Shown piece after piece: positions 1-64,000 of a stretch of 64,000 nucleotides of DNA. Numbering within the stretch: the stretch's first letter is position 1; each line of letters begins with the position of its first letter. The stretch spans positions 22,333,168-22,397,167 of the forward strand of contig OZ316891.1 in assembly GCA_973895155.1 (NCBI GenBank), given 5' to 3'. The position numbers and the translations under genes are program-made. The notes beneath the pieces are model-generated. The model did not search any database. It was not told where the DNA came from and saw only the letters and a list, made by a program, of their open reading frames with translations. The DNA comes from Marsupella aquatica. Lineage: Eukaryota > Plantae > Marchantiophyta.

Positions 1-2063
1 TATCTAACCATTCTTTCTCCTGAATTATATTCAGTTTAGGGTATCTAAATAGGAAGGTGGAAGTTCAATGCTTCGCCTGCACTTGTTCTTATCATTTGGA
101 AAAGAACACTCCAATTTGCGAGCACAATGTTTCCTTACAATTTCCTTGTTTAGTGGTGTGTACTGAAATCTCGCGTTCTTTTATTACACAATTGACGCTC
201 CCGGTTGTGCCAAAGCCCTTCCCTAACACCCCTCATCCCAAACACACAAACTCTGATAAGGTCATTAAGATCCGTGCCGATCATGACTCGTTCTTCTTTC
301 GTGGACACATCACAACAGGTTCTGGATGCATGACGCACCTACCGACTACGGGTATTGATATTTGAATCTGAGTGCAAGGAGCAAGGTATTACTAAAATCA
401 CTCGTAGATAAATGATGGCTTGGGAGAGAATCTTGACAATCCCAGTGTACTGTTCTTTCTCACTCTGAACTTGACGTTTTAGAAAAGCCAGAGTTTGCAC
501 CACCTATTCAAGCTTTCGATTAAAAGCACACTTGGAACCAGTGTACGAGGTCTCAGTCTCTAATCTCCCTAAATGGAGGAATCGATTTCACTTATAGAAT
601 GAATGAACGTCCAGAACTACATATAGGAGCGCTGAGGTTCACATACGTTTGTGAATTGGTTTCCTATATATTGGCCATGGGAGTGCTTTGGGAATTGGTT
701 GTGGTGATCTCGATTTGACCTCTCCCCCAGTACAGATAGGATTTTCCTATTGGTAGAATTAAGCGTCAGGGTCATTGTTTCAAATTCTCATTTCCCATTT
801 CCTTGTAGATCGGTTTTGGGTGATCAACATGGAAGGGAAACTGTTAAGGTAACCTGAGAAGTCCCCAAGACAAGGCTTTAGATATGATTTGGTTCTTCAG
901 TTCTTCCATTACTTTGTATTTCATTGCTACAGAGACGAGAACATGGCATGCTGTACGGATTTGGATGTAACATGTGAGATATCTAATCATCGTGCGTGCT
1001 GTACTATAACATTAAGCTTACGCTGATGACATTCAGCCTTATGGCCAAGTTGTTAGGTTGTCCTGTCCCACACCGATAGTGTTTGGCAAATTGTAGCCGA
1101 CTTACGCTGGAGTAGTCTAATCGTCGGGAAATACGTGTGCTGCAGGACGTGGTGATTCGACAAATTCATAGCTTCTTCTTTTGTGTCATCGCTGTCATGA
1201 ATACCAAACTGAACGTGGCTCCTTGGTCTCCAGTCCATTGCCCTCCAAAGGATACATATGCAATACACCATCCCAGTTGATGCGGTTACAGAAGCCAGGC
1301 AATGGAATGAGGTCCAGAACACTTAATCATCAACACGCATGCTCGACACGTCAACGGACGACTTATTAATCCAAGTCTTACAATATTTGGAAGATTTTCC
1401 CTTGAGAACTGTGTTCCGCGACACTTCTGGATAGGCAATAGCTCCAGATTCGAATTTTACTTCAATGTATCTCAACAATATCAGAAATTGCCTGGAATAA
1501 ATTAACCCATCTGGGTTGCTTTCTCGGACATGAGCTCCCACCAGACCCATCTCCATCACTATCTCTTATCAAAAATCAATTTACAGTACAGAGCAACTAC
1601 AACGCCAATCAGAACTTTCTAATTTTACAAGTCTCGTTACAGCGCCAATAAGAATGTTGACTACCTTGAAGTCCCTAAAGAACCAAAACTTCAACCTACT
1701 CGTGGAAATGACTGCCTAGACTGGGATCAAAACTGTTGTGGGAGGTTTAGCGACAGGATCATGGTGCAGTTCATAACAATTGTGCACCAGATCAATGGTC
1801 ATTCTCTCAGTGCGCATGGGATGTTACACAAGCCCAAAGTAATCTGTATCTCTAAGGTCTGCAAAGAACCTGAGCCGAAACCAGTTGGTTGACATTTCAG
1901 AAGAGCCCACAGTGGACCAGATACTATGCCACATATTCACATGACCATTTTCTGACCCAAAACCCACCACGTGATAATTTGAAAAGCATCCCCGTAGAAT
2001 CAGTTACACCATCAGGAGAAACACTGCACCAGTACATGCACGAAGGATACAGCGGCACTCGTG

Positions 2064-5000
2064 CTAAATCCCTTTGATTTTGCAGTAAGCATAGAGGCCC
2101 GACCCCAAGAACCCAAGGAACTGGCCGAGTACATTTAACTGGAAGAAACACAGAAGAGATTAACAATAGGGTGTGATTTATAGAATACAGCCAAATATAT
2201 CCCCCAATAAGACACCGTTGGAAAAAAACAAGAAACTGAGACTAGAAGACGACTGGTACATAGACAACGGGTCGGTCTTCAATGCTTAAAAGTCTTACTT
2301 TTCCCAATACCCAATATCACGCATTCGTAACTTACCCAATCAAACGGCAAACCACCAAACCATACCCAACCAATGAGAATAGTTCCAAAGTCCTGTATTA
2401 CGAGATTGGAATTGTCATCAGAATACTAATAAACTAGAACTTTCCGAAAACATATATATGTGCTGCATACCATACAACATGTAAACCACAGATCCTACAG
2501 CTGGATTTCTATCGACTCCACAGACATTCAGGGACGAACTTTTTTACCTTAAGGTTTCCACACATGGTTTGCGTAAGCGGGGAGTTGAGAGATGTGTTAA
2601 GGAAAATGGTGTAGTTGAGGGCAAATGCCATCATGCAAGACAAAAGTATGACCAGCTGCAAACAAAGCCAAGAGGTTAACTCCAAATCGAAACAAGCATT
2701 CGTGGTGGAATCCTGAGTAATGTAAAACCTAACTAGAGTACTTTCTCTCACCTGAAATCCTGGTAAGAACACAGCTGGGAACCGCAACGCCATACCAAGC
2801 TCACCGCTGATCATAGTCCATAGAAGTAAAATGGGTCCACAGATTATCCCTGGAAGCATGAAAATGTCAAGACTTTGCTGCAGTGGATGTCTGCCTTAGT
2901 AATGGAACCTGGCGATGCTCCAAGCAAATATACTATTTGAGAACCCTCACGAGAATGGGTACCTACCATTGCACCACATGAGACCAAAACTGTTCAGCCC
3001 TGTAGTCTTCCCTGTCAGAATCAATTGAAGTGCAAAATCAGCCACTGATGCTTGCACAATTAGCAAAGTTGATGCATTTCAATAAGAAATTGCCACGGAA
3101 ATCTTGAGGACACGAAAAACAATTGCTTTGGGACAGAATGGCTACACAACCTACCAAGACGTGAGATAGTGGTCAGGTACATGGCCGTCGTTAAGTTGGA
3201 AACGAGAACTAGCAAATATCCGTGTGCATCAAACGATAGATCTCTGGCCCCAGCAATGAAGGCTCCCAAAACAATGAAACCTACACTGCGAAATTGACGA
3301 AAGCAAAAGGTTGGTATTAATCCTTCCGGACATGAAATTTCTTCTCAAAATTTGCACGTCTATTGAACATGGAACGTCAATACTCAAACATAATCCATCG
3401 GGACACTGTAAATTTCTGTGAGGACGAAAGTGCTTGCCTGAAATGGACTGGGCTGTGAATTGTAAACTAATTAAAGGCAAGGGTTAAACGGCGACCCCAA
3501 CCTGGACACGATCGGCATGGAATGCTTTTGGCCAGTGAGGAAGTATTCGAGGACCATAGTTAATAGTACAGTTGTGCGTCGGAGGGTTGTGTACATGGGC
3601 ACATTCACTCCTCGTATTGAGGCCATGCCTACAACCTGATGATGAGAGGTTTGTAAGCAAAATTAGACTTTCTGTTGAAAATCATATATCCAGAGTTGAG
3701 CGAAAAAGGAAACTGCTCAATTCTGGTATTACGCCGACAAATTGAAGTGATTATAGTTCGGCATCAATGGAAGCTCACCATATAAAATAAATAGGACAGC
3801 GAGAGCGGAGCAGTTTTCTGGAGGATTCGGAATGGTACAAAGCCATCCCCAGATGAATCGATGATTCCAGTTCCCTCGTTTGAAAAATTGATTATGTCCA
3901 TTTTCCTCAAGACGTAGAGTAGGGCGGTTGAGCACACCATCTGCTCGTAACCATTGCAGTGCAGGATCCGTCAGGAAAAGAAGTACTACTATTGCGCACG
4001 TTAGATCATGGAAAATTGATAATCACATTTCAAGAGGTGCAATTTGTTTGTTACGGCCGCATTCCTGGAAATTACCTGGAGAACTGTGATGATATTGGCG
4101 CAGGGGAACTTGTAGGAAGAGAGTGCCGACTTGTTGAACATCACGAGCATGACTGAAAACAATCGCAGAGCTAAAGGTCAGAGTGCGACCGCGAGCAAAT
4201 AAACGGCACAGTTTCAAAAATGAGATTATCGCCAGACTGACAGAGCCGATAGTAGACTTAGCCTCCAAGAAACCGAGACCATGGCTCCTTCCTCTTCTCT
4301 CGACCAAACCCTCCTCTCTAAATTTAAAATTATTCATCTTCTCTTCCAATCCAGCACGCCTCTGCTCCCCCAATTCATTATCACTCCTTTTCTCCTCCAT
4401 CCCTCTTGCTCCCCAAATTCAATATCATTTCTCTACTGCTTTGCTCCTCTCGTCACCCGAGACAATAATATTCCTCGCACCTTCCATCCCCAACGCCCTC
4501 CTCCCCAATTCAGTGTCATTCTTCTAATAATCAACGCCCACTAAACCCTTAAAAGTCTCCTCTTCACGCCCAACCCAACGTTCCTCGTATCCCCCTCTTC
4601 TGCATCGGTTCAAAATTGAGCTTTCGGCTTTCCATGGAAGACCCTGGACCAAGATTTCATTAAACGCTGGTCCTCAGCCTCATGCACGTTCTTAAGGTCC
4701 GGATTCCACAACTGGAGCGAAAGAGGAAATAATTCGCTAGTTGACCATGTCTTCGTCCCACCAATTCAAATCAGGACGAAGAAGAAGCTCCGACGAGGCA
4801 GTCAATCACACACATTCTCAAATTCTGTTCTCGCAAAATACCTGCGCAGCCCATGTACGCCAAGGCGACGATGGCTCCCTGCCTGGTCATCCGTGAGCTC
4901 TTATTCTTCTGCTCTTCTCTGGGCACACCCACCGCCGGAGGGGTGCTGATCGGCACGGCCACATCCTTCTTGAAATTCATCTCTTCTAATGGCCAGGCTG

Positions 5001-5523
5001 CGGGCAACGATGCTCGACTCCTCCTGCTGCTTGATGCCTTGTCCGGAGACAGAAAATAGTCAGAGCTCGAGCTCCAGCTCCAGCTCCCGCTCAAGCTCCC
5101 TTTCTCATGAGGAGGAGGAGGACGACGCCGAGACGGAGTCCAACGTGATGCCCAAATCTGAGTCCGAGTCCGAATCTGAATCCAAGATTTGCCCACCAAG
5201 TCTACGGTCGAATGTGGGCCGGGACAAAGAGGTCGAGGTCGAGGTCGAGTCCAAGGTCGAGTCCAAGCTATGCCGCCGTCTCCGACGATGCGATGATGGC
5301 GGTCGGCTCGTCGTCCCCATACGCTAGAGTTGCAGGTCGTGCTGATGCGGAATTGCGACGTAGCAGGTACGAGCTTGACTACTAGAGATTGACCAGTGAA
5401 GCGAATTGAAGAGCAGGAAAAGCAGGAGCGAGGGGCTTGAGGCCCAGCGGAAGCAGAAGCGGAAGCGGAAGAAGCTGGAGCACGCTGCAAGTGCAAATGC
5501 GAATGCAATCGCAGCGTCGCCAT
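2064..5523 (-). CDS. Nucleotide-sugar transporter (SLC35D/TPT superfamily; UGNT1/UTr7-like), 10 exons
   Basis: Exons 5523(or 4980)-4842, 4152-4076, 3940-3779, 3635-3502, 3285-3155, 3011-2967, 2849-2752, 2655-2548, 2392-2336, 2138-2064. All introns are GT-AG and frame-consistent (341 aa from ATG 4980; 522 aa from ATG 5523). Motifs LVMFNKSALSSYKFP, GVNVPMYTTLRRTT, GARDLSFD, GLNSFGLMWCNG, LTQTMCGNLKD and GSGLYAYCKIKGI* match the plant UGNT1/UTr7 family. The start codon is uncertain. Confidence 0.92.
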
Positions 5524-7004
5524 TGTGCGATGCCGCCGCGGCGTGCCGCCATGGCCGGCCCCTCTTCGCCCTTCGATATTGGCTCGCGAGCAATTCGTCT
5601 ATTCCCCTGCTCTGCGCCTCGACTGGCTGGACCTTGGCTTGCCCGGTCCCTTCCCTGTTCCCTCGTCCCTTGGTCCCTCGTCCCTTGATCCCTCGTCCCG
5701 TGGTCCCAAGGCCCAGCTACTGTACTTCCTTCGCCCTGGGTAATTTTGAGCGTTTTTTCTTGTCTCATTTGTGCTAAGTTACTCCAAGCTAATTTAAATT
5801 CCTAAGGTGCCCCTTTGTATATGTATGTCTGTAGAAGTATATAGTGTGGCTACTGTAGCTTTCAAGGTTTGTCCTTTTATGTGTGGTTCTCTTGCTGCAA
5901 ACTAATTTAATTCATGTGGTGCCCCCATGTAGTATAAGTATACAATTGCAACTGTCTTTAGACATAATTCAAAACTAAGAGTACGGACAAAAAACAAGGA
6001 TGGGGGGCATAACTGAAAGTGAGGGTACATACAGTAAACAGGGATGGGGCAAAGATGAATGACAAATAGTAAGGAATCTTTCTTTTGCAATGATTGTTTT
6101 TACACCTTTATTTACAGAAGGAACAGGTGAATAGGCTTATCACCCTAAGCCTTTCCTTGCCCGGTCCATCCCCTGTTCCCTTGGTTGACTAACGTAAGTC
6201 CTTAGCTGGACATTTATAAGGTTTTGCCTCTTTGGTCGTGTACTAAGTCAGTATAAACTAATTTAATTTGTAAGGTGCCCCCATGGATGAAAATTAATCT
6301 TAGCTGCACATTCCAGCTATTTCAGTTGTTTATGGCAGTCCTATTCCCAGCAAGGGGGCAATTTAGTAATTATATCAGTTTAGGTTCCCTGGTCCCTTAG
6401 TCCCATGGGTAAATTTGAAGGTTTCATATCGGTTTGTTTCTAAATTACAACCAAAACTGGAAAGTAGTGCTGGATGGACCACTCTCATCAACCGTGCAAC
6501 CCTTATGGAGAAAGGAAACCCCCCAAAAAATCAGATTTCAGTGTTCCATAGGATTTGCTCTCTTTACTATGTGTGAACACTGCAAGCATCTTTGTGTCCC
6601 TGTTAAGCATCTTTGTGTCCCTGTTTCATCTGCTCCCTTGTTCCGTGTGGACCCTGCATCTGCATCTGCATCTTTGTTTGTTTTATTCTCATTTCAAAGT
6701 AGGGGACCTCAGGGTCAAAAAGTTTCTGGTCCTTGTCCTTGGTTCTCCACTTTGTTTGGCACAATCCCTGTCTCACATAGGTTGTTCCACAAATTCTCCC
6801 TCTATACATTAGTAACATTGGTGAAGTTGAGAGCCAGAAAATTAAGGACTGCCTGGCCCTTAATTTGTCCAAGCTAATCCCCTCCTTCCTAGTATAAGGG
6901 ACATTGGGCTGGCCAGGGCCTACGAGGGTCAAATCCATGCAGGGACACATTGGGCTGGGCAGGGCCTTGGATGTATCTTTCCCTTAATTAACATCTTTTT
7001 ACTA

Positions 7005-8073
7005 GGTTTACCCCCCAACTAGGCATAATTACAATGCTGACCCCCAAACTATTTTATTATCATACTGCCCCCCAAACACTTTACGGGTGTACATAACCAT
7101 ATTCCTACCCAAGTGTGCATGTGATTGGCCCTCCGTCAACCCAGGTGGGTTAGCCTAACCCTCCATCGCTCCCCCTGGTAGCCCATGAGCCCCTGCAAAA
7201 CATCCTGTGAGCTGCTTCCCAAGCAGGCATCATGCACCCCCATTTTTCTTTCAAAATAAGTGCAGAAGGGTCAAAAGTTGAGTGCTTCACACTCGGACTG
7301 ACTTGCTGCTGTCAATGACTTTGCATCCATAACTTGAACATTTGTTTGCACTCTTTGGAAGCAGCTCGTGGGGTGCTCACAGGCAACGTAAGGGTGCAGC
7401 AACCAGAGAGGAGCAATGTTGGTTAGGCTAACGCACTTGGGTCAATGGAGGCCCAATCACATGCTACCTTGGGCCGCCAGAGTACACCCACATACCATTT
7501 TAGGGGGCAGTATGACAAAAAATAAAATAGTTTGGGGGTCTGGATAATAGTTGTAATAATGGCAAGTTTGGGGATCAGGATTAAGTTATAATAAAGCCCA
7601 GTTTGGGGCTCAGGATTATTAAGTTATAATGAAGCCCAGTTTTGGGGCTCAGGATTATTAAGTTATAATGAAGCCCAGTTTGGGGCTCAGGATTATTAAG
7701 TTATAATGAAGCCCAGTTTTGGGGCTGGGGCTCAGGATTATTAAGTTATAATAAAGCCCAGTTTGGGGCTCAGGATTAAGTTCCAATGAAGCCCAGTTTG
7801 GGGGTAACCTACAGTAGTTGTAATAATGGCAAGTTTGGGGCTCAGGATTATTAAGTTATAATGAAGCCCAGTTTTGGGGCTCAGGATTATTAAGTTATAA
7901 TGAAGCCCAGTTTTGGGGCGCAGGATTATTAAGTTATAATGAAGCCCAGTTTGGGGCTCAGGATTATTAAGTTATAATGAAGCCCAGTTTGGGGCTCAGG
8001 ATTATTAAGTTATAATAAAGCCCAGTTTGGGGCTCAGGATTAAGTTCCAATGAAGCCCAGTTTGGGGGTAACC
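7005..8073. mobile_element. Non-autonomous foldback/MITE-like DNA transposon with long TIRs and an amplified right terminus
   Basis: Left end TA|GGTTTACCCCCCAACT...CCCCCAAACTATTTTATT; right ends ...AGTTTGGGGGTAACC|TA at 7809 and 8073. Internal inverted match: gcatgtgattggccctcc...gggttagcctaacc (~7117-7160) versus ggttaggctaacgc...ggaggcccaatcacatgc (~7421-7464). TA flanks both ends. Confidence 0.75.
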
Positions 8074-8080
8074 TACAGTA
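7548..8080. repeat. Minisatellite of about 12 units of ~38-39 bp (AAGCCCAGTTTGGGGCTCAGGATTATTAAGTTATAATG) within a ~265 bp higher-order duplication
   Basis: Units read directly. The block tagttgtaataatggcaagtttgggg...gggggtaacctacagtag occurs twice (7548-7816 and 7815-8080). Confidence 0.95.
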
Positions 8081-8325
8081 GTAAAAAGCTGTTTCCCTTT
8101 ATCCTCGCATGCTGAGTGAGAGTGAGTTCGTTCGTGAGTACTCAGCAGAGCAGAACAGAGCAGAGCACAGGGTCGAGGAAAGCCAGAAGCCAATCCAAGC
8201 AAGAGCTCCGCCAACAGCGACGCCACCATCTCTGCGCAGCGCAGCAGCAGCTGGGTGTTTATCAGAGAAGGGGAGGAAGCTCCGAGAGAGGACGGAGAGG
8301 ACGCTGAGCGCTCGAAGCAACTACG

Positions 8326-10675
8326 ATGGCAATGGCGTCCTCGATAATCCACAGAGTCGTTGTGGGTGCAGCACTCTCTTCGGCGGCCACAGTTGCGAGC
8401 TCGTCGTCGTCGTCGTCTAGTTCTGCAGCTGAAGCTCGGCATGCGGGATTCGTGTCCATGTCGTGCTCTCTCAGAGCCCAGAGTGCTTCGCTTTCCAGCT
8501 CTCACTCCTTTTCCCCGTGCAAATTGTTGGGTCCGGGAGCCTGCTCGCCCTCGGGGCGGCAGCATCAGCAGCAGCAGCAGCCACGACACCACAGTGCGGT
8601 GTGCATGGTGCTTCCCACGGGGTAAGATGGTCTAGACTGCAACCCCATTGCTGCAGGATGAAAATGTGCTATGTGCTTCTGCTCAATAAATTTCACGAGA
8701 TTGCGTGCATGGGTTTTAGAGGGGCGCCACCCTTGGTACTAGAAATCAGCTTTCTCAAATTTGACTAGTCGAATGTTATGTGTGGCGGATTAGTTACTTC
8801 TGCATGGGTATGAACTCGAATGGACAAAACCCCTTTCAGTGCAGAAGAGGGCATTGATCATTTCTAAGAGAGATAACATGGATGACGACAGGAGTAAGTT
8901 GACGAATCCCGTGAGTTTTTTTGCGGGTACTTCTCTTCTTTGTTCGTCGTGGAGAGACTAATTCTGCCTTGAAAGGATTTTGAGTTTGTGTTTTCTCAAT
9001 GCAAAAGATGCTGAAGATATTAGTATGCATTGTCTTTACAGGAGCCCCGTTAAGGAAGGGCAGGCAACAGGTTTACAAGGGCTTGCGAAGTAAGGTCCTA
9101 CTGTGTGTTGGTCTCCCTTCATTTCGTAAATCCGCAGGGGTTTGGATTTGTAAAGTGTTAGGGTTTCAGACGTCAAATTCTGATGTATGTACGGCTGTTT
9201 TGTGAATTTGTTTCTAGATAACGTTCAGCTGACGATGTTAAGGTTTTGCAAAATTCCATGCCACTTTCTTGTTTGGTGTTGTACCTCTCGCTTATCTCGT
9301 GCAAGCTTTTGGAGGTTTTTGGAGTCGTTTATTACTTCGTCAGTGCTTGATGCTTTCCAACTTGACTACCAGGTGGTCATCTCGAGCAATCAAGTCTTTC
9401 AGTATGGCAGAATTAGAAGCCCGCAAGCTGAAGTACCCTACAACAGGGACCGAATCACTCCTCATGGGAATGCTTACAGAGGGTCAGCTGATACTCTCAA
9501 CTTTCTTCGAAGCTGTCCGTTAATTGTCGTTTAAGTACAACTGTCTTCAGAGTTCCACACGATGTTTTCTATCCGCATAGTCATGGCCAGACCTCAGAAA
9601 TTTTCAGAGAAGTAATTTCGTAGTTCTCACAGCATTTATGGGCAGGGACCAGCCATGCTTCGAGATTTTTGAGGAGAAATGGAGTGACTTTATTCGCGGT
9701 ACGTGATGAAACCGTAAAAATTCTCGGGAAGGCCGATATGTACTTTTTCAGCCCGGAACATCCACCACTTACCGAGCAGGCACAGAAAGCACTTGACTGG
9801 GCCATTGCAGAGAGGAACAAAAATGGTAAAGAGATTCTCAACGAGGACCATTCTCGTTGCTTTTAAAGACCTTTGCATTGGTTTCAAGTCCCAGGAAGTT
9901 GTCGTTCCAAATTAGATAATGTACATGTTGGGACGTGAATCGTGTTTGTTGATTTCAAGATCAATCTTGTCATATTGGATCTAAGAAGAAATTCTTGGCA
10001 ATAATTTTAGGTGGAGAGGAGGAGGTCACCACTTCGTACATGCTACTCGGAATCTGGGCTCAAAAAGGCTCTGCTGGGCAGAGGGTTTTGGAAGCTCTTG
10101 GGTTTGATGACAAAAAGGGTGAAGAACTTTTAGCTACTGTAAGTACCACTGTCGACTAGAGGGTCATAGGGTCTAGTTTTTAAAATTCCTCATCAATAAC
10201 ACTTAGGAGCGTTCTTGCAGCATTTAGGAGCTGTCCACATTGACTGTCACTACTGGGCACTACATCGCCGGTAGTCATGAAAGTGTGCCATGATGTGTTC
10301 AAATAAAGCTCTGTTGTCTGTGGGCCGCGATTCTTGGGGATGAAATACTTGCCCTCAAGGACAATGTCCTTGCCTACTTTTCGACTTGAGATTTATGGTT
10401 CTGGGTGGTTACGGGTGGATACGAAATTGTTCATGTCTGAATTGAACTTGCACCATCTGCTCTTAGTAGAGTGTGAAACGTCGTGTGACTCTCCTGCAGT
10501 AGCAAAGCGCGTCCCTACTACTGGAAATGCAAGGTAGAAAAGATGGGAAAAGGTTGGACAACTAATAATACCTGCAGATAATCTACTAGATGAATTTGTT
10601 TTTGAGGTGTCTGATTATAAAATGCAAATGACTGGATTGTGTTTGCAGGAGAAACAGCCAGTTGCTGTGAGCTAG
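8326..10675 (+). CDS. CLPT: Chloroplast Clp protease accessory subunit ClpT (double Clp-N motif protein), 6 exons
   Basis: Exons 8326-8621, 9042-9089, 9373-9482, 9646-9825, 10011-10138, 10649-10675 (262 aa). Ser/Ala-rich transit peptide, then KWSSRAIKSFSMAELEARKLKYPTTGTESLLMG and the ClpT-diagnostic GKADMYFFSPEHPPLTE. Confidence 0.93.
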
Positions 10676-12093
10676 ATCAAATGTTCTTGGCATTTTCTCT
10701 GCCATAGCTTAGAAATGTTAATCCGCAAGTTTTAACTTTACGCTGCCTCCTTTTCAGTGTACCAAATTCATTCTATTCCTTAGTGTCGAACGTGATGAAG
10801 CCTTTGGCAAATTTTTCAATCCGTGTCTATGTGGAATGAGGTTTCAACAAGGATCGATGAGGAGAGGACAAAAATCCAGATGGTCGGATTGGATGTTCAA
10901 CACAGATGCCCGTGAGATGGGATTGAGGCGGATGTCTTGTTTTTGTTTCAGGCTCAGAATAGGTGAAGGATAAGTAAACGACCTCATCAACGCCAAAGTT
11001 TTGTTCGCGAAATTCAAGAGACTAACTTGATATCTCAGTGATCAGTGAAACACTCTCAGTTCCATATCTCAGCTTGCCTCGCCTTGTCTTAGCAATGTCA
11101 CTGCAAAGCTATACTTATCATGTCTATAGAACAGAGCTCATTAACCACAGGAAGGAAGCGCTCACCTTGCCTCCTCAATGTGACTGCAAATCTATAATAA
11201 TCAGTGCCTTAGAAGAGGCTCCTTGATTACCTGTAAAAGGAGTGCTTCGGGCGGCATGGACGCACGCAATGATGTTCCCAATGAATAGGAACAGATTGTA
11301 GACACCATCCAACCCAAGTACTCTCAAAAGCAGCAAAGAGATGGTGGCCATTGAACTGAAGGTAAGGCTTCCTCGTCCTTCTAGTCAGTTTGCTATACTA
11401 TAAGAGACTCACGCTTCAGTGAAGCTTCGACAGTTCCATGATGCCAGTACAAAGACACATCAGTAATTTCCACTGCGAAAGGTAAAATTTGCACCTCATC
11501 TGGGTTTTGCTGGAAGAACCTTAGAGCGCCATAGTGGAACTGTATTCCTCGGTCTAAATACATTCACATCTAAGTTTGCAACGTGACATACTACACAGTA
11601 AAACCTCAGCGGCTTTCAACAAAAACAGACCACCTAAAACGTGCCTTTCAACACATTATTATATCCATAATCTTCCCGATTGCTTGTAGAAGATTCCAAC
11701 CGACATGCTATCAATTTTGGGCCAACAACTTCCAGGTTGTTCAGCACAGAGGTGTGTAGATTGCCATATATTATCGTTACATTTCTGATAAGTGGGAGTC
11801 CAACTGTCTTTTCTTCACATAATGTTGAGACCACTTCATCATTCGGACCCACCACTGCTCTTTACATCGCCGAACTGTGTCTGACAAACAATATAAAACC
11901 GTTCGTTCCAGTCTTGAAAAGGAAGCTAACAGATTTCCGCCAAAGGTTCTATCGAGAAGTGACCAATATCACTACTTATTAAACTGTAAGCTATTAGGCT
12001 TCATCAAAAAGCTTGCTCGTCGTCACTGAGTGTTGGCAGCCACTTCGAGAAAGTTTGCTCATGTTTGTCACGAAATGCGTTCAGCTTCTTCGT

Positions 12094-14730
12094 TTAGCTT
12101 CTTGGAGGAAGCTTGCCCATCGCTGCATGTAATCGCTCGTCTGGTATGGTTCTGTAATTCTCATAAAAGTCCAAGATTTCCATGGATATATTTTTAATCT
12201 GAGAGACAATCAAAACATGCTTTGTGAGACGTAATCAGGAGGAAGCAAGATAGATCTCTGGAGTACTATGCTAGAATTCTAGGCCACTTTCCATTGCAAA
12301 AGACTCGATTGAGTTCATGCTTCCCACCAACGCACCTAAACACCTGTCAGAACAATCTGTCTGCTGATAATGCCTCTGGGAGCAGTCAAACATGCCAGGT
12401 GTCCATAAATTAGAAGTGGAACTAAACCTGAGAATCGCGGGGGAGAATTGTTTTTGAAGAATATGTAGGTTTATAACCTAGGTGAGCAACATACCACATT
12501 CATATCAACTCGCAACTCTTCAAACCAGGCACGTGTCTCCTTGTCTTTGATGACACTCGCAATATATATACAAGCTAGGGCAATCATGAATGGTGGGTAC
12601 ATCAATATGAGATCTGTTCTGTATGAATCATTTACTATGGACCTGAAAATGACGAACAGAATCATGTTTGGTTAGAATGGCAGCTCTAACTTTGCTTTAC
12701 CACCGACCAAAGTTATTGTCTAAAACTTAAGAGGAGAGTCGAGTTGGGTTCCATCAACTGCAAATGAAGATGCACTCTTAACAACTAAGCTATTCTTCGA
12801 ACCCGACAAAATGTGCCCTAGCAGGTTGCTTTGGGAAACTTACCAGACTGTTTGAATAATATCATTCAACCCAGCATCAGCCAAAAGCCTGCATTGTAAC
12901 TCACCATTGTCATCCCCTATATAGTTTGATTATGTCACCACAATGCATTAAATAGCGCATAAGAAAACAGTTGCCTGTTGTCCTACAATTTAAATTAAAG
13001 GTTGCCAGATACAAGGGATGTGAAGGTCCTACAGAATTAAAGGTCGATATGGGTGATAGATGACTAGATAATAATCTAGAGCTTCCAACAGTCGCATCTC
13101 CATCTCCAGAACATCCTTGATTTCGTACTTGAATCCTTTTTCTTCAGATGCTGCAGCTAGACAAATATACAGAAATAGCCTCTATTGGATTCAAGATAGA
13201 AAAATCCAAGCCTTGCAAGCTGGTACCCACGAGAGTCGCCGGTAACCAGCTAAGCCACGAGACATGCATAACAGTCTACCAAATCTCCAATAGTATTTTG
13301 AAGCTATACAGCATCGTTCTTGCATTGAACCTAGTTTTTCAGAGACCACTCTGGTATAAGTGTAGAGACGAGTCAGATACAGCGAAACAATCATCTCTCT
13401 GCCTTAACTCTTGAAATCGATCTGGCACTGGAGGACGTATTAAGATTAATTACAGGTGATACGCTACTCAAAAAGATGTTGTGGAATCCTATCCAAGGCG
13501 TAGTAAGAAGCGGATGGGCGACATTACTGAACCGGTGAGTAGGGAGTAGGTGGAGCAAGACGAACATACGGAGCTTCTTCATGTAAAAAACAAGCAGCTT
13601 CGCCTGTACAGTGCTCTCTTCCGCTTTCGATGCTAAATATAAACATGTTGGAGCAACTAATCTTGGATCATACTCCGCGAAACTCTTTCTACAAGAATTG
13701 AAGACACAGTAATCGAAGGTCAGAATACAACAGAAAATTGTGTCCTGTCCAGAAGACAAGGAAGAATTAAGAAATAACAAAAACCAATAGTAGTCTTCAA
13801 TGACTGGCACCAACCTCGTGTATATACGCCTGAAATAAGCAATGGCTGTCGCCACCACACTGCACGGTCAACAGCCAACCCAGCAAGAAAGATTAGCGAA
13901 AGGAGATAATATAAGTTGCCTGGAAATCGTCTGGGTTTCATGAACATGCCATCGAGCTAAGTCTTAGCAAGCCAAGTTTGGAATAGGAATATTATGGAAG
14001 TGGGCACCAGGGTGCAACAGAATGGTATAGCGCTCACCGTTGTCGCACTTTCACATTTTGAGCCAGATGCCTGATATCTGGAGACAGGAGGAACAAACCA
14101 GATCAACTTCAGAATGATACGCAAAAAAAACGGACCCATTCTGGTCACTGAAAGGTAAGGCGGGGAAATCTCGTTTGTTACTAACATGTAGATAGATGAA
14201 TTTTGATCAGCTTAAGGTCCTCTGCAGTGAATCCACGTTCTTGATCAGCAGGCAGAACATGTCCAACCTCATCCGCATCCAAAAGCTTCTTGCTGCATGC
14301 ACAACCAGGAACCATTGTGAATACCATGACACGTCTTGAGAAACCAGATGCCTGCCTTCAGACCGCATTGTGAAGCTCTTGATATGTATGATATGCAGAT
14401 CACAACGCTTCCCGAAATATGACGAACTGATACAATCAGAAGCTAAAGAAAGCAATTAATATACTTGGTAAAATACACTTCATGGGGAATTAATATAGAA
14501 CAACTCCAAACGGTAGAGGCCACACCCAGCAGTCAATCTCTTCTTCTACACAGCAATAAGGCACTTACGCGAAACTAAATTGATGATAAAAATAATTTAG
14601 AACGGGAAGACCATGATCAACATGGGAGAAACCCTACTAGGTTCGCCCAGCAGCGAAGAACACAGGGAAAAAGGTAGGGAAACAGCAGAGACGCGCACCA
14701 GTGGGACGAGGTCCAAAAATTGGCAGCCAT
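12094..14730 (-). CDS. CYCC1: Cyclin C (Mediator CDK8 module), 9 exons
   Basis: Exons 14730-14699, 14292-14186, 14077-14038, 13859-13815, 13688-13570, 13156-13033, 12888-12844, 12642-12495, 12198-12094 (254 aa). Motifs MAANFWTSSH, VKVRQRVVATAIAYFRR, DPRLVAPTCLYLASKAEES, LEALDYYLVIYHPYR and WSIVNDSYRTDLILMYPP. Confidence 0.95.
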
Positions 14731-15280
14731 TTTCCCTCCACGGCAGCAGCAGGAGCAGGAGCCAATCTTTCATGTGTGTGGAGAAGAGCGACTCATTCAT
14801 TTACTCATTCACGCGACCACGCTGTTCAGCTGATGTTCCATGTTGATCACTGAGAGTCTGGCATTTTACTCATCAATAGCCTCTTCAGTGCAAGCTCAAG
14901 AATGACTATCCCTTTTCACCAAACTCGGACCCGAACAACAACATTTCTACGAGAAAACTCCCACAAAACCTTCGAATGTTCTGTCGATGCGAACGCTTCT
15001 GATCCTCTCGCTCGCTCTGTCACTCATCGTCAGAACCGCGACTCACTGCACCAGTGTTAACGAACAAACAAGCAGCTAGGCATTGAATTGAAAAATGCAA
15101 AACTAAACCAGAAGAACTGGCAAACAGAGCGAACAGAGGGAACAAAATTTTCAGCAAATCATATCAACAGATTCAAGGATTCAACGTGTTTATTCAGCAA
15201 ATCGAATCGAGGAAAGGATCCAAGGATTAAATAGTACATTCACCAAATCAAAGTAATGCCCTTTTTGCCTTTGGGACAAT

Positions 15281-15460
15281 GGAAACGGAAGCTAGGATGG
15301 ACCACCATGTGTGACATAATGCTCCAGTGTACCACATTTGGGTTTTGACTCTGGAAACGGAAGCTAGGATGGACCACCATGTCTGACACAATGCTCCAGT
15401 GGACCACATTTGGGTTTCGGATCCTCAAAACTGAAGCTAGGATGGACTACCATGTTGGGC
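15281..15460. repeat. Tandem repeat of ~72 bp (two full copies plus a partial third) upstream of cyclin C
   Basis: ggaaacggaagctaggatggaccaccatgt.tgaca.aatgctccagtg.accacatttgggttt at ~15281 and ~15353; third gaagctaggatggactaccatg at ~15433. Confidence 0.85.
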
Positions 15461-17034
15461 ATGGTGCTCAATTGGACCCACACTTTTGTGGTCCATTGGG
15501 AGTTTGGGGAACTAACATGATAATTGTGGCTCTTGAAATAATTTTTAGTTTTGCACCTGCATGGAAACTACATGAGGAGGAGACATAGAAAAAACACAAG
15601 CCTAAACATGTCATATTAACACTGAAAATTAATTCCATGGAATTTATCTCTCTCCATTTCATGCTGAAAACTCAACCAAATGGCCAAAAATTCACTGTCA
15701 CTTTGATGTAAGTGAGGTTTGCTTACTAGTCTAGCATATCCCCAACTTTGAGTTTATGAATATTAGGTTATTGCAATTAAACTCAAATTTTGGAAAATGT
15801 GTTTATGGGTTTCAAATACCAACCTTTGTGGTCCATGGTTTCACATTCTGGATCCTGTCACCCTTAAGGAACTTTTTCTTTTGGCAGTTATTTATATAAT
15901 CAAGGTAAAACATGTCACAGCTAATTTGATGTTGCTATAATGGCAAATACATGTGACTGGCTCATAATACCAAATTTCTTCATTGCCAGCTCAGAATATC
16001 CAATTTCTTTGGTGATGAATGAATTTATATTTTGTATACCTGAAGAGTTGCATGTTCTTGGAAGTTAAGCCCGGATGGACCAAGGGGGTTGTTTTGCCCA
16101 TCCCCATGGACTTTGTTACACACACTGCTTCACTTTACACCCAAAATCCACATTGTCAGGCTATCCTAAGAAGCATGTTTCACTTTTGAGAAGTACGCCC
16201 CGAGTAGTTTTTCCAGGTGTCTTGACCAACTTCAAAATGCTAGTTTTCACCAAACTTGTGCATTTATTTAAACAACTTTTGGATCTCTGTGCAGCTCAAA
16301 AATTTCCAGCATGTTCTTTGATGTCCAATCTATTACCTAACAAAGTTTCATTTTTTCTGAAACCATTTGGTCCACTGCTGGTGAGTGCAAAGATGATCAA
16401 ATATTATAAACTAATCTCCAATGGAAGCTTCACTTTTGATGTTCTCAGTCAGTCCATCCCTCCTTTGGACAATCCATGGGGGCTTCATAGCAAACCCTTA
16501 GTCTATTCAGGCTTTACTTTCACATATTCTTTGTTATGTTCTTCTTTGGATTTAGTAACAACATCCCTTTTAATTTATTTTAGAAATTGAATTCTCACAC
16601 ATTCCAACCACACCTTTATTTTTAAATTGAACTTTTCATTTCCCTGATTTAGTAGTGGCATAATTTTGAGGATGCGATAGTTGTCAAATTTACAAGCCTT
16701 GTATCTGGCAGGGTTGAACCCAAGACTTCAGGTTTGCAGTCCAGAGTCCTGTTTACAGTGCTCTGGTCCATAATCCCCAGACAATGAGGGCTTTAGCTCC
16801 AGTTGCATTCTGATCATTGCGCTCGAGGTTTGAGGGGCTATTAATGCCCATAGTGCTCTGACAAAAAGTAGAGGAGAAGTTTCATAATGGGCGAATTCAC
16901 ATGTTGACTCTGTATTCTTCAGCTGGCTTTGGTCATTTGACCAGGGGATAAACCTAGAACCCACAGGTGCCAGGTTCAATCCCCCCTCCACACGCAAGGG
17001 GTGTGGAGGGTATGTGTCTGTACGTGTGGGTGGA

Positions 17035-17492
17035 GTGTAGCGCTTTGGGGCCCTGGTTCAACCCTCTCTCCCTCCTGGTCTGGGTCCTTGTAGGATCCCT
17101 GTGTATGGTCGACCCTTGTGGGCTACCCTACAGTGGTACATGGTCTATCCTGTGTTGGATGGGTCTACTTTGGGCTTGAAGGCTACCCTACAGTGGTACA
17201 TGGTCTATCCTGTGTTGGATGGGTCTACTTTGGGCTTTCAAGTGTAGCGCTTTGGGGCCCTGGTTCAACTCTCTCTCCTTGTAGGTCTGGGTCCTTGTAG
17301 GATCCTATGTATTGGTCCACCCTTGCGGGCTACCCTACAGTGGTACATTGTCTATCCTCTGTTGGATCGGTCTACTTTGGGCTTTCAAGGCAAACAATGT
17401 TGGATAGGGGTGTGTTGGATGGGTCTACTTTTTATCCTCTTTTTATCCTCTGTTAGATGGGTCTACTTCCGGCTTTCAAGGCAAACAATGTT
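17035..17492. repeat. Nested direct repeats (60 bp tandem unit inside a ~207 bp duplication)
   Basis: ggctaccctacagtggtacatggtctatcctgtgttggatgggtctactttgggctt at 17121 and 17181, with a variant at ~17327; gtgtagcgctttggggccctggttcaa at 17035 and 17242. Confidence 0.9.
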
Positions 17493-17839
17493 GACTCTGC
17501 ATTCTTCTCCATAAATATACTGAAATCTGAAGGGCACTAAGAGTATAGTAACCCCTCGTAAGAGTGGTAACAGGGAATGTTGTCTAGGAAGCTGTAGTTT
17601 AACAAAGGCATTCAGTGCACAAATCTCTGGGCTAATACGAGCCTTCCTTTCTGCGGTTTCGTTTTAACAGTTCTTCAGCCCACATCTATCAATCCAACTC
17701 TACCAAACTAAGCAATCAACCCTGTCATAGAATAGGGGGCAAAACATTGTGAGTGCAAATGCGACAAGGGTGAAGAAAAAGAGAGAGCCATCTTGTGCTA
17801 ACAAATCATACAGATTTATTACTTCTACTTAAGCTTTCA

Positions 17840-19256
17840 TCATGCCAGCTGGGGAAGAGGAGGTGGTGGACCAAAATTCACAACACTACTTTCGTTAAAC
17901 TTGATCCCCCTACTTCTCATATCTTCAGCGAAATCTCTAGCGGTATCTAGCCTATCTGCCTTGACATAGGCATTGAACATCACTGCACAGATCTTCGGGG
18001 TAATACGCATCTTTCTTTCTAACATTTCGTTAAACAATTCTTGAATCTCATCTATCAATCCAAGTCTACCAAACCAAGCAAGCAAACCTGTCATTGAATC
18101 AGGGCCAGGCCTTAATCCGGCATTTTCTAGCTCAACCACCACACTTACAGCTTGAGTCAACAACTCTCTCTTCTCATACGCAGCTACTAGAAGGCAGATT
18201 GCACGGTCATCTGGAACAAGCCCATTCCTTCTTAAGCTCTGGAACACCGTTGTTGCTTTCTCTGCGTCGCCAACTCTTCCATAGCCATCTAATAGAGCAG
18301 TGAAAGCCTTGGTATTGGCCTTCAACCCTCGTGAAAGCATGAGATCAAAAACTCTCTGTGCTTCATCTGGTCGCTCCGCACGAGCATATCCATTGATCAA
18401 ACCACAGAATGTTTCCACAGTTGCTGGTACACCTGCAGCATCCATCACTTCAAGCAATTGCTCAGCTTCCCAAGGGAGGCCGCTGTAGCCATAAGACGAC
18501 ATTAGGGTATTGTACACCATTGTGTCTGGTTCGTGTCCTTCAGACTTTATTCTATTAAACACTTTGATTGCCCGCTCCAAGAACCGCGCTTTTCCATACA
18601 ACCCTAGCATAACGGTAAGGATTACCATGTCCACGGCAAAGCCACGTGCTTCCATCTCCTCCAAGAGCCTTTCTGAATCTTCAATGCGGCCAGCCTTACC
18701 ATATCGCTCAATCAGCTTAGCATAATCACGTTTGTTGACGTCAAACCACTCTTCATTGAACGACCATTCAGAAAGCTGCAAAAGAGGAACAACAAGGGTA
18801 TTAGGGAATGGGTGAATCTCAGGGTTAGCAGTACACGGCATTATCTTGAAAAGAAACGACATTTACCTTGAAAAGGAGTTCCCGCGATCCACTATTATCA
18901 AACTCTTTCAACACATCCAACCAATCACGTCTTACTGGATTCATGCCTGCCACCCATCTCTCTAATGTGGCCAGGAGAATTCCATCGCCGCTTTCGTCTT
19001 GCATCCATTTCTTTAACTCCTTGGTAATCTGCATTGCTCGCTTTGTCATTTTGCTGTACACGAGGGGCTCATCTATCCACACCTTCCTTTTTGTTGCCTG
19101 GGTCTGTATCATGAGTCTTTGCTTTGATCCCCCCTCCCCTGCTCGATTTCCTCCCAGATGTACAGACTGTCGACCCCAACATGGGACACCAGATACTTTA
19201 CGCCCCTGGAACAAGTCCATTTCAGCATAATTGCGAGGACTTGTAGTCAGAGCCAT
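17840..19256 (-). CDS. P-class pentatricopeptide repeat protein, At1g01970-like, 2 exons, probably organelle-targeted
   Basis: Exons 19256 (or in-frame ATG 19307)-18867 and 18775-17840, about 441 aa. Tandem 35-aa PPR motifs (DYAKLIERYGKAGRIEDSERLLEEMEARG, VYNTLMSSYGYSG, AFTALLDGYGRVGD) and an N-terminal WVAGMNPVRRDWLDVLKE block resembling At1g01970. Confidence 0.9.
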
Positions 19257-19288
19257 TGCCAAATTTTGGTCAGGTAGCAGAAGAGTTA

Positions 19289-19825
19289 CTAGCCCCAGTC
19301 CACCCATGGCAGATCCGGCCAACCACCTTCAGGCGGAGGGTGCAGTGACGGTGGCAACTGGCTCTCTTTAATAGGATGCACCACCTCGCCTGCAAATTGC
19401 GAGAGCCTTAGAGAAGGTCCACCTCTAATTCAGAAGACATTCAGAATTCGACCTCACCAGAACCTCATTCACAACAGATTCAAGACACGGGTTCGGGGTG
19501 CAAGAGCCAAGCCCTATCTGACTCATCTGGCTGCCAAAGCATTCACACATTTCAATTGAAATCGCCGGCTCTCACTGCAGATTATTATGCAAAGAGGGAG
19601 GACAATGCAATGGTGTATTCACATACCAATTCCTGGAGGGCCGAACGTGACGAACGCAGGTGCTGGTGGAGCAGAGTTCACTGTCGTCTGTGGGGCACCT
19701 TTGAAGGAATCAAACCAGGCCTTCTTCGCGCGCTGATGCAAGGAACCTTGTGTGTGGCGCTTGCGCGAGGCAGGGGTGTCGTGGAATTGATTGCCACAAT
19801 AATCACAATAGTATTTCGGCGGCAT
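19289..19825 (-). CDS. ZMAT5: ZMAT5 / U11-U12 snRNP 20K-like matrin (U1-type) zinc-finger protein, 2 exons, 99 aa
   Basis: Exon 19825-19627 encodes MPPKYYCDYCGNQFHDTPASRKRHTQGSLHQRAKKAWFDSFK. A GT-AG intron leads to exon 19389-19289, encoding GEVVHPIKESQLPPSLHPPPEGGWPDLPWVDWG*. The LPPSL.PPP.GGWP...V.WG tail is the ZMAT5 signature. The ORF track misses this second exon. Confidence 0.9.
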
Positions 19826-19984
19826 ATCCTCCCCAAAAACTCTTCGAGTCTACACAATCTGTGATCTATTTCCTCACTTCCTCGAGAAATTCACTTCCTT
19901 AAGAGACCTTCACCTACTTCACTGTGCAAATCTAAGCGCTTGGGGATTGTTGAGGACTGGACATCATCTTCCTAGAGCGCTGAA

Positions 19985-20410
19985 TCACACTGCAGCATCA
20001 AAATCCCTATGCATCCACCCACCCAGAGAAAGGATGGTACTCAGCCCTACTGTATTTTCTCCAACAGGGTTTATGAAAACGAGTAAGCTAACCCATTCCC
20101 ATGAGGAAAAGGACCAATTTACTAAACAGGGCAAACGAAGTACAGGGGAGAAAAAGCACAAGAGGAGAACCATCAAACTCAAAAGAAGAGGTCACACTGC
20201 AGCATCAAAATCCCTATGCATCCACCCACCCAGAGAAAGGATGGTACTCAGCCCATGGGGCCCTACTGTATTTCTCCAACAGGGTTTATGAAAACGAGTA
20301 AGCTAACCCATCCCCATGAGGAAAAGGACCAATTTACTAAAACAGGGCAAACGACGTACAGAGGAGAAAAAGCACAAGAGGAGAACCATCATATTGAATA
20401 GAAGAGGGCA
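19985..20410. repeat. Tandem duplication of ~207 bp immediately upstream of ZMAT5
   Basis: tcacactgcagcatcaaaatccctatgcatccacccacccagagaaagg...aaaagcacaagaggagaaccatca begins at 19985 and 20192; the copies are near-identical with a small indel. Confidence 0.93.
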
Positions 20411-21709
20411 ACTGCAGACCCCCAAAACCTAGAAAATAATATCTAACAATAGTGTACTATGTAATTAAGCCAATCTACCAGTGGCTTCATTCTACAGAGG
20501 AGGTCATGACCTATTTTGATTATGAAATATGGTATAGATTGTTTCCCTGATGTCCAATAGATGGAGGTAAACCAAAGCTTGGATGGACCCAGATGTTGTG
20601 AGTCCTTGCCCATCGCCATGGACTGCGTAAAGTCATCAGCCATCAGCAAAAGAAAATGAAGCATGGCAAGTGGAACCAATGGCCATGTACCTAGGCATGA
20701 CAAGGGTGTAGTTCTATAAGAAAGTACGCCCCAAGTGCACTGCACATAACAACACTAAATTTTGTTCTCAAGAGATTGAGATAAGGCAAAACAGACCCTC
20801 TTTGGACCCAAACAACTAATACTATTGAATCTAGGGTAACCGGATGAAATAACTGAACAAACAGGGAGACCCTTTACAGGTCGATTCTAAGTCAAAAGTG
20901 TAAAATATGGTATCTCAGTATACTTTGATGTTCTGAGAAAGTGTGGAAATGCTATCCGAGTCAGACAAAATTGTAGAACATGCTATCCAAGTCTGCTTTG
21001 ATGTTCTGAGAAAGTTCATAGGAACTTCACAAAGACATAAAGGGTCTCTAACCAAACTCATATGAAGCTCATATGAAGCTTGAGTTTCATATGAGTTTGG
21101 TAAGATTTCGGTCACCTGGAAAATCTCTGGAATTGAGGAAACCAGTGTCCTGAACTGGAAGAGTTCTGTACTGGAGTCAACAATCAGGCAATGCAGATCT
21201 GCCGCTTCTCACCATGGGCAGCAGTGCAGCAGCCCCACAGTCAAGGCTCCACTGTGGGCCTGTGGCCTTTCGCTGCAAAAGGCAAACAGCAGCCGCTTGC
21301 TCCCTCTACCAAGCGAAAGCCTCCACCTCACGCAAAGGATCGTCACCAGCATGATGTACACAATCTGTCGATTACGGTCCTGACCAATCATTGATTATGA
21401 AGGTTTGCTTGGTAAGTGTAACTTCGTACTCCAATGGGTACAAATAACTATCAGACCACCTGCTACGGTAGCTATTTGCTTTTGAGGAAATCTGCCCTTT
21501 GGCGACTGAACCCGTCATTCTTCCTCCTGTTGTCTGCGGGAGCACGGGACAGTACAAAACCATGTTTCTTATTAGAGGGTGATTCAAACCAGCACACGTC
21601 TGGAGTCCTCTTTGTGTCTCTTTGTGTCTGGAAATTGGGATTGCTCAAGTGACTGGGATTTCTCTTTGTTCTCTGGATGCCGTTCAGCTATAGCCAGAGC
21701 AGCATCCTC

Positions 21710-21736
21710 TTCCTTCCTTCCTTCCTTCCTTCCTTC
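21710..21736. repeat. (TTCC)n microsatellite
   Basis: ttccttccttccttccttccttccttc read directly. Confidence 0.9.
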
Positions 21737-22656
21737 TGTATCATCCGCTCATCAGTGGTTACTCACTTGAAATCTCGCCCAATCGTTGTCGTGACATTCT
21801 GCTCCCCTTGTCAGTGAGCCCGAAATTTCATTCTGTTCTATGCTTATCAAGTCGGATTCTCAGATTTGACTCCAGTTCGGATGCTTTCCATTGACTGAGA
21901 ACTGGTGAACAGTGAGCATGAGCTCTTTTTAGATTGGTGCAAGTGACATTACAATTGTGGGTGTGTGCGGTTTGGAACCCATCATCGGCAATGGACTGAT
22001 CGTTCCGGCTTGGTTGATATAACTTGTGTTATGCCAAACGACTCTGGAGTTCAAAAGTGGGGTGAAGAGAATTCAGTGGGGGGACTCTAAATTCCCCGTT
22101 CCTCGCTCTGATTTGTGAGCAGGAGGGATTCCTCGATTGACATCTGTATACAATCTCATCCAGCAGTGGTAGAGAAATGTGGGGTTTTCTGATGGGTGGG
22201 TGACTGGTGTATCCTCACGGTCGGAGCTTTTATTTGAGGAGAAGCAGCTGGTTGATTGAAGGCAAGGAACTGGTGAATTCAAACTGTCTTTGGGGAATTA
22301 GGTGTGAATTTAGGTTTGGATTTGGGACTTTGAGGTTTTGGGTATTGAGCCCTCAACTTTGATTTGAGTAAGAGCAGAGTTGACAGGAGGAAGGGGTTTG
22401 CTGCAGTGTTCGAGCATCTTTGCAATTGCTCAAATTGGGGAAAACGTTTGTGGGTGATATATTCCGTCACTTTGCCCAACAAAATCCTGGATTGTGGGAT
22501 TTTCTCCCGTACGCTCGTTGGTGGTCGCTCGCTGGTGGGTGGGTTTACTTCGTGATCGTAATATAGATTTGTCACAAGGATTCTGTATCTTGTACGTTGA
22601 TTTCTTCGGAGGGAACGTCTTAGTCAGTGTTGCTTCGTGAGCTCACCTTTTGAAGC

Positions 22657-25450
22657 ATGAGCTTCCTTGTAAGGCAGCAGCGTTCATTAGCCACGCGGGC
22701 CTCGTCGCTGATATATACCCGCTTATCTTCTTCAGCAGCTTCTGCGGACGTCTGCAAGTCGGATTCCTCAGTATGTGTCTCATTTCATGAATCCCGTCTT
22801 TCGTCACCATATTTGCCAATACTGTTGTGACATTGCTAGATTGGATGGCTAAGGCCAGACACAGCTACGAGAGAGCAAATCATGACAAACTGAAACAGAA
22901 TCCTGGCTTACCTGATGGACATATTCGCCTAAAAAATAATTAAAAATGCCTTTTTACACTTCACAGACGTTTGGTACTACTGCGATTCGGTTGTGTAAAT
23001 TTCTCTACGAAGGAAGGGTTAAAAGCACTTTATATCCAGCGAATAACGAATGCTTATTTTCCATAACTGTTGTGGTTTAGAGACCACGGATCCCACGATG
23101 ACTGTAAAATTGGCAGGCGGGACAGCTTTGTGAGCATGAAACTTTCACAACCGCTGACTAATTTTTTAATGACTTTTCATTTTCTTGGAATTTCCAGGAG
23201 CATGGCGCGGGCAGTGACAACAGAAGAAACCAAGGGGCGCCAAGCGTAACCTCATCTCTTGAATATCAAACGTCAGCAGCCATTATGCCACGGATGGTTG
23301 GTGGTAAGCTATACCACAGTGCCTCGCTTGCCCACAGCCCTGAACCTGAAAGCGAATCCCCCATCGATGATACTTTCACTCATATGGAAGGTCGGGGTTC
23401 CACTCATTTGTCCGCATCTACGTCACAGCACCATTTCGAAGAAGCCATTGTTTCTGATATGTTGGTGGACAGTCATGGAAGGCGCCACAATTACCTGAGA
23501 ATCTCTCTCACTGAGCGTTGCAATCTGCGATGCAAGTATTGTATGCCTGCTGAAGGTGTCGAGCTAACAGCGAGTGAAAATCTTCTGGCCAAAACCGAGA
23601 TCTTGCGCTTGGCAAGTATATTTGTTTCAGGAGGAGTGAGTAAAATTAGGTTGACAGGTGGGGAGCCAACCGTAAGGTCAGACATCGAGGATATATGTGA
23701 ACAACTGAGTTCACTACCAGGATTAAAGACTCTAGGAATTACCACAAACGGATTAGTTCTGGCACGGAAGCTCCCCAGATTGAAGGCTGCAGGATTGAAT
23801 TCACTTAATATCAGTTTGGACTCTCTTGTTCCAGCTAAGTTTGAGCTTCTAACGAGACGAAAGGGTCATGCCAAGGTCCTTCGGTCCATCGAAACGGCTT
23901 TGGAGTTGGGTTACAATCCAGTGAAGGTACTCCTCTCATTTAAGCCCATTGGACTCGGTCTCATTAATGCTGACAATGAGATTTTGTACCGAAGGGTATG
24001 GTAGTAAAGGTCACAATGTCAGTTGATTTCTGTGCACATATTTCGAGTGTCACTTTACAAGTTCATCTGAACTGGTTATATGATACCAAATCCATTCCTT
24101 GCACGGAAAAAGATTACTTTAGAGGGCTGTGCGGATCACCCTTTTCAATTTGTGAAATTGAGGCTTTCTTCGTGCACGAGTAATGAGTGGGGAGCCGGTT
24201 TCAAGTCTTTACCCCCGGGTGCCTTTTGTGACAGGTCAATATTGTTGTGATGCGGGGATTCAATGATGATGAACTTGAAGATTTTGTTGAGTTGACGAGA
24301 ACGAAGCCCATAAATGTGCGTTTTATTGAGTTTATGCCGTTCGATGGAAATGTTTGGAGCTCAAAGAAATTAGTGTCATACATGGAGATGCTTGGAAGGC
24401 TGGTAAGTGCCATTTGAGGTTTACGATTTACAAATGTTGCTGATTATTCGAGAGGATTAGAAAATCTACCTGTTTTTGGTTTTTCCTCCGTTCAACGGTC
24501 AACTGTTTGCATGAGCATACCCACAAGCAAAGGGCACACCTTTCACCAAGAGTGTGTGGATAAATCAGTGGCATCCTTTGTTTTTATGCAGAAAGACAAG
24601 TATCCTAGTCTGACGAGACTCCGAGATCATCCAAGTGAGGTTGCAAAGAATTTCCAGGTGGATGGATTTGTGGGCACAGTTTCTTTCATAACATCAATGA
24701 CAGAACATTTTTGTGGCGGGTGCAACAGACTACGGCTAATGGCCGATGGCAACTTCAAAGTTTGCCTTTTTGGTCCTGCTGAGGTGGGTATCCTCACCTT
24801 GTTTGTCTTCTGCATACGTTGTCGAAATATGGATGGCAGACCGAGTTATGTTTATGTCCTGATCTTTGCATGCAATATCATAGAGATTTATTACAATCTT
24901 TGGTTGCCTAGCATTTTCCATCCATGTCAGCTTTAACTTGCTCGTGTCCTGTTAATAAGATATCCTATGTAAGCAAGGAGAATCATCTAGTCCTGACACT
25001 CCTGACGGTGATGATTTTTTTGGCTTCACAGGTCAGTTTGAGGGATGCAATGCGAGTTGGGCTGGATGACTCTCATTTAAGGGGTATAATCAATGATGCA
25101 GTACGTTCAGCGTCCTTACCTGTTGTTGGATGTTCACCTCGATTCCTGCCACTGCTCGCACTAATCTAGAACAGAATTTGAGGTGCTTTTAAATGCATAA
25201 TTGATTCTAGTGTTTTCTGACGCGTGCCTTCCTTTTGGGATCCTCGACGATTCCTGCCACTGCTCGCACTAATCTAGAACAGAATTTGAGGTGCTTTTAA
25301 ATGCATAATTGATTCTAGTGTTTTCTGACGCGTGCCTTCCTTTTGGGATCCTCGACGTCGTCGCAGGTTAAGAGGAAAAAAGCTGCTCATGCTGGCATGT
25401 TTGATTTGGCTAAAACACAGAATCGGCCCATGATACATATCGGAGGGTGA
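22657..25450 (+). CDS. CNX2: GTP 3',8-cyclase (molybdenum cofactor biosynthesis, MoaA/MOCS1A homolog), mitochondrial, 6 exons
   Basis: Exons 22657-22770, 23198-23926, 24235-24402, 24592-24783, 25032-25100, 25367-25450 (451 aa). Exon 1 [25 protein letters not shown] looks like a mitochondrial presequence. Radical-SAM motif [42 protein letters not shown]...KVCLF and C-terminal RPMIHIGG*. Confidence 0.95.
25140..25357. repeat. Perfect 108 bp tandem duplication in the last CNX2 intron
   Basis: cgattcctgccactgctcgcactaatc...ttttgggatcctcga starts at 25140 and 25248; the copies appear identical. Confidence 0.95.
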
Positions 25451-27093
25451 TGTGTCCCGGTATGCCCTTTTTTCTCTAGGTACAATGAACTGAGTATTGC
25501 TTTATTTACTCGAGGTTTTGTTGTTATCCTTTCAACTTCTTATTCTAGCGTGCTGTGGATGCAAGAACAAAATGCCAATCCACAGCGAAAGCAATGAACT
25601 CGAGAGGAAAAAACAAGCAAACGGTTCAAGCCAGTATTAGTTACCTGAAATGTTCGTTCCGTGCAGTGCATTGCAGTCTCATATAGCGATTCATGGAGAG
25701 CACCTATTTGATTAAACCTTCGGTACTCTTGCATAGAAGCCCCGACGCTCTCCTAATCGAAACAGCTGTCGGTCAGAAGATATACACTATGTTCATCGTC
25801 TTCCTCTGGTGGGTATCTTCTTTAAGCCCTGCAATACTATTCACCATTTGCTCGTCTGGGAATCCCATCTTTTTCGGAACAGACCAAGTCTGGAGGTCTT
25901 TGGTGTGCTATCATTTGAATTTGAATGCCCATTCTCTTCCTTTCTCCGTATCTAGTGCTGTTTGTGGCTCTCAGATATTTGCATAGCAGGGACAAGAATC
26001 ATCAAGGCATTGTAATTCAAATGAGGCATTCGCCAACGAGATATGCAAGCGGGAAGACAAGCATATATCTTGGGCTACAGGAGCACCCTGCAGAACTTTG
26101 ATTTCAAGATGAGGGAACCATATGACACCCACTGCTTCCGAATGAAGATGGGTATGTAAGGGGTGTCAATGCTACCTTAAGATTATTTTACGTCGAGGTA
26201 GTTTAAAAGGCCAAGTTTACAGCCAAGAAGCTTCGTAGTGGAATGCAGTGGACTTCAGTATTGTACTGTTGAATGGATGAGGCAACAATCAAACATTTTT
26301 GTGAGTTGTGAAATCCGAAAAATGAAACTTTATCGTGAGAACATGTTTTCAAAAGAGTGCGCCCCTCGTGAGAATGGATGTCTGTCTTTGTCAGGAAGGA
26401 TGGTACCGAGGTCACAGACGTACACTGATGGATATGTCGCGGTGAAGTCCAAGAGCCCCACGTCTGAATCTTTTGAGATGAAAATCAATTTCCGCGATTA
26501 GTGGGACGAGATGTCCCTAATAGTGAGGGGAAAAGAATTCATAGCGTCGGATGTAAACTTGTTCATCGATGGAATACAACAGAATTGGAAGATATGTGAC
26601 TAACGCTGGTCTTTACACTACCTCAAAATCAGGAAAGGTTGCGAGATATGTAGATTCCAAAGCTCTCGCCAACCCCTTCGGCTTGGCATAAGCCATGGTG
26701 AGGTTTACAAGCCGTATGTTGTACACTTGTTATTTTTGGTAAATCAAATTGATGGTTTTCGGCCAGATTGAGACTGGTCCTTGTACCTGAAAGTTTGTTG
26801 GTGTCAACTCCGAAATCTTTCAGGTACAAGGACCAGTCTCAGACTGAGCAGTAATGTTCACAACAAAAAATGAGCAAAAGTTTGCACTTTATCCTGACTA
26901 TACTTCTAGTATACTTCTCCCCTCGAGGATCAACCTTCTACCTCCTCAGATTAAGCTCACTCAATTTTTTTCCCAAAATATCAAACACATCGTGATAGTA
27001 TAGCGTTTGACAACCTCAAGTCAAAACTCTGCAACCCCGCACTGTTGCTAGATTCTACTTAGACAACATTCTCGAGGCTAACGGCCACGATGA

Positions 27094-28206
27094 CTAGAGC
27101 TCTCCATACCACTCCTTGTGAAATTGAGATAGAAAATTTTCCATGAACTTGTGTCTTCTTTCTGCACGCTTCTTACCTGCCTGAGTCTTCATCAGATGTT
27201 TTAATTTGAGAAGCTTTTCATGAAAGTGATTGATGGTAGTTTGCTTCGACGTGTTGTTCATGTACTCGTCTTTCGTCAACTTCGAGCGTGGAAGAATTGC
27301 AGGGTCATGCATAGCATTATTTCTGCTACCTCCATACGTGAAGGTTCTTCCTATTCCAATTGCACCCATTGCATCCAGGCGGTCAGCATCTTGCACAACT
27401 CTAAGCTCTGGAACACACGTCTGATTTGATGAACCAGATAACTCTTCCTTAAACCCCATGGTCCGGATGATAGTCAAGACAGTCTCCCGCTTTTCAGTCT
27501 CAACTCCATACTTGACGAGGAACTCTTCTGCTGTTGGAAAGTCTCTTGGACCCTTTGAAGCATATTTGTGGTCATCTGCAGGGCAATGAAGATGCTGTTA
27601 GCAGTCCAAAGTCTTTCACCGACAAAAGACAGAAAACAGCAATGAGCTTCAGGGTCTAAATCCATCCATAGCATAATGCAACCGGTCCATCCATCCACCC
27701 ATCAAGCTATGGAGCTCACCGATATCATGCAACAGAGCCGCAAGCTCCACGACGTACAAACTATCGGAGGGGAGGCCTTCTTCAGACGCGAGAGAAAGAG
27801 AAAGGCTGCGAACGCGGAAGGCATGGAATGGGTCGTGCGAGCCATCCCAGGATCCCATCACGTTTTGGACTAGAGCTTCCGCCGCTGCCACCACCGCTTC
27901 CTTCGTCTTGACTGCCTCCCCATCCTTCACAGCAGCAGTACGCCGGCCGTTTTGAGGCTCGTGCTGCTGTTGGGCTTTCGCTTTGGTCTCCGCATTCCGT
28001 CTGAAAGAGTAGTCCGCGCACTCGGGTGAGGAATTGCTCGCATTGACGCAGTCGGAGAGCACCTCCTCCGCATCAGGAGTCATTGCTGCCTCCATCGCAA
28101 TGCAATTCTCTTCGACTCGCTCCGTCCCAGGTTCTTCACGTCGTGTCGTGGAACGGTCATCGCTGGCTCGAATTGGATTGCCGAAGGCCAGAATCTGTTC
28201 CAGCAT
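27094..28206 (-). CDS. HD-domain metal-dependent phosphohydrolase (YpgQ-like), 2 exons
   Basis: Exons 28206 (or 28095)-27720 and 27575-27094 (up to 322 aa). Motifs WDGSHDPFHAFRV, VELAALLHDIDDHKY, VVQDADRLDAMGAIGIGRTFTYGG and TINHFHEKLLKLK. Confidence 0.92.
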
Positions 28207-28614
28207 TGCCAGGAGCTTCGCCGTTTCCCGGACTCCGCAAAGTCTGTCAATATCGACTCTTCTTCCATCAGCCGCCGCTCCCTACTACGTCTCTCAAACT
28301 TGCTTTCCATGGGCCCTTTTTATTTTTCATTTATTATTATTTTTATTTTTTCAATAAAACGAGACGGAGCCCGCGAAACTTTCGATGGGCCATTTTTAAC
28401 TAAAATTCGCTACTATTTTTTGTATCACTACTGTAGCCCCATGACCCGTTGCTTGAACTTCAATAAAAGAAAAATTTTGTTCAATAAAATTATGCTGTCA
28501 TCCTTGTTTTTAATCTTCATTTCAGTCTTGTCTTTATTCACATTTTATGTCACTTTTGTACATTCTCATTTAAAATTTTGACCTTATTAAGTCTCATTAT
28601 CAATTTTGTTTACA

Positions 28615-28777
28615 CGAGCCATATGCCAGTGTGTTGCACGGTGCAAAGAGGGCCAGTCCATAGGGAGTCGGACCAGCCCATAGAGAGTTCGGCCGGGGCA
28701 TTTATGGGTCAGGTGGCGAGGGGGTATCATTGAGGTCCCAGGTTCAATCCCCCCACCTACACATTGGGTGTAGAAGA
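28615..28777 (-). mobile_element. Putative miniature non-autonomous Helitron-like element (163 bp)
   Basis: The minus strand reads A|TCTTCTACACCCAATG...CCGTGCAACACACTGGCATATGGCTCG|T: a 5' TC, a subterminal CCGTGCAAC.CAC.GG hairpin, a terminal CTCG (one mismatch from CTAG), and insertion between A and T without TSD. Confidence 0.5.
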
Positions 28778-31700
28778 TATAATTATGTATACACTAAAGT
28801 CCTGTTTGGATGGCACTATGGGATATAGTGCGTCAAACGAAAACGACAATATCTACTCAGCGGGAAGTTTGTTTAAGAACTTCTTGGGTGCGTTGGACAG
28901 CTCTCAAAGAGAAATACTTCCTCTTGATCTAAACAGGGTCTTGGGGTGCCCTTGGTCCTCACATTTTGTAGAGGCTATCTCGCCCGCTTGTCAATCCTCT
29001 CGAAATAGCAACCAAACCGTGTTCAGTTCCCATGGGAGCTTGCGTTAGGGAAGCAATGCAGAATAGGCTTGGGTGTCAAAGTCCAAGTGCATCATGCCCT
29101 AGGACTTCCGGTTGAGTTGGATCCGTGTAGACAATTGCTAGAGTCAGGACCGAGTTGATCCCAAAGCTTGAGACAAGCTTGAAGACAAGCAAGCCAATTG
29201 GGCCATGGGCATGTCATGGAGGAAGGGCAGACAACCAAGGATGCACAGAAAATGGGAAAGCTTGGACGGCATCCGGTAGAGGGGTTGTTCTGAAAGAACT
29301 GTGGGTGTCAACCTTAGCTTCAACTTATGGCAAGGCCACGTTGGCGTGCTTACGAGATTATATCCACTTACCTATTTACTAAAATTGTTGAACTTGAGGC
29401 AAGATAATGGTCTTGGAACCAAGATCAAGAAGAATTACTTACCAATGGGGTCGGTTGCTTGTGCAAACAGTAGGGGCCGTTGAGCGACAGTCGTATTGAG
29501 GAGCATGCAAGGCTTCGTATGAGAGTTGCCACAGGCAATGATAGGGCACCGAGTTGCTTGCCCATAGAGTTTGCGTGGGCATCGGGGCACCAGGAGTACT
29601 TACTTAGGCAGAGGGTACTCGGTTTGGTGAGGTCTACCCCCAGGTCTACTACTCCATCTTTTTCCAGCAATAGCGTGTCTGATTTTCCCAGAGTTTTAAA
29701 ACTTGGATGTTTGGGGCCAACAATTAGATTGGTGCAAGGGCTTTCTAGTAGAGCTTACATATACTAACCAAAATTTGTGGTGCAAAGAAATAAAAGTTTT
29801 CATTGTTCTAGATTTTTTTAGTGAAAGTTAGCAACTTTTGTGTTTGATTGTTTCTTGAAGCCAGGAGGGACCATAGCTCATTTTCTTGACAATGTAAGTT
29901 GTGCGGTGCATGCCATAGCTCAGGCTGCAAGTCAAGATGAGCTGGTCCTTTTGGTACCTGGTTTGCTAATGCTTGCAGACTGACCGTGAAGGAACGAGCA
30001 TAATAAATGTTATGGTTTGTTGCCAAGCTATGGTGAGTGTTTGTCTTTGCCTGAAATCTGTTTTCAATGTCACATAGAACTCAAGGGGAGAAATGCAAAG
30101 TGCTATTGCTCAACAAACTAATCATGGGGCGACAATCATTTTGAGTCTAAGATTGACACTTGAGACTTGGGGGGTTAACTTAATGTATATTTTGGGGTAT
30201 CATCTTGGGGGCCTCAATCCAAGAGATGTCTCATATTAGGCGCAAAGTGTTGGGGGAATAAAACACCCTAAAACTTAAGTCAATAAAGTTTCTTGGGGGG
30301 ATTTTTCATCCCTAACTTAATGGAATATTCCCAATTTTGATTTAAAAAAGCCCTGCAATTCTTATAATTTTCAAAATTGGATTAAAATAACCCTAATGTT
30401 CTTCAACACAAATTTAAAAGTATTTTACTAAACCCAATAAAAAACCCTATACTTATTCGCGCATGATGGGTTGGAAGAAAAGAAGTGAGGACCCCGGGGG
30501 TATCATGTGATATGCTACCCGAATATTAATACTCCTATCTTATAAAGAAAATATTCTAAGATTATTTGTCATTTTCAATATTAATTGCCTAGTTTGGATT
30601 GCACATGAGCCCTACAATTTTTGGTGGTCAAACCCTGAGACTTGACACATAGAAAACGGCAAAAGGTTTTTCTTTGCTGGACCTGTTGATGACACGCTGT
30701 GATTTGACTACATCTATTTGTTGATGATCATCCTCTTTTCTTGACAAAACAGAACGGCAAGCTTTCTTTTGAAAAGACAGAATTTTGTTTTTGGTTACTA
30801 TAAGGCCTATTGTGTGTGTATACCCCAATTTACCCCCATTGTCACGCATAGGACATCACCCCGTCCTCCTACAAATTTTTGCCCCTTGCATCCTCCCTGT
30901 TGTCATCTTCCTCCTGCCCTGGTGATTCCTCCTCCGTTCCGCCCATCTGTCTACTCCTCTTGGCAGCGGTTGCCGGTTTGAGACCCTTGTCGCCTGTACG
31001 CGGTTGTGACCTTGCCGTGGTATGCACGTACCCTTGTCAGTCCCTTATACCGCACTTTTATTTGTAAGGAGTTTACCAGGCCCCTTTAGGCCCCATTTTC
31101 CCCCATTTTCCTGCTTTTCCATTGGTTCCTGCTCTTTGCCGCCCCTGGCCACCCTCAAATTTAGACTGCCCATAGGAGGAACGGCCCCTATGTTAGGATC
31201 ATTCCACAGTTTGTGTCAGATTCCAAAAAAATAGAGAACTTGTTTCTGGCTGTTTTTGCCAGATAAATACTAACATTTTGCATTTAAAGTTGGCATAGAG
31301 ATACCCACTGGAGGTTGCAATGTTGTGCATCAATCGATTTACATTTTTTACATTGACACGTTTCTTACATTTTTGTCATTCCTGGGGGTGGTCAAAACGG
31401 GGGAGCAGGTATAAATTTCTAAGGTTTTACCCATTCCAAGTGAAAAGTGATTAAGTTTTACATCTGAACTTGGTTTCAATTCAGATTTTCTGTGTTGGAT
31501 AGCTACACTTGTGAGCTATGCGGTGGTGATTGATTCCAAGTGTGTTTAATAGTCAAGTCAAAGGTCATTTTTCCTTATCACTCATGTAAGTGCTTTGGAG
31601 GAGACTTGGCAGATCAAAGACGGTGAAGAGTCAGACTTGCTTTGAGGTTTGGACAAAGATTTTTAAGCACAAGAGACTCCATAGCGGCCATTGGAGGAAG

Positions 31701-34700
31701 AAGAAGTGTTCTTACTGGAACGGCTAGTGCTGGAAGAAGTGCTAACACCGGAGCTGCTGAAGGTGGTAACGAAGAAGTTGGGCACTATCAAGTTTGCAGT
31801 TACAATGACAGTATCACCAAGGAAGGAAATTCCAATAGTTCCCTCCTGACAAATGTATCCCAACATCAAATCAGCTGTAGATCAATCTGGACCATTACAT
31901 CTTGCAAATATCCCCTGAGACTGAAGCAAATAATAGCATCTAGGTCTAGTGTTCTCCCCAAATTTGCATTATATTTTGGCTGCTTCATGGGACCTGCCCC
32001 TGAAGCAACTGCCCTTATGAGTGGTAGGGTTCCCTTAGTTTCCCAAACAGAACTGTCAATTCCTTGCATGAACTATTTTTTGGGTGAAAGAGTACTGGGC
32101 CCGTCCCGTTTTCAAACTACTCCATATACTAATTGTCAGTAAAAAGTGGCAATCATGAGAAAGAAATTACTTTGACATATATACATTGAACTTGAGCTAA
32201 GTGCCAAAGTGCAAAACTCGGTTTATTGCACGGTGGGCATTTCTCCAAAAAGATCCCAACCATTTTGTATGATTTTTAAATCCATAGAGATCTCACTACA
32301 TGGTCAATTTGTAAGTGCAACGCTCTACAACATTTTGCATACACTTACTCATAAATACATAAACCTGATTTTTTACTTCGAGTGTTTGCAGTTTTTCTGG
32401 AGTGTTTATGTTGCAATTGTAGAGTTGTCTAGTTTTACAAAGAGCTCAAGCCCTGAACTTACTGATTAGTGCAAAAATAACTGAGACATGCACTTATCAA
32501 CAAGTGCACAGGTGGGGGGTCGAGTGGGAAGTGTGCACTTTTCAAGAGTTCACTATGCAACCATTCTCCATCCATTGGGACTAGTGGACGAATGTGATCT
32601 TGGGTGGACATGGGTTTTGAGATTGCCTTCCCATTATTGAGGGTAGTCTATTTTCCCCCTTTCTAACCAAGGCTCTAAAATAGAGACAGAAAGGCATCTT
32701 ATTTATAAAGCACCAACTACAAGCTAGAGTTGTGGCCTAGGATTCTAGAGTGAAGTCTCTAGATCATAATTCCATGGCTCATCACACATGATGGGAAAAC
32801 TCATGACTATAATGTATGTCAAATGATAGTCATGCATGCTTTTTGTCATGATTCTATTTGCATTAAAACAATGGGTTCTATGCCCCACCATAACATATGT
32901 GCATAGAAAAGAGTATGTTATGTCATGTATGATTATTAAAATAACATACATGATAATTTTTTTATCATTCAAAAAATGTGAGTAAGGTATATATTTTGGT
33001 GATATTTTCATTGTCCTCCCCTCTATTCACGTTCCAAGAAGGGGTAGTAGGGGCTAGTCCTCTCTCTTCCCCAAGCCCCACACAATGCAAGTCAGACATC
33101 TATGAAAAGAAAATGGCAGCCTGTGAATAAAGGCCAATAATTGGCAAACAAAGGGGCCCACTATTGGCTCCTTGTGGATGCAAAGCAATCAAGAGAGCAA
33201 CCTCGTTCCATTATGGGAGGATAGGGAAACCCGACCAATTTGTTAAAAAGTGCCAAACAAAATATAAAGGAGTAATAGCAAAAGAGGTAGAGAGAGAGTA
33301 CGAAACTCAAAAGAAGAGTACAAATGCAAACCCCAAAAACACATGGAAGGAGGAAAACCCAAGAATTAAATATGAAAGGGAAAGGAAGAGAATGGACTCA
33401 ATTGAAAAGGAAGTGGGAAGGGTGTCACTGCAACTTTAATTTTATGGTTTTGTCATTTTCACCAGAATTCCCTATAATGATTTCTGGCAGTCAGCTCTCT
33501 CCTGGATTTAAGGATGACCATTAGATTCTTGCTAATGGGGTTCTTGGCTGAGTGAGAAACTGTCGACAAAAGCCTCGTAAATTCTTGTCAGAAATGATAA
33601 ATACTTTTCTAGATGTAATCTAGCAAATTTTGGCCGCTGAAAAAAACTCTTGTTCAGGGCTTGGTAGCTACGGCCATTGCTAATGAATTACAGCCATCAG
33701 AATTGACACCCTCAGCAATAAAATAAAGCGTAATACCTCATTCGGAAGTTACCACAGAACTTACCACGGAACCCGACCGTTGCGCGTTCAAGTCGAAAAA
33801 CAGAGGGAAAACGAAAGTACCTTGCGGAACCCTGGCCAACGCCGTCGCGCCAGCAAAGCATTGTCCCTCCCATCGCACACTGTACAGAAGAGTCTTTGGC
33901 TCTTTGCCAGTTTGCCTGCCTTGTGCCTACCCACCGGAGGACATTGATGTCGACCGCACTCCAGTCCTGTGCTCCTGTAGGGATCGAGAGACCCTCTCCG
34001 ACCCATGTGGTCCGAGACCGCACGTCACCGTGAGATGCGATAATATACATGTGGGCCGTCGATCCTACGCGTGTTTTCTTCGAGAGTCGTCGATTACTCC
34101 CTGGTTCGAACCAATGGAGTGGGGCCAGTCAAGCCAGGACGGGTAGGAAGGTCGTTCCCTTGCCAGCAGGTGGACTGCTGTTGCCGGAGTAGGGTCCACC
34201 GACGCCGCCCTCGTCCCTTCTGCCTGCCCTTCGTCGTACTGGTCCTTTGGACCTTTGGATCCCCAATCATTCTCGCTGTTTTCCTTTCTTATTAAATGAT
34301 GTTGAATATTTACCCTTTTTATTCCTCAGGCATCTCCAGCGGGTTTCTGGCTTTAGGCCATTACGGCTAATGTTAACTGGCTGGTTTAGAGACCTTAGAG
34401 ACCTTGAAAAGCTGAATTTTCCTGGAAAGAAAAAATAAAGGATTCCTAAAAAGCTCTTTATATGGAGTGCACCAGGATGGCAAATAGTGGGCTCAGGTAA
34501 ATGCTGCAGTGGAGTGTTTATTATATTTAGAATTTCCAAAGTTGAGCTTATTCATTAAAGAGATTCAATTATTGAAGTTCATTTAAAAAAATCTTTGGTC
34601 TACATCTATGCTTAGAACAAGAAGTGGCCTTCAAGTATGTTCTGGTGAAAAGAAATCACAAGTGTTCCACATCTTTCGAAGCCACTTTGAATGTATGTGT

Positions 34701-36748
34701 GCTTTGAAATAAGGGACTAGGGGAGTGGGTAGAAGTATGTAGAGCAAAGGAAATGAGTAAGGAGGGAGCAAGATTAATTCAATTTTCTTGTGACCCAAGA
34801 GTGAGCACTTTGTAGGGTCTGGTGGACATCTACTCCTTCATGACCTACACTAGATGTATTGGTGTGTTCTGCAGTCTCCCAGCACTGTCCAAGTGTCCAT
34901 CTAAGGAAGAAGGAAAGTGAAGATTGAGTACTCTCTGGTCATAGAAGTGAGATTATAGTATTGTAAATTTTGGAATACACGTTACCAGCATGTGACCATT
35001 GCACGAGACACCTACTAACTATTCTCATAATCTGTTGCCCAATTGTAACCTTTCTTTGTGCAAAAATGACATACTACAAAGGGTCTAGTGTAGTCTAGCT
35101 TCAACCCTCCTCAAAGACAGTAAGGTTTTCATCATTTTTTGGTCCACAGACTAGTAACCCCAGACCAGACCTCCATTGTCCTATACAAAGTGCTATCCTG
35201 GTTAGTGCAAGACCTGGGCGAGACATAAATTGTTTTTGAGATAGGAAATAACGGAAGGGACGAACATAATTCTCCTGTTTCCTTTTTGTGTCTCAACAAT
35301 ACCTACACTGAAACGTCAATGTTATCGCCAGGATCCTTAGAAACATTCGTAAGATTTATTACAAAATTCTTTCTACAGTAAGTTTGACGTAATGAACTAT
35401 GTTTTTGAGTAAACCGAGATGGCACGCCTGTACACATGATCTGCTTACTAGTCAGGGCGACAAGTGACATGTAAAGTGTGATCCGATTACTACTCAGGGC
35501 AGCAAGTTACATGTAAAGTGCTCACTGTATCGAGTAGATTTACGGATAAGGCGGTCGCTCTGTGGAGTGTTACAGAGTACTGTGCTTCGGCGTTCTTCTC
35601 GAGCTTCTGGAATCTGGATGCTATTCACTGCCGAAGGCGCCGCCACCGATGCTGATCGATGCTCTGCGGTCCAAGATGCTTTTGTGACTCGACGAATCTG
35701 TAGCTCTGCTGCACTGAGACGGATCGTATTTTTTTTCCTACGTTTCCGTCGATCGATTGATTGGTTATGGAGTGATTTCTTGTGTTGATTGATTGAGTTG
35801 TAAAGCAATAATGTAGAGTCGCTCCTCGGCGAACAGAGAACTCGCGGACGAAGGAAGAAGACGAAGGAGAAGACCCTCCCCCGGGCGTTTCTTCACCCGT
35901 TGCCCCTTTGCTTGCTTGTGACTCCGCATAGGAGTCCAGAGCAAGCCAACCTGGACGCTACGGCTAGGTCTGTTCGTCAGTCACCGAGACTGCAGTCCGA
36001 GTAGAGGAGCGCGAGCGGAGGAGTTTGAGTTTGGGGCGAGCAGGTCTCGAGTTTCTGACGCTTTTGGGCGACGAGAAGAGGTGTGTGTTGTCTGAAATTC
36101 TGTTGAGTTCTTCGTCGTTTTCTTTGTTTCTTTGTTTCTTTCTTCGGGTGCAGTTGTTGGTGTGAAGGCATTCCAATTTGGAACGCGGTTCTGGAAAGGC
36201 CCTACCCCCCACCGACGCTTGCCTGCTTGAAGAAGCTGGGAAAGAGGTGGGAGAGAGGATCAAACGTAGAGAGGAGGCGGACGTCGTTTATGTTGACCTG
36301 GGAGAGCCCGAGTTTGTACGAATTTATATTGTTGTGAGGTTTTGATTGCTGTGGACTGAAGAAGTCGGCCTGAACCGACAGCAGCAAGCGAGACAGAGAT
36401 TCGAGCTACCGGCGGTCAGGGTTTCTTCTTTAGGGGGTTCACGCTAGCGATGACGCGAGTTTGTTGACCGAAAGGGGGGTTGGACGTTGTGTTGCCTGTA
36501 TCTGACCTTTGCTTGCAATCTTCTCATTTGTATTCCTGCAGTGCACTTCTTGGACGAGGGAGTCGGGAACAAGTAGGGTTTGGTGAGTGGGATAGATAAG
36601 CTCCTTTGTAAGTAAGGCGTGGTATTGTCCTGTGACGCGAAGAGTTGGATTCTGGTGTCTGGGAGTTAGCGGAATTGAAGGATTTTGTTCAGGGAGTTGG
36701 AGACGAGACGTTAAGAGTCGAGTTGGTCACTGAAAGCGTTTATCCGCC

Positions 36749-38659
36749 ATGGAGAGCGTGATTCAGCTCGTGAACAGGATACAACAGGCATGTACGGTGC
36801 TGGGAGACTACGGTGGGGCGGATGGCGCTCTCCCGACGCTGTGGGAGTCGCTCCCGTCCGTCGTTGTTGTCGGAGGTCAGAGCTCCGGTAAGTCATCTGT
36901 CTTGGAGAGCATCGTGGGAAGAGATTTCCTGCCCAGAGGGTCTGGAATCGTGACGAGGCGGCCTTTGGTGCTGCAGCTGCACAAGACGGAAGATGGGCGG
37001 GACTATGCGGAGTTCCTCCACATGCAGGGGAGGAAGTTCTCGGATTTCCACACGGTCAGGAAGGAAATCGCCGATGAGACGGACAGAATCACTGGTCGGA
37101 GTAAGATGATATCCCCCGTCCCGATTCACCTCAGTATCTATTCCCCGAACGTTGTGAATTTGACCCTCATCGATCTTCCAGGGCTGACTAAGGTCGCCGT
37201 GGATGGGCAGCCCGATAGCATCGTTCATGACATCGAAAACATGGTTCGGTCTTATGTTGAGAAGCCCAATTCCATCATCCTTGCTATTTCCCCTGCGAAC
37301 CAGGATATTGCCACTTCGGATGCTATAAAGCTGGCAAGGGAGGTTGATCCCAACGGTGAACGGACGTGGGGTGTCCTGACGAAGCTGGACCTCATGGACA
37401 GGGGAACGAATGCTCTTGAGGTGTTGGAGGGTCGGTCATACCGATTGCAGCTGCCCTGGATTGGAGTAGTGAACCGTTCCCAAGCCGATATTAACAAGAA
37501 CGTGGATATGATCGCTGCTAGGCGTAGGGAGCGGGAATACTTCCAGTCTAGTTCAGATTATTCACACCTAGCTAACAAAATGGGGTCCGAGTACTTGGCC
37601 AAGATGCTGTCCAAACATCTCGAGCAAGTGATCAGGTCTCGAATTCCGAGTATTCTCGCACTTATTAACAAAACTATTGATGAACTTGATGGAGAGATGA
37701 ACCAGCTGGGGAAACCAATTGCGGTTGATGCCGGTGCTCAGCTGTACACCATATTAGAGCTTTGTAGAGCTTTTGACCATGTCTTTAAGGAGCATCTTGA
37801 TGGAGGGCGCCCAGGTGGAGAGCGGATTTACGGAGTGTTTGACAACCAGCTCCCTGCTGCCTTGAAGAAGCTTCCTTTTGACAAGCATCTATCTATGCAG
37901 AATGTGAAGAAAGTTGTCACCCAAGCAGATGGTTTCCAACCGCATTTGATTGCTCCGGAGCAAGGGTATCGACGTTTGATCGAGGGCTCCATCACTTACT
38001 TTAAAGGACCAGGAGATGCTGTCGTTGATGCAGTACACTTCATTCTCAGAGACCTGGTGCGACTGTCGATTCAGGAGACACATGAACTAAGGCGGTTCCC
38101 GACTTTGCAAGCTGAGCTAGCAGCTGCAGCAACTCACGCATTAGAGATTTTCAGAGAGGAAAGCCGTAAAACAGTGCAGAAGCTTGTGGACATGGAGGCC
38201 AGTTATCTTACGGTAGAGTTCTTCCGAAGGCTTCCACAAGAAATTCAAGGCAAGCCGGCACTTCCCGGTGATCGCCCTGAACGCCCTGATCGGCCTGATC
38301 GCCCAGGGTCACAACAAGGTGGCCTAGCCAACAATCCAGCCTCGATGAGCTTGGACCGTTACAATGACGCGCACTTCAGACGCATAGGCTCCAATGTCTC
38401 GGCATACATTGGGATGGTAATGGATACGCTGAGAAACTCACTTCCCAAAGCTGCAGTGCACTGCCAGGTCAGAGAGGCCAAGAGATCAGTGCTTGACAAT
38501 TTCTACACGGACATTGGCAAGAAAGAGGCGAAGCAATTGGCAGCACTCCTAGATGAGGACCCAGCGACGATGGAACGGAGGATTGCCGCTGCAAAGAGGC
38601 TGGAATTGTACAAGAATGCCCGGGATGAGATAGATTCTGTGGCCTGGAACAAGGCTTAA
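36749..38659 (+). CDS. DRP1: Dynamin-related protein 1 (phragmoplastin/DRP1 family), single coding exon, 636 aa
   Basis: Uninterrupted ORF with G1 [29 protein letters not shown], a middle domain and GED ending ...[18 protein letters not shown]. No PH domain or PRD, which fits DRP1 rather than DRP2. Confidence 0.97.
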
Positions 38660-39471
38660 GATAGAAGTGTACTGTGTCAAGTTCTTAGGCATAGTAATTG
38701 TACAGGGAGAAGGTGGTCGACTATTTTGGTGCATCACGCGCATGGGTCACTACTGTGACTATAGGAAGCAGATGGTAAATAATTTTGTGGTAGAGTGAAG
38801 GTAGGTAATTGGAGGTTTCTTTAATTCTTTTTGGAAGACATCAAAGTCCTGCACATGTGAAGTAGGGCTCTCATGCCAGTCGATTAATTTGTGCCGTATC
38901 TCTTACTGCCAGCGCTTTTGAATTTTTCGCCCTCTGATACAAAATGGATAGCTTTTGAGTTGAATGATTTTGGTCCTGCATTTCTTTGAACTTGTAAAGC
39001 CGATTGTCATGTCGTTCTCATGGGATTGACGGTCTTGAGTTTAAACCAAACTTTGCGGCTGCCTGCTTTATCGAGCGGAGAATTTGTAGCGATTACGGTG
39101 TCGTTCCGGTGGGGCCAGGCGTTTGATTTCCCTAGTTGAGCTCTCAATTGACAGAAAACGCCAGTTCGTTTTGGCCAATGTGGTGTTAGAAGTCATTGTC
39201 TCTTCGTGTCATCGACGGTATAGTTACCGTAGAGAATTCGTTGAATTTGAGCTGGCACGCGGGGAGCGCAACTATTCATCGGACATTCGGTCTGTCTGTT
39301 GCTGTTCCATTTAAGTGGCTCGTCGCTTCATCTTTGTGACCTTGGCCTATCGTATATCAGCTTTGGACATGGTCATAAACTAAGCATTTTACTTTGTGGG
39401 CTGGGATTCATTAGTTACTATTCTGCCTTCTCTCACTGACTGTTACTCTTTGGACATTGTGCTTACTGAGC

Positions 39472-39590
39472 GACGACTGGGAAGATTGGATGTTCTGGAT
39501 ACTGTCTCGTGATAGTGTCACCAATAACGAACGGCGACTGGGAAGATTGGATGTTCTGGATACTGTCTCGTGATTATGTCACAAATAACG
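39472..39590. repeat. 61 bp direct tandem repeat
   Basis: cgactgggaagattggatgttctggatactgtctcgtgat..tgtcac.aataacgaa occurs twice. Confidence 0.9.
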
Positions 39591-42120
39591 AAGTTCAAAG
39601 TCTTACATCTCGTCAGGTCTTTTGCTCAATGCTGCTGACTTGTCTTGACAGAGCGCCAGGCATCATTTCTGCATGCCCTGATCTATTATGTTGTGGGTGG
39701 GCCTGTACCTTTTTGAAGCTTTAAATTTCAGATTTGCACGTCTCTTTGCAGTCTATCAAGGAATATGGAAGTACCTCGCCGGTCCCTGTTCACTGCCGGT
39801 CTTTGGGAGTGTGCTGCTCCTGTAGTAGTTTCCAAATTTCTTGTTTGGTTGCCTTTTTTGAGGCGTGGCTTCTTACTCGGTTCCGGCTTCACCGGCCCCG
39901 GCACCTTGACCTCTGGTCCTTCCGGGTGGTTGCCTTCTTGGGCCCCCCTTTCTGTATTCTGGCTTTTTGAATGGAATTCATTGAGTTTTTCGAGGCAAAA
40001 AAGAATATGGAAGTTGGTCTCTCGTCCCGCCCGCGTGCAGCTCATTAGAATGGTATCTGGTACAGAGTCCTGTCAACAGGAGCGCTATCTACTGGAAGGT
40101 CTGTGGATAAGTTGGTGGAAGCATTACTGTAGAATACCGGTAGAATGGTAGGCACACGATATGCGTCTTGGAACTTTTCCTACTGTTACTGGTCAAGATC
40201 CTCCGCAGCTGCTTCGAGATTGCCGCTGCTGTGGTGTCTTGCCCAAAGACAGCCGTGCTTCAAACGTCTCTGGGCTGACTGTTTCAAAGTGGATGCATGC
40301 AACGAGACAGCCATGAAAAGTTTGTTTGGTTCTGACCTCGGCGTAGATTGTCGAAAGCTGCCTAACGCAGGTGGGTGTTGTCACACATCACTGTAGTTGA
40401 CGCAGCCACCTTTGGGCCTTCCAACTCGGTCTCTCGATTGTAAACTCTTTGGATCTCCTGTTTAAAAATTTTTATACAGAAAATGGTAGAGTTTTACTTT
40501 AAAGAACGGGAGGAACGGGAGGATATGAAGGATGACAATTTTGGATCCCCACAAAATTGACTCATAAAATTCTGATGGAGGGAGTACAGGCAAATGAAGA
40601 ACCAAAATTCTTGCACCTACAAAACTTGACTCATAGAACTCTAGCGGAGGGAGTGGGGCATTGTTGTGACCTCAAGTTTTCTGATTTTAGAAATGGTCTC
40701 AATTTGGATGGGGAAAGGAAAATTTGGAGAAGAGTGATAGGCCAAGCGAGAGGGGCATTGGGGCATTCGGTCCCCGTAATCATTTTGTGCAAGTGCCCTC
40801 AAGTTCATTTTAGAAATTGGCTCATGGTGGCTGGGAAAAGGAAAATTTGGAGAAGAGTCACATGCCAATCGACAGGCACATGTAGGCATTTGGTGGCACT
40901 GAAGCATACAAGCACCATAATCCCTGGCCTCCTTGCATATTGTATACTAATTACAAAAGAAATTCAGATGTGCCTCATTTTGTTTAAATTTATGTCGTGG
41001 ACCTTTTTTTGTGGCACATTCCTTTCCATGAATCCACCAGAAAACAGAGGTATATGCTTGATGGACCTGAGTGATCCATGCACTTGATAGACCTTAGATC
41101 AACTTACCCAAAAACTCATGGGGGTAAAACTCATGGGGTTGGTTGAGGAGAAAAGTTTGGTATGAGGATCCATAAAGTACATACCTCCTGTGAAATACAA
41201 GGCAGAAAAACAAGGACAGTCATCAAGTAGACTATACAGTAAACTCATGTTTTGAAAGCATTCTGGGATATAATGTCCCCTACAACAAGAGCTCTGGGAT
41301 ATAATGCCCCCTAAAACAAGAGCTCCAGCTCAAGTTTTGAGGGGCTATTATTGTCCATAATGCTCCAACAAGAGGACCTTATTACACTTGAGGCCTGAGA
41401 GTATTTTATTTTTCTAGCTTAGTAAACGTAGAGGAAAATCTTACAAAAGAGGTGATCCAGATCTGACAGGGCACTATGCTCCCAGAATGCCCTGAAAAAT
41501 ACAAGTGCCCTGTGCCCTGAAAGCAAAAAATCATGAAGGGCTGTTAGGGTGTGTCACAACACTGCCATAAGTAAGGGGGCTTTCCAAGAACTTGGAGGCA
41601 TGAGATAAAATCCTAGCTATTCAAATGTGAGAACCAGTCACACTTCACTTTACATGAACTTGGGGACACAATTATGCAAAACCTTTGCCAATCCTAGTCA
41701 TCTGTAAGGGGGCCCCTTTAATGCTGATGTGTGCACTTTCTTTTGTCAAAAACTTAGACCTCTTCTTTACCAAAGCGGCCACTTCTATTCTGGGTCTTTG
41801 CTCCAGACCTGACACAGGCATTTTAACTTTGTGTGTGCAACTGGCCCTCCGCTTTCCTTTGGATGGAGATGCACTAAGCAACCCAGTGTCTTGTAAAGGC
41901 CCCTAAGGTCTTGTATGTGAAACTTTTTGGACGTACCACCCTTAGGGGGGCAAGCATGTAGATAGGGAGTAGGGTGATTCAAAATACCACCATAATCAAG
42001 GTCTATGGCTAATTAATAAGGACAACTTCCACTTTTTGGACATCTCATCCTTATGGGGCACCTTTATAAGTATTTGGTAAGGTTTTTTGTCTTAACCATA
42101 AAAATATTTTATGTCCTTAT

Positions 42121-42331
42121 TGGGGGATCTCAAACATCCGCTTTGGCAGTCATCCTCTGCCCCCTAGGAAGATGTTAAGGTATTTAGGTAACAGTTATTG
42201 CCAGCCATTTTAGGCAGTCCACAACCTTTGCTAAAAGTTATTTTAGGCAGTCCACAATTTTTGACAGACTAATTTACTTTTGGTGGGCGATTACTTCTCA
42301 CCTACAACTACAGTAGTTTTGAGATGCCCTA
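42121..42331. mobile_element. hAT-like MITE with TAGGGCATCTCAA-type TIRs upstream of GCS
   Basis: Left end tgggggatctcaa matches the TIR at 11/13 positions; right end ttgagatgcccta. The same TIR occurs at 55642-55817. The right terminus plus flank is repeated at ~42398-42475. No TSD found. Confidence 0.5.
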
Positions 42332-42701
42332 GTAACACACTTATGGCCCTTGTATGTACTTGGTCAGTAACGTTTTCGCCCCGGCCATAAAAGCATTTTT
42401 GGGACGCCCTAGTAACTGATTTATGGCCCTTTTATATTTTATATACTTGGTCAGTAACGTCTTTGCCCCTGCCATAAAAGAGCATTTTATGTGCTATCAC
42501 ACGCCCTATTTAAGAGTTTACAATAACCAAACCTTAGGCGAGACTCTAATTACACACTGTAGCAAAGCTAAGGGGCTACGAGGACACTACTACTGCAGAG
42601 GAAGCAAAAAAGACAGCCGAATTTGAAAATTCCTCGTCTCGTCTCGTCTCTCCTCGTGTTCGTGTTCGAGCTCGAGCTCGAGCTTCCAAAGCCGCAGAGC
42701 A

Positions 42702-45700
42702 ATGGGCGTGTGGAGTGGCGTGGAGCTGGAAGCGTGGCTGACCCGAGCCAGTGCATTCTTTTGCCATCCGGTCGCCATCGCCTTTACCATTCAGGTTCTT
42801 CAGCTCTGCTCGATCGCTTCTGCCTTAAAAAATCAAGCGTCTACTGTAGAATGTTTTTCTTAAACAGGTTTGGACAGGACCATCGCCTTCGAGCGGCATC
42901 GTAGGTCGTTTGGGAGATTGAATCGTTGAACTGGATCTTGTGAGGGAGATTTTTGTACCGTCTTCCGGTGCCATCGTAGGTCGTTTTGGAGTTCACATTT
43001 AGAATCGAGTACTGTTGTACTGCTGGATCTAGTGAGGATTGTAAACAATGCTGCACGGGTTGGAACGAACGAAAGACTCTCTGCGCCGGCGGGCGGGCCG
43101 GCGGTCACTGAAAATGAACGTGTCCTCAATGAATGCGCATTGCTCGATTCCCCGTCGTCGTTTTGCGCTGTTTTCGATGATAAGTAATGCCGGCCAATGG
43201 TTGTTACCATTTCGCGCTTGAAAGTCTGGCCAGAATTATCTGCGGCAGAGGCAGATTCGTTCATAATCAAATCATTGCTTAAGCTCATTCTAAATGTGAA
43301 CTGGGCAGCAATGGCAGCGAGCCCCCGGATCGCAGAATGCGGTCTGTTTTAAGATTAGTTGACGACTGAGCTAGAATGTGTTTCGCATTTATGTCGGGGC
43401 CGCTACTGTCTCTCGAGCACGATTTCTCATGGTTCTGAAATCCCGAGAATTCGGTCTTTCAACAAATCGTCGCATCGTGTTGACAGGGTTGTTTCATACA
43501 ATTGGTGCTTGCGATCGGGTACCTTGTGGCTTCCAAAACGAGGTGAGTCACTGCGCACGCCAGTGGAATGCTACTTGCCTTTGTCTTGGCAATAAAAATT
43601 GTGTATATCTCTTGGGAATATTGATGGAGTAGAAGACACCTGCTCTGTTTTAGAAGCGCCAGTACTGACTCCCATTACCTGCCAATATCCCCCAGTGTCT
43701 TTGACAACTGAAACGTTTTCTGCAGAGCAAAGGAATTGAAACGGATCAGAGATGCGGAGGCTGCGGGTAACAGCTTGGCGTTCCTGTATACCAATGTTGA
43801 GGATTTTGAACGTTCTGTCCAAGAACAGCTTCCTCGAGTTTCAGTTATCATGCCGATAAAGGGTATTGGGGAGCATCATTGGAGCAACTGGCGTAGTCAG
43901 GTGTGGTCCTCAGTGCAAACGAGCAGTATAGTTCCAAAAGGATTTATACCTGTTGAAAGTTCTTTTAGGGTTCCCCTACTTAGTTGGTTGTTGAGGAGAG
44001 GTACTGTAGTGAGCTCTACTTTTCCATGGAACAAGGCACTCTGCTCAAAGTAGTCTGCTCGTCTATTCCTGAGTCCGCAGTTCAAATAGAGCTCCTTGAT
44101 CTAAAATTTTCATCTCGTGCTTTCCCAACGCGAATATTGAACTGAATTGGCAGAGGTTTTTAAATTCAAAGAAATTTCTGTGCAGGTTCTTTCGATGTAC
44201 GGTGGACCGATTGAGTTTATTTTTGTTGCAGAGAGCAAGGAAGATTCCGCATATTTCGCAGTCTCTAAGCTCTTAGTCGATCTTAAGGTGGGCAAATCCA
44301 GTTCAAGAGCATACTAGTCGTGTTGTAAAGCTGATCCTCGTGGTTGGTATCTCAACGATTCTGTTCTTCAAGCCACTTGTGGTTTTCTCGCCTCGAACGG
44401 TCAGCTGACGAAGGAATCGTGTGTCAGGGTCAAATTCAAGCCCGAATTATATGCGCTGGGCTTTCCACGACATGCAGTCAGAAAGTCCATAATCAACTGG
44501 TGGGAGTCTCAGCACTGCCATCTGTTAGCAGGGTTTCTTTGTTATGTCTCTCAATTGGGCAATAGTCTACGTTTCCATTTGCTTCTTAAGAAGCCACCCT
44601 TACAGTAATTATTTCCCTCTTCAGTGTTTTATTCATCGAGATTAGTCATGTTATTCGGTCTCTACGTGATGGTAAATTTTTACGTCATTACCGAGCTGGA
44701 CAATGGTTTTAACCTGCCCTTTATTGTGATAGGCAGGTGTGGATGCAATGCATAGAGATTCCAAGTATGTTCTCTTTCTTGATGATGATGTTCGCCTACA
44801 TCCTGGGGCAATTGGCAACGTCGTCACCAAGATGGTGGAGAACCCCAAGGTAACTCTGCTAACCGACCTTTTTCTAATATGTGTTTCCTCAGGTTCTGCA
44901 TCACTTACGTATAACGCTTCCAGTCTTCCTGCAGATTTTTGTGCTTACAGGCTATCCCTTTGATCTTCCAAAAAGGACCCTAGGAGCATACTGCATTTAC
45001 GAGTATCATCTGGTAATTCATCGTTCCGTTCTGGCACGCTGCTCAATGCTCGTTATGATTGCAAGAGAAACTAGTTGCCCTTGAAGGATTGTTTAGGGTG
45101 ACGTGTCGTTACACAACAGATGGTCGTCGTGCAGAACTTCATTTAGACCTTTTCTTTGTGTTTATAACCTTGGAGATGTTTTACAACAGATCTTATGACT
45201 GTGGTTTACTGAAAAGTTTTAGTCTGCAGCCTTGCTCTATTGGATTCGCGACCACTGGTGATCGAACGTTTTTCCTATGGGGTGGATTCATGATGGTAAT
45301 TACCTCGTCCGTCCGATCTTCATTTTCTATCTACGAAGTCAAGTTGAGATCCCTTCTTGGCACGATTTCTACAATTTCGAGAGTTGCGCACGTTGCTCAC
45401 TTGCCGGACGTGCACTTTGTACTGAAGATGAGAGGAAGTCTAAAAACTTCGTTCCCTGTGTAAGCTATTAACAGCTGATCCTTAAATGTCGAGCAGATGC
45501 ATGCTGAAGACTTCAGATCCAATCGTTACGGGATGGTAACAGGGCTAAAAAATGGTGGCTATTCTGACGATATGACCCTCGCTGCCGTTGGAGGTAATCT
45601 CCTTAATTTTCCTCTTTTCCTGAGCGGTTTGTCTCTTCGTCACATTTAGTTTCTAGAAACTCAGAGTGTTACCTGGAGTTTACTATATCTATTGTTAGAC

Positions 45701-47686
45701 GATATATTATGAGCCATGAAAGTACATGTCTAGAGTAAACAATGCACATCATTTCATCCCCAGTATGTCGTTATTGCAGCTGCCAATGGGCGAATGATCA
45801 GCTCTCCTCCGCAAGCAATTTTCTTCCACCCTCTTTCGACCAACTTGAGTTTTTCTCAGTGAGTGTTTGTTTGATATATGGTTCTCTTTGCTTTTTATGC
45901 AATGTTGTACTTGGGAAGAAATTTCAAATTTTATGCAAACCAGGATTTTATCTCTATTCGAATTTGCGTGGCTGTTCACATGAAGCTACTAGGGAGGCCA
46001 GGTATCTTGAGTTTAACTATAGGTTTTTGTTGGCAATCCCGAAGCATTGTTTAGCCCCTGATTTCCTTCCCTGGTTTATGTCCACATCATCCGGTCAACG
46101 CATACATCCAGCCGTGTCATTTATTCATGAACGCTACAGGTGTAGATCCAAGAGTTTCGAAAAGGAGATGGTTGACGAGGAGTTGCATATGTGCAGGTAT
46201 TGGAACTACTTGCAGAAGCAGACAATTGTATTGGAGACGTACATCACCAGTGTGAACTATATGATGAATCGTGCCTTATTCTATACACACTGCTGGTTGT
46301 CGTGGGGTGTTATTTTTCCAACATTCGCAACCCTAGCACATATCACGGCTATTTTGTACTCCTGCTTGCTCGCTCCCGATCTTCAAATTGATCTAAGCAC
46401 TGGTAATTCTTGTCACATTTCATGAAGCTCGTCCATTCCTCAAAGAAAGAACTAGTTTCTCGATGAAAATGTCTGCTTCTTTGGTCTTTGGGTATCGTTA
46501 TGAACTTCCGAGGAGACTAGTGTACGGAAGAGATGTTAAGGAAGCCGCGGGCTTGGGTTTCGTAGCTTTTGCTCATATTGCATTGCAATCATTTTTCTTT
46601 TTCAATAATGTTCAGTGTGGCTCCAAGATCTTGGAAGTGTTGTTAATTGGAGTTTTCTCGAGTACTTATTTTGAATGATTGGTAGTAATCTGGTTTATTC
46701 AACATTTAATAGATATTGATATTTTCTACATTCACAACAACTTCTAGACGTGCATGTTTGGAATAGAGTAAAGGTTGTGTCAAACATGCAAGCTATTCAA
46801 TGTGACATGCCAATTGAGAGATCTGGTGGCTCATCTACACATGTGTGTGCCAATGCAGGACTAGTGATGTCTGGTTGTGCTATATTATCGAAATTGACTG
46901 AACTGTCGGCAATCAGATATTTGTCAAGGGTTGAGATTGGTTTATGCAACGCCTTGTCACCTGAGAACCCTCCTGTTTCACTTCAATCATACGATTGGTT
47001 TCTTGTGCGTGGTTACCACCCAATCCTCCAAGTAAACTTTTTCTTTATTGCAAAGCAGAAAATAGAATCCATAATAAATAGAATCCTTCTTTTTCGAGGA
47101 TTAATCAGTAGCATATATTTTTATCTTTTTCAAGACGGCATTTGAGATCCCAGTAGAGAAAGTCGCAGCAGTAGGTGACGGTGATAGTCCCGAATGTAGG
47201 TTCTGATCTGCCTATGGGATGAGTTCATATCAAACGATAGAGGCAATGTTGATTATTGTTGGTGGCTGAATTGCAGGTTTTCATTGCAACAATCGTTGAC
47301 AACTTCTTGTATCCAGTATCCGCATTCATTTCGACTTTTTCTCAACATATTAATTGGTCTGGTGTTGATTACTATTTCCAGAATGGAAGAATATGCAAGG
47401 TTTGTTATCGCAACTGTGATGCACTTCTGTCGCATCAGAACTTTATGGTTCACGATCTAGAATTGAATTTGACCGTCATTTCTCATAGCTTGATCTCATG
47501 TACTTAACTCTCACTTACCCGATTACAATGGTTTTGCAGATTGAACGGTCAAATAAAACAAAAGGCCAAACCAGCAGTGGATTGGGAGATCTGAGGATCT
47601 TCTTCCAAAAATCCCTTCGCAATGTCCTGGGAGAATCCTTTTCCCGTCAGCCATTTCAAGAGAGTGGACGAATGAAAGAAATGTAA
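42702..47686 (+). CDS. GCS: Glucosylceramide synthase (ceramide glucosyltransferase, GT21), 14 exons
   Basis: Exons 42702-42794, 43487-43542, 43726-43900, 44186-44287, 44428-44499, 44733-44849, 44935-45012, 45230-45295, 45497-45593, 45780-45858, 46197-46402, 46859-47004, 47277-47399, 47540-47686 (518 aa). Motifs LPRVSVIMPIKG, STTCSQKVHNQL, KYVLFLDDDVRLHPG, GGYSDDMTLAA and YWNYLQKQT. Confidence 0.94.
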
Positions 47687-49870
47687 TAGAAGACAAAAGT
47701 CTGTTGCAAAACATCTAGATTAGAGAACAGTGTAGTCAGCCACTTGAAGAACTATTCATTGGACAGTTGGTCCAGCTATTCTTTCTTCACGTTTGATTTA
47801 ACTTTGGGTAATCGAGTTGAAGCCCTCAAATAGTGACAGCTTTAGCCTTGGCGATTCCTTCATGTTTCGATGCAGCTTGGAGGGAGTACTCTCCTGGCTT
47901 CACCGTCTCTTTGTAACAAATTTATTCATTACAGCAAGGTCCAAGGAAATACTTTAGAGCAATTGTGTCGAGGCGCTTTTTCTCCATTGGATGCTGACAG
48001 CTTCCCATCATCTGAACCCTCAGTGTCGGACGAATGTGTATAGCCGGGAGCTGGGTTTCTCCCTGAAGGCTGAGGTCTGGCTACTGTACAGTAGGTCTGC
48101 CTCAAGTTGAAGTCACCACCATTTCAATGGGTCACAATGGGCACTGAAGCAAAAGCACGTTAAACCTACAGTCGACGATTGAAGAATCACTTGAGGATAA
48201 CCTTCCTTGAAACCGAACTTTTTGGAAACCTTTCATGTACCTTTGGCTCTTTTGTACTCTGGAGCATTTTTTGATCAAGATAGAATCTTCCAAAGACAAG
48301 TCCAATAACTTCACCACAATCATCACTCCGGCAGGCTATATCGTATTCTCCCTGAGAATTGTCATCATCCAGAGTAATACATCTACAGGAAGCGAATTTC
48401 TAATAATGACTGAGTAGCGAACTGCAATACTATCAGCTTGACAGATCCCTCGTGGTCGGATGCGTTCGTCACACTTCACGTATCGATTTGCCAATCATTC
48501 ATCTGCGTTTTGACCCATCATTTCATTCTCACCAAGAGTAGCAAAAGTTTGGCCGAAAGTAGTTACTTCCAAAAACTTTATCTGTATTTTACATCTCCAT
48601 AGGACCCAATATTGATTCATTGCCTCAGGCGACTATTTCTGTTTGCACAGCTCTCATCATGAATTGCCATTTCTCTTCCACTCTGAACTCCCTGGTATTT
48701 CCTTACTCCGGAATCGATCCACGCCATGACACAACAATCCTCTCTCTGCGCCTCTGGCTAATCATTATGAAAGCGTTATCTAGACACCCTCATGAATGCT
48801 ATGCTCCTGTACTTCAATCGCCAGTACAGGAACACCTTTTGTTGCCCACCTTCCCGTCAGTCTCCATCCTTCGTAACTTTACCGTAAACCTCGCTCTCCC
48901 TCTCTTTCATTCAGGACATCACAAAGGGAGGAGAGATTGAGAGGCTCTCGTTTGATCAGGATAACACAAAGGGAGGAGAGATGAGAGGCTGGGAAGTGCT
49001 CTTGACGTGTTGCATAACGGAACATGTCATAAATCGACTCACGTATAGCAATTAATAGTGTACCATGATGGAATTCCAGTAATACAAGTCAGTCATTTGC
49101 CATCAGCACGAAAACTGATTGGGTCGGTACTTGACATCAATTTTGTTGTGATAACAAACTCAATCAGCAGAGCAGAAGGCATGACACCGTGAGACACAAT
49201 CGGTGGTGCCGCTGCAAGGTGCCAATCAAACACTAGGTGCCAATCAAACACTTGGAGCAGTGACATTGGATTAATGGTTCTCATCAGTTATTATGTTGCT
49301 GCTGCAGGAGAATCGTGGCACCGACCATTCCTTTGCACGAAGAGGCTATTAGTGTACCGTACCATTCTATCTGTAGGTGGACTTTTGTGTAACCCTCTTG
49401 CTGACTTCTACTGCCACTATATAAGTCTACAATAATGTTGTTTAGCATTATTCTCAAGCATCATAACTCACAATCCTGCAAAATGCTGCTGTTCTTTTTT
49501 TTGCACGTGCAGCACGTGCGTCTCGCCAGGGCCATTCAAAGTCTAGGGACAAGGGCAGTCCTAGGTGAAAGAAACTCTCCTGGGGTCTATTTACAAAGTA
49601 ATGTGGGCAGGTATTTTGCCATCTATTAAATTTCTTTTCCACTCTTGCCAACAATTGGATTTCTTTCTGGTTTGTTGACAACATTGTGATCGCCTGCAAG
49701 GGGGTCTGATGGCAAGGGGAGGCCAGTGCGAGGCAAGGCGGTTAGACACAGTTGACCCCAGACATAATCATGTGTTGGGCCGGGCAGGGCGTGTTGCACA
49801 AGGGGGAGGCAAACAATTGGGAGGGGCATCATTTCAGCTATTCTAATCATTGTGATTGTATTTATTGTCA

Positions 49871-50098
49871 TTGCAAAACAGCTTTTAAGTACTGAATATG
49901 TTCTAATTCACAATATTGTCACTCTTTTTATTGTATTTATAAAAATAACACGAAATAGTATATGAATGACAAATTCACCATAGTGACCAAGGGAACTACA
50001 TACGAGAAGAGTGTCATTTTTATAAATACAAAAAAATAGTGACCTTATTGTAAATTCAAACATTTTTGGTGGCAATGTACTTAAAAGCTGTATTGCAA
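49871..50098. mobile_element. AT-rich foldback MITE (~228 bp)
   Basis: ttgcaaaacagcttttaagtac...gtcact...ttgtatttataaaaataacac pairs in inverted orientation with gtgtcatttttataaatacaa...agtgac...gtacttaaaagctgtattgcaa. Confidence 0.75.
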
Positions 50099-50304
50099 AA
50101 GTGATGTCTTTTCAATTGTCTATATTCCATTTGTTGTGGAATTCAGTTGTTGTTGCTCGGCAAGGGTCCGGCAAGGGTTTAGGGTTTTAAGATCCCCTCT
50201 CCTCTCCTCCCTTTCCCTCCCTTTCCCTCCCTGTCTCATGCATCTCCATTCTCCCTCCACCCTGCCCCTCTCCTCTTCTCTCCCCTTCTCTCCGCGCAAC
50301 CCCA

Positions 50305-50540
50305 AAAAACAACATGGCTGCAATGAGGACAATTCTGCAACCACAACATGGCCATATCGATGACCTGGCCAAAATGATGACACTTCCACAACAATACAAC
50401 AACCGGCATGGCCACAACCGCAACACAACTCAACAACCATCTGGCTAAAACAACAACATTTCCAAACAAACAACATGGCTGCAATGAGAACTTGTCTAAA
50501 ATGATGATTGACTTCCACACCCACAACATGGTTGCAACAC
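50305..50540. repeat. Degenerate CAACATGGC/CAA-rich tandem repeats
   Basis: aacaacatggctgcaatgag and aaaatgatga..acttccaca each occur twice, with several cacaacatgg motifs. Confidence 0.65.
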
Positions 50541-51647
50541 TGGTATGGCAGTCTATACTATAATTCATGATCAAAGTCTAGCCATCATGGCCTACTCGAC
50601 AGAGTTAATCTATTGAGTAAATGGGCGCTGCTCAAAGACAACATGCACATGTGCAACATCCAATGAATACACATAAGAGACTGTGGTCAACATAAGAGAT
50701 CATGGTTCACCTCCAAGAGGCTCTGTCCATGGGAACACATATGAGAGCTTTTCTATACTCTCCTTATGTTTCAAATTGCTCTGAAACCCCGTCTGAAAGA
50801 ATGAACCCAAGTTCCCCACACTAACTAAATCCTGCTAGTGAATGTAGTAGTGACACATTTGGGGGTGCACATCTAAACTTAGCCAAGTATCTGAGCCATG
50901 GTTAGACTAACTGCAATTATATACTAACTATAGACCCAAGAGTAATGCCTAACAGAATCCATAGGAATTGTTTTGGCCGCATATCAAAATTTGGATATAT
51001 CAAAGATATCAAATATCAAATCTTGTGGATGTCAACCAGCATGCAAGTGAATATCCAAGATGCAACCAGTAACCTGCACAAAACAGTGTAAAATTTGGAT
51101 ATTTGTCCTATTTGGCAATTTGTGTGCACGTGCACCAGTATTTGGGCTAGTAGACACAAAGGTTAGTAATGGAGATTTGGATGGACACACTCAAATCATT
51201 GTGGAACAATTAGGTCAGGATTGCAAATGGTATCATAAAAAGTACATTAAGTTAACCCCCCTTGGATAACATGTACTTGCATCCCCTCAGGAGTTTCTTC
51301 AATGAAATAAGAGGTTTTAATTGTGTTCCCTTTGTGCTTGAGGTGGTAAGTCCTTTGCAAGACTCCCCAATCTCGGTATCTTTCTCAGGTCACAATGGTA
51401 TATTTATTCTAAAAATAGAATTAAAATTAACTTTGTAAGATACTATCAATTTATTTACTGATCACGACCAAACAGAAAATGAACTATGTCTAAGGATGAG
51501 CACCTCTTATATCCATCCCAATATATTCTTGTTCATAATTTAGATCATATATGTCATTTTTGCCCACGTAAACAGTTGGTCGTAGCATTGCCTTTTATGG
51601 CCTTGACATAAGCAAATCTCAGTGGCACCCTGACTTAGCCAGCAAGT

Positions 51648-52174
51648 AAGCTACTGAGCTCCCATTTTTCTGGATCCACGTCAATCCTTGGCTTAAAATG
51701 GGACAAAGTAGAGATTCAGAACTCTCTAGTGACTCTTGAGCTTCCAAAGAGAACATGTGGCTATTAGGTTTCCTAACTTTCCAAAGTGAGATACTCAGAT
51801 TATGAGTCACTCTCCAAACTGAGATATTCAGATTATGAACCGCTGCGCGCCCACCCCCCCCCCCCCCTAAAATAAAAACCTCTGATAATGACAAACAAGT
51901 ACATAGCAATCAATGGAAGGCTACTGAGCTCCCATTTTTCTGGATCCACATCAATCCATGGCTTAAAATGGGACAAAGTGACTCTTGAGCTTCCAAAGGG
52001 AACATGTGGCTATTAGGTTTCCACTTTCTGGATCCACACTAACAGTGACTTTCCAAAGTGAGATACTCAGATTATGAGTCACTCTCTAAAGTGAGATATT
52101 CAGATTATCCCCCCCCCCCCCTAAAAAAACAAAACCAAACCTCCGATAATGATAAACAAGTACATGGCAATCAA
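51648..52174. repeat. ~270 bp direct duplication with internal sub-repeats and poly-C tracts
   Basis: gctactgagctcccatttttctggatcca...ttccaaagtgagatactcagattatgagtcactctc...poly-C...gataatga.aaacaagtacat.gcaatcaat begins at ~51650 and ~51920. Confidence 0.85.
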
Positions 52175-53690
52175 TTCAAGCATACACATACGAAAATTTA
52201 AAAACCAAAAAACCTTGAGGAGCATCTACAGTAGACATCTTACGAATGAAGCTAGGAAAGAAACAGTACCTAAAATTTCTGGACAGATGCAGTGAAAGGT
52301 AGGAAACTGTTTCCAGGGAACTTTTATGTTTTCCCTCCCAAACCAGAAGTGTTTCAAATTGGCTCGGCAATATCATTATTTTGTGAAACTGAAAAGATTC
52401 TCGGAAACAAAAATGTATACAAAGGAATTATTGGAGCATCCTTGATGACTCCCAGTTGCAATAATCCGTTGCAGAAAGGACAAAGCATTTTGAATATGAT
52501 ACAAGTATAGATAATTAGTGGGTATGCGAGTCAGGTCAAGTGCCATAAAAAATAATTGCCATAAAAAAGTATTGATAAAATTTCTGGATAATTGAAATAG
52601 TTATTTATTTTGTGGCTGAAACATGCAATGAACAAATGGACACTGTGATTTGCCACCCATGTGATTTCCCACCCACGTGCTTATGCATATGAATTTTCTA
52701 GGTGTCCTGGTTAGTGCACATGTTTTGCACTTGTCAAGTACTCCTTTAAGGAAACCTCACTCAACATTTGCACTTGCCCAGTATTGCAAGTTTGAGTTCA
52801 AATTTTAACGCTCAATATATTGTGTAAGGTATGTATACAAGAAAAATGATGTCCTGACCAATTCCACTTAGCATAACAGACTTGTTAGGGATTTACTGTT
52901 GGGTCTAGAGTTACTCTCCAACTGTAGTCAGGTACTTGATCAAGGTTAGGTATGTACACAAACAGGCGTTAGCTTGTGAATGAAACTTAGGCTCATTGTT
53001 ACAAAGTAGTTGAGAGAAAAAGAGACCTTGGTCTATAGAGATTTAGTATGGCTAATGGGCCTAGAATGCATCAAAGCTCTCTTGTGTGTTTATGTAGATA
53101 TAACCTTGAGATGTGAATCTCGTTTTTCTTGTGTTGACTAATTGCTTGTTCGATATTTCATATGTGCATGCATGCCATCATGAGAAATCCATTTTCAACA
53201 AGACTTGATTGTCAGTCTCAAGGCTAACATGCATCCCAAGCAGTCTATTTCCTCTAGACAATACATTTCAATGTTTTGATGTCAAATCTTTCATGGTGAA
53301 TGACGTACATAGAGCCAAAATGGAACTGGCCAAAATATACCCTAGGCCCGATATTCGTTGACTAACCAAAGTCATGAGATGGAGAGAAGCCAAGTGATAT
53401 GAGCTGAAACAACTCATCTCCTGCCAGAAATATCAAGCAATGAGTACAAGCTTTATAATTGGTTAACTGGATTGCCATTTCAAAGTTTGAATATAGTAGG
53501 AGTGAGATAAAAATGCATCCAAAAGAAGTTACAAACCCTGTACTTTTCTGGCAAAACTTGGCAAGTTCAAACAAAGAATATTACTTGGTCAATTTGAGGA
53601 TTGTATGTCCCCATAATTGCACATCAACATATGACAATATACATCACTCCATACCGTGATAGACTTAATTATTCTCTTTGTGTATGATTA

Positions 53691-53838
53691 GGGGGACACA
53701 TTAATTTGGTGAATACAAAAATGACACGATAAACAAGAAAAAACAAATGCAAAGAGTCTTTTGATTACGGGGAGACGTTAATTCGGTGAATATTAAAATG
53801 AAACGATAAACAAGAAAACCAAATGCAAAGAGTCTTTT
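53691..53838. repeat. ~77 bp diverged tandem repeat
   Basis: ttaatt.ggtgaata..aaaatga.acgataaacaagaaaa..aaatgcaaagagtctttt occurs twice. Confidence 0.8.
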
Positions 53839-54568
53839 GTTATGCTGTGATAATGTAATTTATTGAACTATAACCGTTAACTGTACAGACTTAAAACTTT
53901 AACACTAGACAACTCTTGGGCAGTATTAACATTAACAGGATAAACCTTCCAACTTAGTTTGGTATGGGTCAAAACGATACAAAGACACCACTGTATTCTG
54001 AAAGCAAGGATGGACAGGTTTTGGGTATACAAGGGTAGAAGCCTTGGTTGGGTAGCTGCAAAGTAAAAGGACCATCCAAGAAAGAAAGAAATTGCTATAG
54101 ATCATGGAGGAGACAGGAAGCATGGATGACTTCATTCAATCTATGTGACTACCTTTGGGTCATTGACCTGGTATCTAAACTCACAAGCAGGCTCATTCTA
54201 TCAAATTTGTATGAGCGAAAATTGACTTCAAATTCAAGATATGTGAAACCAAGTTTTGCCTACCAAGAGAGTCAGTTTGGCAAAGTGGCCAGTATTCAGG
54301 ATTTTTCCTTGTAGAAATTTTGGTACTGAGGGGAAATTTCTTTTTGCCATTGATCATAAATATCCAACAAATGTGGATAAGAGGATGACATAACATTTTC
54401 CTAGAATTTCCACATTTCTGAATGATTATAGCTGGACCGTATATATAATGTGCCAAATCTCATAAGGTCTGTTGGATGCCTTGTGGTGGCTCTATGTGAT
54501 TATATGCTTCAAAGTAAAGAAAATTAGTTCTGACAATAGTCTATGAGTCTCACTAGTATTTATTTTTG

Positions 54569-54589
54569 CCCTAAACCCTAAACCCTAAA
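54569..54589. repeat. Interstitial telomere-type repeat (CCCTAAA)3
   Basis: ccctaaaccctaaaccctaaa read directly. Confidence 0.8.
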
Positions 54590-54741
54590 TGCCTATGTTC
54601 AAAGCTATCCAACCAACGTGAATAAGAGGATGACATCAAGTTTTCTCAGAATTTTCACATCTTCTGAACCACTAAAATTGGACCCGTAAATTCAATGTGC
54701 AAACTTTCTAGGGTCTGTTGGGTGCCTTTGCTGTGCTCTCT

Positions 54742-55440
54742 CCGCGGCAGGGTAGGGCAGGGCAGAGTGGCAGGGTAAAGAGCTTCGGGCACAGAACTGG
54801 GGGAGGATCGCACACCTGGTAGCAGGGAATGGGGCGGGGCAGGGGTAGCGCAGAGCAGAGTGGCTGGCAGGGTAGGAGACTCGGGCACAGAATTTGGGCA
54901 GGATAGCACCTCCAGCGAGGCAGGGGCGGGCAGGATAGCACACCGGGTAGCAGGGAATTCGGGCAGGGTATGGCAGGGCAGAGTGGCAGGGTATGGCAGG
55001 GCAGAGTGGCAGAGTAGGAACCTTGGACAGGATGGCACATCGGGCAGGGTAGCTCGATAGCGCATGGGGAAGGATAGTGCATGGGGCAGCAGGGAATTCG
55101 GGCAGGGTAGCACATCGGATTGCACATCGGGCAGGATAGCACATCGGGCGTCACGAAGTTCGGGCAGGGCTAGGCAGGAACCTCGGGCAGCAGGGGAAGT
55201 CGGGCAAGGTAGCTAAGCTATACATTGGGCAGGGAAGCACGATTGCTTGAGCACACTAGCACAGCCAGCACCAGCATTTTACATGGGTCAGGGACTCAGG
55301 GTAGCAGATCGGGCAGGACAGCACATCGGGCAGGGCAGGGCAGGGCAGGGCAGGGCAGGGCAGGGCAGGGCAGGGCAGGAACCTCGGGCAGCAGGGAATT
55401 TGGGCAAAGGTGGCTGCACGTCGGGCAGGGAAGCACGATG
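54742..55440. repeat. G-rich GGGCA-based minisatellite
   Basis: Recurrent cgggcagggtagcacatc / ggcagggcagagtggcaggg units and a pure (GGGCA)n run at ~55328-55378. These repeats produce the spurious Pro/Cys-rich ORFs in the track. Confidence 0.9.
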
Positions 55441-55641
55441 GATCTTTTTATTGGCGTTGCTGAGCACAGCCAGCCAGGACACTAGCACAGCCTCGAGGCC
55501 CACACCCCACCACACCACGCCACACCACACCACACACAGCCAGCAAAGAGCCCCCAGTAGTAAAGCAAGTTCAGCCCCCTCTCTCCTGTGATGCATACAT
55601 AGCCTGTGTCTCAGCGAAGTCCGAGGAAAGAGACTACAGAG

Positions 55642-55986
55642 TATGGCATCTCAACCTTGGAGTTGCGGGGAAAAAATGACTCACCGAACTATCACTTTCG
55701 GGTCACCGTTCAGCGATGTGCGGACACGGATTTGGATTTTTGTGTTCGTCACGTTTTTCCCAGGAATCTGTCCCTGACCGCTACTGGAGGCAAGAATGCG
55801 ACGTTTGAGATGCCCTAGTAGTGTATACATTAGGGCTTCTCAAACTTCGTGTTGCTGCTTCCGGTTGCGGTCAGAGATGGAATCCCGGGAAAAAAGTGGT
55901 GGACACAAAAATCCATGTCTGCACACTGCTGAACCGTGACCGAAACTTCTAATTCTGGGCCTCTTTTTTTTCCCGCAACTCCAAGG
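55642..55986. mobile_element. Two inverted copies of an hAT-like MITE (TIR TAGGGCATCTCAA) forming a ~345 bp palindrome
   Basis: Copy 1 spans 55642-55817 (tatggcatctcaa...ttgagatgcccta). Copy 2 starts tagggcttctcaa at 55831 and is the reverse complement of copy 1 out to ttttcccgcaactccaagg (55986). Confidence 0.75.
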
Positions 55987-57059
55987 ATAGGGAGTCTGAA
56001 ATCAAACTTTAATAGATGGGGACTTGTTGGGTCGAGAGTTTGCGGTGCGGGATAGAGCCTGAAACCTTTTTTTCTGGGCTTTTTTGGCTAACCTGCAGCA
56101 CATTGGTAGCACATTCAAAAGGCAGTACAGTCTACAGTGCAGTGTGTATATGTGCATTCCATGGTTAAGTGCAGAGTAACAATCTGTAAATGCAGCAGCT
56201 ATAAGTGCATTCTCTGGTGAATTCCATGATTAGGTGCAGGCTGGCCATGTTATCCCCTAATCTTAAAGGCAGTTTTCTTCCTAGATGCACCAACTGTGTG
56301 TGCAGACTATGTGCAGGTTGGCCGTGCCATCCACTAAATAATATTACAATAATTTATGTTGTAAAAGCACCCAAAATGCAGTTTGCATGAGTGTAGGTGT
56401 ACCTTCACTCAACTAAAAATACGCAATAAATTAAAATACTTAATGCATTTCTCTATAGATTACTGACGATTTATTACTTACTGCAATACATACATAAATT
56501 ATTATTTTTGATAATGATAAGTGAAGTGGACAGTTACATAAAATAGTTTCATGCACTTATTCATGTATTTTTTTGGGGTAATATATACCTTGTCATTGCA
56601 TTTTTCCATTTATCACTATGCCACTCTTTTTATTTTCGGGTTAAGAAACCTTACCCAGGTGACCTCTTTCACATCCAATGGTTGTCATCACACTCAATTT
56701 TGGAATCAGATGGCCTGGGTCTCCCTCAACGTGACTTGGACCATCCTAAGGAGTACTGAGGCAAAGGCTCTGCACATGTACAGGCTGGCATTAGATTGAG
56801 GCCATGCATAGGATGGGGGGACAGGACCACACAAGCCGCCCCCTGGTCAGCTGACCCAAGGGTGGTCAAGATTGTTTTGAGGGAGACCTGGGTGTGATGA
56901 TGGCCATTGGACGTGAGGAGCTAACCTAGGTTAGTTTTCTTGATCCACAAACAAAAAGAGTGATAGTGTGATACATGGAAAAAAATTCAGTGGCAAGGTG
57001 CATATTATGCCAGAAAAGAGGGACAACCTTGTACATCCCAGTATTAATGATATTACACA

Positions 57060-57580
57060 TATAACATGGTGCAAGGTGCAAGGTGCAAAGTGCAAAGTGC
57101 ACATATAAGATAATTCATATAATGGATAAAGTGCACTCATAACATAATGCATACAGTGGATAAAGTGCACCATGGATAAGTACAGGCTTGAGGTGTCTTT
57201 CCGGGATCATGCACTTAGACACTATAGTGCATAAGCTATTTCCATGCACATAGAGGACTGCATATAGGATACCTGGTGCATACCATGCATAAGTGCACCA
57301 TGAGGACAAGTGCAGGCTAGGCGCACTTGACACTAGCGCGTCTGCAAATTTCCATGCACATATGGACGAGGGCATAAATGATATCTGGTGCACTTATAAC
57401 ATGGTGCACATCGTGGATAAGTGCACCGTGCGGATAAGTGCAGACTAGGTGCACTTATTAAGCACTGGGGCGTAAAGCAGTTTCCACGCACATATGGAGG
57501 AGTGTATAAATGAGATCCGGTGCACTAATAACATGGTGTGTACCGTGGATAAGTGCACCGTGAGGATAAGTGCAGGCTAG
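57060..57580. repeat. Degenerate tandem repeat rich in GTGCAC / GGATAAGTGCA motifs
   Basis: Repeated aacatggtgca, gtggataagtgcacc, gataagtgcaggctagg and tttcca.gcaca motifs with a period of roughly 125-140 bp. Confidence 0.75.
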
Positions 57581-59072
57581 GAGCGCCTTCGAGGGGGATC
57601 CTGCAATTCAATTAGACACAGTAGACTGTACACATCTGCGTGCGTGCGTGCGTGATGAGCGCACAGCAGCTCTTTGCAATCGGAGAAGAGCTGCTACTTT
57701 GCGTTGTCTTGCGTGGCGTATGAGCTTGCGCAATGGTTGCCTTTGCCTTGCGTCGTGTTTTGCCGTAGCAAACGAGCTTCTTGGGGATGGTGATGCGGAG
57801 CTAGATGCATCAGTGGCTGTGAAGAAGCTTTGGTGCGCATAGTCGAGCTCAGAGAGCGAGCGAGAGAGGAGCTGTGAGGTGGAAAGCGGGACGGGAGGGG
57901 ATTGCGGAGGCGTAGTTGTGGTCGGGATTGGAGACTCGGAGGAGGCTATGATGTGATTAGTCGTTGAGTTGAGAATGATTTGAGGAAGGGAGAGTGTCAA
58001 GACCGTGATGAATGTTGTCCCAGAGCAGGTACTTTGTGGAGACGTCGATTGAGGAGGATGAGACACGCAGGACTTGTGACATTCTAAGTTGAGGACTTCG
58101 TTCAGGTGGTTCGTGATTTTGGGAATTTGAGGGTGTTGCTCTTCTTGGCACGCAGCAGCTGGACGGTGCGGAGCTTCTGCTTGGATCGAGGAGGAGGACG
58201 TTGTGGGGATGCTTCTTTTTAGGTCAGTAAGTGTACTTTCAGCTGCCCGCTTCACCATTGCATGCAACGGTCGTAGGTCACTGGGCTGGGCCCTCTCAGC
58301 CCCTCACTCTTCTTCAGGGCTAGGGGAAGGTGTACTGGATCACTTGCTGTAGAGAAACAGTCTGGGGGAGTGTTATTAAGAAGCGTGGAGCAACAGGTCT
58401 ACTGTCAGACAGAATGGTGAAGAGATACTGAGTGGCACACCATTGAGACTTCCGTCGTTCACTTCTGCACTTTGTCTTGGGGGCGTTGAATTCCTCTCCA
58501 CCGAATGGTTCTAGTTGTTCTGAAGAGGAGAGGCATGAAAAATTTGCGGAGCAGAATCGAAGGACATAGCGGGAGCAGCACTAGGGCAGAAGAGTTCACT
58601 CACATGGCCGGTTTTCTTGCAATGCATCCTCGTGGAAGTGTCTGGGTGGTAGGCAGATAAGTCGAGGCGGTTTTTTCGGGTGGGCTGATTGCCTGGAAAA
58701 TGCCTCCGGACAGAAACTCTGTGGGATCCGACCACGGAACTTGGATCGTCCCAAAGTGGATATGTTTAGGAGGCTCCGGACTAGACTAGACAAAGTGTGG
58801 CTCTTTTTATCATCACAATTGCTTAAGATCGACACCTAGGAAGTGCTCACGAATCAGTCGCGTTAGACCTCTCACTTGTGGGTCTTGTTCCGAAATGCAT
58901 CGACGGGTTTCATCGTAATTCTTCCTTCTGAATCTGTCAAGTTTTGCTTCTGAAGAATCCGGAAAGATTGGGCTTTCCCTCTGACCCTACATTGATGGGT
59001 GCAACTTTTTCAGGTCTCGCAGCTCTTAGCCATCTTGCCGCCTCGCTTTGAGTGAACCCCTGTGACCCCAAG

Positions 59073-61445
59073 ATGTACGAGCCTTACGATTATGGGGAGC
59101 CAAGGGAAGAGGGCGGATATCGTGTCAAGCCTTATCGTCGGTCCCAACCCAGGGAGGACACTATCCCGGCCTCACGAGGAGGGGGTGGGCTCAAGAAGCC
59201 GTCTCGATGGGTGTTCATCTCGAGGAAGGCCGATATTGGAATTTTCCTGGTACTGCTGCTCGGCGCAGGTCTTACCATCATGTGGTTTATAAGTCAGCTT
59301 CCCGTCTTCGTCGAGACTGCATCGTATCACTACCACTGGGCGAAGGACGTTTATGCGACCTGGGGCACTCCTTCAATGCGGTGGCTCTTCATTAACGTAG
59401 TTGTGGGCGTGATTGTTGCTACCTCTGGCTTGCTTTCTGCGTTCGGTGGCGATAGTAGTGGACACCAGACAGATCGGCCCGGATATGATAAAGGTGTTTC
59501 ATTCCGGGGTTCTGATACAGGCGTTACATACGAGGCCTCCGAACGACCATACAATGCAAATCCAACTGAGGCGAGATTCACCGGCCATGGCTACGAGTCC
59601 CCTCTCTACAACCCTTACAGTAGTGAACCGGTTAGGAATAGATTGCACCATGAGAACTCGTTTAACGCTTGGAACAACCGTGGGGACGACTCGCCCTTGG
59701 AGCAGAATGAGGAGAGGGAAAGAGAGAGGTACCGTCATCGGGGAGTACATACTGGTGTGGACGTACCAGTTTATGCCAGACCGGTAGATCCCGAGGTGAT
59801 GCGTGCAGCTAGGCCCGTGTCAAGACAGGCATCGCAGAGGAGAGGGATTCCAATGCCTGCGGAGGATGTCCCAATGTCAAGGGAGATACCGAGGGAGATG
59901 GCCTTTGAGACACCGCCACCCAGGGACATGCCTGGGGAGTTGCCCAGAGAGATGCCCAGGGAGAGTTCTAGGGAAATCCCCAGGGACATGCCTAGGGAGT
60001 TACCAAGACATATGCCTGGAGAGATGTCCAGGGAGAGTGTTAGGGAAGCTCCAAGGGACATGCCTCCTGCGGAGGAGTCACCACCACCGGAAGAAACACC
60101 TGTGTCAAGGGACATTCCAGCGCCACCGGAAGCCCCAGCTGCTGCAGAGGGTACTCTTCCTCCTCAGTCACCTGCTGCAGCTCCAGAGCTAGAAGTGTCT
60201 GAGGGTATAAGTCATCATCCGGGTGGGTCCAGGAAGGAAGATGCTATTGAGATCATTTCGAAAGTCTACGATCATGTTCCTGGATTGGAGGACGTGGGAA
60301 CTGAGTTCCACCGGCCGAAAACAGATCCGGCAGTTCAATTTGCACCGATTGAAGAGACTTCGGCTGAGAGATCTCCTATCAAACCGGAAGTCCTTCATAA
60401 GTCTCACACATTCACTCTTGGCCGTGTGATTCGTCGCGATCAGCTTGCGGATTTCATTGAGCCACTGTCTAGGAAGCTCGAAGTCATTGGTAGGAAGGTC
60501 CGAGACCCACATAGAAGGTCCGATTCCCATTTGGATTCTGTGAGCAAGTCGAGGGATTTACCGGCTCCTCCTCAAGTGTCAGCCAGTAATTCACTCCCAG
60601 TCATGCAGGCTACTGCAGTAGTGGCCGGAAACTCTGCAGCTCAGCCCGCGACACATCGCCGGAGGCTCTCGGCGGAAGCCATTCCCGTTGTCGCACACAG
60701 TGGCACTACCGGAGGGACGATTCCACATTATGTAAAACAGAATTCTGTGCCGGTGATCAAACTTCCGTTCCCTCCGATTGCGACTAAGGCATCTCCTCCT
60801 CCGTCTCCTCTTTTGAAACAGCGGTCCATTGTGTATCCTCCGGCATTGCTCTCACAAGCCTCCACTGCAGAGGAAGATTTATCTCCCCCACCCTCTCCCC
60901 CAATTGAGGAGGCCATTCCCCCTCCCCCTCCTCCACACCTTAAACTTCCTCCTCTAAAGATTTCAAAGGATGCTCATCTCTCCTCTATAACTTTGAGTGA
61001 AGAGTTGCCTAGTTTCAAATTTTATGTTCCAACCTCAGATTCCACAGAACCCGGGCCTGCTGCAAAGGCTTCTAAAATACTGGCGGAAAAGGTCTCTTCT
61101 AGTGAGGAGAAAACGCCTCTTTCCAGTAAGCATTCAAGGACGTCTTCCTCACACATAGCCTCCACACCCTCTCCATCGACACCAGAGACTGGCTCGTCAT
61201 CTTCTGGCCAAGACGAGCAATCACTGATGATCAAACCTCGAAGATCGAATGCTGGGGACGAGAAGGTTCAAGAAGGGAAGGAAGAGTCATCACCCTTGGA
61301 TAAACAGGATAGTCCTTCAGTCAAGGATGATGATCTGCACCAGCAAATTGAGAATTTTCTAGCCAGGTTTCATGAGAATTGGAGGCTCCAGAGACAGGAG
61401 TCCCTCGCGAGGTACAAAAAGAGGCTCGTGGAATTGGATGAGTGA
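59073..61445 (+). CDS. DUF4408 + DUF761 (cotton-fibre-protein-like) membrane-anchored disordered protein, single coding exon, ~790 aa
   Basis: First ATG at 59073, preceded by a tttttcag acceptor at ~59013 (5' UTR intron). N-terminal TM segment, DUF4408-like WGTPSMRWLFINVVVGVIVATSG, a long Pro/Ser/Glu-rich linker, and DUF761-like DDLHQQIENFLARFHENWRLQRQES at the C-terminus. Confidence 0.85.
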   Translation: MYEPYDYGEPREEGGYRVKPYRRSQPREDTIPASRGGGGLKKPSRWVFISRKADIGIFLVLLLGAGLTIMWFISQLPVFVETASYHYHWAKDVYATWGTPSMRWLFINVVVGVIVATSGLLSAFGGDSSGHQTDRPGYDKGVSFRGSDTGVTYEASERPYNANPTEARFTGHGYESPLYNPYSSEPVRNRLHHENSFNAWNNRGDDSPLEQNEERERERYRHRGVHTGVDVPVYARPVDPEVMRAARPVSRQASQRRGIPMPAEDVPMSREIPREMAFETPPPRDMPGELPREMPRESSREIPRDMPRELPRHMPGEMSRESVREAPRDMPPAEESPPPEETPVSRDIPAPPEAPAAAEGTLPPQSPAAAPELEVSEGISHHPGGSRKEDAIEIISKVYDHVPGLEDVGTEFHRPKTDPAVQFAPIEETSAERSPIKPEVLHKSHTFTLGRVIRRDQLADFIEPLSRKLEVIGRKVRDPHRRSDSHLDSVSKSRDLPAPPQVSASNSLPVMQATAVVAGNSAAQPATHRRRLSAEAIPVVAHSGTTGGTIPHYVKQNSVPVIKLPFPPIATKASPPPSPLLKQRSIVYPPALLSQASTAEEDLSPPPSPPIEEAIPPPPPPHLKLPPLKISKDAHLSSITLSEELPSFKFYVPTSDSTEPGPAAKASKILAEKVSSSEEKTPLSSKHSRTSSSHIASTPSPSTPETGSSSSGQDEQSLMIKPRRSNAGDEKVQEGKEESSPLDKQDSPSVKDDDLHQQIENFLARFHENWRLQRQESLARYKKRLVELDE

Positions 61446-61685
61446 GTAGGATACATTTTTTTTAAAGTTGAGGCTTGTGGTTTATAGTCACGGTAATATC
61501 TCTGTACTAAGTACAGGGAATCGGGAGCATCAGTGAAAAGAGGTATCCAACTACTCGAAGCCAGAAAATGAACAGCGCAGAGTTGTGCTGCATCGATAAG
61601 CCGTCCTGCGATGCTGTATTGAGCTTAGCACTTACAGGCTCACGAGGGTGGAACGTCACTTCAATGGAAAAGTACATCAGATCAG

Positions 61686-61927
61686 GCAAATTAATTCATG
61701 GGTCAGCGAGAGCATCATGAAGGTGCCCGTTGCTGATGCTGCTAGTGGATGGAAGCACGCGGTGGTTGGGACTGGCTCCGGATTCTCTGAAGAACTTATG
61801 ATTATGCAAATTAATTCATTGGTCACTGAGAGCATCATGAAGGTGCCCGCTACTAATGTTGCTAGGGGATGGAAGCACTCGGTGGGTGGGACTGGCTCCG
61901 GATTCTCTGAAGAGCTTATGATTATGC
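61686..61927. repeat. 120 bp tandem duplication downstream of the DUF761 gene
   Basis: gcaaattaattcat.ggtca..gagagcatcatgaaggtgcccg...gggactggctccggattctctgaaga.cttatgattatgc starts at 61686 and 61806. Confidence 0.92.
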
Positions 61928-63712
61928 CATCATTCTTCTGCCGATCACTGGAGACGTATGTCCGGTGACTAATTTCGTAGAGTTAGAAATACTGAATTTT
62001 CAAGCTGGACGTCCACATCTGACTGGTGGCACATTTTCAGGTGAGACGTCTTTGTAAATTTCGAAGGATGATTTTCGACTCTATACTGGTCCCATTGTAC
62101 ACTAGTGAAGTTCCCTAGTACAAATTGACTCGTAGAAAACAGTCTCGTTCCGATCCTCTTTGATTGCGTGACGCTACAGGGGAATTACAGCTGTGCTCTA
62201 TTCTGGAGTGCATGTCTGTTCCATGTATCGGTTCTACTCTCCATCCAACAATTCATACTTTGTGGAGGTCAACATGTTGACCAAAAATGACGTCTTTGCA
62301 TGGAAGGCACAAAGCAATCTGCAATAAAAGTGGATCGAGTCAATCACTTTTCGGGGAAAAGATGGTTGGGTATTGTTTCTTCAGAGGGAAGATACTTTCA
62401 CAGTTCTCTATTTGTGGATTGTCCGTTGTTCATTGTTATTTCCTGTCCTCCCAACCTGCTGCTGTGGATACCGATTTGCAAATTTGGTCTCTACCTTTTT
62501 TTGGCTCCAATTGTAATGAAGGAACTGAGTAAGTTTTGGAATGCACGTCTGTGGTAAGACCGACCGAAGAATCCGTTAGTCACAGCTAGAATCCTTGCCA
62601 TAAGAGCCTTGCTGGCCATTCTCCCTTGAAAAGGGGATTTTCAATGGTGTTTTTATATTATTAACGCCTTGGTTGGTGACACGATGGACACCAAAACCTG
62701 AGCTTCTTGTCCTTGTGAATTTAAATGTGCCAGTACTGTTGTAGACATAATTTCTCTTGGTCTGGCTCGTCTGGTTGATACATTTTTAAGATCTGACTTT
62801 TGAAGAGAGTGGAGGTTCAAAGGATCTAGTCATGGATAGGTATTGCTCATCCTGCGTTGCTTTTAATTGAGATGTTTGCCTTGTTTCCGGTCTGATGTGA
62901 GCTTGTCATCTCACCAGGCGAGTACGGGTCATGAGGTAGTCTCTCAATTGTAGTCTGTTGTTGTATGATTGTCCTGACAGGTACTTGTATGTCTTCTCTA
63001 GCAATACTCCTTTCATGCCCCGGGAAGACTCGGGGATCTTACGTCCTCCCTTCAGCCTCAAACGATGTGCTTCAACCATTATCTTAAAAATTAGAACTAG
63101 TAGTTAAGCCCTGGCGAAGTAGGTCTATCCTCAACTATCAATATGGAGATTAGATGACTGCAGTTGATTGTCTTTGCAAGTGAACAGAAAGTCTTGCGGT
63201 CTGGAAACTAAGTCCACCCACTATCAGATCCAGACACGTATGAAGATGATAAAGTGACTGCCTAAATGATCTCATGATTGGAAGGAGGGCATATGTGGAC
63301 ACTGAATGAGGCTCTGGAGGGGATGCGATATGACCAAAGACTATTCGATCTCGTCAGAAACGCGTTTGAAAAGGACGTTCTGTGAGTGTCACATTTAAAC
63401 GTTTGATCATGAACTGTGATAGATCATTTTGGCCGAAGGCTAGTTAAACTGTTATGGAGTAGTCCAAGGCAAATTTATAGAATGCAACGATGCAGTTGTT
63501 ATTGCAAATAGAGCTCTCTGGGTATATATATCACAGTGCAGAAAAGACACTGGACTGTCCATTCTTGGTTAGACTCTCAAGAGAAATAGTTATGTTAAAT
63601 GGTACAAGGGATTTGTGTAGAGTTTTGTACAAAGCATGGGAAGATAAGTAGTCATTTGTGAATGAGAATAAGGAGAGTATTTTGGTATTCACATCCGACT
63701 TCAAAGATTTAG

Positions 63713-63904
63713 ATGAACACCTTGACTCAAGATTCCGCTGCTAACACATGCATTTCTATTGGATATGTCCTTCTGATCTTGCTATTGTGGGGGACTAGGG
63801 CTTTTTGGCTCTTTGTGGGGTTTTCCCCCTTGTTTCTCCCCATTATTGGGTCTATTGCGTTTGGGAGCATTGTGACATATATAATTAAAGCATTGCAAAA
63901 CTAA
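63713..63904 (+). CDS. Possible small hydrophobic membrane protein (63 aa)
   Basis: ATG-initiated ORF with a ~45-residue hydrophobic stretch containing FSPLFLP. No other support. Confidence 0.35.
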   Translation: MNTLTQDSAANTCISIGYVLLILLLWGTRAFWLFVGFSPLFLPIIGSIAFGSIVTYIIKALQN

Positions 63905-64000
63905 TCTGATACTCATGAGAGCATCTTCAGCAACTCCAGCGGTGGGGTCAATTGAGTCTGTAACCATGCATGTAGGGGCAGCCAACTTCCATCTTCACAA

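Follow-up and report, generated by a model that had tools for sequence, protein, structure and literature searches.

On the minus strand of the window, by which we mean the whole stretch of 64,000 nt that was analysed, a ZMAT5-like reading frame (ORF1) is followed by the frame of a PPR protein (ORF2). The two are separate, lie on the same strand in different frames, and ORF1 has its own stop codon. From the 5′ end of the unit, the features are:

19826..19978, minus strand: 5′ leader of the putative shared transcript, minimum extent; contig pieces of the RNA run X1 reach 19953 and 19978
19932..19967, minus strand: upstream ORF of 11 codons with two tandem AUGs, read from the sequence
19627..19825, minus strand: ORF1 exon 1 (199 nt), ATG at 19825, matrin-type zinc finger (Pfam zf-U1) and short linker
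19390..19626, minus strand: ZMAT5 intron (237 nt), GT-AG, U2-type donor GTATGT, absent from the spliced X1 contig
19289..19389, minus strand: ORF1 exon 2 (101 nt), ZMAT5 C-terminal LPPSL/PPEGG/DWG motif, TAG at 19291-19289
19289..19307, minus strand: out-of-frame ORF1/ORF2 overlap (19 nt), with ATG 19307-19305 in gccATGG as the likely PPR start
19257..19288, minus strand: supposed spacer, likely PPR codons 7-17, with synonymous changes in X1
19254..19256, minus strand: in-frame ATG, likely an internal Met, ACG in organism C
18867..19307, minus strand: ORF2 exon 1, predicted targeting region and family-specific N-terminal motif (likeness to Diphasiastrum P0048; X1 indels)
18776..18866, minus strand: PPR intron (91 nt), GT-AG, absent from the spliced X1 contig
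17840..18775, minus strand: ORF2 exon 2, P-class PPR array (Pfam PPR; mS77/NFD5 match) with stop at 17842-17840
17815..17820, minus strand: AATAAA, candidate poly(A) element for the whole unit, 20 nt past the PPR stop

General compaction of the genome was considered as a cause of this arrangement and rejected, as the other Pfam-matched genes lie kilobases apart (98 of the 171 ORFs of at least 80 aa were scanned). The 64-kb window holds no Rfam family.

Spliced ORF1 has 99 codons and would give a protein of 99 aa. Exon 1 matches Pfam zf-U1 (E 8.8e-12), and its top match among 177,635 PDB sequences is human ZMAT5 (8r7n_E, E 5.6e-11), with the matrin finger nearer to ZMAT5 (45.8 bits) than to the best U1-C in the PDB (31.4 bits). 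The sole match of exon 2 in the same 177,635 sequences is residues 147-170 of human ZMAT5 (E 0.014); a tblastn search with plant ZMAT5 also recovers this exon, which carries the LPPSL..W-G C-terminal motif. Compared with human ZMAT5/U11-20K, whose plant counterpart is named "zinc finger CCCH domain-containing protein 3," ORF1 is thus alike in its matrin finger and LPPSL..DWG tail, but it is shorter and has no CCCH finger. The CCCH finger is absent from the spliced model, and neither three-frame translation nor tblastn detected a remnant of it in the ZMAT5 intron. A CCCH pattern is present in 114 of the 119 full-length plant ZMAT5 proteins that we fetched, although these were drawn mostly from the best 120 of 336 matches to a CCCH-containing profile and would under-sample CCCH-less forms; all 119 are at least 123 aa long. 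The first-pass annotation had described both ORFs as intact, which holds for the reading frames, whereas ORF1 is not a full ZMAT5. Judged by its sequence, ORF1 is a derived, CCCH-less ZMAT5 homologue, and its membership of the U11 snRNP is a prediction. According to the available text of bioRxiv 10.1101/2023.12.22.573053, the zinc finger of human ZMAT5 sits on SmD3 beside the 5′ splice-site region, and residues 136-156 are modelled with PDCD7 and RNPC3. Of these contact regions in the human U11 snRNP, ORF1 keeps the zinc finger and, in part, residues 136-156.

The PPR frame is open from 19328 and has in-frame ATGs at 19307, 19256, and 19220, with a predicted product of 459 aa from the first and 442 aa from the second. 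ORF2 matches Pfam PPR in seven stretches (E 1.3e-43) and has a P-type array with no E or DYW domain. The mS77/NFD5 chain 9evs_i aligns to it in a single stretch (query 5-249, E 6.1e-37), and since that match starts at query residue 5, the family-specific region before the repeats is present, as the alignment also indicates; over 77 aa, ORF2 shares 45% identity with Diphasiastrum P0048. On these alignments ORF2 is a P-class PPR of the mS77/NFD5 family, with the same family-specific N-terminal motif and repeat array but without the long N-terminal region of NFD5-type proteins. When ORF2 was searched against 1.84 billion representatives, about 12 of the best 150 matches included the family-specific region, those named being from Mesotaenium, Spirogloea, Closterium, Diphasiastrum, Pteridium, a conifer cluster, Welwitschia, and Spirodela. 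A word-indexed search with PPR exon 2 returned 13 generic PPRs. In a 16-row tree, ORF2 groups loosely with the short forms of Zygnematophyceae and Diphasiastrum (support 91/92), a placement that falls in no strongly supported set, and it is 39-42% identical to the short algal and lycophyte forms. We take this PPR family to include At1g01970 / PpPPR_20 as its plastid branch. At1g01970 and the moss protein PpPPR_20 are described as chloroplast-localised and of unknown function in the available text of PMC3858439 and PMC9459714. The N-terminal composition of ORF2 is only modestly transit-peptide-like, and a plastid location is probable by analogy, a guess to which we give moderate odds. As a lead only, PPR codons 1-17 show a loose likeness to the N-termini of Mesotaenium P0042 and Diphasiastrum P0048, a stretch that BLASTP left unaligned.

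A search of sequencing runs returned five runs from three studies, none of them catalogued as RNA or as long-read data. X2 and X3 are probably the source of the window itself and were excluded from all counts. X4 and X5, from one study, represent organism C, which is ~97% identical to the window and whose contigs contain the introns. X1 represents organism A (~93% identical) and is the only run that behaves as RNA, treated as such solely because its contig skips both introns; missing X1 coverage outside the genes was given no weight. Record 2 of X1 (935 nt) covers 19953-19906, 19837-19626, 19388-18867, and 18775-18731, with both introns removed; its joints have GT-AG ends (CT..AC on the plus strand) and fall exactly at the predicted introns. 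Record 1 overlaps record 2 and extends to 17897. X1 thus expresses both ORFs, with the splicing that was predicted, and joins them in a single assembly path. The coordinates that the first-pass annotation gave for the ZMAT5-like ORF, the overlap, and the PPR ATGs hold, as do the two predicted introns. Its proposal that one mRNA yields both proteins agrees in part with these data: the spliced X1 contig is shared and both ORFs look constrained, but one of the routes to the PPR that it allowed, re-initiation at 19256, is not supported (see below). We consider it likely that ZMAT5 and the PPR are on one shared bicistronic mRNA, with the single molecule deduced from a contig, which is an assembly path rather than one molecule.

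Overlapping monocistronic mRNAs would assemble likewise. Under that explanation the PPR transcript would start in ZMAT5 exon 2 or in the intron, and ZMAT5 mRNAs would end inside the PPR coding region. Contigs show neither starts nor ends, so that they would reveal neither a start within exon 2 nor premature polyadenylation, and a PPR mRNA with a short leader before gccATGG 19307 would be translated efficiently. Plant poly(A) signals are also degenerate. The X1 contig nevertheless joins across the ZMAT5 intron, and at 80% likeness the listed loose ends include none where exon 2 begins (19389) or between 19280 and 19090. No start in the intron was seen, and an intron position of the PPR promoter, one of two that the first-pass annotation had offered as an alternative, gets no support from X1. 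A start in exon 2 would leave a leader of <82 nt and put a promoter inside conserved coding sequence. No AATAAA-like hexamer, of the six searched, occurs in 19288-18867, although two occur inside PPR exon 2, and every ZMAT5 mRNA would still have to carry AUG 19307. We regard two overlapping genes as unlikely.

We also considered a zinc-finger/PPR fusion, in which exon 1 is spliced to the AG of the ZMAT5 stop codon. The joint would be in frame, would give a protein of 518 aa, and would account for the coding pattern in 19288-19257. X1, however, contains only the 19626/19388 joint and no RNA of fusion type joining ORF1 to ORF2, the acceptor has no pyrimidine tract, exon 2 is conserved, and the ZMAT5 motif is present in none of the 150 PPR matches. 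The seven longer (moss) ZMAT5 proteins among 18 candidates, found in a weak search, have no PPR domain. Of the explanations weighed here we give the fusion the least credence, and consider it highly improbable.

With the shared bicistronic mRNA as the preferred reading, we asked where PPR translation begins. The first-pass annotation had noted the ATG at 19307 and a further one at 19256, 33 nt past the ZMAT5 stop, whose context it called good, and had proposed re-initiation or leaky scanning. The context is indeed good, as AUGs 19256 and 19220 both have a purine at -3 and G at +4, but that of ATG 19307 is at least as good: it is embedded in the CCATGG of the Pro-Trp codons of the ZMAT5 tail and reads gccATGG, as does the start of a dynamin gene in the same window. 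A difference at 19255 (A>G on the plus strand) in X4 and X5 turns codon 19256 into ACG in organism C. In the supposed spacer, all four changes listed for X1 (at 19275, 19272, 19260, and 19257) are third-position and synonymous in the 19307 frame, and non-synonymous in both other frames; the chance of four out of four given the codons is about 0.016-0.018. Further downstream, 4 of the 14 X1 changes listed are synonymous (Fisher p 0.023 against the four of four). The three X1 indels in ORF2 exon 1 are each 3 nt long, and ATG 19307 is unchanged among the differences listed for X1, X4, and X5, which are 40 of 62 (8 of 28 X1 changes in 19090-19388 and 3 of 23 changes of organism C are outside this list). 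Both the loss of ATG 19256 in organism C and the silent changes in the "spacer" point to ATG 19307 as the probable PPR start; the "spacer" is then probably coding, and the two ORFs would overlap by 19 nt.

These observations also bear on the possibility that the PPR is made from one mRNA after ZMAT5 termination, either by backward re-initiation at 19307 or by forward re-initiation at 19256 or 19220, which would give shorter N-termini and possibly other organelle targeting. Post-termination ribosomes move short distances in both directions (available text of PMC11892635), Arabidopsis overlapping uORFs promote downstream in-frame starts that alter localisation (available text of PMC13405301), and the in-frame AUGs at 19256 and 19220 are in a suitable context. 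Against this, in addition to the ACG in organism C and the coding-like evolution of the codons upstream of 19256, the spliced mRNA contains no UGGGA motif, and re-initiation is most efficient after very short ORFs, according to the accessible parts of PMC11892635, whereas ORF1 has 99 codons. An AUG upstream of the ORF1 stop is unreachable by forward re-initiation, as the available text of PMC13405301 states. We find PPR synthesis after ZMAT5 termination quite unlikely, somewhat more so than two overlapping genes, although backward movement over the 19 nt keeps some probability. The UGGGA motif is that of caliciviruses. Frameshifting was rejected, as the spliced mRNA also has no slippery heptamer. 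RNA folding gave a z below -2 in 1 of 21 folding segments, and at neither start.

The mechanism that best fits the shared mRNA is leaky scanning, because there is no AUG between the two starts. Between the ZMAT5 start and 19307 we counted no AUG, compared with 5, 4, 1, and 1 in four other ZMAT5 coding sequences. The depletion was clear against dinucleotide shuffles, only 4 of 2000 of which lacked an AUG (P 0.002), but weak and not significant against synonymous resampling, where 29% of 5000 sequences lacked one, since the effect comes partly from the lack of internal Met. The ORF1 start (gatATGC, with a purine, G, at -3 and C at +4) is in a weaker context than that of ORF2 (gccATGG). Because four monocistronic-looking ZMAT5 genes also have C at +4, this weak context is not an adaptation to the arrangement. 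The features fit the leaky-scanning criteria in the available text of PMC11892635. From the ZMAT5 stop it is 422 nt to a downstream exon junction and 1358 nt to the PPR stop, and such a position would favor NMD.

The 5′ leader has features of its own. The upstream ORF of 11 codons with two AUGs lies there, and its presence counts against leaky scanning.

We therefore propose, as the fairly probable reading, that a CCCH-less ZMAT5 and an mS77/NFD5-family PPR share one mRNA, with leaky scanning bringing ribosomes to the PPR start, an AUG whose frame overlaps the end of ORF1 by 19 nt. A single promoter upstream of ~19980 would give a transcript that loses both introns, as the contig of the relative indicates. 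Some ribosomes would initiate at the ZMAT5 AUG and make the 99-aa protein that keeps the matrin finger and C-terminal motif. Others would pass this AUG, encounter no other over the next 278 nt, and initiate at gccAUGG 19307 to make the 459-aa PPR, which is probably plastid-bound. The outputs of ZMAT5 and PPR would trade off, so that ORF1 would also restrain PPR synthesis, and translation of ORF2 would shield the mRNA from NMD, by analogy to CDC26-TTM3. The arrangement likely arose within this plant lineage, aided by the Pro-Trp codons near the end of ZMAT5, which can be spelled CCATGG.

In organism C, differences from the window affect at least 13 of the 237 intron bases, as against no more than 3 of the 300 bases of ZMAT5 coding sequence (Fisher p 0.0035), and ORF1 therefore looks constrained. 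In X1, exon 1 keeps its frame with no gaps, and the five coding changes listed for ORF1 comprise two that are synonymous and three that are conservative or in the linker. Both ORF1 and ORF2 look constrained, and their translation is deduced from conservation. These data weigh on the alternative that ORF1 is a ZMAT5 duplicate in decay, reduced to a 5′ leader or translational brake and without a working protein. The lack of a CCCH finger, which most of the fetched plant ZMAT5 proteins have, would fit decay, as would a second copy expressed in X1 that continues past the first finger toward a CCCH cysteine (loose end 19699). Yet all three organisms retain the frame, the intron, and both conserved modules, substitutions are scarcer in the coding bases than in the intron, and the two ZMAT5 regions with contacts in human U11 are still there, the second in part. 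Decay is in our judgment very unlikely, and the conservation of a CCCH-less ZMAT5 suggests which parts of U11-20K are essential.

The second copy is represented in X1 by pieces of a more diverged ZMAT5. One piece has 19 differences in 127 nt and departs from the window at 19699, which is an intron position in other plant ZMAT5 loci; the 30 loose letters beyond it, translated by hand, lead up to a cysteine at the beginning of the CCCH finger. A second piece agrees with 19315-19281 in 34 of 35 positions, a range that takes in 8 bases beyond the ZMAT5 stop; its frame then stays open for the 10 codons visible, and a further 522 nt follow. The two pieces may be unconnected, and their source may be a paralog or another organism that was in the sample. 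A broader claim would be that a whole early-diverging plant clade makes its U11 20K and an organellar PPR only from one overlapping-ORF mRNA, that this unit, as the like tail, the like 8 bases past the stop, and the open frame beyond in the second copy may suggest, predates a duplication after which one copy lost the CCCH finger, and that the choice among AUGs 19307, 19256, and 19220 would set PPR level and organelle. We hold this claim as a tentative one that we doubt in its full form. If true, it would describe a young land-plant bicistron whose birth is traceable from separate genes, and a natural test of whether minor splicing needs the CCCH finger.

The pairing itself is also present in a single DNA contig of organism C (X5 record 23, 17811-19979) and in the RNA contigs of organism A, and it is not a product of chance or assembly. 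The plant is outside the well-annotated groups, and its short introns and nearest ZMAT5 matches suggest a lineage of bryophyte grade. Beyond these relatives the picture differs. A metagenome scan confirmed 134 relatives, of which 80 ZMAT5/U1-C loci were kept; none of the 80 matches any of nine PPR queries (E 1e-3), with the qualification that many are U1-C or too short, though Sphagnum and angiosperm types are included. The adjacency that the first-pass annotation had proposed to look for in other plants was absent from these distant loci and kept in organisms A and C. Among 21 loci with a ZMAT5 stop that we inspected, a highly redundant set of the Sphagnum type (L006 has a translation like that of P0018) and the angiosperm type, none had a PPR of the ORF2 kind downstream, with at least 1.4 kb of downstream sequence available in 16, and none had an AUG in the last 24 coding bases. 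A Trp before the final I/V-D-W-G occurs in 6 of the 119 plant ZMAT5 tails, all of Sphagnum type, and their codons give no AUG. In Diphasiastrum, the locus tags (ZMAT5 O6H91_06G052500, PPR O6H91_10G094700) suggest that the two genes are on different chromosomes, although unannotated copies are possible. A pattern scan of prokaryote genomes and viral contigs gave no matches, as expected, and is uninformative. On these comparisons the pairing appears common to three related organisms and lineage-restricted, and looks derived, with conservation that is shallow.

A coupling of minor splicing to organellar RNA maturation, which the first-pass annotation had inferred, finds nothing in its favor beyond adjacency: none of the 80 loci is paired, ORF1 has no CCCH finger, and X1 expresses a second ZMAT5. 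The interest of the pair lies elsewhere. Few land-plant nuclear mRNAs are known to encode two full proteins. In Sphagnum, in angiosperm-type loci, and apparently in Diphasiastrum, the two genes lie apart, so the locus can show how such a unit arises, with a Pro-Trp in the ORF1 tail supplying a strong AUG for ORF2. The pair is also a simple system in which to test leaky scanning against re-initiation, and escape from NMD. A gene finder would retain the PPR and drop ZMAT5 here, and inventories of the minor spliceosome could wrongly score a loss.

We found no report of a ZMAT5-PPR pair in the literature searched, a scope that most subscription papers and the supplements of PMC13405301 and PMC6380273 lie outside. 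ZMAT5 is absent from the supplements of PMC7896298 and PMC11892635, and the pair appears neither there nor in the available text of PMC6380273 and PMC11897456. The closest known counterpart is the CDC26-TTM3 bicistronic transcript of plants and green algae, shown by experiment, whose NMD sensitivity is relieved by ORF2 translation (available text of PMC11892635 and, for the transcript itself, PMC13405301). As far as these texts go, in both units ORF1 encodes a small protein belonging to a large nuclear complex and ORF2 a larger protein unrelated to it, and the early stop brings exposure to NMD. CDC26-TTM3 extends from algae to Arabidopsis, whereas the ZMAT5-PPR pair is lineage-restricted and deduced from contigs, and ZMAT5 ORF1 has its own intron and likely overlaps ORF2. 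The green-algal leaky-scanning bicistrons (accessible portions of PMC7896298 and PMC11892635) are similar in their short ORF1, the few or absent AUGs before ORF2, and the weaker ORF1 and stronger ORF2 contexts; they include one pair with a spliceosomal protein and one with a PPR-like protein. The pair described here differs in that it is in a genome of land-plant type and probably has an out-of-frame overlap instead of a spacer. That geometry is shared with Arabidopsis overlapping uORFs such as the 145-aa GPI1 ouORF (PMC13405301, available text), where a long conserved ORF overlaps the main start out of frame and precludes forward re-initiation, although ORF1 here encodes a recognisable housekeeping protein, for which other plants have a gene of its own. 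Set beside these systems, the ZMAT5-PPR locus is a real and probably bicistronic, overlapping pair restricted to one plant lineage.

Immediately upstream of the 5′ leader of the probable shared ZMAT5-PPR transcript lies a tandem duplication of ~210 nt (19985-20410), the copies of which are 90-100% identical. Organism C, to which genomic runs X4 and X5 belong, is without one of these copies (joint 19979/20192), and the duplication is therefore recent. It may also affect the promoter of the ZMAT5-PPR unit. Other features of the window are as follows:

13394-13867, minus strand: Cyclin N-terminal domain gene, ordinary
16950-17520: repeated element with internal direct repeats, downstream of the PPR
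21047-21112: imperfect nested inverted repeat, arms 25-30 nt, intergenic
23162-24933, plus strand: MoaA/CNX2-like gene, domains Radical_SAM and Mob_synth_C
27097-28281, minus strand: HD-domain gene, ordinary
36749-38656, plus strand: dynamin-related protein gene, one uninterrupted ORF
59052-61442, plus strand: DUF761 gene, ordinary

The repeated element draws a pile-up of many genomic contigs in X2, X4 and X5. The MoaA/CNX2-like gene is divergent relative to the ZMAT5-PPR unit, with ~3.3 kb separating the ORFs. The uninterrupted dynamin-related gene is possibly a retrocopy, given that DRP1 genes in plants are typically rich in introns. Two GTATCCTT sites, at 2050 and 1255 on the minus strand, fit the U12-type donor consensus.

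Pieces of X1, an RNA-like run of related organism A, align to 19699-19825 and 19281-19315 and appear to represent a second, more diverged ZMAT5, which likely has the CCCH finger. Its tail and the first 8 bases beyond its stop match the window, and a PPR may lie downstream of this copy as well. In the window, the GT at 19698, where other plants have the first ZMAT5 intron (after F-K-G), is read through, and exon 1 extends 72 nt past it. This read-through may be a trace of how the CCCH region of ZMAT5 disappeared.

Two relatives of the window's PPR protein, P0048 (Diphasiastrum) and P0042 (Mesotaenium), have hydrophobic initial residues ending in L-L-P or L-V-P-P. P0048 is one protein with at least four accessions, which may reflect alternative 5′ leaders. 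Both N-termini loosely resemble codons 1-12 of the window PPR when these are counted from the ATG at 19307.
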